Shown: positions 1-64,000 of the stretch, piece by piece
Position numbering within the stretch: position 1 is the first letter of the stretch
Layout: each line of letters opens with the position of its first letter
DNA from: Octopus sinensis
Lineage: Eukaryota
Length of the DNA: 64,000 nt
Assembly: GCF_006345805.1 (NCBI RefSeq)
Contig: NC_043018.1
Coordinates: forward strand, 2,232,001 to 2,296,000
Direction: 5' to 3'
Translations under genes and position numbers: made by a program
The notes under the pieces: generated by a model
Told to the model about the DNA's origin: nothing
Seen by the model: the letters and a program-made list of their open reading frames with translations, nothing else
The model's database searches: none

Positions 1-1011
1 AGATAAAGTTTCCTTATTTTATATAATATTTCTATTATATCTCCTGTTGTTGGCTATGTTTGGCTTCATGAGCAGGCGATCAGATGAGCAGATATAAGTC
101 TACATATGACACAGAGTGGAACGTTTTGTTGTTTGATCTAAGTTATATCATTTAACGCGTTTATCTTCTTTTAAAATTGACAGGGTGTAGTGTACGGCCC
201 TTCGGCACTTCTGCGTCCTCACTATATATAGAACTTAATGCACATATAAAATGGTTCTTTACACCACACACAGCTAGATCTGGAACTACCATTTATTTTT
301 AATACGTCTAAGCAGGAGCAGACACAAAATATGCTAATCACTACGTCGAGAAGAAAACATTTTCTCTTTTATAACGACAATGCGTACAACACACTGGACT
401 TGATGGCGCAGAGAACTCTGGGACATTGGTGTTTCGACAAAGTGCCAAGCAGTTTTTCTTTGTTTGTAATTACAGCGAAAACTAATGTTGGTTGGTCGGT
501 GCGGATATCTGTCAATCGATAAAGGAATAAATAAAATTCATTGTTTGCACCGTTTACAGCAAGATCTGAAACGAATTTTTGCATATTTATTTATAATACG
601 TCTAGGCAGGTAGATAATTTATATTCATACCTCTGATTTAATATTTGTTGCACGTAAGATTCATTTCACAACAAGGTAAGTAAAACCTAGCCGACCTACC
701 ACCACCGTGCCTCTAAAACATGGAATATATCCAAAATATCTCTCTAATGTCCTGCAATATTATGACAATTATTTTCACCTGTAGAATAGATTGAAATTCA
801 ATCAGATCTGAAAGTACGTTAACATTTTTCTGAGTATGAATATATGTAACCTTAGTTCAATATTGGTGTATATGTTAGGTTGAATTATTTTCGCTTCATT
901 GTAGAGGATCTTTTCCCGAGACTGTTTGCATATAGAACGCTAATGTTTCTTCCAAGGTCATTAGTTTTCAGCGAGATATAGTGATACATAGGAAAATTAT
1001 GTGTAAATCAC

Positions 1012-1220
1012 GTCATCATCATCATCATCATCGTCATCATCACCACCACCACAACCACCACCACCACCACCACCATCACCACCACCACAACCACCACAAC
1101 CACCACCGCCACCACACCACCACCACCACCACAACCACCACCATCATCATCATCATCATCATCACAATCATCATCATCATCATCATCGTCATCAACACCA
1201 CCACCACCACCACCACCACC

Positions 1221-1282
<62 letters not shown>

Positions 1283-1424
1283 CATCACCACCACCACCAA
1301 CACCACCAACACCACTACCACCACCACCACAACCACCACCATCATCATCATCATCATCATTATCATCATCATCATCACAATCATCATCATCATCGTCGTC
1401 GTCGTCATCATCATCATCCTCATC
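1012..1424. repeat. Compound (CAT)n/(CAC)n trinucleotide microsatellite
   Basis: Alternating CAT and CAC tracts; explains the poly-H/T/I/M/V ORFs at 981 and 1076. Confidence 0.95.
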
Positions 1425-1829
1425 AAGTTCCCTTTGTTGACGAAGCTAGTCGTTGGGGAGTCACTCTATACCTACGCTTTTCGTAGTCAGTCGTTGCCTC
1501 TGTTCCATGTCGTTGTAGCAGGATGACTGTGTTGTAACCTGCTCAGTCCTTGGTGTTGTCGAGCCAGGATTTTCTTTATCTGGCTCTCTTTCGTCTTCCC
1601 TCAACTGTGTCCTGAAGAACAAAGAGTTACGGCGGGTTACACGGCCGTTAGGCAAACTTTCGCACCTTTTGACTTGTTGCCGTTCGCTTCGTGCTCGGAG
1701 TACGGGATATGTAGCAGCAATCTGAATTCGTCGCCCATATACCGAAATTCTTGCTTTTTTATACCTTGTGTTCAAGGATATCTTCATTGATTCAAGATAC
1801 AAGCACAGTATATTTCTGATGAAGCTCAG

Positions 1830-2307
1830 CGAAAGAACTATGTTGAGCTAGAGACGAAGTATAGGGTGAAGAGAAAGGGAATCAATGTTGCGATTCAGGG
1901 ATTAAAACAGAGGTCGAAAGCTAAAGCACATAAAGTAAAGAGATATGGACAAAGAATTGAGCAATACAAATTAAACAGACTTTTCAAACTAAATCCGAAA
2001 CGAGTCTATCAGGAACTGGATGGGAAAGAAAGAGGTGAAAAAGACCGTGTCGGATGCTGAGGAAAGCAAAAGATTCTGGGCAAACATATGGTCTCAGAAG
2101 AAATAACACGAAACTGAAACAGAGTGGTTAAGGACATTCGAAGAGGAGAGTGGAGAGTGAAGAAAGCATTGTTGGGTATAACTAGCATCCTAAGGAGAGT
2201 ATTGTCTCTTTGAGCCACATGAGAAGACACTACTTGAAACTTTTAGTGATTTGTTATTGCCTGCTTTCAAGCACAACCGGTAATTAAGAACTCCCCGAGA
2301 GTCGTTC
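1830..2307 (+). mobile_element. Internally deleted R4/Dong-clade LINE remnant
   Basis: Translates to LKQRSKAKAHKVKRY..YKLNRLFKLNPKRVYQELDG..(fs)DAEESKRFWANIW (N-terminal region), joined directly to the C-terminal KKALLGITSILRRVLSL*, a short 3' UTR, then (TAC)n(TAA)n. Confidence 0.75.
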
Positions 2308-2311
2308 ATAA

Positions 2312-2402
<91 letters not shown>

Positions 2403-2420
2403 TATTATTATTATTATTAA

Positions 2421-2451
<31 letters not shown>

Positions 2452-2460
2452 ATTATCATT

Positions 2461-2491
<31 letters not shown>

Positions 2492-2602
2492 CATCATTAT
2501 TATTATTATTATGATTATTATTATTATTATCATTATTATTATTATTATTATTATTGTTATTATTATTATTATTATTATTATTGTTATTATTATTATTATT
2601 AT
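2308..2602. repeat. (TAC)n-(AAT)n-(ATT)n microsatellite with strand-polarity switch near 2401
   Basis: Direct reading. Confidence 0.95.
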
Positions 2603-3279
2603 ATGAAAACTCAAAGCTTACTGGGTATGATGAAATGTGTCAGCTGTTCACAGCCAGCACAACATACTAAGGTGACACTTGTTTACTGGCCATACTTCAA
2701 GAACCCTACGAAGAAGGTATTCTACCTTCACACATGCACCAATCTTTTCAGCTATGTTGGTAGTTGAGTGTTGATAATTCCAAGTACCCTAATTACTATT
2801 GGCATCGCGTCTCCTCTCCTCATTGACCACAGCTTTCGTATTTCCCAATTCAAATTCTCATAGTTGCCTATTATTTTTCTTCTTCTTTCACATGGATCCT
2901 GTTGTCCGCTGGCTATGCTATGGCGATTATCATAAATCTTCTTTCTTTAATCTTCACCGCAAACAATGTTCGGTTTCCGATATCCGCAGCAGCAGTGGTA
3001 GTAATAGTTGTAGTTGTGACAGCAGCAGCAGTAGTAACAGCAACAGCAGTAGTAGCAGCAGTAGTAGTAGTGGTGGTGGTGGTGGTGGTGGTGGTAGTAG
3101 TAGATGTAGTAAGTGCGGCTTATGTAATGTTTTTTTGAAGTGGGATGGGGTCTCATCTGTCAAAAAGAGTATACATGTCTACTACTACTAGCAGCGAACA
3201 GTGACCTTGACCTTAAGAAAAATTAAGGAAGGGCCGACTTACTCTTTTCTGTATTATTTGTGATTGACCGGAGAAAATC

Positions 3280-3331
<52 letters not shown>

Positions 3332-3400
3332 GTTGTGTTGTTGTTGTTGTTGTTGTTGTTGTTATTATTGTTATTATTATTGTTGTTGTTGTTGTTATTA

Positions 3401-3446
<46 letters not shown>

Positions 3447-3496
3447 CATTGTTGTTGTTGTTGTTATTGTTATTATTATTATTATTATTATCATTA

Positions 3497-3672
3497 TTTC
3501 TCTTTATCACAGGTTTACTTGGAGCTGCTGGAGTCTTACATGCGTAGCGATCTTTCTACCTGCAGCCTACAGTACCATGTTATCCATTTTTTTCACCGAC
3601 CTAATACTTTCCTAATTTTTCTGACCTTACCAAGGAGGCAAACCTTTTGCAACAGTTCTATGGAGCACTCCC
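3497..3672 (-). mobile_element. 3' end of R4/Dong LINE inside (ATT)n
   Basis: Minus strand reads ECSIELLQKVCLLGKVRKIRKVLGR* plus 3' UTR; (AAT)n on both sides; a related UTR fragment lies near 60600-60710. Confidence 0.7.
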
Positions 3673-3702
3673 TTATTATTATTATTATTGTTATTATTAT
3701 TA

Positions 3703-3745
<43 letters not shown>

Positions 3746-3767
3746 CATTATTATTATCATTATTATA

Positions 3768-3835
<68 letters not shown>

Positions 3836-3888
3836 GTTATTATTATTATTATTATTATCATTATTATAATAATTATTATTATTATTCA

Positions 3889-3945
<57 letters not shown>

Positions 3946-4552
3946 CATCACATTTTGTTAGACAGGTTTATGCAAATTTCTGCTGCATGTTCGAGACAAC
4001 TTCACGTCCCCGGGGTGTTTGCTGCATTGCTTATTAACAACAGAACATTGTTGTTAGATCTGGCTTAATGTTTGGGTTGTTATGTTATTTGCTGCATAAT
4101 GTTTAGGGTGTAGGTTGTGTCACATAGCGTTCTCATGATTATGTAGAATATATGTTGCATGAGAAGTGTTATTTACCAGAGTGATTATTATAGGGAGGAT
4201 GCCTTGCGTATAGTACCTGCACTATTTTCACTTTTCACCTTCAATTATGGAAGCTGATTATGTTGTACTGGACAGAAGGCACCAACGCTAACTCGTAATG
4301 CCGAACAGCGAACAATAATTATATGCGGTATTTAAATTCCTTGCATTTACTTCATAATAGTATCCAGCAAATTATATACGGGAAATTCCTAACCAATATT
4401 TTCAATGAACGATCTCCCATTATGTATGAGACGTACATTTGCTGATATAACGATAAAGATTAAGAAAATATTTGGAATCTCAATTAAACTCTAAACTGCT
4501 TAGTATACACGCATACTACCTCTCATTGTGAAGAGCCCCAAAAGAATATGTA

Positions 4553-4960
4553 GGCGATGGCGTGGCTGTGTGGCAAGAAGCTTGCTAATCACCCACATCG
4601 TTCTGGGTTCAGTCCAACTGCGTGGCAGCTTGGGCAAGTGCCTTCTAGGATAGCCTCGGGTTGACCAAAGCCTTGTGAGTGGATTTGGTAGACGGAGACT
4701 GAAAGAAGCCCGTCGTATATATGTATATATATATATATTATATATATATATATGTGTGTGTGTGTTTGTGTTTGTCACCCCACCATCGCTTGACAACTGA
4801 TGTTGGTGTGTTTACGTCCCCGTAACTTAGCGCTTCGGCCTAAAAGATCGATAGAATAGATACTAAACTTACAAAGAATAAGTCCTGAGATCAATTTGTT
4901 CGACTAAAGGCGGCGCTCCAGCATGGCCGTAGTCAAATGCCAGAAACAAATAAAAGAATA
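4553..4960 (+). mobile_element. tRNA-derived SINE family A with internal (TA/TG)n
   Basis: A-box TGGCTGTGTGG, B-box-like GGTTCAGTCC, body CCAAAGCCTTGTGAGTGGATTTGGTAGACGG; many copies in the window. Confidence 0.9.
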
Positions 4961-5036
4961 TCTATCTATCTAACTATTTCTGTATCAATATTTTTCTCTC
5001 TCTCTTTCCCTATATTCATACATTCATACACACTCC

Positions 5037-5104
<68 letters not shown>

Positions 5105-5345
5105 TATATATATACGCTGAGTTTCCAGGCAGCAACTTCTACTCATTGGACATCTGACTGCCCGTGTGTATAATAGGTGGCAATGGTCAAGTTGCCGCGT
5201 AGTGAGACAGGAACCAAACCCACATAGTTCCAAATTGATATTCTTAACCACACACATATGCTTGCACCCGGAGTAATATCAACGGTAACTTTTGGTCAAT
5301 TCCTTGATTATTTTCTTTGAATTCCTTAATTTGTTTGATATCCGT

Positions 5346-5572
5346 ACTCTTTACTCTTTTACTCTTTTACTTGTTTCAGTCATTTGACTGCGGCCATGCT
5401 GGAGCACCGCCTTTAATCGAGCAACTCGACCCCGAGACTTATAGTTTTGTAAGCCCAGTACTTATTCTATCGGTCTGTTTTGCCGAACCGCTAAGTAACG
5501 GGGACATAAACACACCAGCATCGGTTGTCAAGCAATGCTAGGGGGACAAACACAGACACACAAACATACACA

Positions 5573-5633
<61 letters not shown>

Positions 5634-5779
5634 CATACATATATACGACGGGCTTCTTTTAGTTTCCGTCTACCAAATCCACTCACAAGGCTTTGGTCGG
5701 CCCGAGGCGATAGTAGTGGGACTGAACCCGGAACCATGTGGTTGGTAAACAAGCTACTTACCACACAGCCACTCCTGCG
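5346..5779 (-). mobile_element. SINE family A (small internal deletion)
   Basis: Near-identical to the copies at 40454 and 55007. Confidence 0.9.
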
Positions 5780-6283
5780 TACACAGACATCGTTTCGATA
5801 ATTATGACCAGTTTTATGTTAGGTATATCTATATTCTACTTCTTAACTGGTTTTATATCATAGAATTGGCACATAGCCTGTTGGTGAAAACAATCGGCTG
5901 GATTAAGTCGCAAAGAGCGTAAAATCATAAAATGTGAAGTTAATCGTCCCATTGAACTGATTCTATAACCGTCACTATAAGTTCGCATAGTTTCTTCAAA
6001 ATGTTGTTCTTGTAATAACTTGTTGCTATTCATTGCAACTCTGAAGATAAAATCAGGCCTGTAACTGTTCTTAGCCCAGATCTTTTGACCTATCGTTGGC
6101 TGTTAATCCGGTGTACTTACGTGCGTACGTGTGCACACACACACTTGCACAAACCCACACAAATACACACAAATACACACATACACACACACTCACGCAC
6201 ACACAGATATAGATATAAATATAATTGTTCGTATTGTGAATTACCCTCTCTTTCATTCCTTTATTAAAATACGGATGTTTGAA

Positions 6284-6500
6284 GGCGGCGAGCTTGCAGA
6301 AACGTGAGCGCGCCGGGCGCTATGCTTAGCGGTGATTCGTCTGTCTTTATGTTCCGAGTTCAAATTCCGCCGAGGTCGACTTTGCCTTTCATCCTTTCGA
6401 GCTCGATAAATTAAGTAAGAGTTGCGTACTGGGGTTTGTCTAGTCGACTGGCTCCTCCCTTAAAATTCCGGGCCTTGTGCCTAGTGTAGAAAAGAATATG
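6284..6500 (+). mobile_element. SINE family B with 12-bp TSD
   Basis: Head GGCGGCGAGC..GAGTTCAAATTCC, body GTCGACTTTGCCTTTCATCCTTTCG; TSD CGGATGTTTGAA at 6272-6283 and 6501-6512. Confidence 0.88.
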
Positions 6501-6597
6501 CGGATGTTTGAAGACAGCGAGCCGGCCGAAACGTTAGCACACCGGACGTACGGCTTAGCAGTATTTCGTCTCTCTTTACGTTCTGTATTCAAATACC

Positions 6598-6828
6598 TAT
6601 TTCTTTACTACCCACAAGGGGCTAAACACAGAGAGAACAAACAAGGACAGACAAAGGGATTAAATCGATTATATCGACCCCAGTGCGTAACTGGTACTTA
6701 TTTAATCGACCCCGAAAGGATGAAAGGCAAAGTCGACCTCGGCGGAATTTGAACTCAGAATGTAACGGCAGACGAAATACGGCTACGCATTTCGCCCGGC
6801 GTGCTAACGTCTCTGCCAGCTCGCCGCC
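6598..6828 (-). mobile_element. SINE family B inserted into an older family B copy (6513-6866)
   Basis: 17-bp TSD TTCTGTATTCAAATACC at 6581-6597 and 6829-6845. Confidence 0.92.
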
Positions 6829-7449
6829 TTCTGTATTCAAATACCGCCGAGGTCGACTTTGCCTTTAATCACAAACTCCTAAGAAATGTGAGATAATTAT
6901 TAATAGGTCTCAACTGGGATCCACTTAGCCCTTAGGGATCCGTGTAACATTTTGTTATTAAAAATGATGTGCAATAAATTCGTAACATTTCTATAATTCA
7001 CGGAACATTTTAGCAATTTTGTAAATACAATTCCTAAAAATATCAAAAGATTATGGGATCATTCAGAAACTTCAAACAGCTACTGGGTACTAGTAGCATA
7101 ATATAATAACCAAACGGGTCCACAGACAAAAAATAGTTGAGAACCAGTGAAATAGATTCAAATATGACGAGATTTTCACGGCTCGATTGAATGTAGTAAT
7201 AGATCTATTCGGTAAGAACTGATCAATGTATAAACAACAAAACCCAACAATAAAACAAACCAAAAACAAACAACAAAACAATGACAACGAAGTCAAGTCT
7301 AAATGGAAGAAACAATACCAATAACAACATCATCTTAAAGCCACTTAGAATTCCGTAGTTTTAAATCGCTAAAGTATTTGCATTGTCTATCGATTGTGTG
7401 TCACAGTTTTATACGTTCTAGAAAATCTTTTCTTTCCTAATCACCGTCT

Positions 7450-7730
7450 TATCTCTCTCTCCCCCTCCCTCCTCTCTCTCACTCCTCTCTCTCACTCCTC
7501 TCCCCCCCTCTCTCTCTCTCTCTGTTTCCCTATCTCGCTTGCTTCTCGAACTAAATTGTTTCTCTCTCCTTCTGTTTGTTGCTTTTTCTCCCACTCTAAC
7601 TCTCTCCCTCTCTCTCGTTCTCTCTGCTTTTCTCTCTATTTCTCTCTTCCACGCACTCTGCTTGTCTTGCTTTTCACTCCCTCTCTTCATTTATCATCCT
7701 CACTCGCTCTCATTCTCCCTCTTTCTCCCC

Positions 7731-7762
<32 letters not shown>

Positions 7763-8195
7763 CAGCTCTCTCACCCGCCGTTTCTGTCTCGTTCTGTTCG
7801 TCTCTCTCTCTATTTTCCCCTTTCTCTCTCTCCTTTCTCTCTTCCTTCCCCTTTCTTCTTTCTCCTCTTTTTCTCTTTCTCTCTTCCCCCTTTCTTCTCT
7901 TTCTTCCCTCCTCCCCTTTCTCCTCTCTCCTCCCTCTTCTCTCTCTCTCTCCAGCTCTCTCTCCCTCCGTTTCTGTCTCGTTCTCTTCGTCTGTCTCTCT
8001 ATTTTCCGCTCTGTATTTTACTTCCCCTGTCTGTTCCTCTCTTTCTCTTTCTCTCGCTCTGTGTCTCTAGTTTTATACTGTTTCTTTCATTCTGTCTGCC
8101 TCACTGTCTCTGTTTCTCTCTCTCTCTCTCTCTCCCTTCTCTCTCTCTCTCCCTCTCTGTATTTGCCTGTCTCTTTATCCTCCTCTCTCTCTTTC
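7450..8195. repeat. ~750 bp polypyrimidine (CT-rich) tract
   Basis: Almost purine-free plus strand; internal ~70 bp duplication at about 7750-7820 and 7941-8010. Confidence 0.9.
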
Positions 8196-8364
8196 GCATT
8201 TCGTATCATCAACAGTCAGACCAGACTGGGTCAAACACTTACAAGTTCATCTCTCCCAGATAATCCTTCCTCGCTAATCTCGCTTCTCTCTCTCAAACAC
8301 TCACACATCTATTCTTATTACATTGCTATTAGATTCTCATTCCTCTTCTACTGCACTTATTATC

Positions 8365-8729
8365 GTCGTCGTTGTTGTTGTTGTTGTTGTTGTTGTGTTG
8401 TTGTTGTTGTTGCTAAAATTGTTCTTTATCTTCTCACATCCTCCTTTCCTTCCTCCACACTTCCACTTCTTCTTCTTCTTCTTCTTCTTCTTCTCATTCT
8501 TCTTCTTCTGCTGCTGCTGCCTCCTCTTCTTCTTCATCTTCTTCTTCATCTTCTCCTTCATCTTCATCTTCTTCTTCATCTTCTCCTTCATCTTCATCTT
8601 CTTCTTCTGCTGCTGCTGCTTCCTCCTCCTCCACCTCCTCTTCTTTTTCCTGTTTCTTCTTAAACCACCACCACCGCCGCCGCCATCTCCCCGCCGCCAT
8701 CTCCACCGCCGCCATCTCCACCGCCGCTG

Positions 8730-8760
<31 letters not shown>

Positions 8761-8770
8761 ACTACTACTA

Positions 8771-8812
<42 letters not shown>
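8365..8812. repeat. Compound trinucleotide repeats (GTT, CTT/CAT, CCG, TAC, GCT)
   Basis: Direct reading; explains the acidic and poly-F ORFs. Confidence 0.9.
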
Positions 8813-8813
<1 letters not shown>

Positions 8814-8914
8814 AAGTAAAGCATTCAGTTTCCGTTCGCCTGTATCGTATATTCTTCTTATTGCTCCTGTACTACGCATAATCTTCTCCTTATTTGCCAA
8901 GAAGAAGAGATAAG

Positions 8915-9243
8915 GTGGCTTATCCAGAGGCATGACACTATTGAGACTTCTATACGCTGGAAGCTGTGCCTGAACTATGGAGTGACAAGAGAACAAAGAT
9001 GGTAGGCATGATGGTATATACCAGAAAAGATCTCATAAATTGACAAAGCAACCATATTCTGGGATGTGACAATACACACAGAAAGAGAGATGAGGGATAA
9101 TTGTTCACATATCGTTCTCACGGACCATCAAGAGGAGATGTCTTCTAATCGAGGTATTAGTCCCAGAAGATGGCATTGTATCTCTATAAGAAACGGAGAA
9201 ACCATAAAAATAGAAAGATCTGGAAAATGTGGAGCCTGAAAAA
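8915..9243 (+). mobile_element. Degenerate R4/Dong restriction-like endonuclease region
   Basis: IQRHDTIETSIRWKLCLNYG..IFWDVTIHTEREMRDNCSHIV..(fs)RRCLLIEVLVPED..ETEK, matching the RHD/WD/PD-(D/E)xK layout; contains stops and frameshifts. Confidence 0.7.
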
Positions 9244-9355
9244 ATAAGTAAACCCTTTATCAATAGGTGTATTGGTGGTGAATAAATAGCATACAGGTAA
9301 ACAGAAAACCGAAAAACTAGGATTACGAATATATATATATATATATATATATATA

Positions 9356-9583
9356 TTTCTTTATTGCCCACAAGGGGCTAAACATAGAGGGGACAAACAA
9401 GAACAGACAAAGGGATTAAGTCGATTACATCGACCCCAGTGCGTAACTAGTACTTTATTTGTCGACCTTGAAAAGATGAAAGGCAAAGTCCACCTCGGCG
9501 GAATTTGAACTCAGAACGTAACGGCAGACGTAATAGGAATAAGCATTTCGCCCGGCGCGCTAACGTTTCTGCCAACTCGCTGC
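9356..9583 (-). mobile_element. SINE family B
   Basis: Matches 6598-6828. Confidence 0.88.
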
Positions 9584-9611
9584 ATTTTGATATATATATA
9601 GAATAGTAGAG

Positions 9612-9947
9612 GCGTCAGACTCTCTACCAAATGAAGTTTCGTGAATGCAATCGTCTTCCCAATAGCAACATATGGATGCGAGACCTGGACAATAAAGAAA
9701 GCTGACCAGAAGTGAATTAATGCATTCGAGCTTTGGTGTTGGAGAAGACTTCTACGGATTCCATGGACAGCGGGTTCAGCAATGGAGAATTTCTGAACCA
9801 GATCAAGCCAAAACTGTCGCTAGAAGCTAGGATCACCAAGCATAGATTGACATATTTTGGTCATATTATGCGGGGAAAATAACTGGAGAAGGACATCATG
9901 CTCGGAATGGTCAGTGGCAAGAGAGGAAGAGGCTGACCAAGAACCCG
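9612..9947 (+). mobile_element. RTE-clade (BovB-like) LINE fragment
   Basis: VNAIVFPIATYGCETWTIKKAD..INAFELWCWRRLLRIPWTA..RLTYFGHIMR..LEKDIMLGMVSGKRGRG*PR. Confidence 0.9.
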
Positions 9948-9969
9948 TACATATGTATGCATATGTATC

Positions 9970-10443
9970 TTTTACATTTTACTTATTTCCGTGATGTGAT
10001 GTGACTGCCGCCATAGTGGAGTACCTCCTTAAAGGCATTTAGTCGAACAAATAGACCCCAGGTCTGACGTTCTTTCAAGCCTACTACCTATTCCTATCGG
10101 TCACTTTAGACAAACCGTTAGGTTATGATAACGTAAGCTCACCAACACCGGCTGTCAATCGTTGGTGGGGGGCAAATAAAAACACAATGACGCACACCTA
10201 GATATATACATGTGTACATATATATGATCACCTCTGTTTGGCGTTCGCCATAATTGATCGTTAGCCACCAAACCTTTTCTTATTGCTTCTCTCTGTTCAT
10301 TTCTGTGTTCCTTTCTGTTGAAGAGCGTAGGCTCGAAACATAAAAGACTTTCTCACTTCCCGAGCGTTAAACTAATACATACATTTGTCGTTTACACTCC
10401 CGTCTTCGTCTTTTGTTTTGTCTGATGTTCTGTAAATTCCAAC

Positions 10444-10499
<56 letters not shown>

Positions 10500-10690
10500 C
10501 TATATAGATATATATAATATATATATAAATTAACTATATATATTATATATATATATATACAACCGTTTTCTTTCCCCGTCCATCTACCAAATCCACTCAC
10601 AAGGGGTTGGTCAGCCCGAGAATGCAATAGAGGGTTACTAGCGAAAGTAGGACTGAACTCGGAACCATGTGCTCTAAAGCAAGATCCTAG
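9970..10690 (-). mobile_element. Old SINE family A copy split by a PLE-type insertion
   Basis: Tail at about 9970-10190 and head at about 10560-10690, with a hammerhead element and (TA)n between them. Confidence 0.7.
10256..10445 (+). mobile_element. PLE pLTR-like short element P1 with hammerhead motif (10311-10346)
   Basis: CTTT-CTGTTGA-A-GAGC-gtag-GCTC-GAAAC-ATA-AAAG; ends in (TA)n; homologous to 14788, 59681, 51953 and 31538. Confidence 0.7.
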
Positions 10691-10714
10691 GTACCGCTAC
10701 ACACACAAACACCC

Positions 10715-10772
<58 letters not shown>

Positions 10773-10821
10773 CTTAATATATATTTACATAAAGTAAAGA
10801 ATGGCACCACGAAGCACCGAT

Positions 10822-11190
10822 ATTTACTGGAAAATAGCGAACGTGATAAATACGACGCTAATGTATAGCTTCACTGCGTATGTACTAGTAAAGATGTGTG
10901 TGTGCAGCAAACATGAAAAACATTGTCTTACCTCTAGGAAGAACATCTGAAAAATGAAAAACCTAGATAACGGATAATGCAGTACCGGTTTCTGATTTTT
11001 CAAAATACGAATGCCAATCGTATAATTGATTTATCCTCATCAGCTGCATAAATCTCAACAATATTTTAAATGTTGCCACATCTATACCAGTACACTCGTC
11101 TGAACGCCAAAACGTTAACAGAGCGAGAACAGTGAAGAAGTTTCAATGAAAATAGTAATGCAATACGAGAGTATTGCTTTCCAGTAAAAT
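10822..11190. mobile_element. Possible degenerate MITE with long imperfect TIRs
   Basis: TTTACTGGAAA at the left end and TTTCCAGTAAA at the right; inner blocks TGTACTAGTAAAGATGTG vs (reverse complement) TGTACTGGTATAGATGTG. Confidence 0.45.
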
Positions 11191-11203
11191 ATATATATAT
11201 ATA

Positions 11204-11552
11204 CAGTGTGTATTTAAACACATAAGAGATGAGCATCATAGGACGCCTAGCACGCTCGAAAGGAGCAACCAAAATCCAAACCACAATTACGGATAAATTT
11301 TTCAAAGGAATGAAAAGTAAAAAAAAACATTTACCATCTATCTTCTGGACCATGGTTTCGAACTCCAATTAGCAAATGAAGTAATTTAAATTTAAATTAC
11401 TAATTAGAGTTCGAAATTAGAGTCCACGATAAAGATGGTAGATGTTTTTATTTCTCATTCCCTTTAAAACTATAAACCGTAATAGTGGTTTGTATTTTGG
11501 CTACTCCTTCTAGAGTGTTATGTATCCTGTGATGGTCACCTCTTATACACTG
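11204..11552. mobile_element. Fold-back Tc1/mariner-type MITE
   Basis: TA|CAGTG...CACTG|TA; both halves align as an inverted repeat around the centre GTAATTTAAATTTAAATTAC (about 11390). Confidence 0.85.
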
Positions 11553-12465
11553 TATTTATATGAATAATATATAGTCTATTGTCTGGTTTTTTACATGCTA
11601 ATCCACTGGTAGTAAACATTTAAAAAATTCTTCCTACCCTGATATATATATATGTGTATGTGTGTGCATCTGTGTGTATGTAAGGCTGTACATAAGTACA
11701 TATGTATGTATGCATGTATGAATATATACATAAATATATGTGTGTGTGTATACACGGCGGTCTACGACAGAGATACCGACTACCAAATTTGCACAGAAGG
11801 CAAAGGACTAACGTATTTTTCGGAAAAAAGCTTATCAGAGCAGAAATCCTTAAACTTACAAAGTTTCCTCTTACACAGAGTTATTAACAACGGCTGCTAT
11901 ATCTTGCATTGACATCTCTCCGACTGTAAGTCATTTTATTCGATTGATATTCTATAGCGTCCAGTGTGAAATAACCTCTTACATTTTCGTTGATAAAATT
12001 CACGTCTTTCAATCTTCTGAAATAATTTGTACGTTTATTATTCATCGAGCCATACATTTTAGAAGCCCAATATTCCTGGGAGTGTCGATGAAATAGAGTC
12101 GTCAAACACATCCGTAGGCTTCTATCAGTAGTAAATATTGATATAAATTATTCTTCTATGCAAATGATATTTGGCTGAGAATATTGTCAATCGCATTCAT
12201 ACTTAAATATACCTACCTACCTACCTACCTACCTACCCTACACACATACATACATACATACATACATACATCCATACATACATTCATACATACATACATA
12301 CATACATACATACATTCATTCATACATACATACATACATTCTACATACATACATACATACATACATGCACATATATTTATATATATATATATATAGATAT
12401 TATATAGATATATATATATGTAAGTATGTATATATATATATATAGTATGTAATATGTATATATGT

Positions 12466-12787
12466 GGAGGCGCAATGGCCCAGTGGTTAGGGCAGCGGAC
12501 TCGCGGTCATAGGATCGCGGTTTTCGATTCCCAGACCGGGCGTTGTGAGTGTTTATTGAGCAAAAACCCTAAAGCTCCACGAGCTCCGGCAGGCGGTGGT
12601 GGTGTGATCCTGCTGGACTCTTTCACCACAACTTTCTCTCACTCTTACTTCCTGTTTCTGTTGTACCTGTACTTTCAAAGGGACGGCGTTGTCACTCTCT
12701 GTGTCACGCTGAATATCCCCGAGAACTACGTTAAGGGTACATGTGTCTGTGGAGTGCTCAGCCACTTACACGTTAATTTCACGAGCA
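12466..12787 (+). mobile_element. tRNA-derived SINE family C1 (3' truncated)
   Basis: A-box TGGCCCAGTGG, B-box-like TTCGATTCCC; 3' half shared with family C2. Confidence 0.85.
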
Positions 12788-12856
12788 TATGTATATATAT
12801 ACATTCCAATGTATATATATACATATATACATATATATTATATGAATATATGCAAG

Positions 12857-12907
<51 letters not shown>

Positions 12908-13283
12908 AGTGTGTATGTATGTATATACAGATATTAATATTTCGCCGAGGATTGGCGATGCTAATAAACTGGTGTAAGGACGTAATCATATACATAAGCT
13001 TCCGAACGAATCATCAGTCGTTTTCAGAGAGATAGCAAGAAATTGGAAATACAAACGAGAGCATAACTATGCTGGGTGCTTCATTAGCTTACAGCTGCTT
13101 CTGCTATAATGTGACATGCATTTATAGTTAAGTGCTTCAGTATCACACTATGGCTTCATGGAGCGTCAACCATGAAATGAGGAGTATGGGAAAATATTTA
13201 CGTTTATATATTTATATAGAAATGCATTACCAATGACAAAGCAAAAACGTATAGATGTTACAAGTATATATATATATATAATA

Positions 13284-13377
13284 TTAAATGGCTTATAAAC
13301 ACCTTCCACGCTGCAATTGTTTTCGTTTCAGCACACGATCTCAGATCAAATTTACTTGCTATGCGAGTACATCTCCG
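13284..13377 (+). mobile_element. 5'-truncated copy of PLE-type element P2 in (TA)n
   Basis: Near-identical to 26689-26781. Confidence 0.85.
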
Positions 13378-13435
13378 TAATATATATATAATATATATAT
13401 ATATTCTATATATATATTATATATAATATATATAT

Positions 13436-13764
13436 GGGAGTACTCCGTCGGTTACAATGTCGAGGGTCCCAGCTGATACGATCAACGGAACAGCTTGCTC
13501 GTGAAATTAGTGTGCATGTGGCTGAGCATTCCACAGACACGTGTACCCTTAAGGTAGTAGTTCGCAAGCAGATAAAGCGTGACACAGAGTGTGACAAGTG
13601 TGGCTGCTTTTTGAAATACAGGTACTACTCATTTTTGCCAGCTGAGTGGACTGGAGCAACGTGAAATAAAGTGTCTTGCTCAAGGACACAACGCGTCGCC
13701 GGGAATCGAACTCACATCTTTACGGTCATGAGACGAATCTCCTACCTACCAAGCCACGCGCCTT

Positions 13765-13765
<1 letters not shown>
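13436..13765 (-). mobile_element. tRNA-derived SINE family C2
   Basis: Head GAAGGCGCGTGGCTT..GAGTTCGATTCCC, body GTGTCCTTGAGCAAGACACTTT; second copy at 32267. Confidence 0.87.
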
Positions 13766-13830
<65 letters not shown>

Positions 13831-14410
13831 ATAAACCTTTACATAAATAAATAACGTGAAATACACGAAGGGACGAACATAAGAGACAGACGGGTCATTC
13901 CAAAGCCTTCGTTCTTCAGTCAAAAACCGATTCCTCATCGCAGATTTCGGCTGTTTAATTCTGAGATCTGCTCTGAATCGGCCAACCCCAGAAGGAAGAA
14001 TGCAACGCAACAAAGACAACATGAAATGAAAAAAAACTTTTGAAGACAGGTAACGGTTAAAAACAGGATAACAAAGGCGCCCTACGGCTTTGAGACAAAA
14101 GGGAGACACAAAAACAATTTATCAGCAAGCGTGGAAAAATAATTACCCATCCACAATGAGTAAAGATCTTTTACTACCATGTTTTTACTGATGAAATTTA
14201 CATCTTTGTCTATATACCTACCCTCGTTGTAATGTTGGCAAATGGAATAAGTATAAAAACGAACATTGTCAATTTAATTAAAAATTCCATATGTGGATGA
14301 AGATTGCTTTACATTTTAAAACTGATTTAATACTTACATTGTTTAATTAAATGAAGTAGCATGAAACGATTGTACTACACTACCTTTGGATATCTCTGTT
14401 GCTTATTTTG

Positions 14411-14444
<34 letters not shown>

Positions 14445-14486
14445 CATAATTAAATCCCAGAATGAGATTGAAACAGTAATCACTCG

Positions 14487-14746
14487 ATAATGTAAAGTAT
14501 AGAAGCCATCTTAACATGGCTAACCACATAGGGGAGGTGGTGTTACAAGGGATAAAATCCCGAAACTGGTCCGAGCGTATCACTCAGGCTTGCGAGAAAG
14601 GGATGGCCTCCCTTTACAAATACTTCAAGGGCACTGAAATGGTGTCTAAAGCCAGCTGGAGACGACGATCTCCTGGGGCTATAAAGCTACAGTAACACCC
14701 CCTCCCCTATGTGGTTAGCCATGTTAAGATGGCTTCTATACTTTAC

Positions 14747-14751
<5 letters not shown>
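14487..14751 (+). mobile_element. PLE-type element P4: 60-bp inverted repeat enclosing a 5'-truncated hammerhead
   Basis: Arms at 14487-14546 and 14692-14751; GGGAT-aaa-ATCCC-GAAAC-tg-GTC at 14549-14571. Confidence 0.7.
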
Positions 14752-14783
<32 letters not shown>

Positions 14784-14787
14784 GATA

Positions 14788-14978
14788 GATCGTTAGCCAC
14801 TACACACGTTATTTTCTCTCCTTGTTTCTCTCCTTGTTTTTCTGTGTATCTTTCTGTAGAAGAGCGTATGCTCGAAACGTAAACGACGTTTTCTATTCCT
14901 GAGCGTTATACTAATACATCTGTTTGTTTTGAACACCACCTGTCTTCGTCTTTGGTTTATTTTCGTAAACTTTCCCTT
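14788..14978 (+). mobile_element. PLE-type element P1 with hammerhead motif (14850-14885)
   Basis: CTGTAGA-A-GAGC-gtat-GCTC-GAAAC-GTA; (TA)n on both sides. Confidence 0.72.
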
Positions 14979-14985
14979 TATAATA

Positions 14986-15016
<31 letters not shown>

Positions 15017-15093
15017 GATATATAATTTATTTTTCATTTTATCTAGTTTCAGCTCATGAGCTGTGGCCATGCCGGGACACCGCCATTTATATA

Positions 15094-15134
<41 letters not shown>

Positions 15135-16430
15135 GTATATATTCGCCCATACCTATGAGTAACCAAATTGTAACTTAAATGCGCATCGCTTACTGCTTCA
15201 CAGAATTAAAATCACGGTGGCCAATCCTTCAGACTGCTTGGACTTGGAGCGATATTTATTGCCGATTCCTCCATTAATATCTTAAGGATAATACAGACTG
15301 GATAATGTCAATTACTACAATACATTCTACGGCAATCAATCCGTAACTTCATTAAAGTGTTCGACAGAGTCAATTTTCTTTTGTGTCTCGTTAGCCGAGT
15401 TACTACTGCATAAGGCAAATTAACTGACAACAAACCCGTGACATCCATCCGAATCACCAACACTTTTATTCAGTCAACCAATACCTTTTATTATCCACGA
15501 TCTAATGACCCACGACATGACCTCACAATTTGCCAACTCATAGTCTATTCTTGCATCGCGTCATTGATTTCCAATTTGAATTCCTGCCTCCGTCTTTTCA
15601 CTTACGCTTAACTTGTAACCGATAGCTCTTAACTTTTCCTTTTAGTTTTCGCAGTCAATTTTAACTTGTTGGAAATCTATTGAAACCACTATAAAACCAT
15701 CACAATTAAATTTTATAACCATATTCTTGAATGAATTAATATTACACTTTTTTTTTGCCACATTTCCTTTCTATTCCATAAGATTTGATGTGATTCACAT
15801 ATGGAAAAGCGATAAGTGCTCTTTCCTCTTCTAAGTCTGCATACATTTCCGTTTGTAATTAGAATTTTCGTAAGAATACAATTAAACTTATTGCTGACAA
15901 TAGCACCGCCTTAACAATCAGCTGTGAAATATGCCTTCCCTGATATTGATTTTTCTGTTTGGAAGTTCCATGATCGGAAATCTAATGTGGCGTCCAATTA
16001 TACAAGTATATAGACTTAAAAAAAGAGATTATGGAAGTTACAATTTATGAGACTTTCATTACACTTAATATAATGGTATTGATCTACTGTTCATATGGAT
16101 AGAGTTTCTGTTGTGGTTAACGTTCTTTTAGTCACCGATGACGTTTTAGTTACTAATGCAGTTTTATGGTGTCCTGTTATTCGTTTATAGTGTTTCAATG
16201 CGGCCATACTGGAACACCAGATGCAGGGTTTGAAATGTATGACAGGAAAGGAAAAAGAAACCTGTTAGAATGCTTTGTATTTATCGACATGTTCAGCAGA
16301 GCCTTTAAGGCAAAAAGACCGCATTTACACACATAAATGTAAACGCACGCGGTGAGCCAGATCGCGGATACAAAAACACACACCATGACGAACGCAGACA
16401 TTTCGTTACACAGATGTATATAGAGGGAAG

Positions 16431-16461
<31 letters not shown>

Positions 16462-16558
16462 TGTGTATGTATATGTCTATATGTACGTGTGTGTCTCTGT
16501 GTGTGTGCGTGCACTTCCTTATCTAACAAGCTATCTATCTATATACATATATATATTC

Positions 16559-16619
<61 letters not shown>

Positions 16620-16770
16620 TATATATACGTATGTATATATATGTATATTTATATGTATGTATATATATATACGTATGTATATATATATATATGTATATTT
16701 ATATGTATGTATATATATATATATATATATATACATATATATACATATATATATATAATGTATATATGTA

Positions 16771-16845
<75 letters not shown>

Positions 16846-17336
16846 AAGTTAATCCAAACAAGAAAGCACAAAAACAACACAACAACGCGAGGACGTGGTA
16901 CAAATATAGTATTATTGGACGCTCAGGAATACATTTTTTCTCATTTTTCTCATCTCCTTCCTCTTTTCCCCCTTCATCTTTCTCCCCTTCCTTTTCTTCC
17001 TCCTCCCTCTTCCTCTTCTTCTTTAATCCACACACCCTCCTGACATAATCTCCACCCCATTTACTCATCCCATAACCATACATTTTGTTATTTTTTTTGT
17101 TTCCTCCCAACGTAAGCACACCCACAAAAAAAAAACAAGATCTGGAAAATGTACAAGTCGCAGCACACTCTTGATGCCAGTCTGAAGAAGTACCTCTAAA
17201 ACCGCAAACAGTACGTAAATTTTCACTTCGAATTTTTGCAGAAGCCGGCGTTGCAAATAGAATTTGCGCAGAAACAATTGCAACGAATCATTAATGATGT
17301 GTTACAGAATTTTCTTTGTCTCCTTGTCATTTGTAT

Positions 17337-17376
<40 letters not shown>

Positions 17377-18782
17377 GTATGTACATGTTCTTTTTCCCTT
17401 TAATGTTTCTCTTTATTTTACTTATGTTAATCCCTGTATTGCAGCTTTGCTCGGCAACCAGATCGCCTTCAAGCGTTTTCAGCGAACGTTTTTATGTTTG
17501 AAGTCTGTAAATTGGCAAACTGCTATATTACAGGGACGTCAATACACCTTAACTTGTCATCAATTGTTGTTGTTGTTGTTGTTAGTGTTGGCGGGGCACA
17601 GCCACAAGTAGATATGGGTGAACACACTCAGTACGAACTTAAATGCTACCCAGTTCATTCACAGGGAATAGATCAGCGCGTAGCCACAGTACGAATCACT
17701 CCCCAATCTTCTGCAAGATGGCACTGAACTCCCAAAGCGAGCTTCTTAACCACACGATCATATATGTATTTCTGTACAGTTTGTATTGCAAATTACTTTC
17801 GTGTGGTAATAATATTAAAAGAGTCAAAGTTCTTAAATGCGTCAATGTTTTTAACTGATTCTATCACGTATAGGAAATACCATCTCATGTATATTTAGTT
17901 GACAAAACATTGCTGCGAGTTATTTAGCCTTTTGCTATAGTGTTCATGAACTATTAACGTGCAGTGTGTCGTTTTATGAGGTTACAATATGTGCCTGAGA
18001 AAATGCAGTGTGATGTGTTTCGATGTTTAATCAACTACATCAGGAATTTAATTTACATTTAGATGTAAATTAAATTCACGATTATGCAAAGCCCTGGAAG
18101 CTATCAAATAGAATTTGCTACAGCACTCATCCTATCGTCGACACCTTCAAAGCTTACTTTAACTCGTGCGCAAGAATTCCTGATGTAGAATATAATAGAA
18201 GCAAACAAATGCACAACAATTTCTGTTATTCGCTTTATACAATCAAGATTTTTAGAACACCGTGTTAAGAGCACCAACAGTCATTCACCGAAACTCTTTG
18301 CTACAATTCTATTTTGTATTTTCAAGGGTACACTTTAATAACAGAGCCGCTAATAAAGGCAGTTGACATGTTTTGGTGGGAAATAAATTTTCTAAATTAA
18401 TCAAAGTTCATTAATAGAATAGCTGTGAAAATATTGTGTAATAATTAGTTGAGCTGATGTCGTAATGACAGGATTCTAATCAAGACAAATAGACAATGTA
18501 ATGATGATGCAGGTATTTAAGTGAAGCTAAATTTCATTAAATATTTTAAGCATTCTCTTTAATAATTGTCATTAACTGGGATTCTGCAATATTGTTAATT
18601 CATTTACTCGTACTGTAACAGCTTCCTTATCGTGGAAATGATCAAATAAAAACGACACACATTTTGCATCTCTTTCTTTAGTAATCTCTTGATTGCTTAG
18701 GGGTTTGACTTTTCGCAAAGAACTTGCTGATGCAAATGATGCCAGTTGAAAGCACCGGATACCACATGCTACAAAACTTATG

Positions 18783-19028
18783 CAGTCATCAGGAGAGAAT
18801 GTGCGACGTTTCAGGACCTTTCTCTTGACGGATGTATTGCGCACTGGCACCACTCGCTTCGATGAGACCCCTCTTGGCAGATCTTCTCGTTAGTAGCTTT
18901 CAATCCAGTCATCAAGAGAGAATTCGCGCCGTTTCGGGACCTTCCTCTCGAAGCTATTATTGCGCACCTGCTCAACTCGCTTAGATGAGACCCCTCTTGC
19001 TAGACCCTCTGGTTAGTAGGTTTCGCTC
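18783..19028. repeat. Diverged 123-bp tandem duplication
   Basis: Units 18783-18905 and 18906-19028, roughly 80% identical by eye with no indels. Confidence 0.85.
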
Positions 19029-19184
19029 AATATTCTTCTAAACATTGCACATCGTCATTTTATAACCAAATCCCTTAACTTGCCTTTTCCACATTACTAA
19101 AACTGAAACGGGTAGTCCTTACAAAAAGTTCATTCTCTTCGCTCGTTGGAAGATATAAGTTTGATATCCTTATCTTTTTTTATT

Positions 19185-19530
19185 TTCTACTTGAGGAACT
19201 TTTAGGCGAATGAATCGACGCCACTTTTTTAAGCCTCCTATATCCCCGTTAATTTATAGGGACGTAAACACGCCAACATCGATTGCCCAACGGTGATGTG
19301 GGACAAACAAGGATGCAAACACGCACCCCCCTTACACAGGCAATCACATATACACATTCACGTACACACATTCACATATACACGACGATTTTCTTTCAGC
19401 TTCCGTCGTTGACCAAAAAAGCTTTAGTGCTTTCGAGGCTGTAATAAAAGACACTTCTCGAAGTTGCCACGCAGTGATACTGAACCCGGGACCATGAGGT
19501 TTGAAAACAAATTTCTTACCACACATCCAC
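19185..19530 (-). mobile_element. Degenerate SINE family A
   Basis: GGACGTAAACAC, TTTCAGCTTCCGTC and ACTGAACCCGGGACCATG blocks. Confidence 0.75.
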
Positions 19531-19799
19531 GTTTTTTAACACGATTGCATTGAGCTTAGTGAGAAAATATATTTTAACATTCCTTGTTCTCATCACACCG
19601 CGAACTACTATGTCACCCTTAACGACAACGCCTTATTCAATCCGCCAATCTTGGAATTTTCTTCTCCCTTAATGTGATAATTTGATATTTTAGTTGCGGT
19701 TGATGCTACTAGATTTTGCTTCGGAAAATAATGAATAATTTGAACAAGAACAACAACAGAAATAGCAGCAGCAGCGGCAACAGCAACAGCAACATCATC

Positions 19800-19867
<68 letters not shown>

Positions 19868-21189
19868 CGACAATAACAACAACAAAGCAGAAGTAATAAT
19901 AACGCAACAATGAGAATGACAACAGCAAAATGCTCTAAAATCATAGACTTGTCATATCTTGTTAACCTGTGTTAACGCCCAGTAATGAGTTGCTAATTTG
20001 CAAATTTGATAATGACTTTTAAATGAAGGGTTTTAATATAAAATGCTATCATTCGATATTATTGCGAAATACGTTTTGCGACTTATGTTAATCTCTTATT
20101 CATTGATTATTATTTTTATTTTGCTTAAATTTAAGTGACTTTCATAATATGATATTGAAGGGAGATTTTCATTTAAATTCCATTCCGTGTCGGTGCAAAA
20201 CCTAGCGGGTATAACAGCAAATACGCCTGTCATGGATTTACAATCAAAAACAAAAGAGGCGCTGTCATTAGCTTTTGAAGGATGCTGTTTTTATGCGGTG
20301 GTTAGATCAGTTCTTTTGCAGAAAAACGTATAATTAAAGCCAGTGAAGTTAGAAGCAACGCATTTGTTTCTGTGACGTTATGGCATGATTTAACACTAGT
20401 GTGGCTACTATTTCTAGAAAATATTCTCACTAACTAAAGTCCTCTCGTTGGATCGTTAGTCATACGTTTGATGTAGTTTTTGTTGCGATTTTTTCCCTAA
20501 GCCTGCTTTAATGAAATGAAACTAAAATAGCACATCTCGTTTTTCGGTATTCTAAATATTGGTCTACATTATTAGTTTCAACTGTTTTTAAGTCAGTATG
20601 ATATATTTAAGGGAGAATTGAGCCCTAGTTCGAGCTAGTCCATAAACAATTGAGAGACCCCCTCTTTGGCTAGATGTGTAGTAGCGTATGGAAAGGTAGT
20701 GAGGAGCAGACGTGTAACATATTGTTAGTACAGAGCGTTGAGGTTTTGTGTTGCAGAGCGGCGTTGTAAGGTGCAGTGTAGTGGTTATCTTGGTGAGGTG
20801 TAGTGTCGCACTGAAAAGTATAAGGTGAAATGTAGTAAAGCAATGAGGTGCGGTACAGTGTAGTACATTACCAGAGTATGGTGTACTGTGATATATTGGT
20901 GTAATATGATGTTATTTATTATAACACTGTATTCATACGTATTCATCAATAGAACAGCATCGATGGCTTAGAGAGGGACGTTTTACAAGCGTGGTATACA
21001 TGTGAATGTAATACAAGTCCTTACCTGTAAATGAACAGTCTCCTTGACATACGAGATCCCAGGTGAGAGTGATTTAAAGGAGATCCTGTTTAAATTTTCC
21101 AATTATTCTACGGCTTTACACATTATTGTATGGTTATCTACGTTACAGTTTTGTGGTACGAATATATTCTAGCCTTCGGTTGATAATGT

Positions 21190-21370
21190 ATTCTAATTTT
21201 GGCACAGAGCCATCAATTTTGAGGGAACGGGGTAGTCGATTACATCATACCCGGAAAGGATGAAAGATACAGCTGGCTACGGCTGAATTTGAACGCAGAA
21301 CGTAAGGAGACGGAGGAAACGCCGCTAAGCAATTTGTCCGACGTGCTTACGATTCTATCCGCTCACCGCT
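21190..21370 (-). mobile_element. Degenerate SINE family B
   Basis: GAAAGGATGAAAG..GAATTTGAAC..CCGCTAAGCA. Confidence 0.7.
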
Positions 21371-23903
21371 TTAAGATTTCTCTTAATTATGGTTTCTTTT
21401 GAAATTGTAAAGACATTCTTTTGTGGAACAAGTGAAACAGAATATTAATGGTAATATAACACCTTCGCTTTTACTTCCCAGAGATCCGGCAACGTACCAG
21501 AAACCTTCCTCTCATACAGTGTGAATGTTGCCATACCAAAAACTAATCCACACCCGATGTCGGTAGTAATATTTAATCGATTTTCGTTTTTTTCTTCCTT
21601 TTTCTTAATGCTAAATACCGAATCTCATCTTTTGTTTAGAGTAGCGTACTCTGCTTCGGACTTAGGGATGAAGTTTACTTCGATAATTATTTCCGATGTC
21701 AGAGAGGGAACAACTATTGATCTAGGGACAAATATTGCACCGATTTTCACATTCATCCATGTGAAATCCCGGAAACCTATTTTTGTTATACTAGTGTATT
21801 CTGCTTGACACGTATGAAGGAGGCTTATTTCGATACTTCATAAGATTGTTGAAGATTACTACTGGATGTCATTTGTGATACAAGCCATTGTTGTTGGTTT
21901 ATCGTATCTAGATTGATGTCCTGTTGTTACGTATTAGAATCACGCCATTTTCAAGTTAATGCTCTCATCCTTGTAGAGGTGTTGGAAATAGTATCACTAA
22001 GATTCAATTATCTCTCTCACTTCTGCAAATTATGCTTCTTCGATATCAAAAGAAACCATTATTGGCAGAAGCCTAGAATAAATGCTTGCCACAGGACTGA
22101 AATCTTGCCGAAGTTTGAGCTATTCAGCCAGGAAAGCATTGTCAGAATGCATATATTGCAGGTTTAATTAGAAAGGTAAACACACTCTACTTTAATCCGT
22201 TGTATTCAGGTGTCCTTACTGAATGCACACGCAAGATATTGCTATTCTGCATCATCAACCGCTGAAGAATTTTCTCTGTATATATCCACGAAATGTTAGT
22301 TTTTGCTTTTACTAGTCGTATGTATCTATGGCATACATAGTAACGGAAAACAGGGACGATGCATTAGATCATGCAGTTACTCCTGGGAAAAATTCATTTT
22401 GCCTACTTGTTTTATTTTCAACGTTGGATCCGCAAGGAAATAAGCTATAAGTAATAGCGTGTTAATGTTAGGTTAAAAAAACATTGGCTAAAAAAACGAA
22501 AGGCTGCTTGTGGGACACGGAGCCAACACTTTCGCCATAAAAAGCATCCACCCATGCGATTAATGTCGATAAAATTTCTCTATTTTAGAAATTTTATTCT
22601 TACCAGAGAGAACTGCTGCTGGGGACAAGTTTCCTTTGGAACGGTAGATCTCGAAGTAAATAAATCCAATACATGATAGTATTTATAGTTTTATTGCTCG
22701 AGATCTCAAAAAAAACAAACAATTAGTGTCTCGTTCTGTCAAAGTTTATAAATTCTTTGTATTGTTATGACTAGAGTACTTTTGATCAGGGTTGATCTGT
22801 TGTTATAGAAAAATAATGTAAATAACAATAACACCTTTTAAAACAAAACCAACAGTTTTGCGAAAATGGATAACCGAATAAGTTTTTGGCAATATTTTTA
22901 CAGACATTTGAAGGACAATAGGCACACTTGGATAATTGAGAGTCTTCTTCGATGAAAATTTATCCAGCGTTGCACCTAAAAGCGCGAATAATTGTTCAGC
23001 ATTAATCAATGAAGGACATACGAAAGCGTTAGTAATATTTTATACTATCTCCTGTTTGGTAGCATCGAAAATTTGGAACTTTGGACTAACCATGCGAAAT
23101 TCAACCTTTCACATTCTTGCGTGTGGTGCGTGTAAATGTCATCGTTTCTTCCGTGAGTTCAAGAGGTTTCTCCTAACTTCACTGATCTCGTCACATTTAT
23201 TGCCGTTATTAATAATCTTGTTTAGCTACAGCTCATCTACATCTGTTACATGATTTAAAATGGCCCAACTGTGGCAATAAAACCATTCTGCTCATCAATA
23301 TCTACAATGTTCAATGTGTCCTTCCTGTTTCTCCCAATGCTATGACCTTTGTGATTTAAGAGGGTTTTATTGACAACAAACAGCTGATCTTGCTCCTTTG
23401 TTAGTTATTATTCCGGTTGTTGTTACACTTGCTGGAGCCGCTGCTGTTTTTGGATGTGACCTATCGTAGCTGTTGGACCTAATGTTGCTTGTGAAATTGC
23501 TACGGTTCATTTACTATTGCTGTTAGCATTTCTACTACTAATCTTTTAATCTGTTCTTCGATGGAAGAAGAGCAGATTTTCCGTGCAGCGGCTCAGAGAA
23601 TAATGTCCAGGGTTTCTGAGAATAACGGGGCGAAATTATAGCAAGAGTAAAAACCTTGCAGGAAGGCAGGTAATAGCGCTGACTCCGCTTAACTACGTGC
23701 ATCTGATTAATGGTGAGATTAAAGCAAGAGATGAGTTAATATTCTCGACAACAGGCAAAAAATTATGGCGAGGAGATTCGCACGAGCAATTTTCAGTTGA
23801 CGTGGAGTTGAAGAAGACGACGACAATGGCAACGAAGAAGAAAAAAGAAAGCGAAGAAGGAGAAGGAGAATAATAATAATAATAATAATAATAATGATAC
23901 TGC

Positions 23904-23942
<39 letters not shown>

Positions 23943-24162
23943 GGAGAAGAAGAAGAAGAAGAAGAAGAAGAAGAAGGAGAAGGAGAGAAGAAGTAGAAGG
24001 AGAAGGAGAAGAAGGAGGAAGAGGAGAAGAAAAGAAGAAGAAGAAGAAGAAGAGAGTAAATTGAAATAGAGAATGATGATTATGGCGATGATAATGATGT
24101 TGATGATGACTGTAATTAGTTGCAGCAGTCACAGTTGCACTGGTAGTATGAGTATCATCATC

Positions 24163-24196
<34 letters not shown>

Positions 24197-25810
24197 TTTG
24201 TAGTAGTAGTGGTAATAGTAGTAGTGGTAGTAGTAGTGGTAGTGGTATTAGTAGTAGTAGTGGTACTAGTAGTAGTACTAGTAATAGTAATGGTACTAGT
24301 AGTAGTAGTAGTACCATTGCGGCAGCCATGGCGTTCATAAACCTTGTTATAAAATGTCTGTTTAATATTAATCCCGATGGTCGTGATAGCGAAATGACAC
24401 ATCCAGGTGGCTTCCAAGCATTTTTACTGAATCATTTATTCGTACACCAAAGGTATTTTAATTAATTGCATTATGAGCTGACGAGAAAGCGTCACCGTGC
24501 TTGGGCGATGTGCTAGAAAGGTAGCAAAATCGCGCCTCAAATGTGCATTGCCGCCTTAATTAGCAAATTATTCATGTGATAACTTATTGTTTCGGTGCTT
24601 TCATGTATTTACAACTACGTTAATAATACTTTCTTTCTTATGCAAGCGTAGAATACACGATGCCAACCGACCCCCTACCTGCACCTTGCAACAACCTTTC
24701 TGGCAAAAGGAACGTTGTGTACAACCTTATTTGATTTGATGCTATCAATACAAACAGGGTGAAAAGAATCACTTTTAATTACCATTTCTTCAGAGATTTC
24801 ATTCCTCGCAAAATCAAATTAGGTTTCCGTGGTCTCTTATTCATGAGATCCTTGCGCTATAAACTTTGAATTACAGCTTAAGCTTTCCAGGTCGCTGTTC
24901 TAATCGAAAATATTAGGAGCTTAGAAACTAAACATCTATTGACGCTACAAATAATAACGATGAAATTGGTTTCTATCAACTGCACGTGAAGGCTACCTTA
25001 TAGTACCAAGTCTTGATGGGATCTTTTTCTTCTCCTTCGTCACAAAATAATGAAGTGCTTCGACCGATTGCAACATTCAGATGACATGCTTACTCGTTCA
25101 AATATATTCAAGGATGGGCATGGCGAGACCTCTTCTCACATTACCAGAGTTGGGAGTCACGACATTTATGAAGTTGTCACGTGCTGGTTTTGTTCATATC
25201 GCAGCTCCTCTTCGCTGCATTTATTTCTCCTCAGTTTCTCTAAATTCCCAAGAAGGTCGTTTTCAAACACGAGGTTTTGAGTTCAGTCCCACTGTACAAT
25301 AGCCCCATGTTCACCAATGCTTTGTAACTGAATTTGGAAGACGGCAAGTGTGTTCAAGTGTGTATACGTTATATACATTCTTTTCTTCTTTTATTATTTT
25401 TCTTGTTTCAATAATTTGACTGCGGCCATGCTGGGGCGCCTTATTTTATCCATCCGAAAGGATGAAATGCAAAACCGACTGCGGGCGAATTTGAACTATA
25501 GACGTAATGTGTTGGAAGCATTGTTTCATAACACAAACAATGTCCACAACACTTTAAGGGGCTTAAAACCGATCCCTTTGCCCCAGAGTGAACTGAAAAC
25601 CCAGCAGAGGATGAAATACACATTTCGCTCCTGCGCGACTCGTACTCGTATTATGAATCGGAACAAAAATGAATAGAATATATATATATATATACACATA
25701 TATATTGCTATTCATATATATATATATAGTTGATTACCACTGTTTTTTTTGTGATATTTTTGTGATTATTTTGTAGCTTTAATAATAAAGTGTGTGTGTA
25801 TATATATATA

Positions 25811-26064
25811 TTAGGAAGTTAAATATTATGGCCGGGCATAGAGTGACCATTGGTTTCGCATCTATAAGATGTTTAACAGTATAATCGACTGGTCAGATTC
25901 AAATTCAAATAGCGAAGGTGTATCACCGTTCTACTCCTGGAGGAAGAAATACGTAACGTTCCATTCTAGAGACGTTAAAAGCATTCGGCTATTTGAATCT
26001 GACGAGTAGACTATACAGCCAAGTACCTTATAGGTATGACCGGCCATAACTTTTAAGTTCCTAA
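25811..26064. mobile_element. MITE with long imperfect TIRs in (TA)n
   Basis: TTAGGAAGTTAAATATTATGGCCGGGCATA vs reverse complement TTAGGAACTTAAAAGTTATGGCCGGTCATA; inner GTCAGATTCAAAT is also mirrored. Confidence 0.8.
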
Positions 26065-26427
26065 TATATATATTGCTGCTGTAATACTTTAGACTGTGCT
26101 TTTTCTTCGAGTATATGAACTACTGACGATATATACCTATTACGGAATTCGCCCTCGGATAATCGAAAAGAATAAAGAACATTTTTGTTAGTTACATTAA
26201 ACAACTTCTTTTATATCAATACCTTTAAATAAAACAGAAGAGTTGGTGTATGTCACCAATATACTAGTATAATATTATTTATATTTATTTACACGCTTTA
26301 TTACAGTCTCTAGATTAAGTATGACCCTGACACTTATTTATATGCCCATATATTGTTGTGTGTTATGATAGGCAAAGATTTTCTTCGACCTAAACGAATT
26401 TGGATTAATATTATTTGATATATATAT

Positions 26428-26781
26428 ACAATTGCAGCGTGGAAGGTGTTTGTAAGCCATTTAAGAAACACACAAAAGCCGTTCGATTCACTTCAACATT
26501 TAAGTTTAATTTGTCAAAATATTTTCGTCGCTTTTAGACCGCGACCTGTTCACTGACAAAAATCCGTGCTCCATCTCAGATGCAGCACGGATTTTTGTCA
26601 GTGAATAGGTCGCGGATTTTAGCGACGAAAATATTTTGACAAATTAAACTTAAATGTTGAAGTGAATCGAACGGCTTTTGTGTGTTTCTTAAATGGCTTA
26701 TAAACACCTTCCACGCTGCAATTGTTTTCGTTTCAGCACACGATCTCAGATCAAATTACTTGCTATGCGAGTACATCTCCG
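26428..26781. mobile_element. PLE-type element P2 as a ~148-bp-arm palindrome (26428-26725) with a hammerhead motif in each arm
   Basis: Centre CATCT-C-AGATG at 26577; the right arm continues to 26781 and then (TA)n. Confidence 0.8.
26510..26560 (-). ncRNA. Candidate minimal type I hammerhead ribozyme, G3:C8 variant
   Basis: TTTGTCA-GTGAACA-G-GTCGC-loop-GCGAC-GAAA-ATATTT-TGACAAA: 7-bp stem I, 5-bp stem II, palindromic stem III. Confidence 0.62.
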
Positions 26782-27265
26782 ATATATATATAGATTCCAT
26801 TTAATTAATCATTTTGTCTGTTACAACTTTGTTGTTGTTTTTAATTGTAATTCTTATGTAGTTGAAAAGTTAACGTTCACGCTCATAACACATAGATATT
26901 TCAATTAATATTTATACAATCCAGCTGTTCTTTCTCACGGAATTTCGTCTGTCTTTAAACCTCACCTTTGAAGAGACTTATATAAGTGGATACGTATTGT
27001 TTATAAATCTAATAATGTAAATATCTCGAAACAAATTGTTGGCTTTTTTGGTTGTTTAAATAATTGCTTATGTCATATTATATTATATCCACAATATATT
27101 ATGTTATAACATAAATAAATTATTGGATTGTCAATTGAATATCTCTATTTAATTTATAATATATATTTATTACATACATTACACACACACACACACACAC
27201 CACACACATATATATATATATACATATATATATGTGTGTGTATATATATATATGTATATATATAT

Positions 27266-27296
<31 letters not shown>

Positions 27297-27459
27297 TATA
27301 TATATATACATATATATATATGTGTGTTTATATATATATGTATATATATACACATACACATACACACACACACACATATATATATATATACATATATATA
27401 TGTGTGTATATATATATGTATATATATATATACACATACACATACCACACACAACACAC

Positions 27460-27491
<32 letters not shown>

Positions 27492-27916
27492 ATATATACA
27501 CATACACATACACACACACACTATATATAATATATATATATAATATATATATACATATATATACTCGCGTAGATGAAACGGGGATAGTGAATGAAGGGGG
27601 ATATTTTTTATGTTGTGTGTCTCGTTTCTCTGTTTTTTTTTCGTTGTTCGTTTTCTATGTTTTTGTTTTTATGTTTTCGTTTCTCATTGTGTTCAACGTT
27701 TTTTCGATGTCCTGTACCCATATATGTATGTCCTGTACCCACCTATATATGTAGAAATGTATATATATGTACGTACATATGCACATATTTGTATATTATT
27801 TCTATTATTATATGATGGACCGCCACGCATCCTTTTCCAAGTAAGTTTTATCTTAATTATTTCGACGCACACTCTTCTATTATTCCCTTTCTATTGTCCG
27901 TTATGATGTGTGGTTT

Positions 27917-27969
27917 GCGTCTGAAGAATATGTTTGTGGACACTCAGCATACGAAACTCTTAGTAGCGC
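27917..27969 (+). ncRNA. Candidate type I hammerhead ribozyme, canonical core
   Basis: GCGT-CTGAAGA-ATATGT..GCATAC-GAAA-CT-ctt-AG-TA-GCGC; GUA cleavage triplet at 27963-27965; AATAAA and (TA)n follow. Confidence 0.7.
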
Positions 27970-28864
27970 TTGAATACATATAATGTGAGCTCGAATAAAT
28001 AAATGAATAAATAATATATATATATATATGCTACATGTTTGTTGAGAATTACTGTGAATACAAAAGGCAATAACGGCACCGATTGGCGACCTTTAGGGTT
28101 TAAATGAAAATGAGGGTTACAAATGGATGGGGGCAGGTTCTGCATAATGTAAATAGGAAGAGAATTACATGAAAATGCTCGAGAAACATGAAGATTTAAA
28201 TGATCATCTCAGTAATTACCTCAGAAAATACTCAAGAATACATTAATAAACTGAAAAACAAACATCCCCACGAGAAACCCCATGTACAGACATATGTGTG
28301 TGTGTGTATTGATGTGCGTTTGAGCGTATGTGTGTGTGTGCGGGTGTGCGAAACAACAGCTTTACAATAATATATGTATAAAGCATGCATATAAGCAAGT
28401 AAGTTCACCAATGAAAAAACACAAACAAACTAAACAAAAAATACCCATCAAAGACAATACATGTGAATGAGAACTAAATATAAACTGTGAAAAAAAAAAT
28501 ACATAAAGAAATAAAACATTAAGAAATACAAGAATAACACAAATGAATAACAATAACATTAATTAATGTAAAACGAAGAGAAAAGTACAGATAAATACTG
28601 GGAAACAAAGCGAGCATTAAATGATTAGAAATGTAGGAAAAAAATAATTAAAGCAATCACCTACAGTAATTTTTCAAAGGAAATTAAACCGACAAACATA
28701 ATAAATTGAATATTTAATTGAGCAAGACTAATTAACCTCATTGTTTTCGTACATATTCCATAGGAGCATGTATCTGCACATATGTAATATATATATATAT
28801 ATAATATATATATATTATATATATAGATATATATATATATATAATATATATATATATATATGTA

Positions 28865-28898
<34 letters not shown>

Positions 28899-30229
28899 CA
28901 TGTATGTATGTATGTATGTATGTATGTATGTATGTTTGTATGTATGTATGTATACTCACACACAGAGACACAGACACATACACACATATATATACGCATG
29001 CGTATACAAGCAAACACATGTATGCATATATATGTACTTAGGCGCATGTATTACTGTCTCGTTCTGACGGGTCTCTCCATGTCCATTCCAGGCAGCCTAG
29101 AAACCACTCTTTCTTTATATTTGGGAACCACTCTTGATGAACAGGTCGCATCATCCGCATGGGTGATGAATGCATTCCTAGGCACATGCAAGATGGTGAG
29201 TTTACTCAGTGGAAAAGAAAAAGATAGGAAGCTGAAGGAAAGATTGATGTTTTAAAACCAAATTTGAAATGTCTTCAGTCTTGAATCAGTCGAGGAAGGA
29301 ATGAAAGCGTGGAAAGCTAAAAGTGGTGGAAGAGGCGTTGAAATGAAAGAAAATCTCGTAAAAATGTGATAAACATCAATGGCATTATGAGAGCTTATCA
29401 TTCTTTGTTTAGATTATCTTTGTATACAAAATTTTGCATATCCCGCGCAGGTATGAGATCGCGATAACGTGGCCATGCGGACGAGCCGTCAATAAGTAAT
29501 GCGATTTTATTCGGGATGTCCAATTTTAATGCAACGCTCTATAAAATGACGTGATAGTCATGTGGGGATTGCCTCTTGAACAATCATCATATACAAGCAG
29601 AAAATGGAAGCCATGCTGAAATGAGACATTGGTGCTCAGAAGAGATTTAAGGTCTTCCGCTAAGAATAGGCAACTACAGGTGCGAGAGGAGATCAAGCTC
29701 AGCAAGGATGAGACAGCTACCACTCACTCCCTCTCTCTCTTTCTCTCTCTCTCACACATACACACAGACAAGCAAGCACATACGCACACTCACACAAGCA
29801 CACATATATATATAGTGAGAGGATGGATATGCTTTCCAGGCAGATATCGAATTTGTTTGTGTAAAATGCCATGGTTGGTTCCTTCCCTTGGTAATCTTCC
29901 TTTAGCTTTCATCCAGTGTTCCAGTTTGTTACTTGGGCGCTTAGAGTGTAAGGAACAATATTAAAATGAGGAGAATGAAGGGTTTGAACGTTCAAACTAT
30001 ACACACACGCACACACACACACACACATATACATACACACATACGTACACACACTCACACACATATGCATGCATACACACACACACACACATATATATAT
30101 ATAAACACATACATTTTTACATATGAAATGTGTTTAAAGCCTCAGAAGATGAATGATTACTCGTGTCCGGTTTCACATGGATTCCCATGGTGAACAAAGG
30201 TTGCTGTGTGCTGTTCGAGAATGCTGTCG

Positions 30230-30712
30230 CCGCTCCTCTACGCATGCACGACGTGGAGCGTTTACAAGCGTTCCGTAAGTGTCTTTGACAGCTTCCTTGA
30301 GATCAGTCTGAGATACAGACTGAATGCTAGCTGGTCGTTGTGAACTCCAGGTACTGAGTCCCAGAGGCGAGCTGACATTGTGAGTATTGAGGCGATGATA
30401 CACATGTACTGTTTACGGAGTTCGGATGAATGATCGCAGGATCTGTAAGCAGGTGTTATAAGGCAAACTTCTTCGTAGATAACAGCCTACGCAGAAACCA
30501 AGACTATGATTGTGTAATGTGGTCGTTGTAGACACGTGAAATATGGGAGGTCAACTGGTAAAGCAATGTTTGTCATTGTCATGAAGAGGAGAATGACGTC
30601 AAGCAAGAAGTGAGTATTTGCAGAAAGCACCCGGCCTCTACGTAGTGAACTGGGGACGTTATGTGCGGAGGTTTATGTCTATCAAGAGAAGGGCTCAATA
30701 GCCACTAGCGGA
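30230..30712 (+). mobile_element. Degenerate RTE LINE 3' fragment
   Basis: LYACTTWSVYKR..IVSIEAMI..RMNDRRICKQVL*GKL..KPRL and a terminal zinc-finger-like CGGLCLSREGLNSH. Confidence 0.72.
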
Positions 30713-30810
30713 ATGACAAATGTGAAATGCATGTTTGTCTAAGTGCACAACGTTTGTAATTGTCAGTGATTCTGGTCCTAGATCACAACTGGACACAGCC
30801 ATCATATATA

Positions 30811-31272
30811 CAGGGTGGCCCATATATAGGTTTACAGTTGGAAATGCTTCGTGACGTGTAGCACCACAGCTAACCATATCTAACGGTGATTTGGAAGACG
30901 GGGTACCATCGAATGGCTACCACGTTCACCTGATCTGACACCAATGGATTTCTTTTTGGGAGTGTTGTAAAGAACGAGGTTTATGTGAAGAATCCCAAAA
31001 CAGTAAATGAATTAAAAAATTTAATTTCTGATGCATTCACTGATTTTGATGGAGATCGGAAGTTGTGCCGCACTGAGTGTCAAACTGTTCTGAAAATATT
31101 TGAAGAATGTTGCAATGTTGAAAGCCGACATTTTGAACTTATGGGAGATTAAACATTGTCTGTTTAAGATGTGCAAAACAATATGATTGTAAGATAGAAA
31201 TTTAAAAGTAATATAATGTTTTAAAAGAAATGTAAAGTGCCTACGTGATAACTTTAAACCTACTTGTGGGCC
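30811..31272 (+). mobile_element. Internally deleted Tc1/mariner-superfamily transposon
   Basis: TA|CAGGGTGGCCCA left TIR, partial right TIR AACTTTAAACCTACTTGTGGGCC; transposase tail GRRGTIEWLPRSPDLTPMDFF..VKNEVY..P.TVNEL..RHFE. Confidence 0.88.
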
Positions 31273-31504
31273 GTAAAAGCAATGAAGAGCCGTGGAAAAA
31301 CCGATTATAGCAGCGACTCCATCAATTGTTAGGGATATCTGAAAAATGGATTGTATTCCGAAATATCATATCAGACTATGGATGATTGAATTACAACAGT
31401 TATTATAGTCCGTTGTCTGTATTATGGTGCATTGTTGTACCATTCAAAACTTTTTATTCTTTACAAACAATACACAATGCTTCAAGCGAACTACAATACT
31501 CTCC

Positions 31505-31537
<33 letters not shown>

Positions 31538-31538
<1 letters not shown>

Positions 31539-31603
31539 ATTCACAAAAAAACCCAACAAAAGACGAAGACAGGTGGTGTAGACAACAAACAGATCTATTA
31601 GTA
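31538..31603 (-). mobile_element. Short 3' fragment of element P1
   Basis: AAAAGACGAAGACAGGTGGTG..TATTAGTAT matches the reverse complement of about 14908-14960. Confidence 0.7.
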
Positions 31604-31648
31604 TATATACATGTACCGCCGCCGTAGTCTCCTTTAGAGAGACTTAGA

Positions 31649-31682
<34 letters not shown>

Positions 31683-32266
31683 TATATATATTATATATAT
31701 ATACACCTTAACAGTCATGAGGTGAAGCAATGCCCATGAACATCCAAGAAATAATTCGATCTTTGCATATACAGTATAATCTTATAACCCACTTCTCATA
31801 AGAATACAAAATTTCCGCTCTTGCTTCTTGAGGAGAACTGTTCTTTCATTCGGTACTTAGTGTAATCCCTAAATAATATTGTATTAACTGCTTAGTTCTA
31901 TCCATTGCTAACAGGCACCGTCTTCTAGTTAGATGTGTTTGAAGAGTACATTGTTTATTTATATGAATTGTACATTGAGGCTAGTTATTAATACAAATTA
32001 GAATTTGGGGATATTATGTTAGGAGTATTTGCCTGTGAATTATATTGGAGGATTTCATTGTATTCTGTGCTTAATACGGGAATGTTTAGCAACGAAAGGT
32101 CCTTAATATAACATTTAATTATTCGGCGTTCGACTGAGGTAGAAACGTGTGCTACTTAAAATACGTGTGAAGTATATATTGTTTGTTTATTGAATTGAAA
32201 TGTTCTTCCGAATTTTAATTACGTGGGTTTAAGTGAGTAGCTTGATTAGCTGATAGCTTGTGCTGG

Positions 32267-32559
32267 GAAGGCACGTGGCTTAGTGGTTAGGGCATTCGGC
32301 TCCTGATCGTAAGGTTATGAGTTCAATTTCCGGCGATGCAATGTGTCCTTGAACAAGATATTTTATTTCACGTTGCTGCAGTCCACGCATCTGGCAAAAA
32401 TGAGTGGTACATGTAGTCCAAAGTGCTAACATTGTCACGCTGTGTCGTATTGAATTTCCCCAATGGTATACTCAGCCACTCGCACGTTTAATTTCACGAG
32501 CAGTCTCTTTCGTTGTTTGGATGAACTGAGACCCTCGTCGTCGCAACCAACGGAGTACC
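32267..32559 (+). mobile_element. SINE family C2
   Basis: Matches the reverse complement of 13436-13765, with an internal deletion. Confidence 0.85.
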
Positions 32560-33587
32560 AATGTGTAATAGTGAAATAGGTGTGAATAAAACCTTCTTCG
32601 ATTATTGCGGGGGATTGTACCCCCACCGCGATCCTTATAATGAATCATAATTATATCAAGTGAAGGCAGTAGTTGTGACTGTATTAGTTCTGTGTGTTGG
32701 AGAAACACTTGGGTAGAATAAATATATTTTCTAGATCGTAATGTGATGAACTCTACCTCCACAAGTTTACTTCAACACTAATTTGCAGGTCATAGGTGAC
32801 TAATCGCGGCTAATGTTACAAAATAATCTTGTCTCTTGTTATAACTTGGCGCTGTGGTATCTCTCTTGAAGAAGCCAGTATTTCTACTTCTGCTTACTGA
32901 GATGACCTGTGAAATTTATTTCTCCCCAGTTTTTTTTTATTATATCTAATAAGTAGAGTTGTAGATTTCAATATGACTATATTCAACAGTGCTGACATAA
33001 TATTAACAGTCAATTTGTGGAGGAGATTGACTGCTCGATGAGTTGGCTAAATAGATATAATTTTATAATAATGGTTATTTGAGAGAAACCAAGAACTTCA
33101 ACAATTTTCTCAAGAAAATAATTGATAGATGAGAAGCAAAAATAGACTTCCAGACATAGAATTATAATTATAATCATAAATCAAACAGTGAAAGAGTAGT
33201 TTTTTAACAGACGTGTTTTTTGTATCGTATATATATTATATATATGATTGCAAATTACAGTCTCGCCTTATAAATCTCATTTTTACGAAAAAAAAGCTGG
33301 CAATTTGAACAAGTTAGTGAGGGAGAGGTCATGGTTGGAATTCTTTGATCACAGAAGCTTGCTCGTTAGAGGGCGCGATATGAGAAGCATACAAGAGCAA
33401 GACGAACAACAATAACTAATAAAAATAATGATGCAACTAGCGAAAGAGGTCTATAGGCGTCTAATTTTGCTCGTCGTGTTAAGCGATCGCGCTTAGGACA
33501 TTGATTGGTAAGCAAGAAGAAATAGCAGCCACACGGCCATCAAATGATATCCTTCAAGCAACACGTGAGGGTGTTTTACTTTATGTG

Positions 33588-33632
<45 letters not shown>

Positions 33633-33686
33633 GTAATATGTAATATGTATATCTATCTATCGTTCTATCTATCTCTCTATCTATCA

Positions 33687-33798
<112 letters not shown>

Positions 33799-33939
33799 AT
33801 GAATGTATATATAAATTGTGTGTGTGCAATTATACATTTATATACTTACATACTTACATACTTACATACATAGATGCACACACATGCACACACACACACT
33901 CACACGCACACACACACACTCACACGCACACACACACAT

Positions 33940-34210
33940 GGATAAGCGTCAGTTTACCCCTTTAAGCCGGCGTCAGCTCTACCACCCGAAAAACAAAAGT
34001 TGCCCTCCGTCCATCTTGGCGGAGAGCAATTCATTTCGGTTGTTCCGCTTTTGAGGAGGGGAGAAAAAACTGAAGAAGAAGCAAAAGGGAAGGCAACGCA
34101 AAGCCCAGCAGCTCTGGCCAAGACCACTGTCCACCCCACTATGCGGTCAGTGCTTGGGACTGTTCCAATACCGACTTGGCCTTCTGGGCATCATGGAGGA
34201 ACCAGATGAG
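33940..34210 (+). mobile_element. RTE LINE C-terminal fragment
   Basis: RPSWRRAIHFGCSAFEEGR, then (fs) CGQCLGLFQYRLGLL, a zinc-finger-like end. Confidence 0.65.
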
Positions 34211-34571
34211 CCAATTTCGGAAACAGGTGGTACCGACGATTTGAATACGATATATATAAGAATGAAAGTTCATAATTGTAGCGCCTTTCTCTGACAGACC
34301 AAAGGTCACTACGGGTGAATCAGTAGCTTATGACCCCCACTACTTCTACCACTACCACAATTAGCAGCAATGTTATAACATGATTTACTTTGTCTAGTTC
34401 GTGTATTTTCTTTTCTCTGATTTTGAGGAGCAAATGACTCATTTCTACGTAAATAACTCTATAGAGGCCATTATGAAGATTAATAAGATATTTCGTGAAT
34501 AATATTCTCGCACATTACTTAAGAAGTCTAGCACAGAACATATTAATCATTATTGTTGAAGTTGATAAAAA

Positions 34572-34572
<1 letters not shown>

Positions 34573-34652
<80 letters not shown>

Positions 34653-34714
34653 CTATCTATCTATCTATCTATCTATCTATATCTATCTATCTATCTATCT
34701 ACCTATATATATAT

Positions 34715-34745
<31 letters not shown>

Positions 34746-34750
34746 TGGAT

Positions 34751-34845
<95 letters not shown>
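34573..34845. repeat. Head-to-head (TATC)n/(GATA)n fold-back microsatellite
   Basis: The CTAT tract switches to its complement ATAG across a short TA run near 34710. Confidence 0.92.
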
Positions 34846-35117
34846 TGTGTCTGAATGGATAAACTTTTATGTCATCATTTCGCTGAAATTGCTTGAATCG
34901 AAGTTGCTTACAATCTCACGTGGTAATAAATACAAAATGCGTGTTATTAAACATTTATTTCTGCTTAATAACTCTCAGTGCGATCATCTCGACTTATGAT
35001 CGACTCGTGAATGTAGAAGACCATGCCTATAACAAGAGCAAGAATGTGCATTTCATTTCTCCATTTCACAATTCGGGAAAATAAGTATCAAATACGTATT
35101 GCTTTCTAAACTAATCA

Positions 35118-35996
35118 TTACCCTGTACACGTAAGCGAAAGTAAGATATTGTAATCAGTGGTCTATGCTTGTTTGTATGTAAGTTTGCAAAATGCCTTGA
35201 AAATGGCTGAACGGATTTTCACCAAATTTAGCAGAAATATTCATTGGTCGAGGGTCTCAAAACGATGAAGATTTGGTTTGATTATCTTGAAACATAAATA
35301 AATACATACATAGATGCGCGACTCTGTGTGTGTTTGTGCACTGAAGGATCCGAGAGATCCGTTTATTTACAAGTTGATTTCTTAATTTCACCGGAGTATA
35401 AATACCTATAATTGTGATACTTACAGAAAAAGATTTAAAAAAATTGAGCTTGCAAAATACATATTATCTATATCCTACAACGAACTACAATACCTTTGAT
35501 TTGCTTGTCACCATTGAAAGACGTTGAAAACACTTCTCAAATTCTATGCAATATGTTGTATAACTATTTCATTTTGTTCACTTTCTTTTTCATATTAATC
35601 AACCCTCGTCTGCGTTTGAGTGTTTGTGTGTGCATAGATCATGGTGTAACCATGCGCGTAGACACGCATGATACATCCATAAATACAAACATAGCTATGT
35701 GACTGTTAGTGCGTGTATGTGTATGCGTGTGTGCGTGTGTACTTGCGTGTACAGTGATGGATTCGTATATTTACGAGTTGATTTCTTAATTTCACCGGAG
35801 TATAGATATCTATAATCGTGATAGTTAAAAATAAAATAAAATCAAACTTAGAAATTTCCCGATAAGCAAGTTTAGTCAAACACTTATAAACATAATTCAA
35901 TCAAAAAGCATGGGTGAGCAATACATTGTAAGCCACAGTATCATTTGCGAAAAAAAAATATCTGCGTGCAGGGTATGCATCGCCCCTCCGGTACCT
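35118..35996 (+). mobile_element. Possible Helentron-associated non-autonomous element (DINE-1/HINE-like)
   Basis: Subterminal IR TACCCTGTACACG (35119) / CGTGCAGGGTA (35965), short TTGT-like repeat, GAACGGATTTTCACCAAATTT block, T-rich 3' flank. Confidence 0.5.
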
Positions 35997-36243
35997 TTTT
36001 CTTCCCTTTTAATTTAATTTTGACTTCAGTTTTTCGGGTTTAATGAGGCTAAATAGAAATCCATGTGAGGGTAGGGGGGAGGAAACAATACCCTGAATAT
36101 AATATCAATTATAAAGAAGTTGGTTGGTGATTGATTTCATGCTTTTGTAGTCATCAACTTGTTAGTCCCATGACCTTCATATCGAACATTTTCTTTTATT
36201 GAACCAATAAATCGACTTTCGACCATCGAGACTTTATATAAAC

Positions 36244-36492
36244 TAGTCGTTCGTAAGCACTTATTATCTATGGATCCCAAAGATTCTTTTGTACTCGGCT
36301 GAACCCTCATAGACTTTCGATCTGTTAAAAATCCTATTCTATTTTTGTATTTAAATATTAAAAGAAATTATATTTAAAAAATGTGAAAATAGGATTTGTT
36401 GAACTCTAACCAATTTATTGCACGTGAACTGTAACAAAGCAATATCATGTGGATCCCTTTAGGGCCATATGGGCTCCGGTTGAGAACTACTG
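36244..36492 (-). mobile_element. Degenerate hAT-like MITE; related copy near 6900-7085
   Basis: Terminus CAGTAGTTCTCAACC on the minus strand; shares GGGATCC..GTGCAATAAATT with the 6900 region. Confidence 0.45.
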
Positions 36493-37345
36493 ATCTAAAC
36501 ACTATCCGTGTGACATTGAATTTTCCAGACAGAATAGAACATAAATATGGTTTCAGATTGACTTCTTTCAGTTGTTTAACACAAGGCACCGTCTTCCTCG
36601 TTGTAACCACTAACAGAAAGAAAAAGAAACAGACCGGGGGAAAAGAAGAAAGAAGAATTCTTTTTCTAATCTGACACCTTATACAACTCTAAGTTACCTC
36701 TTTTTTTTCTTCTAACCGATGGCTACTCTCGGACGTGCATTTTCGAAATATTCCTTTTCTGTAAAACAGCAAATATTGAATCTTTACTGATTTTATATCT
36801 TGACAGAATATTACGCTAACGGCTGTCATTCACTTAAAAGGTCATGGAACTACCAAAGCATTTATTCAGAGCAATATCTTGTCTATTTGCTTAGGAATTT
36901 CTCCCTCAAAATTCGGTAAGTAATGGACAAGTTTCTAAACACTTATAAAGTTTGGTTCTCTCTTGCTTTTATTCTATTAACTTTGCACAACTTAATCCTT
37001 TCGACGCTGATATGTCAGAACTTACTGGGATTATTTATGTACACGAATCTTGCTTCAGTTATCGATATTCAGTCTGCCCTTAAACGACACGCCATGTTTC
37101 AAGATAGCTTACTCTAAATTACATCACTGTTGGATCCAATCAACTTCACAGAACAGGCATTTCTAAAATGTCCTTAAAACATGTAAACCACTTCATAATC
37201 CATGTGCGTGTATATGTATATGTGCTTGTTTGTATGAGTATATGCACTTGCATGTATGTGTTTTTATATGTAAATATGAATATAAACATATGTGCATCTG
37301 TGTGCATATATATATAACTACAAACACAAGCACATACTTAGGTAT

Positions 37346-37404
<59 letters not shown>

Positions 37405-37405
<1 letters not shown>

Positions 37406-37626
37406 TTTATTTAAAGCAGCAGAAAATTCAATAAAACCTGTTACTCTGAGTTTCCCGTTGCCGTTCATCGGACAGTTTTTGCAAAAACTGTCCCATGAAC
37501 GGCAACGGCAAACTCAGAGTAACAGGTTTTGTTGAATTTTCTGCTGCTTTAAATAAAGCATATTACTCTCCCACTGGTATTGAGTACTCTTTTTTCCACC
37601 TTGTTTCACATTTATGTGTTTACTCC

Positions 37627-37678
<52 letters not shown>

Positions 37679-37739
37679 GGAGTAAACACATAAATGTGAA
37701 ACAAGGTGGAAAAAAGAGTACTCAAATACCAGTGGTAGA

Positions 37740-37742
<3 letters not shown>
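37405..37742. mobile_element. PLE-type element P3 arranged as two adjacent palindromes
   Basis: 77-bp arms with no spacer (37405-37558), and ~65-bp arms around (TA)n (37564-37742). Confidence 0.8.
37438..37475 (-). ncRNA. Candidate minimal hammerhead ribozyme (U4C variant)
   Basis: CTGT-CCGATGA-ACG-gcaa-CGG-GAAA-CTC-a-GAG-TA-ACAG; GUA triplet. Confidence 0.62.
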
Positions 37743-37779
<37 letters not shown>

Positions 37780-37959
37780 CTTTATACCTAAGTATATATA
37801 TATGTGAGACTTGAAAAAGAGCCAACATCTGATGAAAGGCCGTTCTTTATTTTGTTTGCTTTGTTTTCCATTTGTGTCTTTCGTTTTTCGAAAGAATAGT
37901 TCATGTTTCATGTACTCGTGCTTCGTATTTTTTGTTGTACATATTTCAAGACGTCCTGT

Positions 37960-38195
37960 GCCCACATAAGCCGACTAACGGACAGAATTAGCGACAGATT
38001 GACGCAATATATCCGAAATATCCATTTCTAAACAGTCCTTCCGTGGCGCCTCACGTATGTTCAACTTTCGAACTTTACCAAGCGCCTCACTCTCTTCATC
38101 CTCGCCTTACCCCATGGAACTACCATCACTAGACTTCGCCAAGAACAGTACATTTTCACACTAGAAACTCAATCACTGTCTGGACTTAACACTCT
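37960..38195 (+). mobile_element. Penelope-like GIY-YIG endonuclease remnant
   Basis: RISDRLTQYIRNI..(fs)VAPH..RLRQEQYIFTLETQSLSGLN, resembling the R..EH / E..I..L.T..P.GLN tail; a degenerate P1-like hammerhead follows at 38690-38720. Confidence 0.65.
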
Positions 38196-38314
38196 CCACA
38201 GACAACAGACATACCTAACGCTCACAAACACGCATGCATATGCGTATCAACGCAGTAACACCCACGCTCTAACGTCACCTCGCATCTCAACCACATATCA
38301 GCCCAATACTACTA

Positions 38315-38371
<57 letters not shown>

Positions 38372-38414
38372 ATGATGCTACTACTACTACTACCACCACC
38401 ACCACCACCACCAA

Positions 38415-38458
<44 letters not shown>

Positions 38459-39709
38459 AACTGTTTTCTTTACGCCCTCCCACACTCATCACTCATATAT
38501 AAGCAAAAACACACGCCCACAGATGCTCCCACATATACCTTTACACACTGGCCACATTTGCACTCCCTCCTTTCAGAAACCTATTTTCCTTTCTCTCTCT
38601 CCCCTTCCGGCCAATTATTTTCCAGTCGCGTAACAACACACGTGCTTTTCCCGGACTATGCTTTTTCCGTTCTGTCTTCTCTCTTTCCTCTTTCTGACGA
38701 AGATCCGTGCTTGAAGCGTCACACGTTCTCTATTTTCTCCACCTAGAACTTTCTCTGAGCATCGGTCTAATACATTCACAGTATACGTCCATTTGACTTT
38801 TGTCGTTTTTCATGGTTTTCATTTATTTTTGATTTGCCTGTATATCTATGTGTGTGTGTCTATGTGTGTGTGTGTCTATGTGTGTGTGTGTCTATGTGTT
38901 TGTATGTATATGTGTGTGTGTGTCTATGTTTATGCATGTATGCATATGTGTGTGTATGTGTATGCACCAACCACGAATGCCATTCAGTTTCTTTCCTTTA
39001 CACTACTTGTCTGTTTATTAGTTTATTTATTTATTTTACCTTAAACCGTTTATTTAGTGTCATCTGGCAGGTTAACTGGAGAGATCTGCATCTCTAAAGA
39101 CCCTTTTAAGCTGTGCCATGCTTCGGCATTTGATTGGCAGTTTGTATGATATGTCAAATTCTTATGTCATTTGAGAGCAAACTAAACTATTTCTTGTCTG
39201 AACCGTTCGGTAGTAGAAAAACACCAGCTATAAATAAATAAATAAATAGATAAATAAATAAGTAAATAAATAAAAATAGCTTTAATGCTGATACTAATAA
39301 GAAAAATAAATGATTGCTAAGGCAGATAGTAGGACACACATTTAAGCGAGAAGTGAACATTTGAAGTCAACTGCAGCTTAGCAGTTCTTGTATTCACCAG
39401 TGGGAAAGATGAAGGTCAAGTCAACCTCTGCAGGTTTTGAGCATAACACAAAAGCAAACGTAAACTGTCGTAAAAGAATGACTTAAATGATGTTGGTTTA
39501 AGTAGAGGAATCAAGGAGGAGTGAATAGAAAGGAGGAAATTAAATATAACATCTCGATTGAAGGGCAGCCTGCTGAGGGCTCTTATAGTAACCAGTAGCG
39601 TCAGGATTACAGCAGAAAGCTAAAACTTACTGCCATCCTACTTCATTTGGTTCAACTGTTTGATGTTTAGAAGAGATCTGAGAACCTAAGTTTGGCAACT
39701 GTTGTGATG

Positions 39710-39889
39710 CATCTAGCTATTACGTTTCATCTCGCTATAACGTCGTACATACTTGTTACACTGCATAAGGCTATTACATCGCACATACTTATTACATCGC
39801 ATATTGCTATTGCGTTACATGTAGGGGTTATAATGCATAGAACTAATAATTTGTATATAGTTATTACGTTGCATATAGCAGTTACATCT
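39710..39889. repeat. Degenerate 18-bp minisatellite, 10 units
   Basis: Units such as CATCTAGCTATTACGTTT, CATAAGGCTATTACATCG, CACATACTTATTACATCG. Confidence 0.85.
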
Positions 39890-40453
39890 ATGTTTAATGG
39901 CCACATACTCGTTCGGGATTTTATACTGATTTCAGTTAAACTCAAATTAACGCTTATTCAAGCCTCGCATTTCCAACATTACTCTAACTGAATGGACACC
40001 TAACTGCACACTTCGTGTGGGGTGCTTTGTATGTTTTTGCTTATCGAGAGTACATCTAGAATACACCTAGGTTACAGATCCGTGTTTCGCCATTAGTGAC
40101 TGTTTAAAACTCCAAATTTAAACGTGTCTTTGTACTTCACTGTCCTCACCAAAATATATACGACATTGTTGCATATTCAACAAAGATAACTAAAATCGAC
40201 ATTGATGTCTGTAGTTGTTATAGTTTTATCATTGGATAGCCATAGCTGGAAAGTCTTTCATCATATATTTTTCTTTCACTAATAAAGATTGACTTCGGCT
40301 TAAACAACTCCTACTGAACTTTTAACTTTTACTTGTTTCAGTCATTGGACTGCGGCCGTGGAGAGGCTCTGCTTAGAATACTTTAGTCAGTGAAATAGAC
40401 TCTGGTACGTATTTAAGCCTGGTGCTATCAGTTTCTTCACTAACTTCCCTTTA

Positions 40454-40692
40454 TTTACTCTTTTACTCTTTTACTTGTTTCAGTCATTTTGACTGCGGCC
40501 ATGCTGGAGCACCGCCTTTAGTCGAGCAAATCGACCCCGGGACTTATTCTTTGTAAGCCCAGTACTTATTCTATCGTTCTCTTTTGCCGAACCGCTAAGT
40601 GACGGGTACGTAAACACCAGCATCGGTTGTCAAGCAATGCTAGGGGGACAAACACAGACACACAAACACACACACACATACATACATATATA

Positions 40693-40731
<39 letters not shown>

Positions 40732-40896
40732 TACGACAGGCTTCTTTCAGTTTCTGTCTACCAAATCCACTCACAAGGCATTGGTCGGCCCGAGGCTATA
40801 GCAAAAGACACTTGCCCAAGATGCCACGCAGTGGGACTGAACCCGGAACCATGTGGTTGGTTAGCAAGCTACTTACCACACAGCCACTCCTGCGCC
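40454..40896 (-). mobile_element. Full-length SINE family A
   Basis: Head GGCGCAGGAGTGGCTGTGTGG through to a (TAAAAGAG)n tail. Confidence 0.93.
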
Positions 40897-41227
40897 TATT
40901 TGTTTTTAAATTTTGATAATTTTATATTCTTTAAGAAAGAGCAGTTCAAGTGGTGTTGTTATTTTAGCTGCTGCTGCTGCTGTTGCTGTCTGTCGTTTGT
41001 TGTTGTCGGCAATTATAATGTTGCAGTGTTATTACCAGTTCAAACATGCTTGAGGTCCGTTGGAATCGGGGAACGAGCCGGCCCCTGTTCTTTGTCATGG
41101 AGAAAATTTCTCGCTGTAGACAAATGGTGTGGAAACACATAGAGCAGTTTGCAGCGCCACCTAACTAAACTACCAATCCCTAATTATAATGTTGTTGTTG
41201 TTGTTTTTATTATTATTATTATTATTA

Positions 41228-41304
<77 letters not shown>

Positions 41305-41305
41305 T

Positions 41306-41778
41306 GAGTGAGAGAGCAGTTCATGCCATCAAAGTGACACTGGCGTAAAATATACGAAGCCCAATATACCCATCATGACCACCCGTCTGATTAAGGTACA
41401 CCAGGCACATGCATCACAACCATATGTGCGCGACATGGTGATCTCATATCAAGATAAACAGCACATGACCTTGCAAGTGGGGCCCGGTTAGAAATTTCTT
41501 CAGATCGAGTAGCCCATCCCGCTCAAAAGGTCCCTGAATAAGGGTTGTTTAGGGACGTTGAACGAAACACCCATGTTTCCAGAGGTGAATTATTCAAACC
41601 CCAAAGAATCCCTCTCAACACATAGCTATGATGCTCCCCCACTACTTCTGCTCGTGATCAGAGATGCACATATCGTCAGCCACTAAGGGACATGCTCAAC
41701 TGGTTAAGGTCAAACAACTGACAAGCAAATCTGTGGTATTGAGCAGAATATTTGCTGTAGCCCATCTTTTATACCAAG

Positions 41779-41779
<1 letters not shown>
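41306..41779 (-). mobile_element. (AAT)n-embedded ~560-bp element, 5'-truncated copy
   Basis: Reverse complement of about 62203-62679; (ATT)n on both sides. Confidence 0.9.
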
Positions 41780-41817
<38 letters not shown>

Positions 41818-42584
41818 GTTATGTCTTACTGTCGTCGATAGCTTTGTTGATGTAGCTGCTGAGTTGCTCTCAATATTGGTGTTCGTGTTGTCGTTGGTGC
41901 AACCGTCGTTTTGGTTTAACCTTTTCTAATCTCTGTTTGAGAGAGCTATTAGGAAATATCCCAGCCATGTTTACCACGTCCCTCTCTAAACCGGACACAG
42001 CATTTTCCCGTGTATCCCTTACCTTGAAGCAGATCGCAGTGAAAGACATTTTTGGCTGTCAAAGGTTTTTTGTAGCCTTTCGTGAAGCGACGCAACTGTT
42101 CCTGTTTGACTCGGACAATCAGTTTATTACTCAAATGAACGTTATTGTTGATTTTGTTGTTGATGTGGTCGTTGTTGTTATTGACGTTGTTGATGTTGTC
42201 GTTGTTGTTATTGCTGATTTGGTTTACTTGTAGATGGATGCTGATCCAGGAAGCCTACCTAATGCGTTTCAGCCATACCATTCTTGACGCTTTGTTTATC
42301 AGCTCCGACGTTTTCAAATACATCCTTGCTTTTAAAACAATTTGTGGTTATGGCTTGAGAGCTATTGATGCAGAGGGGGACAACTGTTGTTTATCTTATA
42401 AAGTCGGTCGTGGTGGTGTTGGTGGTGGTAACGATGGTTTTCTCGTTGCCGATGTTGTTACTGTCAATATAGGAATTATGAATGCTGTTTCATCCATTGC
42501 TTCTAATCAATCTAAAAATCCAGCGTTACATTTCCCTTTTTAAAAAACAGCGTCAAGTACCATTGCTAAGAATTTCATCCCCCC

Positions 42585-43188
42585 CCCAACCACCACTACC
42601 ACCACTACCCCCATTACCTCCACCCATCCCACTACCCACACACCCCGCCACCAAAGCCACCATCACCACCGCCGCCGACGCCACCACCATCACCACACCC
42701 GCCACCATCACCAGCACCACCAGCACCACCAGCACCATCATCACCACCACCACCACCACCACTAGCACCACTACCGCTGCCGCCACCACTACCACCACCA
42801 TCACCACCACTACCCCGCCCATTCCACTACCCACACACCCCGCCACAAAAACCACCATCACCACCGGCGCCGACGCCACCACCACCGCCACCACCACCGC
42901 CACCATCACCAGCACCACCAGCACCACCACCACTACCACCACCACCACCACCACCACCACCATCACCATCCCATCACCACCACTACTACCACCACCACCA
43001 CCACCACCACCACTACTACCACCATCACCATCACCACCACCACCACCACTAGCACCACTACCGCTGCCGCCACCACCACCACCACCGCCACCGCCATCAC
43101 CACTACCGCCACAACCACCACCACCACTACCACCAAAACAAGCACTACCACCAGCACTACCACCTACACCACCAACATCACCACCATC
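42585..43188. repeat. (CAC/CCA)n-rich low-complexity tract with an internal duplication
   Basis: CCACTACCCACACACCCCGCCAC at about 42629 and 42825. Confidence 0.9.
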
Positions 43189-43604
43189 AGGTAGCCATTT
43201 AAAAATAAATGCTTACAGTGTAAGTCGTCAACAGGAGATAAAAAAAATCCCTGCTATCCTTAAATGGAGAAAATATTCATAACTGTAGATTCTCGCCTCC
43301 CATATTTTCTTCAATATTTATATTGAATGTTAAAATGTTCAGGTTTTTCATTTCGCATTTCTCTTAATGTTAATGAAACCTACGGAATGGCGGATACATT
43401 TTTCATTATGAATATATACATGTATACACACACATACATATATGCATACATATGTGTACGCGTACATACGTATATACATATATTCATGTGCATATATATA
43501 CATATATATATATATATATACATAACATATATATGTATGTATGCATATAGATACATATATATATATATAACATGCATGTATCTATCTATCTATCTATATA
43601 TATA

Positions 43605-43641
<37 letters not shown>

Positions 43642-43691
43642 TATACATATACATGCATGTATCTATCTATCTATCTCTCTCTATATATATG

Positions 43692-43736
<45 letters not shown>

Positions 43737-43815
43737 CATATATATACATATACCTGCATTTATCTATATCTATCTATTTTTATATATATATATATATAAT
43801 ATATATATATGTACG

Positions 43816-43850
<35 letters not shown>

Positions 43851-44009
43851 TCTATTATATACATATATATATATATATATATACACTTACCTATCTGCAT
43901 ACACCCATACACATAAATAAACTGTGTGTGTGCGTGTGTGAGGCATCATGAACGACAAATATTTTCCTATTAACTTTCTATGCCAAAAACTACGTGTTGT
44001 ATGTATCAT

Positions 44010-44179
44010 GATAATGATGACGACGATGATGACGACGATGACGATTATGATGATGATGATGATAGTGATAACGATGGTGATGGTGGGTGGGATGGTTGTG
44101 ATTTTGATGGTGGCAGTGGTGATGGTAATGATAATAATAATAATAATAATAATAATAAAATAATAATAATAAAAATAAC

Positions 44180-44220
<41 letters not shown>

Positions 44221-44260
44221 TAATACTAATAATAATAATAAAAAAAATAACAATAATAAT

Positions 44261-44331
<71 letters not shown>

Positions 44332-44341
44332 TAACAATAAT

Positions 44342-44385
<44 letters not shown>

Positions 44386-44614
44386 TAATAATAATAATAA
44401 TAACAATAATAATAATGATAACAATAATAATAATAATATTAATAATAATGATGATGATGATGATGATGATAATAATTATAATAATATTAATGATAATAAG
44501 AATAAGAATAATAAGAATAATAACAATAATAATAATAATAATAATAATAATGATAATATTAATAATAATAATAATAACAACAATAACAATAATAATAATA
44601 ATAACAACAACAAC

Positions 44615-44649
<35 letters not shown>

Positions 44650-44700
44650 TAATAATAATAATAATAATAATGATGATGATGATGATGATGATGATAATGG
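44010..44700. repeat. (GAT)n/(AAT)n tract, ~700 bp
   Basis: Direct reading. Confidence 0.95.
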
Positions 44701-45029
44701 TAATTTACACGTACGACAGTGTTATTAAAAGCGCGTTGAGTATAGAGGTGTTGAAGGTGGTGATGGTGGAGATTGTGACGAAGATAGTGAAGATGAATAA
44801 AAACTATGAAAAATAAATATCAAGATATTAAAACAAATAAAAATACGAAATTTGTAAGGAAAGCAGATGTTTAAAAAGAGAAAAGAGCGAAGTAAGAGAA
44901 AAAGAGAATGGAAAAGAAACGCTGAAGTAAAAGATGCCGACAAATGCATGGAAGAAGATGAAGCTCTCTGAATGATGACGCCAGAGTTTCTTTCAGATGT
45001 TATGTATTTGGAAAAGGTATTTTCTCTTT

Positions 45030-45418
45030 CTTTTCTATCTTTTATTTCTTTCAGTCATTTTTATGCGGTCATGCTGGAGCACAGCCTTAAGTCAAGGAAA
45101 TTCACCCCCCGCCGACGTATTCTTTGTAAGCCTAATTACTTATTCTATCGGTCGGTCATTTGCCAAGCCCGCCAAGTTACGGGGACGTAAACACACCAGC
45201 ATCGGTTGTCAAGCAATTGTGGACGGACAAACACATACACACACGACTACACATACCATCGTCTTCACCATCATCATCATCCTCATCATCATCATCTAGC
45301 AGAGAATTGGATGTTTAACACAACCCTTTGAAAGATCATTTTTCCTCAGTTTGTTACATTATATATGTATATATACATATATGTATATATATATATAAAT
45401 ATGTACATATATGTATAT

Positions 45419-45450
<32 letters not shown>

Positions 45451-45518
45451 GTATCTATCTGTATATATCGATCTAATCTATCTGTATATAAATACATACA
45501 TACATACATATATCTATA

Positions 45519-45603
<85 letters not shown>

Positions 45604-45664
45604 CGTATCTATAATATATTCTAATGAGTTCAGTATGCGGCAAAGTAATTTATTTTACTAAGCC

Positions 45665-45699
<35 letters not shown>

Positions 45700-45870
45700 C
45701 ATACATACATACATACATGACGGTCTTCTTTCGGTTTCCGTCTACCAAATGCATTCACAGTGCTTTAGTCGTCCCGAGGCTATAGCAGAAGACACTTGCC
45801 CAAGATACCACTGAACCCTGAACCCTGTGTTTGGTAAGCAAGCTACTTACCACACTGCCACTCCTGCGCC
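45030..45870 (-). mobile_element. SINE family A with a ~480-bp expanded or inserted interior
   Basis: Tail at 45030-45235, head at 45718-45870. Confidence 0.75.
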
Positions 45871-46199
45871 TATGTGAAGAATATTTTATAAGCATAGGAC
45901 AAATAAGAGTAAACGTGATATTGGAGTATAGAGTAGCCTCATTTGAGATGAAAGTATTCTGTGACGGAATATAAAAGGAAAATGTTGAAAACAATATAAC
46001 TGGAATTGCGGAACACTCTCAGATGAGGTAAATCCCTGATGACAATACTGCTGGAATGGCAGATTACTGAGGTCAAATTAGTCTACAACTTATAATGTAA
46101 TTCATGCGATTGGAAATCTTTTCGCTTGACAAGTTCGCAGTTTCGCGCTTACCAACTATGAACGATGCCTCAATGCGGCACAGTGAGGATCGAAGCTGT

Positions 46200-46745
46200 T
46201 AGTAATTTCCAGACGTAAAAAGAAAGAGCATTCAGAAATTTACTGGATCACAACTTGCTTGCCAACAACATACGAAGTACTCACTACAATCTGTAAAAGG
46301 TAGATAACTCATTGAGAGAGCAATGATATATTAGCAGAACAGATGAAATACCACCAGAAATACATGTTTGGCTGGGAAGAACAGCAGCTGCTAGTGAATA
46401 GATTATATCGAAATACAGAAACGAAAAAGAAAGCATTAGCTTGACTTCGAGAGATTACCTAAAATATATGATGTGTTTCTTGTATTTGTGATTCTGAAAA
46501 AGCTACACGTAAATAAAATAGCTTTAAACATCATTAAGCATAGTGACGCAGTAATGACAAAATGGAAAACAAGTATGACTCTGGAGGGAGATAAATACTT
46601 CAAATCAGTCCAATTCCCATTAGAAAAGGTTTCTGTCAATCATATAATCTTTTCCCTTCTTCTGCCCTTCTCCAAACCCATCGGGACATATCCCAACTAG
46701 AACCGACAACGATTATGGATTCAAGGATAAGTCATAAAACATCTC
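46200..46745 (+). mobile_element. Old R4/Dong reverse transcriptase fragment
   Basis: ITTCLPTTYEVLTTI..H*ESNDILAEQ..QQLLVN..DY..IIKHSDAVMTKWKTSMTL, with multiple frameshifts. Confidence 0.6.
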
Positions 46746-47529
46746 CTTTGTGCGGTTGATTAAAATATTCGCAAGGGAGACTACTCAGTTGGAAAAATTA
46801 AATACCAGTGAACCAATGAAATGAGTACGGGACTTAGAAGCAATCCCAAGGCTACTATGAGGCAAATTACCGCAAAAAGGAGGGGGGGGGCAAAATAAAT
46901 TTGAATGAGGGAAGAAATCAGAGAAAGAGATCAGATCAACCCATAAACATATTTAAGATTACGAGATTATTTAATACAAAACACGAAAATGCAGAAGAAA
47001 ATTAGCTAAGACGGACTGATATTCAAGAATGAATTATGGTGTCAGAAGTAAGCTAATTGGCATCAATGCTCCTACAGGCTCATTCGAAAACTATAAAATT
47101 AGCAGAATAAACTGGCTTTTAAAAATCAGAAGACTATGAAGAGAATCGAAGAAAAAGCTATGGCTTAATAGTCTAAATTTCCTCTCTGGTTTACGTGTGT
47201 ATTTCAGTATGCAATGAAAATGAGGCTTACTTAAATAAACCGATATTTCGATTTTCAATAGTTTAACTTGAAAATGATTAGTTTTTTTCTAAATGAAAAA
47301 ATGCGGGAAAAATTACATAACAAGTTGAAGCACAGAACAACGATTGTAATAACTGTAATAATTGTTTCTCATTTAGGAATGCGGCCTTCATGTATTGGGT
47401 GGGGAGGGGTGGTTCGTCGATACTTTATACCTTAGTAATTCACTGGTACTTCTTTATTTCATCAACGCCAGAAGCAAAGTTTACTTGGCGAGATCGGAAT
47501 TCACAATATAAGTGTCGGAACAATACAAT

Positions 47530-47573
<44 letters not shown>

Positions 47574-47663
47574 CCTTAAAAAAAAATGTCTTAGCCCGAA
47601 GGCCGCGGCCATGCTGGGGCACCAACCGCTGTTAAAAACTTCGAGCTTGCCAAGATATATATT

Positions 47664-47696
<33 letters not shown>

Positions 47697-47707
47697 CTTG
47701 ATATCAC

Positions 47708-47955
47708 CACAGATAGCATTCCAGGATGTATTAGTAACACGCACGAAGTATGGATTCAAGACATCCGTATACTGCAAACCGCCCCTCACTGGACGATACC
47801 TCAGCTTCAACTCTCACTATTCATACAGTGTAAAGAGAGGGATTGCTCAGTGTCTAAAACTTTGAGCGATGAATATAAGTAGCGATCGTGATACACACCA
47901 CAAAGAAATGATCAAGCTCTATTAAGTAACAATTACCCTCAAAGCATACTCTCCA
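47708..47955 (+). mobile_element. Penelope-like reverse transcriptase C-terminal fragment
   Basis: IAFQDVLVTR..FKTSVYCKPPLTGRYLSFNSH..VKRGIAQCLKL*A..NNYP, matching the FLD..YRKPT.T..YL.F.S.H..K..NGYP pattern; starts right after (TA)n. Confidence 0.85.
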
Positions 47956-47984
47956 TTCCACCTCAAACTTTATAGTAAAGATTA

Positions 47985-49484
47985 GTCCTTCAGTACTGAT
48001 ATCAGAATAGAGTTCCGACTGAGAAAGTGTGTTGTGTTAGTCTCGAAGAGAAGCAAAATCAAATGTATGGATGGGCTAAGGTTACCGTTGGGGGAGGTTA
48101 TGAAGTAGACAAAAGAGAAGGGATATAAGTACTTGGAGATTTTGCAAATGGATAAATTGATGGAGAAAGAAATGACAGAAAAATTTAAGATGGAATACTC
48201 GCGCAGACTGAGACTGATCCTAAAGTCAAAATTTAATGGACGGAATAAAATTGAAGCTATCAACACCTGGGCGGTTTTACTCCTTAGATATGGAGCAAGG
48301 ATGATCGCATGTCCAGCAGACGAACGAAACAGCTTAGACAGAAAGACAAGGAAGTTGCTGACTAGATATCGGACATTCCACCCAAAACGTGACACCGATA
48401 GACTGTATGTACCAAGAAAAAGAGGGGGAAGAGGACTTATTGGATGCGAACACAGCATTACAGAAGAAGAAAACAACATAGCATGGTATGTAAATGCGGC
48501 AGAACCGCTATTATTAGAAATAAGAAGGTCAGGGTTGTGTAGGAAGAAAGATTGCAAAGATAAAGCACTATTCAACAAATTGTGGATGAATGAAACTGAA
48601 AATAGTTGGGTAAAGAAAAGAATGCATGGTCAGTTCCATAGGGATGTTGAAGATAAGACAGACAGATAGAAAAAAATGGCTGTGGTTGACTAAAAGTAAT
48701 TTAAACCTGGAAACGAAGGCTCTAATCTGTGCTGCCCAAGAGCAAGTACTAAGAACAAACTACATAAAATACAGAATATTGGGATGTTGAAGATAAGACA
48801 GACAGATAAAAAAAAATGGCTGTGGATGACTAAAAGTAATTTAAAACTGGAAACGAAGGCTCTAATCTGTGCTGCCCAAGAGCAAGTACTAAGAACAAAC
48901 TACATAAAATACAGAATAGAAAACACAGCAGAAAGTGATAAGTTCAGAATCTGTGGACAAAATGGTGAAACCGTATGGCATATTACCAGCCAATGTACGT
49001 CATTAGCCCAGAAGGAATATAAGAGACGCCACGACAATATAGCCAGGCTTGACCATTGGTCACTTTGCAACAAGTATGGACTTGACAGAGCAAAATATTG
49101 GTACGGCCACAAAACTGAAGTCATCGTCGCAAATAGAAATGCAAAGATCATATGAGATTTTATGATTCAGTGCGACCATGAGATAGAGAATAGGAAACCG
49201 GACATAGTATTTATACGATAAGGAAAAGAGAAAAGTCGAGAGATATGACAGGTTAGCTTCGGAACTTAAGTAGTTGTGGTCGATGAAAAAAGTAGCAGTA
49301 GTACCAATAAGTGTCAGAGTACGTGGAACAAACAGAGGCCGCAATAAGGGTAGAGAACTTGCAGAAAAACAGCACTGCTTGGAACCGCCCAGATACTCAA
49401 AAATTAAGATGTGTTACCTTAGTTCACTGGTATTGAACAGCTGACACTGCAGTACATCTCCAAAGTTAGAATCTGTGCAAAGAC
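47985..49484 (+). mobile_element. 5'-truncated R4/Dong-clade LINE ending in (AAT)n
   Basis: YKYL, NKIEAINTWAV..RY, RLYVPRKRGGRGL, MHGQF, AAQEQ, degenerate CCHC (RICG..ETVWHITSQC), RHD and RKPDIV motifs; contains stops and frameshifts. Confidence 0.93.
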
Positions 49485-49559
<75 letters not shown>

Positions 49560-49584
49560 CATGATGATAATAATAATAATAACG

Positions 49585-49665
<81 letters not shown>

Positions 49666-50455
49666 CAACAACAACAAGAATGAGAATAATCTCTGCCAGC
49701 GTTATTATGATAAACTCCTGAATATGCGTGCTTGGACAATGAAAATGAAGATGAGTAGGTGGAAGGCGAAAAAATGGTTTAGGGTCATCAAGATGAAAAT
49801 GAAAATGGAGGTCAATGATGATGATGATGATGACGATGATGAAGGTAATTATAAAAATGACTATCACTGTGACGTTATGGATGGTGCTGCGATGGTGCGG
49901 ATCATTCCTCATGAATACAATCGCATTCGCTGGTCAAGAATAACAAATACGATGGCGAATACCGACGTGTGAAGCGTCACCTTATTTCAATTACAGCTGT
50001 ATTTCGTCGCTGAGTTCTCGTAGATTATTGCACCCCACGTGTATCACCACATGACTACTACATCACTACTACGAGAAGCAAAAATTAGAATAAGCTTCAA
50101 GCAATATCTCTTACGTGTCATGTTTATAACCAAATGAATCGTTATTAAAAGTTACGTTCAGATTTTGTGTATCACGAATATTGTTCAGTAACACGAACGT
50201 CATTCATGGCAGTCTGCTTATAAACAAATATATACACTCACATATACGCACACATACATATATACATACATGCATACATATATACATACATGCAAACATG
50301 CATATATTGATACATGCATAACTATATACATAAATACAGACAAACAGACATATATAAGACTACGCGTGTCTGCGTATATGTACGTCTGTGTGAGTTTCTG
50401 TGTGAATTATCAAAGACGTATACAATGCATGTGTGTATACATGTACAAGAAAGTT

Positions 50456-50505
<50 letters not shown>

Positions 50506-51117
50506 TTTTGATATATATGCATATATATATATATATATATATATATGCGTGTGTGTGTGTGTGTGTGTGTATATATTATATTCACACACGCATACACACA
50601 CATGTATGTATATTTGGCATTTGCTAATCATCATTGTCGTCGTCGCAGTCAATACAAGAGTCGTATCTTTGTTTGTTTTGTTGGTTTTTGCTTTCGAAAA
50701 GACGTTGCATGAAAAGACACTCTTTCTCTCACTGACAGATTTTGTTTCATAAAGTTCAGGTATTTTTTTCTTGCAGCGAACAGCTTTTATACTGTAATCC
50801 AGATGCGATCAGTTCTAAGGCTTCTTCTTGTATGTATGAGCACACACACACACATACACACATACACACAGACACAGACACAGACACACACATATATATA
50901 TATATTTATTTATTTATATACATATATATTATATATATATATATATTATATATATATATATATAATATATATATATATATGTATACAGACACATATGTAT
51001 GTACATATTTCCCACTTTCTCTCTCGCGTCGCGCTCTATATATATACACATATGTATACATACATACACACACATATATATATATATATATGTGTATATA
51101 TATATATATACATATAT

Positions 51118-51148
<31 letters not shown>

Positions 51149-51196
51149 CGTATATATATATATATATATATACATACATACATACTATATAATATA

Positions 51197-51267
<71 letters not shown>

Positions 51268-51492
51268 ATATATATATATATATTATATATATATACATAT
51301 ATATGCATTATGTATGTATATATGTATGTATGCATGTATGTATACAGGCATGCGCGCACACATGTACATGGATTGGATTATCTGTTGAGCACTTGGGGTA
51401 TTTCATTAAGTAAACTCAACTACTGTTTTATTGAATGAATATCTAAAATGACGGAGTACTCTAGAGTGTCATTTTCCTGTGCCGGTACCGGC

Positions 51493-51523
51493 GGGAGGGA
51501 GGGAGGGAAGGAGGGAGGGAGGG
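51493..51523 (+). other. G-quadruplex-capable (GGGA)n tract
   Basis: Seven GGG runs mostly with 1-nt loops, preceded by the palindrome GCCGGTACCGGC. Confidence 0.7.
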
Positions 51524-51740
51524 TGTGGACATGATTTGTTTTTTATCGTTAGAAATCGTCTTATTTAACGAAGATCGACATACTTTTTGTTCAGCCGAAT
51601 TTCGTTCGCAAGGATTAAATGTAAATGAAGAATCCATTCGTAGACCACATATGTGCAAAGTATCACTCTGACAACATCTCATGATGACGCAGTTAAGTGT
51701 TCCAAAAGCCTAAGGCATTTCGTATGTCTCTCTCTCTCTC

Positions 51741-51772
<32 letters not shown>

Positions 51773-51952
51773 CACGCACACACATGCACACTTACACACA
51801 TAGAAAGACACACTCACACATACTCACACGCGCATATATATATATCTGCGTGTGTATATATATATATATATAATATATATATATATACGTACATACATGC
51901 TAGTATATATATATGTGTATATATATATATATGTATATATGTATATATATAA

Positions 51953-52058
51953 CGGGAAGCTTTATGAAAATAAACAAAAGACGAAGGCAGGTGGAAAACA
52001 ACGAACAATTGTATTAGTATGGCGCTCAGGAAATATAAATAAAACAAGTCTTTAACGT

Positions 52059-52059
<1 letters not shown>
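51953..52059 (-). mobile_element. 3' fragment of element P1, truncated at the hammerhead stem III
   Basis: Minus strand begins AACGTTAAAGAC and continues as in 59722-59821; (TA)n on both sides. Confidence 0.7.
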
Positions 52060-52100
<41 letters not shown>

Positions 52101-55006
52101 ATATATATATGTATATAATATATAATATATAATATACATATATATCTATATACATATATATGTATATATATATATGTGTGTGTATGCATATACATAGTTT
52201 TCTATGGATACATAATGGTTTTATGTAGTTATATATAATTTCGAATTTGAAACTGTTTAGCTGGTGTCCAGATACACCATTACTACAAAATCTTATCATG
52301 AATATTTATTTTTCTTTTGATTTTCCTTTCTTTTACATTTTTTTCCCCAATCTTCATGTTTTTTTTCTGCATGTTTTCCGTTTCCTATCTGCAGATATTG
52401 ACTCAAGTAGATGTCTGTGAAACAGCATCAAAATCTAGTAAAAAAACATACACGAATAGCATAAGACAAGAGACAAAATGAAAGCCATGTAGATTTGGGG
52501 GAGCAGGGAGGTAGAGAAGGATAGGTAGAGAAACAAAAATCAACAAAGAATGAGACACGGAGAAAGAACATAGAGAGAGAGAGAGAGGGAGAGAGAGAGA
52601 GAGAGAGAGTAAAATAGAAATTATAGAGTAGAAAGAGAGATAGGAGTGAAATATAAACCAGACATTCAGTTCTTTACCCCGGTAGGAACTTTATGCTTTT
52701 CTACCGCATACTGCAGTATGATGTCTTAAATATAATAACATGTCCTAAACATTGCAAGGATAGATACACAAGAAGCCATGATGGCCGTTGTTGAAATGGC
52801 ATTCATTTACCTTGAAGTAAACGCTGTTGTAGAACATTTCGTTAGGAATATGAGAAAGGACAATGGTATCTCTAAATTTACTTTGCTTCTAAATTCACCA
52901 ATGCATTTTAGTGACATTTGGTTGATAAATGGGACACAGGTCGTCAACACTCACTCGCACACATACGCTCATATACGCTTGTAAACATACATACATACAC
53001 ACATACATACATAATACAGTGAAATATAATTAATTTAATTCAATCAAATTAATTTAATTATTTCTGTTCAACCATGAATATGCATGTTTTAATATCGCTA
53101 TACAAAACGATCGTCTGCATTAATTAAAATTCTCTTAAATTTTAACAACGTCTTCTCTTCTCCATTTTTAACAAATTTGTTGAGATTTATGGGATACCTT
53201 TACATAAAGTCACATAACATTCCATATACAAGTATTATTTTCATATTCGCAAACTTACGCCAGTAAGCTACCAGCAAAATGCGAAGCATCTATATTAGAA
53301 ATCGTTTTTTGGAATCTTCTAAATTAAAGGACGAATCTAATTCAACCTTTTCACGCACACACACATTCGTATCGATATCTTGGTGTGTACGTGTGTGCAT
53401 GTGTATGAATGCTTGAGCTTCTGTTCATGTTGAATTTATACATACCAGTGTGAACCGGAATTGGGCAACTAGAATTCATTGGGTAACTAGAATTCCATAA
53501 AAGGAATAAATAATGTGCCTATTTTTCGTTATGATCAGTTAAAGTTCTAGACATTTACTCAGAATTGGCGACGTTTATAGTAGGAAGCAGAAAAAAAGAC
53601 TTTAAAATTAATCTAATTAAAAGCGAAACAAATTTTCCTTTAGATGAAGGAACACTTGATGAAGGAACACTTGCCTACAAATTGATTATTACAATAAATA
53701 ATTACAAATACGTATATCTTAACAGGTTGCCTTCACAGTTAAAAAGAGGCAACGTCAAAACAAACATACAGAATAGAACATCATCTGTTTTTTTTCAAAA
53801 CATGTTAAATCAAACATAGGTCAGACATTACTAAGAACCAGAGGTGATACAATAACTAATTAATCCTCAGTAAGGCACAAAAAGAAAACGAATCTCCCCA
53901 GACACAACAAAATATATTTTAAATACCAAATATTTACAATATCGCTCTGAGGATCAGCCAACGAGCTCGGAACTGAGTCTCGCGATCCTGTTGTCTGCTA
54001 GAACATGGTAGGGATGTGTTCCCCTGCTCCCAATATATACTGTATATGAAGGGTGCAGCGTTGCACCGATAACTTGCTGGTGGAAGATCTGCCTGGGGTT
54101 AAGCTAATAGTAACGCGGAACAACCATTTTGATGCTGCAATTGACTTTACTTGTTTGTATAGTTACTTCTCTGATCTCTTCTTGGGATTTTACAACTAGC
54201 TATTTTGCATAAATAACAAATGAGTTTTTGAAATTATAAATACATTAATTATTATATGTAGAGATTATAATTAATAAAATACATAAATTTCGGAGTGTCA
54301 GTTTATGAATTTCGCGGGAAAGTAATTCTAACTGAAAGCTTGTCTACTTCCTGAAAATCAGTTACTTCCAGGATGAGAATATGATTCTCAGGCGATTATG
54401 GGTGTCATACAACATCATACATCGGCATAAGTGAAGGCAGAATGCATTTCGTGAATGGCACAAATAACTTGAGAGACATTGTGGGGTTATGGATAACAAG
54501 AGATAGAGGAAGATTTTGAACACTAAATCATGAACTGATGAATATAGCACACCTTGCATAAGCAGAACAGATGTACACCTGAGAAATGTACACCTGAGAA
54601 ATCACTCATGCCAATCATAATACACATTAAAATAAGACCTGATTTAATTAACCGTCTATTCGTGTATGATTTACTGTATGGTTATATAGTGACAATCGAA
54701 AGATTGATGAAGGAGATAATTGTTTGAGGTCTTAGCAGCAGCTGCTTGTCTCTAAATCTTGTCGACCTCAAAACTGCCTGTCGTTTTGCAAGTAGTGATG
54801 TAGTTGTAGTGAAATCGCCGTCAAAGTTTATTATAATACACCGTGTTTTTCACTTCAAAATAGAAACGCGTCCTTCAAAACCGCGCTTACCTATTGACCC
54901 ATACGCTTATTATTTTTTTGGTGAGAATTCATATATATGTTAGAAAGAAAGAATGAAGAGGCAAAAGATTGACAGCAATTTAGAGCATGGGATTAATGAT
55001 ATATCT

Positions 55007-55402
55007 CTCTTTACTCTTTTACTTGTTTCAGTCATTTGACAGCGGCCATACTGGAGCACCGCCTTTTAATCGAGCAACTCGACCCCGGGACTTATTCTTT
55101 GTAAGCCCAGTACTTATTCTATCGGTCTCTTTTGCCGAACCGCTAAGTGACGGGGACGTAAACACACCAGCATCGGTTGTCAAGCAATGCTAGGGGGACA
55201 AACACAGACACACAAACACACACATACATATACATATATACGACAGGCTTCTTTCAGTTTCCGTCTACCAAATCCACTCACAAGGCTTTGGTCGGCCCGA
55301 GGCTATAGTAGAATACACTTGCCCAAGGTGCCACGCAGTGGGACTGAACCCGGAACCATGCGGTTGGTAAACAAGCTACTTACCACACAGCCACTCCTGC
55401 GC
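55007..55402 (-). mobile_element. Full-length SINE family A
   Basis: Near-identical to 40454-40896. Confidence 0.93.
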
Positions 55403-55654
55403 TATATATATATATCTATTGAGACAATAGAGTTGCATTGGAAAGTTATCATATAGATAAGAGAGTAAGATGTTGTAGCTGTACGTTGCCAGACGGACAC
55501 AACACCATGGTTTTGTAAAGTCGCAGTTCAGATCGGAGATTTTGGTGAACCAGGTTCTGGACTTATTTTACATCTGTTCCCTTACGTCAGGAGACAATTT
55601 AATTTTGTTTTCACTCTCTCTGTGTCTCGCTCTCTCTTTCTGTGTCTGTCTGTC

Positions 55655-55695
<41 letters not shown>

Positions 55696-56807
55696 GCAGG
55701 TACACACCCAGGGACACATACTTTTTTAAAATAAATTGTCTAAGCGTAGAAAACTAATGAATACTCACTCATCATGTATATATGCACGTATGCGTTTGTG
55801 TGTGTGCGTGCGTGTGTGTTTGTTTGTTTGTGTGTGTGTGCCTGCATGCACCTTTGTGTACCCCTGAAGAAAAGGCGTATTAATCCTTTTTTGTGTATTT
55901 TTTCATAATTTAACAAACACGAGGGAAAAATAATAGACATACATACAAAAGACCCACGCATGTTTACTTACACACGTGCACACACACACACATTCATAAA
56001 TAAATGTGTATATACATAACACACATAGTATACCCTCACACACATAGTATAGCCTCACACACATATACTTATTGACAACCGCTCTATTATTCCATAATGT
56101 CCGAAGAGGACGACGCGTCAGAAACACGGTTATAAAAAATACATTAAATTTCCCATTTAGATTCCACAATCTTTTGCCGAAGAGGAAAACGGTTTTTTGT
56201 TTCCCATTCTGTTTTGGAAACAAAATTATTTGTTTAAAGAGGCAATTTCAGTTAATCAAAAACGTAAATTCCAACACACAAATAATATTGCTAAACTAAT
56301 TATTCGAGACAATTTGCTTTTTGTTTCCTTATTTCCGGCCACGCATGATGTATTTCCAAATATTATCTTGTCAATAAGCTTTCCATTTAAGAATTTTGAT
56401 ATTGTTTTCAAATTGTTTTACGCATTTCTGTTTGTGTACGCAATAGATGTGGTTCAGATGCAATTTATAAGTACATTGTATTTTTCATCTGACTGTATAA
56501 GTGGTCTTTAGTTATTTTATATAATTCAATATCGAGTTTTAAATTGAGAAGAAAATAGAAACACTATGTTGACGGGTAATACAGGAAATGTTTATGGGAA
56601 AATAAACATCGGAACAACAAAATAACAAACGAAGCAACCCACAATGTTAATTAGATATCTAGCTGAAATAAATTGTAAACACACACACTAACACACATAC
56701 ACACACACAAACAAACAAACAAACATTAACACACACAGACAGACACTTGCACGCACGCACGAACAAAAGACGTGCATATATGCGTAAATATGTGTTTGTA
56801 TATACCA

Positions 56808-57037
56808 ATTTCTCTACTACCCACAAGGGGCTAAACACAGAGAGGACAAACAAGGACAGACAAACGGATTAAGTCGATTACATCGACCCCAGTGCGTAAC
56901 TGGTACTTTTATTTATCGACCCCGAGAGGATGAAGGCAAAGTCAACCTCGGCAGAATTTGAACTCAGAACGTAACGGCAGACGAAATACCGCTAAGCATT
57001 TCGCCCGGCGTGCTAACGGTTTAGCCAGCTCGCCGCC
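56808..57037 (-). mobile_element. SINE family B with ~15-bp TSD
   Basis: TGTTTGTATATACCA at 56793-56807 and 57041-57055. Confidence 0.92.
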
Positions 57038-57079
57038 TTATGTTTGTATATACCAGCCACGTTCTGGTAACTATCGAGA

Positions 57080-57679
57080 AACTTGCTCACCAGCGTATTT
57101 GGTGAAGGCGAAACTCTGAAAACCGGTGATGCTTTTCCCGTATGTGGATTCCACAGTAATAGGCGATGCTAAACTCAATAGGGTTGTAGAAGCCCGCTTT
57201 GAAAAGGCCAGGATAGCTTTTGGAAGGATTTCGGGTCGACTTAGGAATGTCTGTGATATCTCAGTTCGATAAAAAAGGGATGTGTGTAAGTTAGCTGTCC
57301 CAGAATCATTTTTATGTGGAGCAGAGGACTGGCCATTTTATCCAGGGCACATCCGGTAGATGAACACCATTCATTTGAACTAATTTGGGCAAATATGTAA
57401 GTTTGAGTGGGATGAAAGAGTAAAGAATAGCACTACCATGGAAATGTGTGGAATATCCGTCATAGAAACTGTCCTGATGTAGCCTGAGATGGGATGGTGT
57501 GGACACATACTTGGCATGAATAATGATCGAATAACAAAACAAACATTTTATAGGCAGCTTGTAAATTTACGACACAATGTAGGCTGGCCACTTCTGTGGT
57601 ATAAGTTTCAATTCAAAAATAACCTGAAATGCCTAAATATTAGGAAAGAAAACATTAAGAATCATATAAGAAACCTACA

Positions 57680-57768
<89 letters not shown>

Positions 57769-57940
57769 CCTTTTTCAAGTTTCGAAATTTCAGAATTTAA
57801 ATGATAATTCGTCAAGTGCAGTTACGGGAAAATTGGAAAATAGAGCAACAGAACAATAATCTTCCTGTAATCCACCATTATCCCCTTTGTGATTTGTCGG
57901 TTAGATCACGTGCTGGTTTAAAATGTCAGGCTCATGCCCA
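57080..57940 (+). mobile_element. Degenerate RTE LINE 3' fragment interrupted by (GA)n
   Basis: EARFEKARIAFGRI..LCGAEDW..WCGHILGMNNDRITKQTFY..GWPLLWYK, with a terminal PLC..RSRAGLK. Confidence 0.8.
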
Positions 57941-58203
57941 AACTGCTTTTGGTGTTCCGAGGACTCCCACGAAGTGAATGAATTGTAAATATAGGTGAAT
58001 ATTAATAATAGGACTGTGAGTGCGTTGTTGAGTATCGATTTGACTGGATTTTGGTTTCTGACTTTTCGATGAACACTCATACAGTGTCTTCGTCGGGAGA
58101 GCTTGTCATACATACATACATACTTATATGTAAACACAAACAATCAGCCACACATTCACAGATATTCACACACACATGCGTGCGCGCACACACCTGCACA
58201 CAA

Positions 58204-58234
<31 letters not shown>

Positions 58235-58303
58235 AGCAGGATAATGCTAATAATATAGCATGAACAGGATAAACTACCAATATTTTGCAGAAAAATGTGT
58301 CGG

Positions 58304-58378
58304 CGACCAGCCATGAGACTCGAATTCACACCCCTGTGATTACTCGTCGCAGTGCTCTAATTTTAAGCTAAACTGCCC
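58304..58378 (-). pseudogene. tRNA-like sequence (SINE head or tRNA pseudogene)
   Basis: GGGGCAGTTTAGCTTAAAATTAGAGCACTG..AGTAA..GAATTCGAGTCTC; degenerate A/B boxes, poor acceptor stem. Confidence 0.45.
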
Positions 58379-59339
58379 CAACAACACATTCTTCTGAAAA
58401 TTTAGGATATATAAATCTCGCTTTGTAAGACGATATCGTACGTTAAATTGACATTCCTGCGTTTGAGAATAAAATATTACTTCCTTAACTTTCAAAACAT
58501 CTTACTGCTTCTAAAGCAAACTTTGTTTACTTTCATCGTAATTTGAATTTAATATATATAAATACATACATACATACATACATATATATATATATATCTA
58601 TATATATACACGTTATTATCATTATTTTCTCAGTCACCGGATTGTGTTCATGGCGGGGCACCACTTCGTTGGTTGATTCTCTGTTTTCAAACTGTTAAAT
58701 TACGGGTGTTTAAGTAAAATATCATCGGTTTTCAAGCGGTATTGTGACATAAAACACGAAGAGAAGTCACATACACGCACGTTTACGTATATACACGCAA
58801 ATATTATTTTACTTGTTCTCAGACATGTCCTGCGGCCGCGTTCAGGTGTCGTTCTCTAATATTTTAATCTATGAAATCAACTTCACTAATTATTTCAGAC
58901 TGGTACGTAAGCTCTGTATCTCTGCTTCGAGTAGTTTTATTAACGGGTAGCAAAATCGCCTTTGAGATATTCCGGTACATCAGTACAGGTGATCAAAAAT
59001 CTAGTTAGTTCCATATTCCTTTCTGGTTCGCAACCTAAATTAAGTCATTGATATGAAATTGGAAATTTAAAATAAAATATTGCAAACCTTTAATAACGTT
59101 ACGAGTTTTGAAATTATCAAGAATAAAAAATTGTGTAAATATCTGCATATTTCTGATTTAATATGTGATTGGATGTAGAGATATATCAGCTAACCCGGTT
59201 GAGTATTTCCTGTTGTTGCGTAATTAATCAATCAGAAATGAATTTTAAATTTGTGTGGAAGAATTGGTGTCTGCGATATTAAATACGAAATTAACAAAAT
59301 CATTACACACACATATGTATGTATATATGCATGCATATA

Positions 59340-59530
59340 TAATTTTCTACTCTAGGCTCAAGGACGGAATTTTGGTGGGGAGGCGGCAGTCGATTAAATC
59401 GCCCCCAGTACGCAGCTTGTACTTAATTTATGGACTCGGAAATGATGAAAGGCAAAGTCAAGCTTGAACTCGTACAGACAGACGAAATACTGTTAATCAT
59501 TTCGCTCGGCGTGCCAAATTTTCCGCCTGC
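59340..59530 (-). mobile_element. Degenerate SINE family B
   Basis: GATGAAAGGCAAAGTC..AGACGAAATAC..CATTTCGC. Confidence 0.7.
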
Positions 59531-59545
59531 TCTCCACGTTAATAC

Positions 59546-59611
<66 letters not shown>

Positions 59612-59644
59612 GCTTCCTATATATATATATATATGCTTCTTTCA

Positions 59645-59680
<36 letters not shown>

Positions 59681-59681
<1 letters not shown>

Positions 59682-59818
59682 TTCTTTCTGTGTTCCTTTC
59701 TGTGGAAGAGCGTAGGCACGAAACGTTAAAGACTTTTTCCTGCTCAAGTGTTATAAAAATACATCTGTTTATCATCTACACCACCTGTCTTCGTCTTTCA
59801 TTTTTTTGTGTGAATTCT

Positions 59819-59821
<3 letters not shown>
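59681..59821 (+). mobile_element. Element P1 with hammerhead motif (59696-59731)
   Basis: CTTT-CTGTGGA-A-GAGC-gtag-GCAC-GAAAC-GTT-AAAG; inside (TA)n. Confidence 0.7.
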
Positions 59822-59870
<49 letters not shown>

Positions 59871-60193
59871 AAAAGGATGAAATGCCCTTCTTGTGCAACG
59901 CAGTCATAACGCCGGATTCCAGGAATCTGTGGCGACGCCGCTCCTTCGTAGGATTTCTCAATTCTCCGAGTTGAATTGAGCAATGTGAAAAGAATTGTTT
60001 TCGTTCTAAACAAAACACATCGCTCGTTGTAGGAATCGAAACCGCAATCTTATGATCATGAGTACAATGCCTACACATACACTCAGCCATACATATATCT
60101 CTATCACTCTCTCTTTCCCTCACTTTCTCTCTCGCTCTTTCTCTCTGTCAATCTTTTTATATATATATACATGCATACATAAATACACACACA

Positions 60194-60231
<38 letters not shown>

Positions 60232-60314
60232 TTTAAGCCACAGTATATGGATTTAGATAATCCGGTAATACTCATAAATAAAGCTCCTTAATTCATCATT
60301 CTACAAGGCATATA

Positions 60315-60527
60315 CAGTAATCCCTCGCCATCTCGCGCTTCACCTACCGCAGTTCGCATATCGCAGTTCACATATCGCGGTTCACATATCGCGGTTTATT
60401 ACTTAAGCTTACGTCGATCCCTCCGGGGTGTATATATATACAGTACACTACTGTTTTTACTTCGCGGATTTTTACCTATCGCGACGGTTTTTGGAACGTA
60501 ACAGCCTCAGTAATTGAGTAATTACTG
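60315..60527. mobile_element. pogo/Tigger-type MITE
   Basis: TA|CAGTAATCCCTCG...GAGTAATTACTG|TA, with internal TTCACATATCGCGG direct repeats. Confidence 0.8.
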
Positions 60528-60724
60528 TACAAGATATAATACGATACAGCAGAAAACGATAAGGAGTGTATAAAGAGATAAATGACAAATAGTTTGATGA
60601 AATATTGGAAAAGAACAGCTACCATGTTACAGTAGGCTACAGGGAGCGAACGCACGACGCATGCAAGACTCTAGGAGTTACAACAAAACCTCAGATGAAA
60701 AGAATAAAACTAAAAATAACGATT

Positions 60725-60928
60725 TCAAATTTCGGCACAAGGCCAGCAAGTTCGAGGCGGCGATAAATCGATTATATCGACCCCAGTACACAATTGGTAC
60801 TCATTTTATCGACCCCGAAATGCTAAATGTTAAAAAATAAAGTTGACCTCTGCAGCATTTGAACACAGAACGTAAAGACGCACGAAATGGCACAAAACAT
60901 TTTGACCGGTGTGCTATTGATTCTGCCT
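60725..60928 (-). mobile_element. Degenerate SINE family B
   Basis: ATCGACCCCAGT..GGTACT..ATCGACCCCGAAA. Confidence 0.7.
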
Positions 60929-60957
60929 TAATAATAATAATAACAATAATAATAAAT

Positions 60958-61517
60958 GCCCTGATGCAGTACCAGGCAGAGGCTCTCATGGCTTCTGATC
61001 TTAACTGATTGAAAGTGTTATCATGTACATTGTTTTGTCTTGGTATAAAAGATGGGCTAACAGCAAATATTCTGCTCAATACCACATATTTGCTTGTTAG
61101 TTGTTTGACCTTAACCAGTTGAGCATGTCCCTTAGTGGCTGACGATATGTGCATCTCTGATCACGAGCAGACAGTAGTAGTGGGGGAGCACATCATAGCC
61201 ATGTGTGAGAGGGATTCTTTGGGGTTTGAATAATTCACCTCTGGAAACATGGGTGGTTCTTTCAACATCCTTAAACAACCCTTATTCAGGGACCGTTTGA
61301 GCGGAATGGGCTACTCAACCTGAAGAAAATTCTAACTGGGCCCCACCTGCAAGGTCATGTGCTGTTTATCTCGATATGAGATCACCATGTCGCGCACATA
61401 TGGTTGTGATGCATGTGCCTGGTGTGCCCTTATCAGACGGGTAGTCATGATGAGTATACTGGACTTCGTATATTTTACTCCAGTGTCACTTTGATGGCAT
61501 GAACTGCTCTCTCACTC
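60958..61517 (+). mobile_element. (AAT)n-embedded ~560-bp element, full copy
   Basis: GCCCTGATGCAGTACCAGG...CTGCTCTCTCACTC between AAT runs. Confidence 0.9.
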
Positions 61518-61570
<53 letters not shown>

Positions 61571-61584
61571 CAGCAACAATAAAA

Positions 61585-62037
61585 CTACAGCAAATATTCT
61601 GCTCAATACCACAGATTTGCTTGTCAGTTGTTTGACCTTAACCAGTTGAGCATCTCCCCTAGTGCCTGACGATATGTGCGTCTCTGATTACGAGTAGAAG
61701 TAGTGGGGGAGAATCATTAGCCGTGTGTTGAGAGGGATTCTTTGGGATTTGAATAATTCACCTCTGGAAACATTGGTATTTCGTTCAACATCCTTAAACA
61801 ACCCTTATTCAGGGACCTTAGGAGCGGGATGGGCTACTCGACAAGAATAAAATTCTAACCGGGCCCCACCTGCAAGGTCATGCGTTAATCTTGATAAGAG
61901 ATCACCATGTCGCGCACATATTGTTGTGATGCATGTGCCTAGTGTACCCTTATCAGTCGGGTAGTCATGATGGGTATACTGGGCTTTGTATATGTTACCC
62001 CAGTGTCACTTTGATGGCATGCACTGCTCTCTCACTC
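61585..62037 (+). mobile_element. (AAT)n-embedded element, 5'-truncated copy
   Basis: Lacks the first ~100 nt; same 3' end. Confidence 0.9.
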
Positions 62038-62084
<47 letters not shown>

Positions 62085-62121
62085 TAATAATAATAATAAT
62101 AATAATAATGATAATAATAAT

Positions 62122-62679
62122 GCCCTGATGCAGTACCAGGCAGTGGCTCTCATGGCTTCTGATCTTAACTGATTGGAAGTGTTATCATGTACATTGTTTT
62201 GTCTTGGTATAAAAGATGGGCTACAGCAAATATTCTGCTCAATACCACAGATTTGCTTGTCAGTTGTTTGACCTTAACCAGTTGAGCATGTCCCTTAGTG
62301 GCTGACGATATGTGCATCTCTGATCACGAGCAGAAGTAGTGGGGGAGCATCATAGCCATGTGTTGAGAGGGATTCTTTGGGGTTTGAATAATTCACCTCT
62401 GGAAACATGGGTAGGTAGTTCTTTCAACAACCTTAAACAACCCTTATTCAGGGACCTTTTGAGCAGGATGGTCTACTCAACCTGAAGAAAATTCTAACTG
62501 GGCCCCACCTGCAAGGTCATGTGCTGTTTATCTTGATATGAGATCACCATGTCGCGCACATATGGTTGTGATGCATGTGCCTAGTGTACCCTTATCAGAC
62601 GGGTAGTCATGATGGGTATATTGGGCTTCGTATATTTTACCCCAGTGTCACTTTGATGGCATGAACTGCTCTCTCACTC
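62122..62679 (+). mobile_element. (AAT)n-embedded ~560-bp element, full copy
   Basis: Same termini as 60958-61517. Confidence 0.9.
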
Positions 62680-62715
<36 letters not shown>

Positions 62716-63497
62716 CATAATAATAATAATAATAATAATATATAAGAAGAAGAAGAAACAGAAGAAGAAGAAGAGAAGAAGAAGAAGAAGAAGAAGAAGA
62801 AGAAGAAGAAGAGAAAGAAGAAGACAAGAAGAAAGAAAAGAAGAAGAAGAAGAAGAAGAAGAAGAAGAAGAAGAAGAAGAAGAAGAAGAAGAAGAAGAAG
62901 AAGAAGAAGAAGAAGAAAAATTGTTTCAAATTTTGAAATTTGTCACAAGTCCAGCAGCTTTAGTTGAAAGGTCAGTGCATTAAGCTGACCCCAGGTGTGT
63001 ATCGTTATTTTATTTTATCGGAACGGAGTGGTGGGTTACTGAGAGAAACCCGTTGGGATTTGAACTTAGAAGGTAAGTGGTCGCAACAAACAGCGCTCAA
63101 GAAATTTTTCCGTAACGATCCCGTTTCTCCACTAATGGATGAGATGCATGGAAAAATAGATCTTTCGATTATATCGACCCCAGTTGTTGTTTGGTAACAC
63201 TCGATCCTGAAAAAAATAATTGGTAAAGGTGAATTTGGATTGGAATAATGAATTGACGAATCAGAAGACGAAAAGGAAAATAGAAATATATAAAGAGTAT
63301 CAGAATGTACGGAAGAAGTAAAGTAAAAAGATGAAATTGGTTTTTAAACTGTAGGTTACAACTGAAAAAAGGTGTCTATTGTTAGCCTTTCGCTGTTTGA
63401 CATCTTCAATAGAAATGTTTGTTATCGGTGAATACTTACTAATGTCAGAATATGTGGAATTATTGCTAGTTAGAATATATATATATATATACAGAGC

Positions 63498-63528
<31 letters not shown>

Positions 63529-63630
63529 TATGCAATATTATGTCGTCGTGAGAGAACGGTGTGAACAACTTATAAATTAATATAACAAACGTAACTGAGA
63601 ATATATATACACATACATACATACATATAT

Positions 63631-63665
<35 letters not shown>

Positions 63666-63684
63666 AAATATATATGTATTTATA

Positions 63685-63717
<33 letters not shown>

Positions 63718-63923
63718 TATATATATAATATATATATAATAATATATACATCATACATACATACATACATACATACATACAAACATACATACAACATACA
63801 TACATACATACATACATACATACATACATACATACAACATACATACATAATCGAATCTGTCAGAAGCAAATGATATTAAAAGTGAGAGATGACAAAGTAT
63901 GGTGTCTGACTTGGCAGATAATA

Positions 63924-63991
<68 letters not shown>

Positions 63992-64000
63992 TATTATTAT

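What the first reader, a model, noticed from the sequence alone, without database searches (positions are those of the whole stretch)
37334..37795. Three-level nested palindrome around a hammerhead element
Seen: a spacerless 154-bp palindrome (37405-37558, 3 mismatches) and a second palindrome centred on (TA)n (37564-37742). The whole block lies between TA runs flanked by a 16-bp inverted repeat ATACTTAGGTATAAAG (37334-37349 / 37780-37795). Inference: repeated fold-back priming or template switching during insertion, which duplicated even flanking DNA in inverted orientation. The block is cruciform-prone.
Basis: partly seen in the sequence, partly recalled or inferred. Interest (0 to 1): 0.72.

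Follow-up and report, generated by a model that had tools for sequence, protein, structure and literature searches.

The report
Penelope stump layered in TA tract
The three nested mirror-image segments are real, but the inner one is the usual stump left by a very common Penelope-type jumping gene, the middle one is likely a second scrap of the same element landing the other way round, and the outer one is likely a small repair scar of a kind also seen at TA repeats without this element, so the locus is mostly ordinary.

Summary
All three inverted repeats are present as described. Level 1 is the standard footprint of a Hydra-clade Penelope-like retroelement (3.35-kb unit, RT plus endonuclease): a short inverted arm joined head-to-head to an arm with a 70-nt tail. 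66 of 100 sampled copies have it and 50 loci share this spacerless centre. It cannot be self-copying, because the tail is absent from the other arm. Level 2 is a 64-nt tail piece whose breakpoint recurs at 13 other loci. Tail-to-tail pairs (9) are no commoner than expected from independent non-palindromic neighbours (11), though 2 of the 9 are true fold-back copies. Level 3, an inverted 14-16-nt copy of flank, is unique and not chance. It is not enriched at this family (1 of 97 blocks), and similar scars lie at TA tracts without it (7 loci in 0.94 Mb; mirror control 0), fitting snap-back repair. The hammerhead motif matches a published coral Hydra one; this copy's cores are mutated. Reads confirmed only the left flank. 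The scan reported such stumps before on other DNA of this genome. Best reading: layered events in one TA tract; one iterative fold-back event is the main rival.

The parts
37334..37350 (+). Host flank; template of the level-3 inverted copy (16 nt plus one mismatched G)
   Evidence: contigs of two studies cover it to 37341
37351..37404 (.). (TA)27, left part of the target tract
37405..37481 (-). Inverted short arm of the Hydra-clade element, ending at the family's short 3' end
37438..37475 (-). Type I minimal hammerhead motif, core with U4C (a subfamily state); activity untested
37482..37558 (+). Forward arm; joined to the inverted arm through a self-complementary GC at 37481/37482
37488..37525 (+). 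Hammerhead motif with U4C, G5C (37494) and G12C (37509); predicted inactive
   Evidence: core numbering from established knowledge
37559..37628 (+). 70-nt one-sided tail ending at the family's long 3' end; two private changes (37570; one T missing near 37581)
37629..37676 (.). (TA)24, centre of level 2
37677..37740 (-). 64-nt 5'-truncated tail piece in opposite orientation, carrying the family-majority letters
37741..37778 (.). (TA)19
37779..37795 (-). Inverted copy of the left flank (14 non-TA letters, exact match 37780-37795), bounded by TA on both sides; likely snap-back scar
37793..37803 (.). Short TA run, right end of the tract

Best explanation
The block is a TA microsatellite holding the short stump of a Hydra-clade Penelope-like retroelement, a second scrap of the same element in opposite orientation that likely inserted separately, and an inverted copy of 14-16 flank bases that is likely a snap-back repair scar; the nesting would come from separate events hitting the same self-complementary tract. 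Shown: the parts, the family, its coding master, and how often each level occurs. Inferred steps: (1) the element's endonuclease nicks both strands of (TA)n; (2) one end primes reverse transcription at the short start site and the other at the tail start site, and the two short cDNAs meet head-to-head and join at a self-complementary GC, giving the spacerless palindrome with a one-sided tail; (3) a further nick in the right-hand TA primes another cDNA from the tail start, which stops after 64 nt and joins by TA microhomology; (4) at some time, order unknown, a TA 3' end folded back on the tract, copied 14-16 flank bases, unwound and annealed to TA on the far side. The block has no likely function; the hammerhead cores are mutated passengers.
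For: Family: 3813 exact tail ends in TA. 66 of the first 100 have an inverted short arm within 450 nt. 50 loci share this exact spacerless centre. 12 of 20 long copies are inverted pairs of one short end and one tail end (counted by eye). The ORF of a long copy has RT motifs and the Hydra signature motifs (vs 51). Inverted arm plus one-sided tail is the described PLE layout (PMC8557442, PMC3846280), and two internal RT start sites with extension of both strands were shown in vitro for a Poseidon element (PMC11167929). Level 2: the same 5' breakpoint occurs at 13 other loci, 12 as stand-alone tails. The piece carries the majority letters (three T in 81 of 83 sampled tails) where its neighbour has private ones. 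Non-palindromic tail-to-short neighbours number 20, of which 11 look independent by eye; these predict about 5-8 independent tail-to-tail pairs against 9 seen. Level 3: 1 of 97 family blocks has a weak flank inversion, null 18 of 2997. 7 loci in 0.94 Mb of arbitrarily chosen DNA have TA-bracketed inverted repeats without this family inside; the mirror-image control gives 0. Blocks vs tracts Fisher p=0.46. L307 and L258 show short inverted copies bounded by TA on both sides, as here. Snap-back synthesis primed by TA/AT repeats is described (PMC5728401, passages).
Against: Both rare layers sit at one locus; independence predicts only about 0.1-0.2 such loci in the family (my arithmetic). Several analogues show two fold-backs in one tract (L063, L275, L258, L014), so iterative events exist. 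2 of 9 tail-to-tail loci are true copies. The differences between the two tails do not separate the models, since later mutation could give them (p=0.28). 4 of the 7 control loci have low-complexity arms, L318 may be another element's paired arms, and the classifications were made by eye. No read or empty site covering the block was obtained.
Confidence: 0.6

Rival explanations
1. One messy integration event. After the normal head-to-head insertion, the growing top strand folded back in the central TA and copied 64 nt of tail, switched to TA, folded back on the left TA run and copied the flank, then joined the right end. The polymerase would be a host repair enzyme or the element's RT.
For: The geometry allows it on one strand (sequence). 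True fold-back copies of this element exist (L070, L073). Repeated fold-backs in one tract are seen. Co-occurrence under independence is low (about 0.1-0.2 expected). 2 of 117 tail ends are followed by a 4-nt copy against 0.04 expected, although that 4-mer is self-complementary and may be a direct duplication.
Against: The 64-nt piece has the same breakpoint as 12 stand-alone insertions and lacks its neighbour's two private changes. There is no excess of tail-to-tail over non-palindromic neighbours and no enrichment of flank inversions at family blocks.
Confidence: 0.29
2. Levels 2 and/or 3 are assembly or library fold-back artefacts.
For: Palindromes and TA runs are hard to sequence (established knowledge; assembly difficulty is noted in PMC8557442). 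No listed contig bridged the block; the right junction was inconclusive.
Against: The arms differ at every level, and the second tail carries family-majority letters that its neighbour lacks, which a chimera copying the neighbour would not produce. Level 1 is family-wide, and short-read contigs show many inverted-arm joints and loose ends of this family. The left flank is confirmed in two studies.
Confidence: 0.07
3. The 16-bp outer repeat is the terminal inverted repeat of a composite or MITE-like unit, or the block is a selected hairpin or ribozyme cassette.
For: The outer repeat brackets the whole block symmetrically.
Against: It is unique in the genome. No second copy of the composite turned up among the 9 tail-to-tail loci. 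The hammerhead cores are mutated, and there is no Rfam match.
Confidence: 0.04

Closest known systems
Hydra clade of C-terminal EN+ Penelope-like elements (Craig et al. 2021, PMC8557442; section 11 and supplement rows read)
   Same: RWK, DKT, CxCX5C linker, CxxC and CxH around the conserved E and N, no CCHH, (TA)n targets, hammerhead. Stem I, core, stem III and cleavage site are identical to the Hydra-2_aMil motif apart from the stem III loop base.
   Different: Unit is 3.35 kb (clade generally under 3 kb). Helix II is only 2 bp with a GNRA loop and a variable closing pair. The hammerhead differs from that listed for Hydra-1_Obim, so this is probably another family; the sequences were not aligned.
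Inverted-pLTR plus tail insertions of EN+ PLEs (Adineta, PMC3846280 passages; Poseidon in vitro, PMC11167929 parts 1-2 of 4)
   Same: Head-to-head arms, palindrome at the junction, tail on one arm only, two RT start sites, both strands primed.
   Different: The tail is 70 nt rather than 30-40. No target-site duplication can be seen in TA. The added tail-to-tail piece and the inverted flank copy are not described in the passages read.
Snap-back synthesis-dependent MMEJ (PMC5728401 passages)
   Same: Short inverted primer repeat (TA/AT), limited synthesis, unwinding, annealing by new microhomology; leaves an inverted copy of flank.
   Different: Described at engineered nuclease breaks, not at long (TA)n tracts or retroelement insertions. 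The polymerase here is unknown.
Non-LTR retrozymes (PMC7229834 passages; bioRxiv 10.64898/2026.07.22.740005 part 1 of 5)
   Same: Short non-coding sequence with a type I hammerhead, related to PLE pLTRs.
   Different: Retrozymes are tandem repeats with canonical ribozymes; this is a truncated end of a coding element in inverted arrangement.

Membership tests
EN+ Penelope-like element | Single ORF with RT followed by a GIY-YIG-type endonuclease | tested here: met
   706 aa from the first Met in L046, with RT motifs and a C-terminal endonuclease-like region read by eye. Pfam gave no hit on it; one of the 120 listed relatives carries PF01541.
EN+ Penelope-like element | pLTRs in partial tandem or inverted arrangement | tested here: met
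   2 of 20 long copies tandem, 13 of 20 inverted, 5 with one end in view
EN+ Penelope-like element | One-sided tail | tested here: met
   Two fixed 3' ends 70 nt apart; longer than the published 30-40 nt
Hydra clade | RWK and DKT motifs | tested here: met
Hydra clade | CxCX5C linker; CxxC and CxH around E and N; no CCHH | tested here: met
   The linker is intact in 2 of 3 copies (one Cys changed in L046); the other motifs are in all 3
Hydra clade | Insertion in (TA)n | tested here: met
   note the tail pattern itself required TA, whereas the loci did not
Hydra clade | Length under about 3 kb | tested here: not met
   Tandem unit 3.35 kb; the paper says 'generally', so this is a soft criterion
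Hydra clade | Placement in an RT tree with reference Hydra families | not tested
   no tree was built
Type I minimal hammerhead of PLEs | Core and three helices with palindromic helix III | tested here: met
   Family majority core in 63 of 97 arms, 96% of cells paired; no covariation, and the rows were chosen by conserved letters; matches Hydra-2_aMil. The forward arm of this copy fails at G5 and G12.
Type I minimal hammerhead of PLEs | Self-cleavage | not testable with these tools
   needs in vitro transcription
Snap-back SD-MMEJ scar (level 3) | Inverted primer repeat, templated insert, microhomology at its far end | tested here: met
   TA primer, 14-nt insert, 3-nt TA-type microhomology; one mismatch next to the primer
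Snap-back SD-MMEJ scar (level 3) | Empty ancestral site and polymerase dependence | tested here: inconclusive
   No contig bridged the block; the polymerase cannot be tested here
Non-LTR retrozyme | Tandem non-coding units, no coding master | tested here: not met
   inverted stump of a coding element

The most novel reading that the evidence does not exclude
The telomerase-related RT of Hydra elements itself switches between its RNA and nearby DNA at TA ends, so that one integration writes arm, tail, inverted tail and inverted host flank. Abortive attacks by TA-targeting Penelope nucleases would then explain the thousands of TA-centred inverted duplications in this genome (7 loci per 0.94 Mb; up to about 20,000 if scaled).
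Probability: 0.15. Interest if true: 0.55.

Novelty: new member of a known kind. Interest (0 to 1): 0.24.

Why it matters
As a locus it matters little: it is a probably inert pile-up. Its value is as a footprint. The family's thousands of young stumps fit the two-start, two-strand priming seen in vitro for another clade. The TA tracts of this genome also carry measurable inverted duplications of neighbouring DNA. If these proved to be written by the element's own enzyme, they would bear on the open question of how Penelope-like elements form inverted structures and finish integration.

Tried and rejected
Rfam at gathering score and at E<=10: no hammerhead, only generic hairpin (miRNA) models below threshold. 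Single-strand MFE folding of the arms did not give the hammerhead fold, z 0.06 to 1.4. Pfam and PDB sequence searches of the ORF: nothing useful. Idea that catalytic-core changes are selected in the tail-bearing arm: G12 to C or T occurs in only 23 of 4817 matches. Of these 17 are tail arms, 4 short arms and 2 unclassed, against 43:33 in a baseline sample (p=0.046, including this locus). The first impression came from a biased query, and I treat it as a weak hint only. Idea that the ORF starts at the ATG inside the hammerhead core: it needs the two-T tail variant, found in 1 of 83 tails; rejected. Outer repeat as a family terminus: rejected. Structure count used a misregistered string and was redone; neither shows covariation. 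Laying reads: the tool skipped the simple repeats. The two raw-read runs were sampled too thinly (8 and 0 reads). The depth seen over the right junction in two runs coincides with a loose end that suggests a chance contig, so it is not counted as support; the lack of cover proves nothing. No empty site was found. A paper search for TA repeats with snap-back and inverted duplication found 0 papers. Searches found no report of tail-to-tail or flank-inverting Hydra insertions, judged from listings and the passages read; this is a narrow search.

Full report
Observation. The window is G000:C22:2232001-2296000 of a 2.72-Gb genome. Earlier notes of the scan call it an octopus genome; I did not test that. 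In the ORF list for 28000-50000 the frames over the block are short and run through simple repeats.

The family. A search with 37482-37628 returned dispersed copies 94-97% identical among the 40 candidates scored. In the 29 other loci printed, the usual layout is TA, short inverted arm, variable junction, arm with tail, TA. Walking into long copies gave a 3.35-kb unit. Of 20 long copies, 12 are inverted pairs with one short end and one tail end, 1 has two tail ends, 2 are tandem and 5 show one end only (by eye). One copy has an open frame of 766 codons with RT motifs and a C-terminal nuclease-like region. Pfam did not hit it; 850 relatives were found, mostly about 700 aa. The alignment shows RWK, DKT, CxCX5C, CxxC and CxH and no CCHH, the features listed for the Hydra clade in section 11 of PMC8557442. 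No tree was built.

The hammerhead. Rfam finds none. The family motif has the majority core in 63 of 97 sampled arms and pairs in 96% of cells under the type I model, without covariation (rows were chosen by conserved letters). Its stem I, core, stem III and cleavage site match those tabulated for Hydra-2_aMil, apart from the loop base. Minimal PLE hammerheads with palindromic helix III that act weakly as dimers are described in PMC4209133 (passages). Here the left arm has U4C. The right arm also has G5C and G12C, which are two of the three palindrome mismatches; by established knowledge of the core it is predicted inactive. G12 changes are rare genome-wide (23 of 4817).

Level 1. There are 3813 exact tail ends. 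Of the first 100 on contig 1, 66 have an inverted short arm within 450 nt, 1 an inverted tail, 10 run on into the element body and 23 were classed solo (automatic, so 66 is a floor; one duplicate locus was dropped). Fifty loci share this exact spacerless centre. The right arm holds 70 nt that the left arm lacks, so it cannot have been copied from it; two primings are needed. This matches the described layout (PMC8557442, PMC3846280; passages) and the in vitro result that a Poseidon enzyme extends both strands from two internal start sites that bound the tail (PMC11167929, parts 1-2 of 4). PMC3846280 instead proposed self-priming on an antisense template; I did not test that.

Level 2. Tail-to-tail pairs within 68 nt number 9. 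Two copy a private junction (L070, L073), two join different variants (L067, L072), and five, including this one, are open. Non-palindromic tail-to-short neighbours, which fold-back cannot make, number 20: 9 tandem duplicates and 11 independent-looking by eye. These predict about 5-8 independent tail-to-tail pairs, so stacking alone nearly accounts for the 9. Random choice among about 3 million tracts would give only 1.2, so these elements pile up. The 64-nt piece has a breakpoint found at 14 loci; 12 of the other 13 are stand-alone tails. It has the majority letters where the adjacent tail has two private ones. That excludes a recent copy or chimera but not an old copy (p=0.28). I put a separate priming at about 2 to 1.

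Level 3. The repeat is unique, so it is a local inverted copy of flank, bounded by TA on both sides. Among 97 family blocks only one weak 12-mer inversion was found, against 18 of 2997 cross-paired nulls. In 0.94 Mb from 94 arbitrarily chosen stretches (8 of them beside the window) with 1226 TA runs, 7 loci had TA-bracketed inverted repeats of 13 nt or more, none holding this family. A re-scan with wider merging kept 6 of them and gave 0 for mirror-image repeats. Four have low-complexity arms. L307 (34-nt copy between two TA runs; its sequence has 38 hits genome-wide but only this adjacent inverted pair) and the 16-nt piece in L258 resemble level 3 closely. L063 and L014 show two fold-backs in one tract. 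Rates at family blocks and at tracts do not differ detectably (p=0.46), with low power. The anatomy fits snap-back synthesis primed by TA/AT as described in PMC5728401 (passages).

Reads. Contigs of two studies cover the left flank to 37341; the tool skipped the simple repeats and no listed piece bridges the block. Depth over the right junction in two runs coincides with a loose end typical of a chance match and is not counted. An artefact is unlikely because the arms differ in ways a chimera would not produce, but it is not excluded.

Verdict. The most likely history is layered: an ordinary Hydra stump, a second tail scrap and a repair scar in one self-complementary tract (0.6). A single iterative fold-back event is the main rival (0.29); it is favoured by the low chance of both rare layers meeting (about 0.1-0.2 expected) and by repeated fold-backs elsewhere. 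The element is a probably unlisted family of a known clade, and the scan has already noted such stumps in this genome. Also seen: passages of PMC7229834, part 1 of 5 of bioRxiv 10.64898/2026.07.22.740005 (its supplements were not seen), and listings. Interest 0.24.

Noticed in passing
window 37808-37990: The right flank is a diverged copy of another abundant repeat (82% to L103 over 145 nt; high summed contig depth) that begins with a hammerhead-like core heptamer; possibly the end of another Penelope-type family in the same TA tract.
   Followed up: partly
window 37344-37349 and 37405-37410: The last 6 flank bases before the G and TA run are complementary to the first 6 bases of the inverted arm; chance or an older fold-back remnant.
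   Followed up: no
L063:1693-1836: Two nested fold-back copies (18 and 9 nt) of neighbouring DNA across TA runs with no element inside.
   Followed up: partly
L014:655-1180: A similar three-level nest built from another repeat family, with a 10-nt flank copy present twice between TA runs.
   Followed up: partly
L070:1248-1839: 599-bp palindrome: a whole Hydra stump duplicated in inverted orientation across TA, private junction included.
   Followed up: partly
L318:2450-3000 and L258:6543-6997: Long (200 nt or more) near-perfect palindromes centred on TA, one of a SINE-like repeat; fold-back, paired insertions or assembly error not resolved.
   Followed up: no
L325-L344: 9 of 20 tail-to-short neighbours are tandem duplicates of one stump with the same private junction; slippage through TA or assembly.
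   Followed up: partly
family-wide: Subfamilies differ at hammerhead position 4 (U or C) and at the base closing helix II; about a third of sampled arms carry U4C.
   Followed up: partly
window 48109-49155: Broken frames resembling a LINE-type reverse-transcriptase C-terminus (recalled resemblance, no search run), with a 140-bp tandem duplication at 48641-48918.
   Followed up: no
window 18783-19024: 123-bp unit present twice at 81% identity.
   Followed up: no

What the first reader, a model, noticed from the sequence alone, without database searches (positions are those of the whole stretch)
60958..62679. Non-coding ~560-bp element confined to (AAT)n, in a head-to-tail triple array
Seen: four copies (also 41306-41779), all within AAT runs in the same relative polarity, with identical 3' ends and two 5' truncations. 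I see no tRNA head, TIR or long ORF. Established: Dong (R4 clade) elements target TAA repeats, and such remnants ending in (AAT)n occur here (1830, 3497, 47985). Inference: a non-autonomous, microsatellite-targeted retroposon mobilised by a Dong-like protein, whose tail regenerates a target for the next insertion.
Basis: partly seen in the sequence, partly recalled or inferred. Interest (0 to 1): 0.7.

Follow-up and report, generated by a model that had tools for sequence, protein, structure and literature searches.

The report
Microsatellite-seeking hitchhiker of Dong retrotransposons
This is a 555-base non-coding jumping element with roughly 50,000 copies in an animal genome (likely an octopus); it sits almost only in AAT repeats, facing one way, and likely borrows the enzyme of Dong retrotransposons by copying the shape, not the sequence, of their RNA tail.

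Summary
Observation confirmed: four 91-97% identical copies, all in (AAT)n, same polarity, same 3' end, two 5'-truncated. The family has about 50,000 copies genome-wide. 54 of 59 copies have AAT just upstream (background under 1%). Truncation is 5'-biased (11 vs 1 of 30), and 15% of 5' junctions carry short tandem duplications, as in one Dong family. These are marks of target-primed reverse transcription. About ten Dong/R4 families, two with young near-complete ORFs, use the same target and polarity. None shares primary sequence with the element. Their 3' UTRs share a covarying bulged hairpin (YTA bulge, C-NGGNN-G loop), and the element has the same architecture about 80 nt from its tail. A Dong-only model supports this only modestly (E=0.04 within the element; not significant genome-wide). 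No tRNA, U1 or HDV-ribozyme head was found, so its promoter is unknown. The triple array most likely grew by separate insertions (different subfamilies and ages), though a tree test did not reject one clade. A 170-nt internal piece also lies inside a Chapaev3-like MITE. Verdict: a new variant of the non-autonomous LINE partner; closest are Entamoeba SINEs and R2 SIDEs. Repbase and Dfam could not be checked.

The parts
60956..61517 (+). Copy 1, full length, 97.8% to family consensus, young subfamily
61586..62037 (+). Copy 2, 5'-truncated at position ~101, 93.1% to consensus, older subfamily (oldest member of the array)
62120..62679 (+). Copy 3, full length, 99.1% to consensus; nearest relatives (99.3%) lie on other contigs
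41306..41779 (-). Copy 4, 5'-truncated at position 82, inside an (ATT)n run, same polarity relative to the repeat
60930..60955 (+). (AAT)n target run upstream of the array
61518..61585 (+). (AAT)n/(AAC)n spacer between copies 1 and 2
62038..62119 (+). (AAT)n spacer between copies 2 and 3 (tail of copy 2; likely target of copy 3)
62680..62740 (+). (AAT)n tail / downstream target of copy 3
62581..62625 (+). 3' bulged hairpin of copy 3 (stem, TTA bulge, 6-bp stem, C-GGGTA-G loop), same architecture as Dong 3' UTR hairpins; predicted recognition signal
61419..61463 (+). Same hairpin in copy 1
62222..62391 (+). Element positions 102-271: 170-nt segment 96% identical to the core of a ~490-bp Chapaev3-like MITE family
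47989..49484 (+). Decayed Dong/R4 3' half (RT C-terminal part, CCHC, endonuclease, 3' UTR hairpin at 49408-49451), followed by an (AAT)n tail
2603..2800 (-). 3' end of a second Dong family, hairpin at 2633-2681, followed by (AAT)n
3499..3672 (-). 3' UTR of a third Dong family between two (ATT)n runs
1857..2307 (+). Dong fragment with a 3' UTR like that of a further family (L277), ending in a (TAC)n/(TAA)n run

Best explanation
The element is a 555-base non-coding, high-copy repeat that lies in (TAA)n microsatellites in one orientation and is likely copied there as RNA by the reverse transcriptase/endonuclease of Dong (R4-clade) retrotransposons, which would recognise a bulged 3' hairpin it shares with their 3' UTRs in shape only. 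Steps: (1) a copy is transcribed from a fixed 5' start by an unidentified, probably Pol II, promoter (inferred); (2) a Dong protein binds the 3' hairpin (inferred); (3) it nicks an (ATT)n strand and primes reverse transcription at the fixed 3' end (inferred from the junctions); (4) early stops give 5' truncations, and repeated second-strand priming gives short 5' duplications (patterns shown, cause inferred); (5) each insertion leaves AAT on both sides, so later element or Dong copies land in the same run and build same-direction stacks (pattern shown). The window's triple array is most likely three separate insertions, with copy 2 first.
For: Copy number: 5229-7686 exact 23-mer hits, reversed controls 0; 11 copies in 0.6 Mb of evenly spaced sequence, about 50,000 (25,000-89,000). 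Target: 54 of 59 distinct copies have AAT within 35 nt upstream (52 of 59 with a run of 9 nt or more) vs 0.9% background. Asymmetry: 11 5'-truncated vs 1 3'-truncated of 30 mid-anchored copies, p=0.006. 5' duplications: element 13 of 85 junctions, Dong family 1 7 of 34, other sequence 5 of 217 (p<0.001). Neighbours: 13 of 54 sit in a Dong 3' tail and 3 in the element's own tail, all co-oriented; no opposite-strand element pair within 400 nt. Drivers exist: two Dong families at 97-99% protein identity with ORFs up to 1235 and 1132 codons, related to R2 proteins (E=1.5e-27). Hairpin: covaries across 16 Dong rows (score 0.61 vs 0.23 shuffled, 0 of 500; slid 0.18 or less). The best hit of the Dong-only model inside the element is the 3' hairpin in full register (E=0.04). 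A descriptor hit only Dong or the element: 113 hits in 1.26 Mb and 3 hits in an independent 1.2 Mb. Both subfamily variants in the stem (467 C/T, 497 T/C) pair with G either way.
Against: No primary-sequence match to any of ~10 Dong 3' ends or to the two 5' UTRs recovered, so no specific partner family is identified. The hairpin scores only 9.6-10.8 bits: E=1.9 and 4.6 window-wide, within the score range of four unrelated hits (9.6-12.8 bits); copies 2 and 4 were not listed; and no element copy was listed in the 0.6-Mb sample. The descriptor was written with the element in view and hits only 4 of 9 Dong consensus ends. Dong family 2 shows 0 of 17 and family 3 1 of 21 5' duplications, and 4 of family 1's 7 are at its own terminal repeats. 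AU test p=0.21 for copies 1-3 as one clade. One of 22 adjacent pairs elsewhere is identical and two more look like sisters, so local duplication does occur. No promoter was found.
Confidence: 0.8

Rival explanations
1. Origin variant (compatible with Dong dependence): the element is a SIDE-like internal-deletion derivative of a Dong family that is extinct, rare or was not sampled, so both ends are that family's UTRs.
For: Size, fixed 5' end and non-coding body resemble R2Dwi_SIDE (529 bp, PMC3414825 section 5). Only 2 of ~10 Dong 5' UTRs were recovered, and the hairpin model turned up a further family, so sampling is incomplete.
Against: None of the 30 copies anchored on the 3' 23-mer runs into an ORF. 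No blastx similarity to a Dong protein. No ribozyme, which SIDEs carry.
Confidence: 0.25
2. The element is moved by an APE-type LINE (RTE or Tx1) that adds or prefers AAT/ATT repeats.
For: Octopus RTE 3' UTRs are largely microsatellite (PMC9115989 passage). Earlier AI notes report a Tx1-like family in the same repeats (untested here).
Against: A tail alone does not explain long AAT runs upstream of 5' junctions. Every coding 3' end found before AAT runs had the R4-type C-terminus. The notes put Tx1 in the opposite orientation. The hairpin matches Dong.
Confidence: 0.08
3. The triple array arose by local tandem duplication or slippage of one insertion.
For: AU test does not reject one clade (p=0.21). 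An identical tandem pair (L147) and probable sister pairs (L116/L117, L028) exist elsewhere. Copy 2's nearest row is copy 3, tied at 92.9% with four dispersed copies.
Against: Copy 3 is 99.3% to copies on other contigs but 96.9% and 92.8% to copies 1 and 2. Copy 2 carries old-subfamily states (T294/G298/G355/C540) that copies 1 and 3 lack. The only differences shared within the array are common polymorphisms (13% or more). The 5' ends differ.
Confidence: 0.1
4. A microsatellite-targeting DNA transposon (Micron-type MITE or MINE-type Helitron).
For: Such elements target microsatellites (PMC3812793 passage). The element shares 170 nt with a MITE.
Against: No terminal inverted repeats; one-sided truncation, strict polarity and 5' duplications. 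The MITE holds only an internal piece and has the derived state at position 251.
Confidence: 0.03

Closest known systems
Entamoeba EhSINE1 / EdSINE1 / R4-N1_ED (PMC2996970 passages; PMC3747384 Table 1, which names R4-1_ED as partner of the E. dispar SINEs; R4 placement of EhLINE1 is recalled)
   Same: 500-600 bp, non-coding, head of unknown origin, not an RNA-gene-derived SINE, partner in the R4 clade.
   Different: They share ~70 nt of 3' sequence with their LINE; here only a hairpin shape is shared. EhSINEs lack targeted insertion (PMC1635306, abstract start in search listing); this element is (TAA)n-specific, in an animal, with ~50,000 copies.
R2 SIDEs of Drosophila (PMC3414825, abstract and section 5)
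   Same: About 530 bp, non-autonomous, site-specific through a restriction-like-endonuclease LINE, 3' end recognised as a conserved RNA structure.
   Different: SIDEs are 64-81% identical to R2 UTRs and carry an HDV-like ribozyme; neither was found here. Their target is 28S rDNA, not a dispersed microsatellite.
Dong elements, R4 clade (B. mori Dong, DongAg, DongBg, ostracod Dong; octopus 'Dong-R4') (passages of PMC3812793, PMC7998251, PMC3774820, PMC13282606, PMC8967140, PMC9115989)
   Same: Same (TAA)n target, polarity and 3' junction phase; 5' truncation; shared 3' hairpin architecture.
   Different: The element has no ORF. B. mori Dong has a 5' ribozyme; none was detected in the element or in the two Dong 5' ends examined here.
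Stringent-type SINE/LINE pairs with a 3' stem-loop (PMC3747384 passage; PMC5786205 passages)
   Same: Short non-autonomous RNA with a 3' stem-loop presumed to be bound by the partner RT.
   Different: No tRNA/5S/7SL/U1 head and three internal T4 runs. Table 1 of PMC3747384 lists no animal SINE with an R4 partner; PMC5786205 lists only RTE, Ingi, Vingi and R2 as producing bipartite non-autonomous LINEs.

Membership tests
Non-autonomous non-LTR retroposon (TPRT) | Fixed 3' end with simple-repeat tail, variable 5' truncation | tested here: met
   11 vs 1 of 30
Non-autonomous non-LTR retroposon (TPRT) | Dispersed, high copy number, no coding capacity | tested here: met
Non-autonomous non-LTR retroposon (TPRT) | Target site duplication | tested here: inconclusive
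   Cannot be read inside a perfect repeat
Dong/R4-dependent element | Insertion in (TAA)n with Dong polarity | tested here: met
   54 of 59; 7 of 8; co-oriented with Dong
Dong/R4-dependent element | 3' sequence homology to a partner LINE | tested here: not met
   (about 10 families; sampling incomplete)
Dong/R4-dependent element | 3' RNA structure shared with partner | tested here: inconclusive
   Architecture matches; Dong-only model E=0.04 within the element, not significant at window or genome scale
Dong/R4-dependent element | Mobilisation in trans by Dong protein | not testable with these tools
   Needs a TPRT or cell assay
Classical SINE (SINE1/2/3/SINEU) | RNA-gene-derived head with A and B boxes | tested here: not met
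   ARAGORN 0; Rfam none; no B box, three T4 runs; U1 of this genome no better than shuffles, 394 of 500
SIDE (R2-type bipartite) | 5' HDV-like ribozyme | tested here: not met
   Strict descriptor 0 hits on the sense strand; relaxed hits lack the conserved L3 loop; no positive control was available, so the descriptor's sensitivity is unproven
SIDE (R2-type bipartite) | 5' end homologous to the partner's 5' UTR | tested here: inconclusive
   No match to the 2 families recovered; the other ~8 5' ends were not obtained
MITE / DNA transposon | Terminal inverted repeats, symmetric ends | tested here: not met

The most novel reading that the evidence does not exclude
A headless, ribozyme-less animal retroposon that parasitises a whole clade of microsatellite-specific Dong retrotransposons by mimicking their covarying 3' UTR hairpin without sharing sequence. 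It has stayed active over a long period (copies 0-22% diverged) and builds stacked arrays because each insertion renews the target.
Probability: 0.45. Interest if true: 0.68.

Novelty: new variant of a known kind. Interest (0 to 1): 0.52.

Why it matters
Non-autonomous partners of restriction-like-endonuclease LINEs are rare in the papers read (R2 SIDEs, Entamoeba SINEs); none of them described a microsatellite-specific one in an animal. The comparison also yields a compact, covarying candidate for the RNA signal that Dong/R4 proteins bind, shared by about ten divergent families. That makes template recognition in this clade directly testable and supplies a natural 555-nt cargo for site-specific insertion work of the R2 kind. 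At about 50,000 copies (under 1% of the genome) it probably accounts for part of the unclassified SINE fraction and of the AAT-repeat landscape in these genomes.

Tried and rejected
U1-derived head (a resemblance recalled from memory): tested against this genome's U1 gene, no better than shuffles. tRNA-SINE origin: a 10-nt match of the first 60 nt to a 75-nt tRNA-like SINE (15 of 500 shuffles; whole element 19 of 500) is not convincing after several tries. HDV ribozyme: none in the element or in two Dong 5' ends. Hammerhead: two CTGANGA cores but, by eye, no stem II/GAAA partner. Coding remnant: blastx E 0.9 or worse. Rfam hits (CrcZ etc.) reflect AAT composition. Primary-sequence partner search in the 3' ends of ~10 Dong families and the 5' ends of 2: negative; the 8 older-family stretches gave no 5' end. 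Expression: no RNA holder listed; the contigs laid say nothing on transcription. The MITE as donor of the element's middle is less likely, on one diagnostic site only. Look-ups of earlier findings by sequence and by words were blank. Paper searches listed no description of this element. Repbase, Dfam and most subscription papers were not searchable, and supplements (e.g. the repeat libraries of PMC13282606 and PMC9115989) were not read and may hold it under another name.

Full report
OBSERVATION. The window holds four copies of one element: 60956-61517, 61586-62037 (from position ~101), 62120-62679, and 41306-41779 on the minus strand (from position 82). They are 91.2-96.9% identical. All end at the same base before (AAT)n and have AAT upstream. 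No tRNA gene, Rfam family or ORF above 68 codons is present. The host genome G000 is 2.72 Gb.

ABUNDANCE AND AGE. Exact 23-mers from the 3' end, middle and 5' end occur 5229, 7686 and 6289 times; reversed controls occur 0 times. Sixty evenly spaced 10-kb stretches hold 11 copies in 599,900 bases, about 50,000 genome-wide (95% range 25,000-89,000). Among 108 long copies identity to a 555-nt consensus runs from 78% to 99.8%, in a star-like tree; this set is biased to young copies by the way it was fetched.

TARGET. The 90 pattern-anchored loci from the start of contig C1 reduce to 59 distinct copies. Of these 54 have two or more AAT units within 35 nt upstream (52 with a run of 9 nt or more) and 5 do not. 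The chance that a random position follows three or more AAT units that closely is 0.9%. In the unbiased sample 7 of the 8 copies with a visible 5' flank have AAT upstream and one sits in (AT)n. Of 28 full-length 5' junctions, 20 read (TAA)n|ATGCCC.

RETROPOSITION MARKS. Of 30 copies anchored mid-element (about 270 nt to each end), 11 are 5'-truncated and 1 is 3'-truncated (p=0.006). Short tandem duplications at the 5' junction occur in 13 of 85 element junctions, 7 of 34 for Dong family 1 (4 at its own terminal repeats), 0 of 17 for family 2, 1 of 21 for family 3 and 5 of 217 others. Element vs others gives p=8e-5; element vs family 2 gives p=0.12.

CANDIDATE DRIVERS. Clustering sequence upstream of AAT runs gave about ten LINE families, all ending in the R4-type 'LLGTA.I.R..L' C-terminus (motif label recalled) and (AAT)n. 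Two are young: 150 of 150 scored hits at 97-100% protein identity, with open frames up to 1235 and 1132 codons. One has Pfam RVT_1, and a full ORF matches R2 structures at E=1.5e-27. Dong targets TAA repeats (PMC3812793, PMC7998251, passages), and Dong-R4 is listed as recently active in O. vulgaris (PMC13282606, first third of the text and passages). No primary-sequence match links the element to any of these 3' ends or to the two 5' UTRs recovered.

SHARED HAIRPIN. Dong 3' UTRs carry, about 45-65 nt before the tail, a stem, a 3-nt YTA-like bulge, a 6-bp stem, a C-NGGNN-G loop and a 1-nt bulge. I picked 19 candidates by eye and dropped 3 (two mis-registered, one with other spacing). The remaining 16 aligned without gaps: 79% of cells pair, 11 of 14 pairs change on both sides, covariation 0.61 vs 0.23 shuffled (0 of 500) and 0.18 or less slid. 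The selection leans towards the structure. The element has the same architecture about 80 nt from its tail, with one extra bulged A. A model built from Dong rows only ranks this hairpin first within the element, in full register, at E=0.04. Against this: window-wide the element hairpins score E=1.9 and 4.6, among four unrelated hits of similar or higher score; copies 2 and 4 are not listed; and none is listed in the 0.6-Mb sample, where the model did find a Dong family not used to build it (E=0.08). A descriptor written with the element in view hits 4 of 9 Dong consensus ends. It gives 113 hits in 1.26 Mb of overlapping loci, all Dong or element, 1 of 3000 shuffles, and 3 hits (1 Dong, 2 element) in the independent 1.2 Mb. 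I rate the resemblance probable, not proven.

5' END. There is no B box, and three T4 runs argue against Pol III read-through. No HDV-like fold was found by strict or relaxed descriptor (no positive control), although B. mori Dong has one (PMC3774820, passages). The two Dong 5' ends here also show none: one family starts with 1-4 tandem ~22-nt units, the other has a ~1.7-kb UTR seen complete in one locus. U1 and tRNA-SINE origins are not supported. The fixed start suggests an internal promoter, probably Pol II (inference).

THE ARRAY. Copies 1, 2 and 3 are 97.8, 93.1 and 99.1% to consensus. Copy 3's nearest rows (99.3%) are on other contigs, and the four window copies need 4 changes on the tree. 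Copy 2 has old-subfamily states that copies 1 and 3 lack, and no rare variant is shared within the array. The AU test does not reject one clade (p=0.21); the tree has little resolution. Of 22 adjacent pairs (2 from this window) identities span 78-100%, one pair is identical, two more look like sisters, and no opposite-strand pair was found. Upstream neighbours of the 54 copies: 13 Dong 3' ends and 3 element 3' ends, all co-oriented, after discarding short low-complexity hits. So stacks grow mainly by re-targeting, sometimes by duplication. Here copy 2 likely came first, copy 3 entered its tail and copy 1 the upstream run.

MITE LINK. Recurrent loose ends in four laid runs led to a ~490-bp family with 11-bp terminal inverted repeats and TWA flanks, typical of Chapaev3 (PMC4079192, passages). 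It has 289 and 462 exact pattern hits, and its copies are about 90% to their consensus. Its core is 164 of 170 identical to element positions 102-271. All 50 fetched loci (partly overlapping) carry the piece from about position 102 and none runs past 271. Old element copies have A at 251 (12 of 13); young copies and the MITE consensus have G. This suggests the MITE captured the piece from the retroposon, on one site only.

COMPARISON AND NOVELTY. It works like a stringent non-autonomous LINE partner. It fails the classical SINE head test and the SIDE ribozyme test, and it lacks the 3' sequence overlap of Entamoeba SINEs (PMC2996970, passages; PMC3747384, passages and Table 1; PMC3414825, abstract and section 5; PMC5786205 and PMC4640811, passages). 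Searches listed no paper describing it; octopus repeat surveys (PMC8967140, PMC9115989, passages) mention Dong-R4 only as a LINE class. Repbase, Dfam and supplements were not seen, so it may be catalogued unnamed. An earlier unchecked AI note (e1-10333100) appears to describe the same element and also found no sequence sharing; it is not independent support. The hairpin and MITE results are added here.

VERDICT. New variant of a known kind. Dong-dependent TPRT 0.8; structural mimicry without descent about 0.45; interest 0.52.

Noticed in passing
L188-L237 (e.g. L227:1327-1796; L291:4659-5148): A ~490-bp Chapaev3-like MITE (11-bp TIRs, ~95-bp subterminal inverted arms, TWA flanks) whose core is a 170-nt piece of the retroposon; direction of capture probably retroposon to MITE.
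   Followed up: partly
Dong 3' UTRs, alignment A1; window 49408-49451 (+), 2633-2681 (-): About ten divergent Dong families share one covarying bulged hairpin in the 3' UTR; candidate RNA recognition signal of the clade.
   Followed up: yes
L168, L170, L171, L175, L179 (5' ends): Dong family 1 begins with 1-4 tandem ~22-nt units and a short AT-rich 5' UTR, with no HDV-like fold detected.
   Followed up: partly
L156:202-1880; L028:3225-3440: Dong family 2 has a ~1.7-kb 5' UTR with internal repeats and a GC-rich structured start; not matched by Rfam or my HDV descriptor.
   Followed up: partly
window ~60720-60929 (-); cluster FAM4: An abundant SINE with tRNA-like boxes (by eye) abuts the array in the opposite polarity and is often found at the same AAT/ATT runs (10 of 59 copies have it as a neighbour on the + reading); a different driver is likely.
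   Followed up: no
L012, L013, L014, L058 (FAM5): A ~75-nt tRNA-like SINE ending in (AAT)n, often as head-to-head palindromic pairs; possibly a second Dong passenger. It shares a 10-nt word with the element's 5' end.
   Followed up: partly
L040:494-860; L007; L023; 5 hits in the 0.6-Mb sample: Another ~350-bp non-coding repeat seen inside AAT/AAC runs, ending in a GC-rich palindromic hairpin; Helitron/Helentron-like by eye.
   Followed up: no
L287 (G000:C17:20000001-20010000): A multi-kilobase stack of many Dong fragments and two element copies separated by AAT runs; a good example of a landing-pad array.
   Followed up: partly
window 62154-62182 and 62263-62291: Two similar internal hairpins with CUUAAC loops in the element's 5' third, perhaps an old internal duplication.
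   Followed up: no
L146/L147 (G000:C1:15.27 Mb): Two identical full-length copies in tandem, 99.8% to consensus: recent duplication, dimer insertion or assembly artefact.
   Followed up: no
window 48641-48918; 8922-9090; 46190-46673: A 140-bp internal tandem duplication in the Dong remnant, and two more Dong-like fragments by blastx.
   Followed up: no
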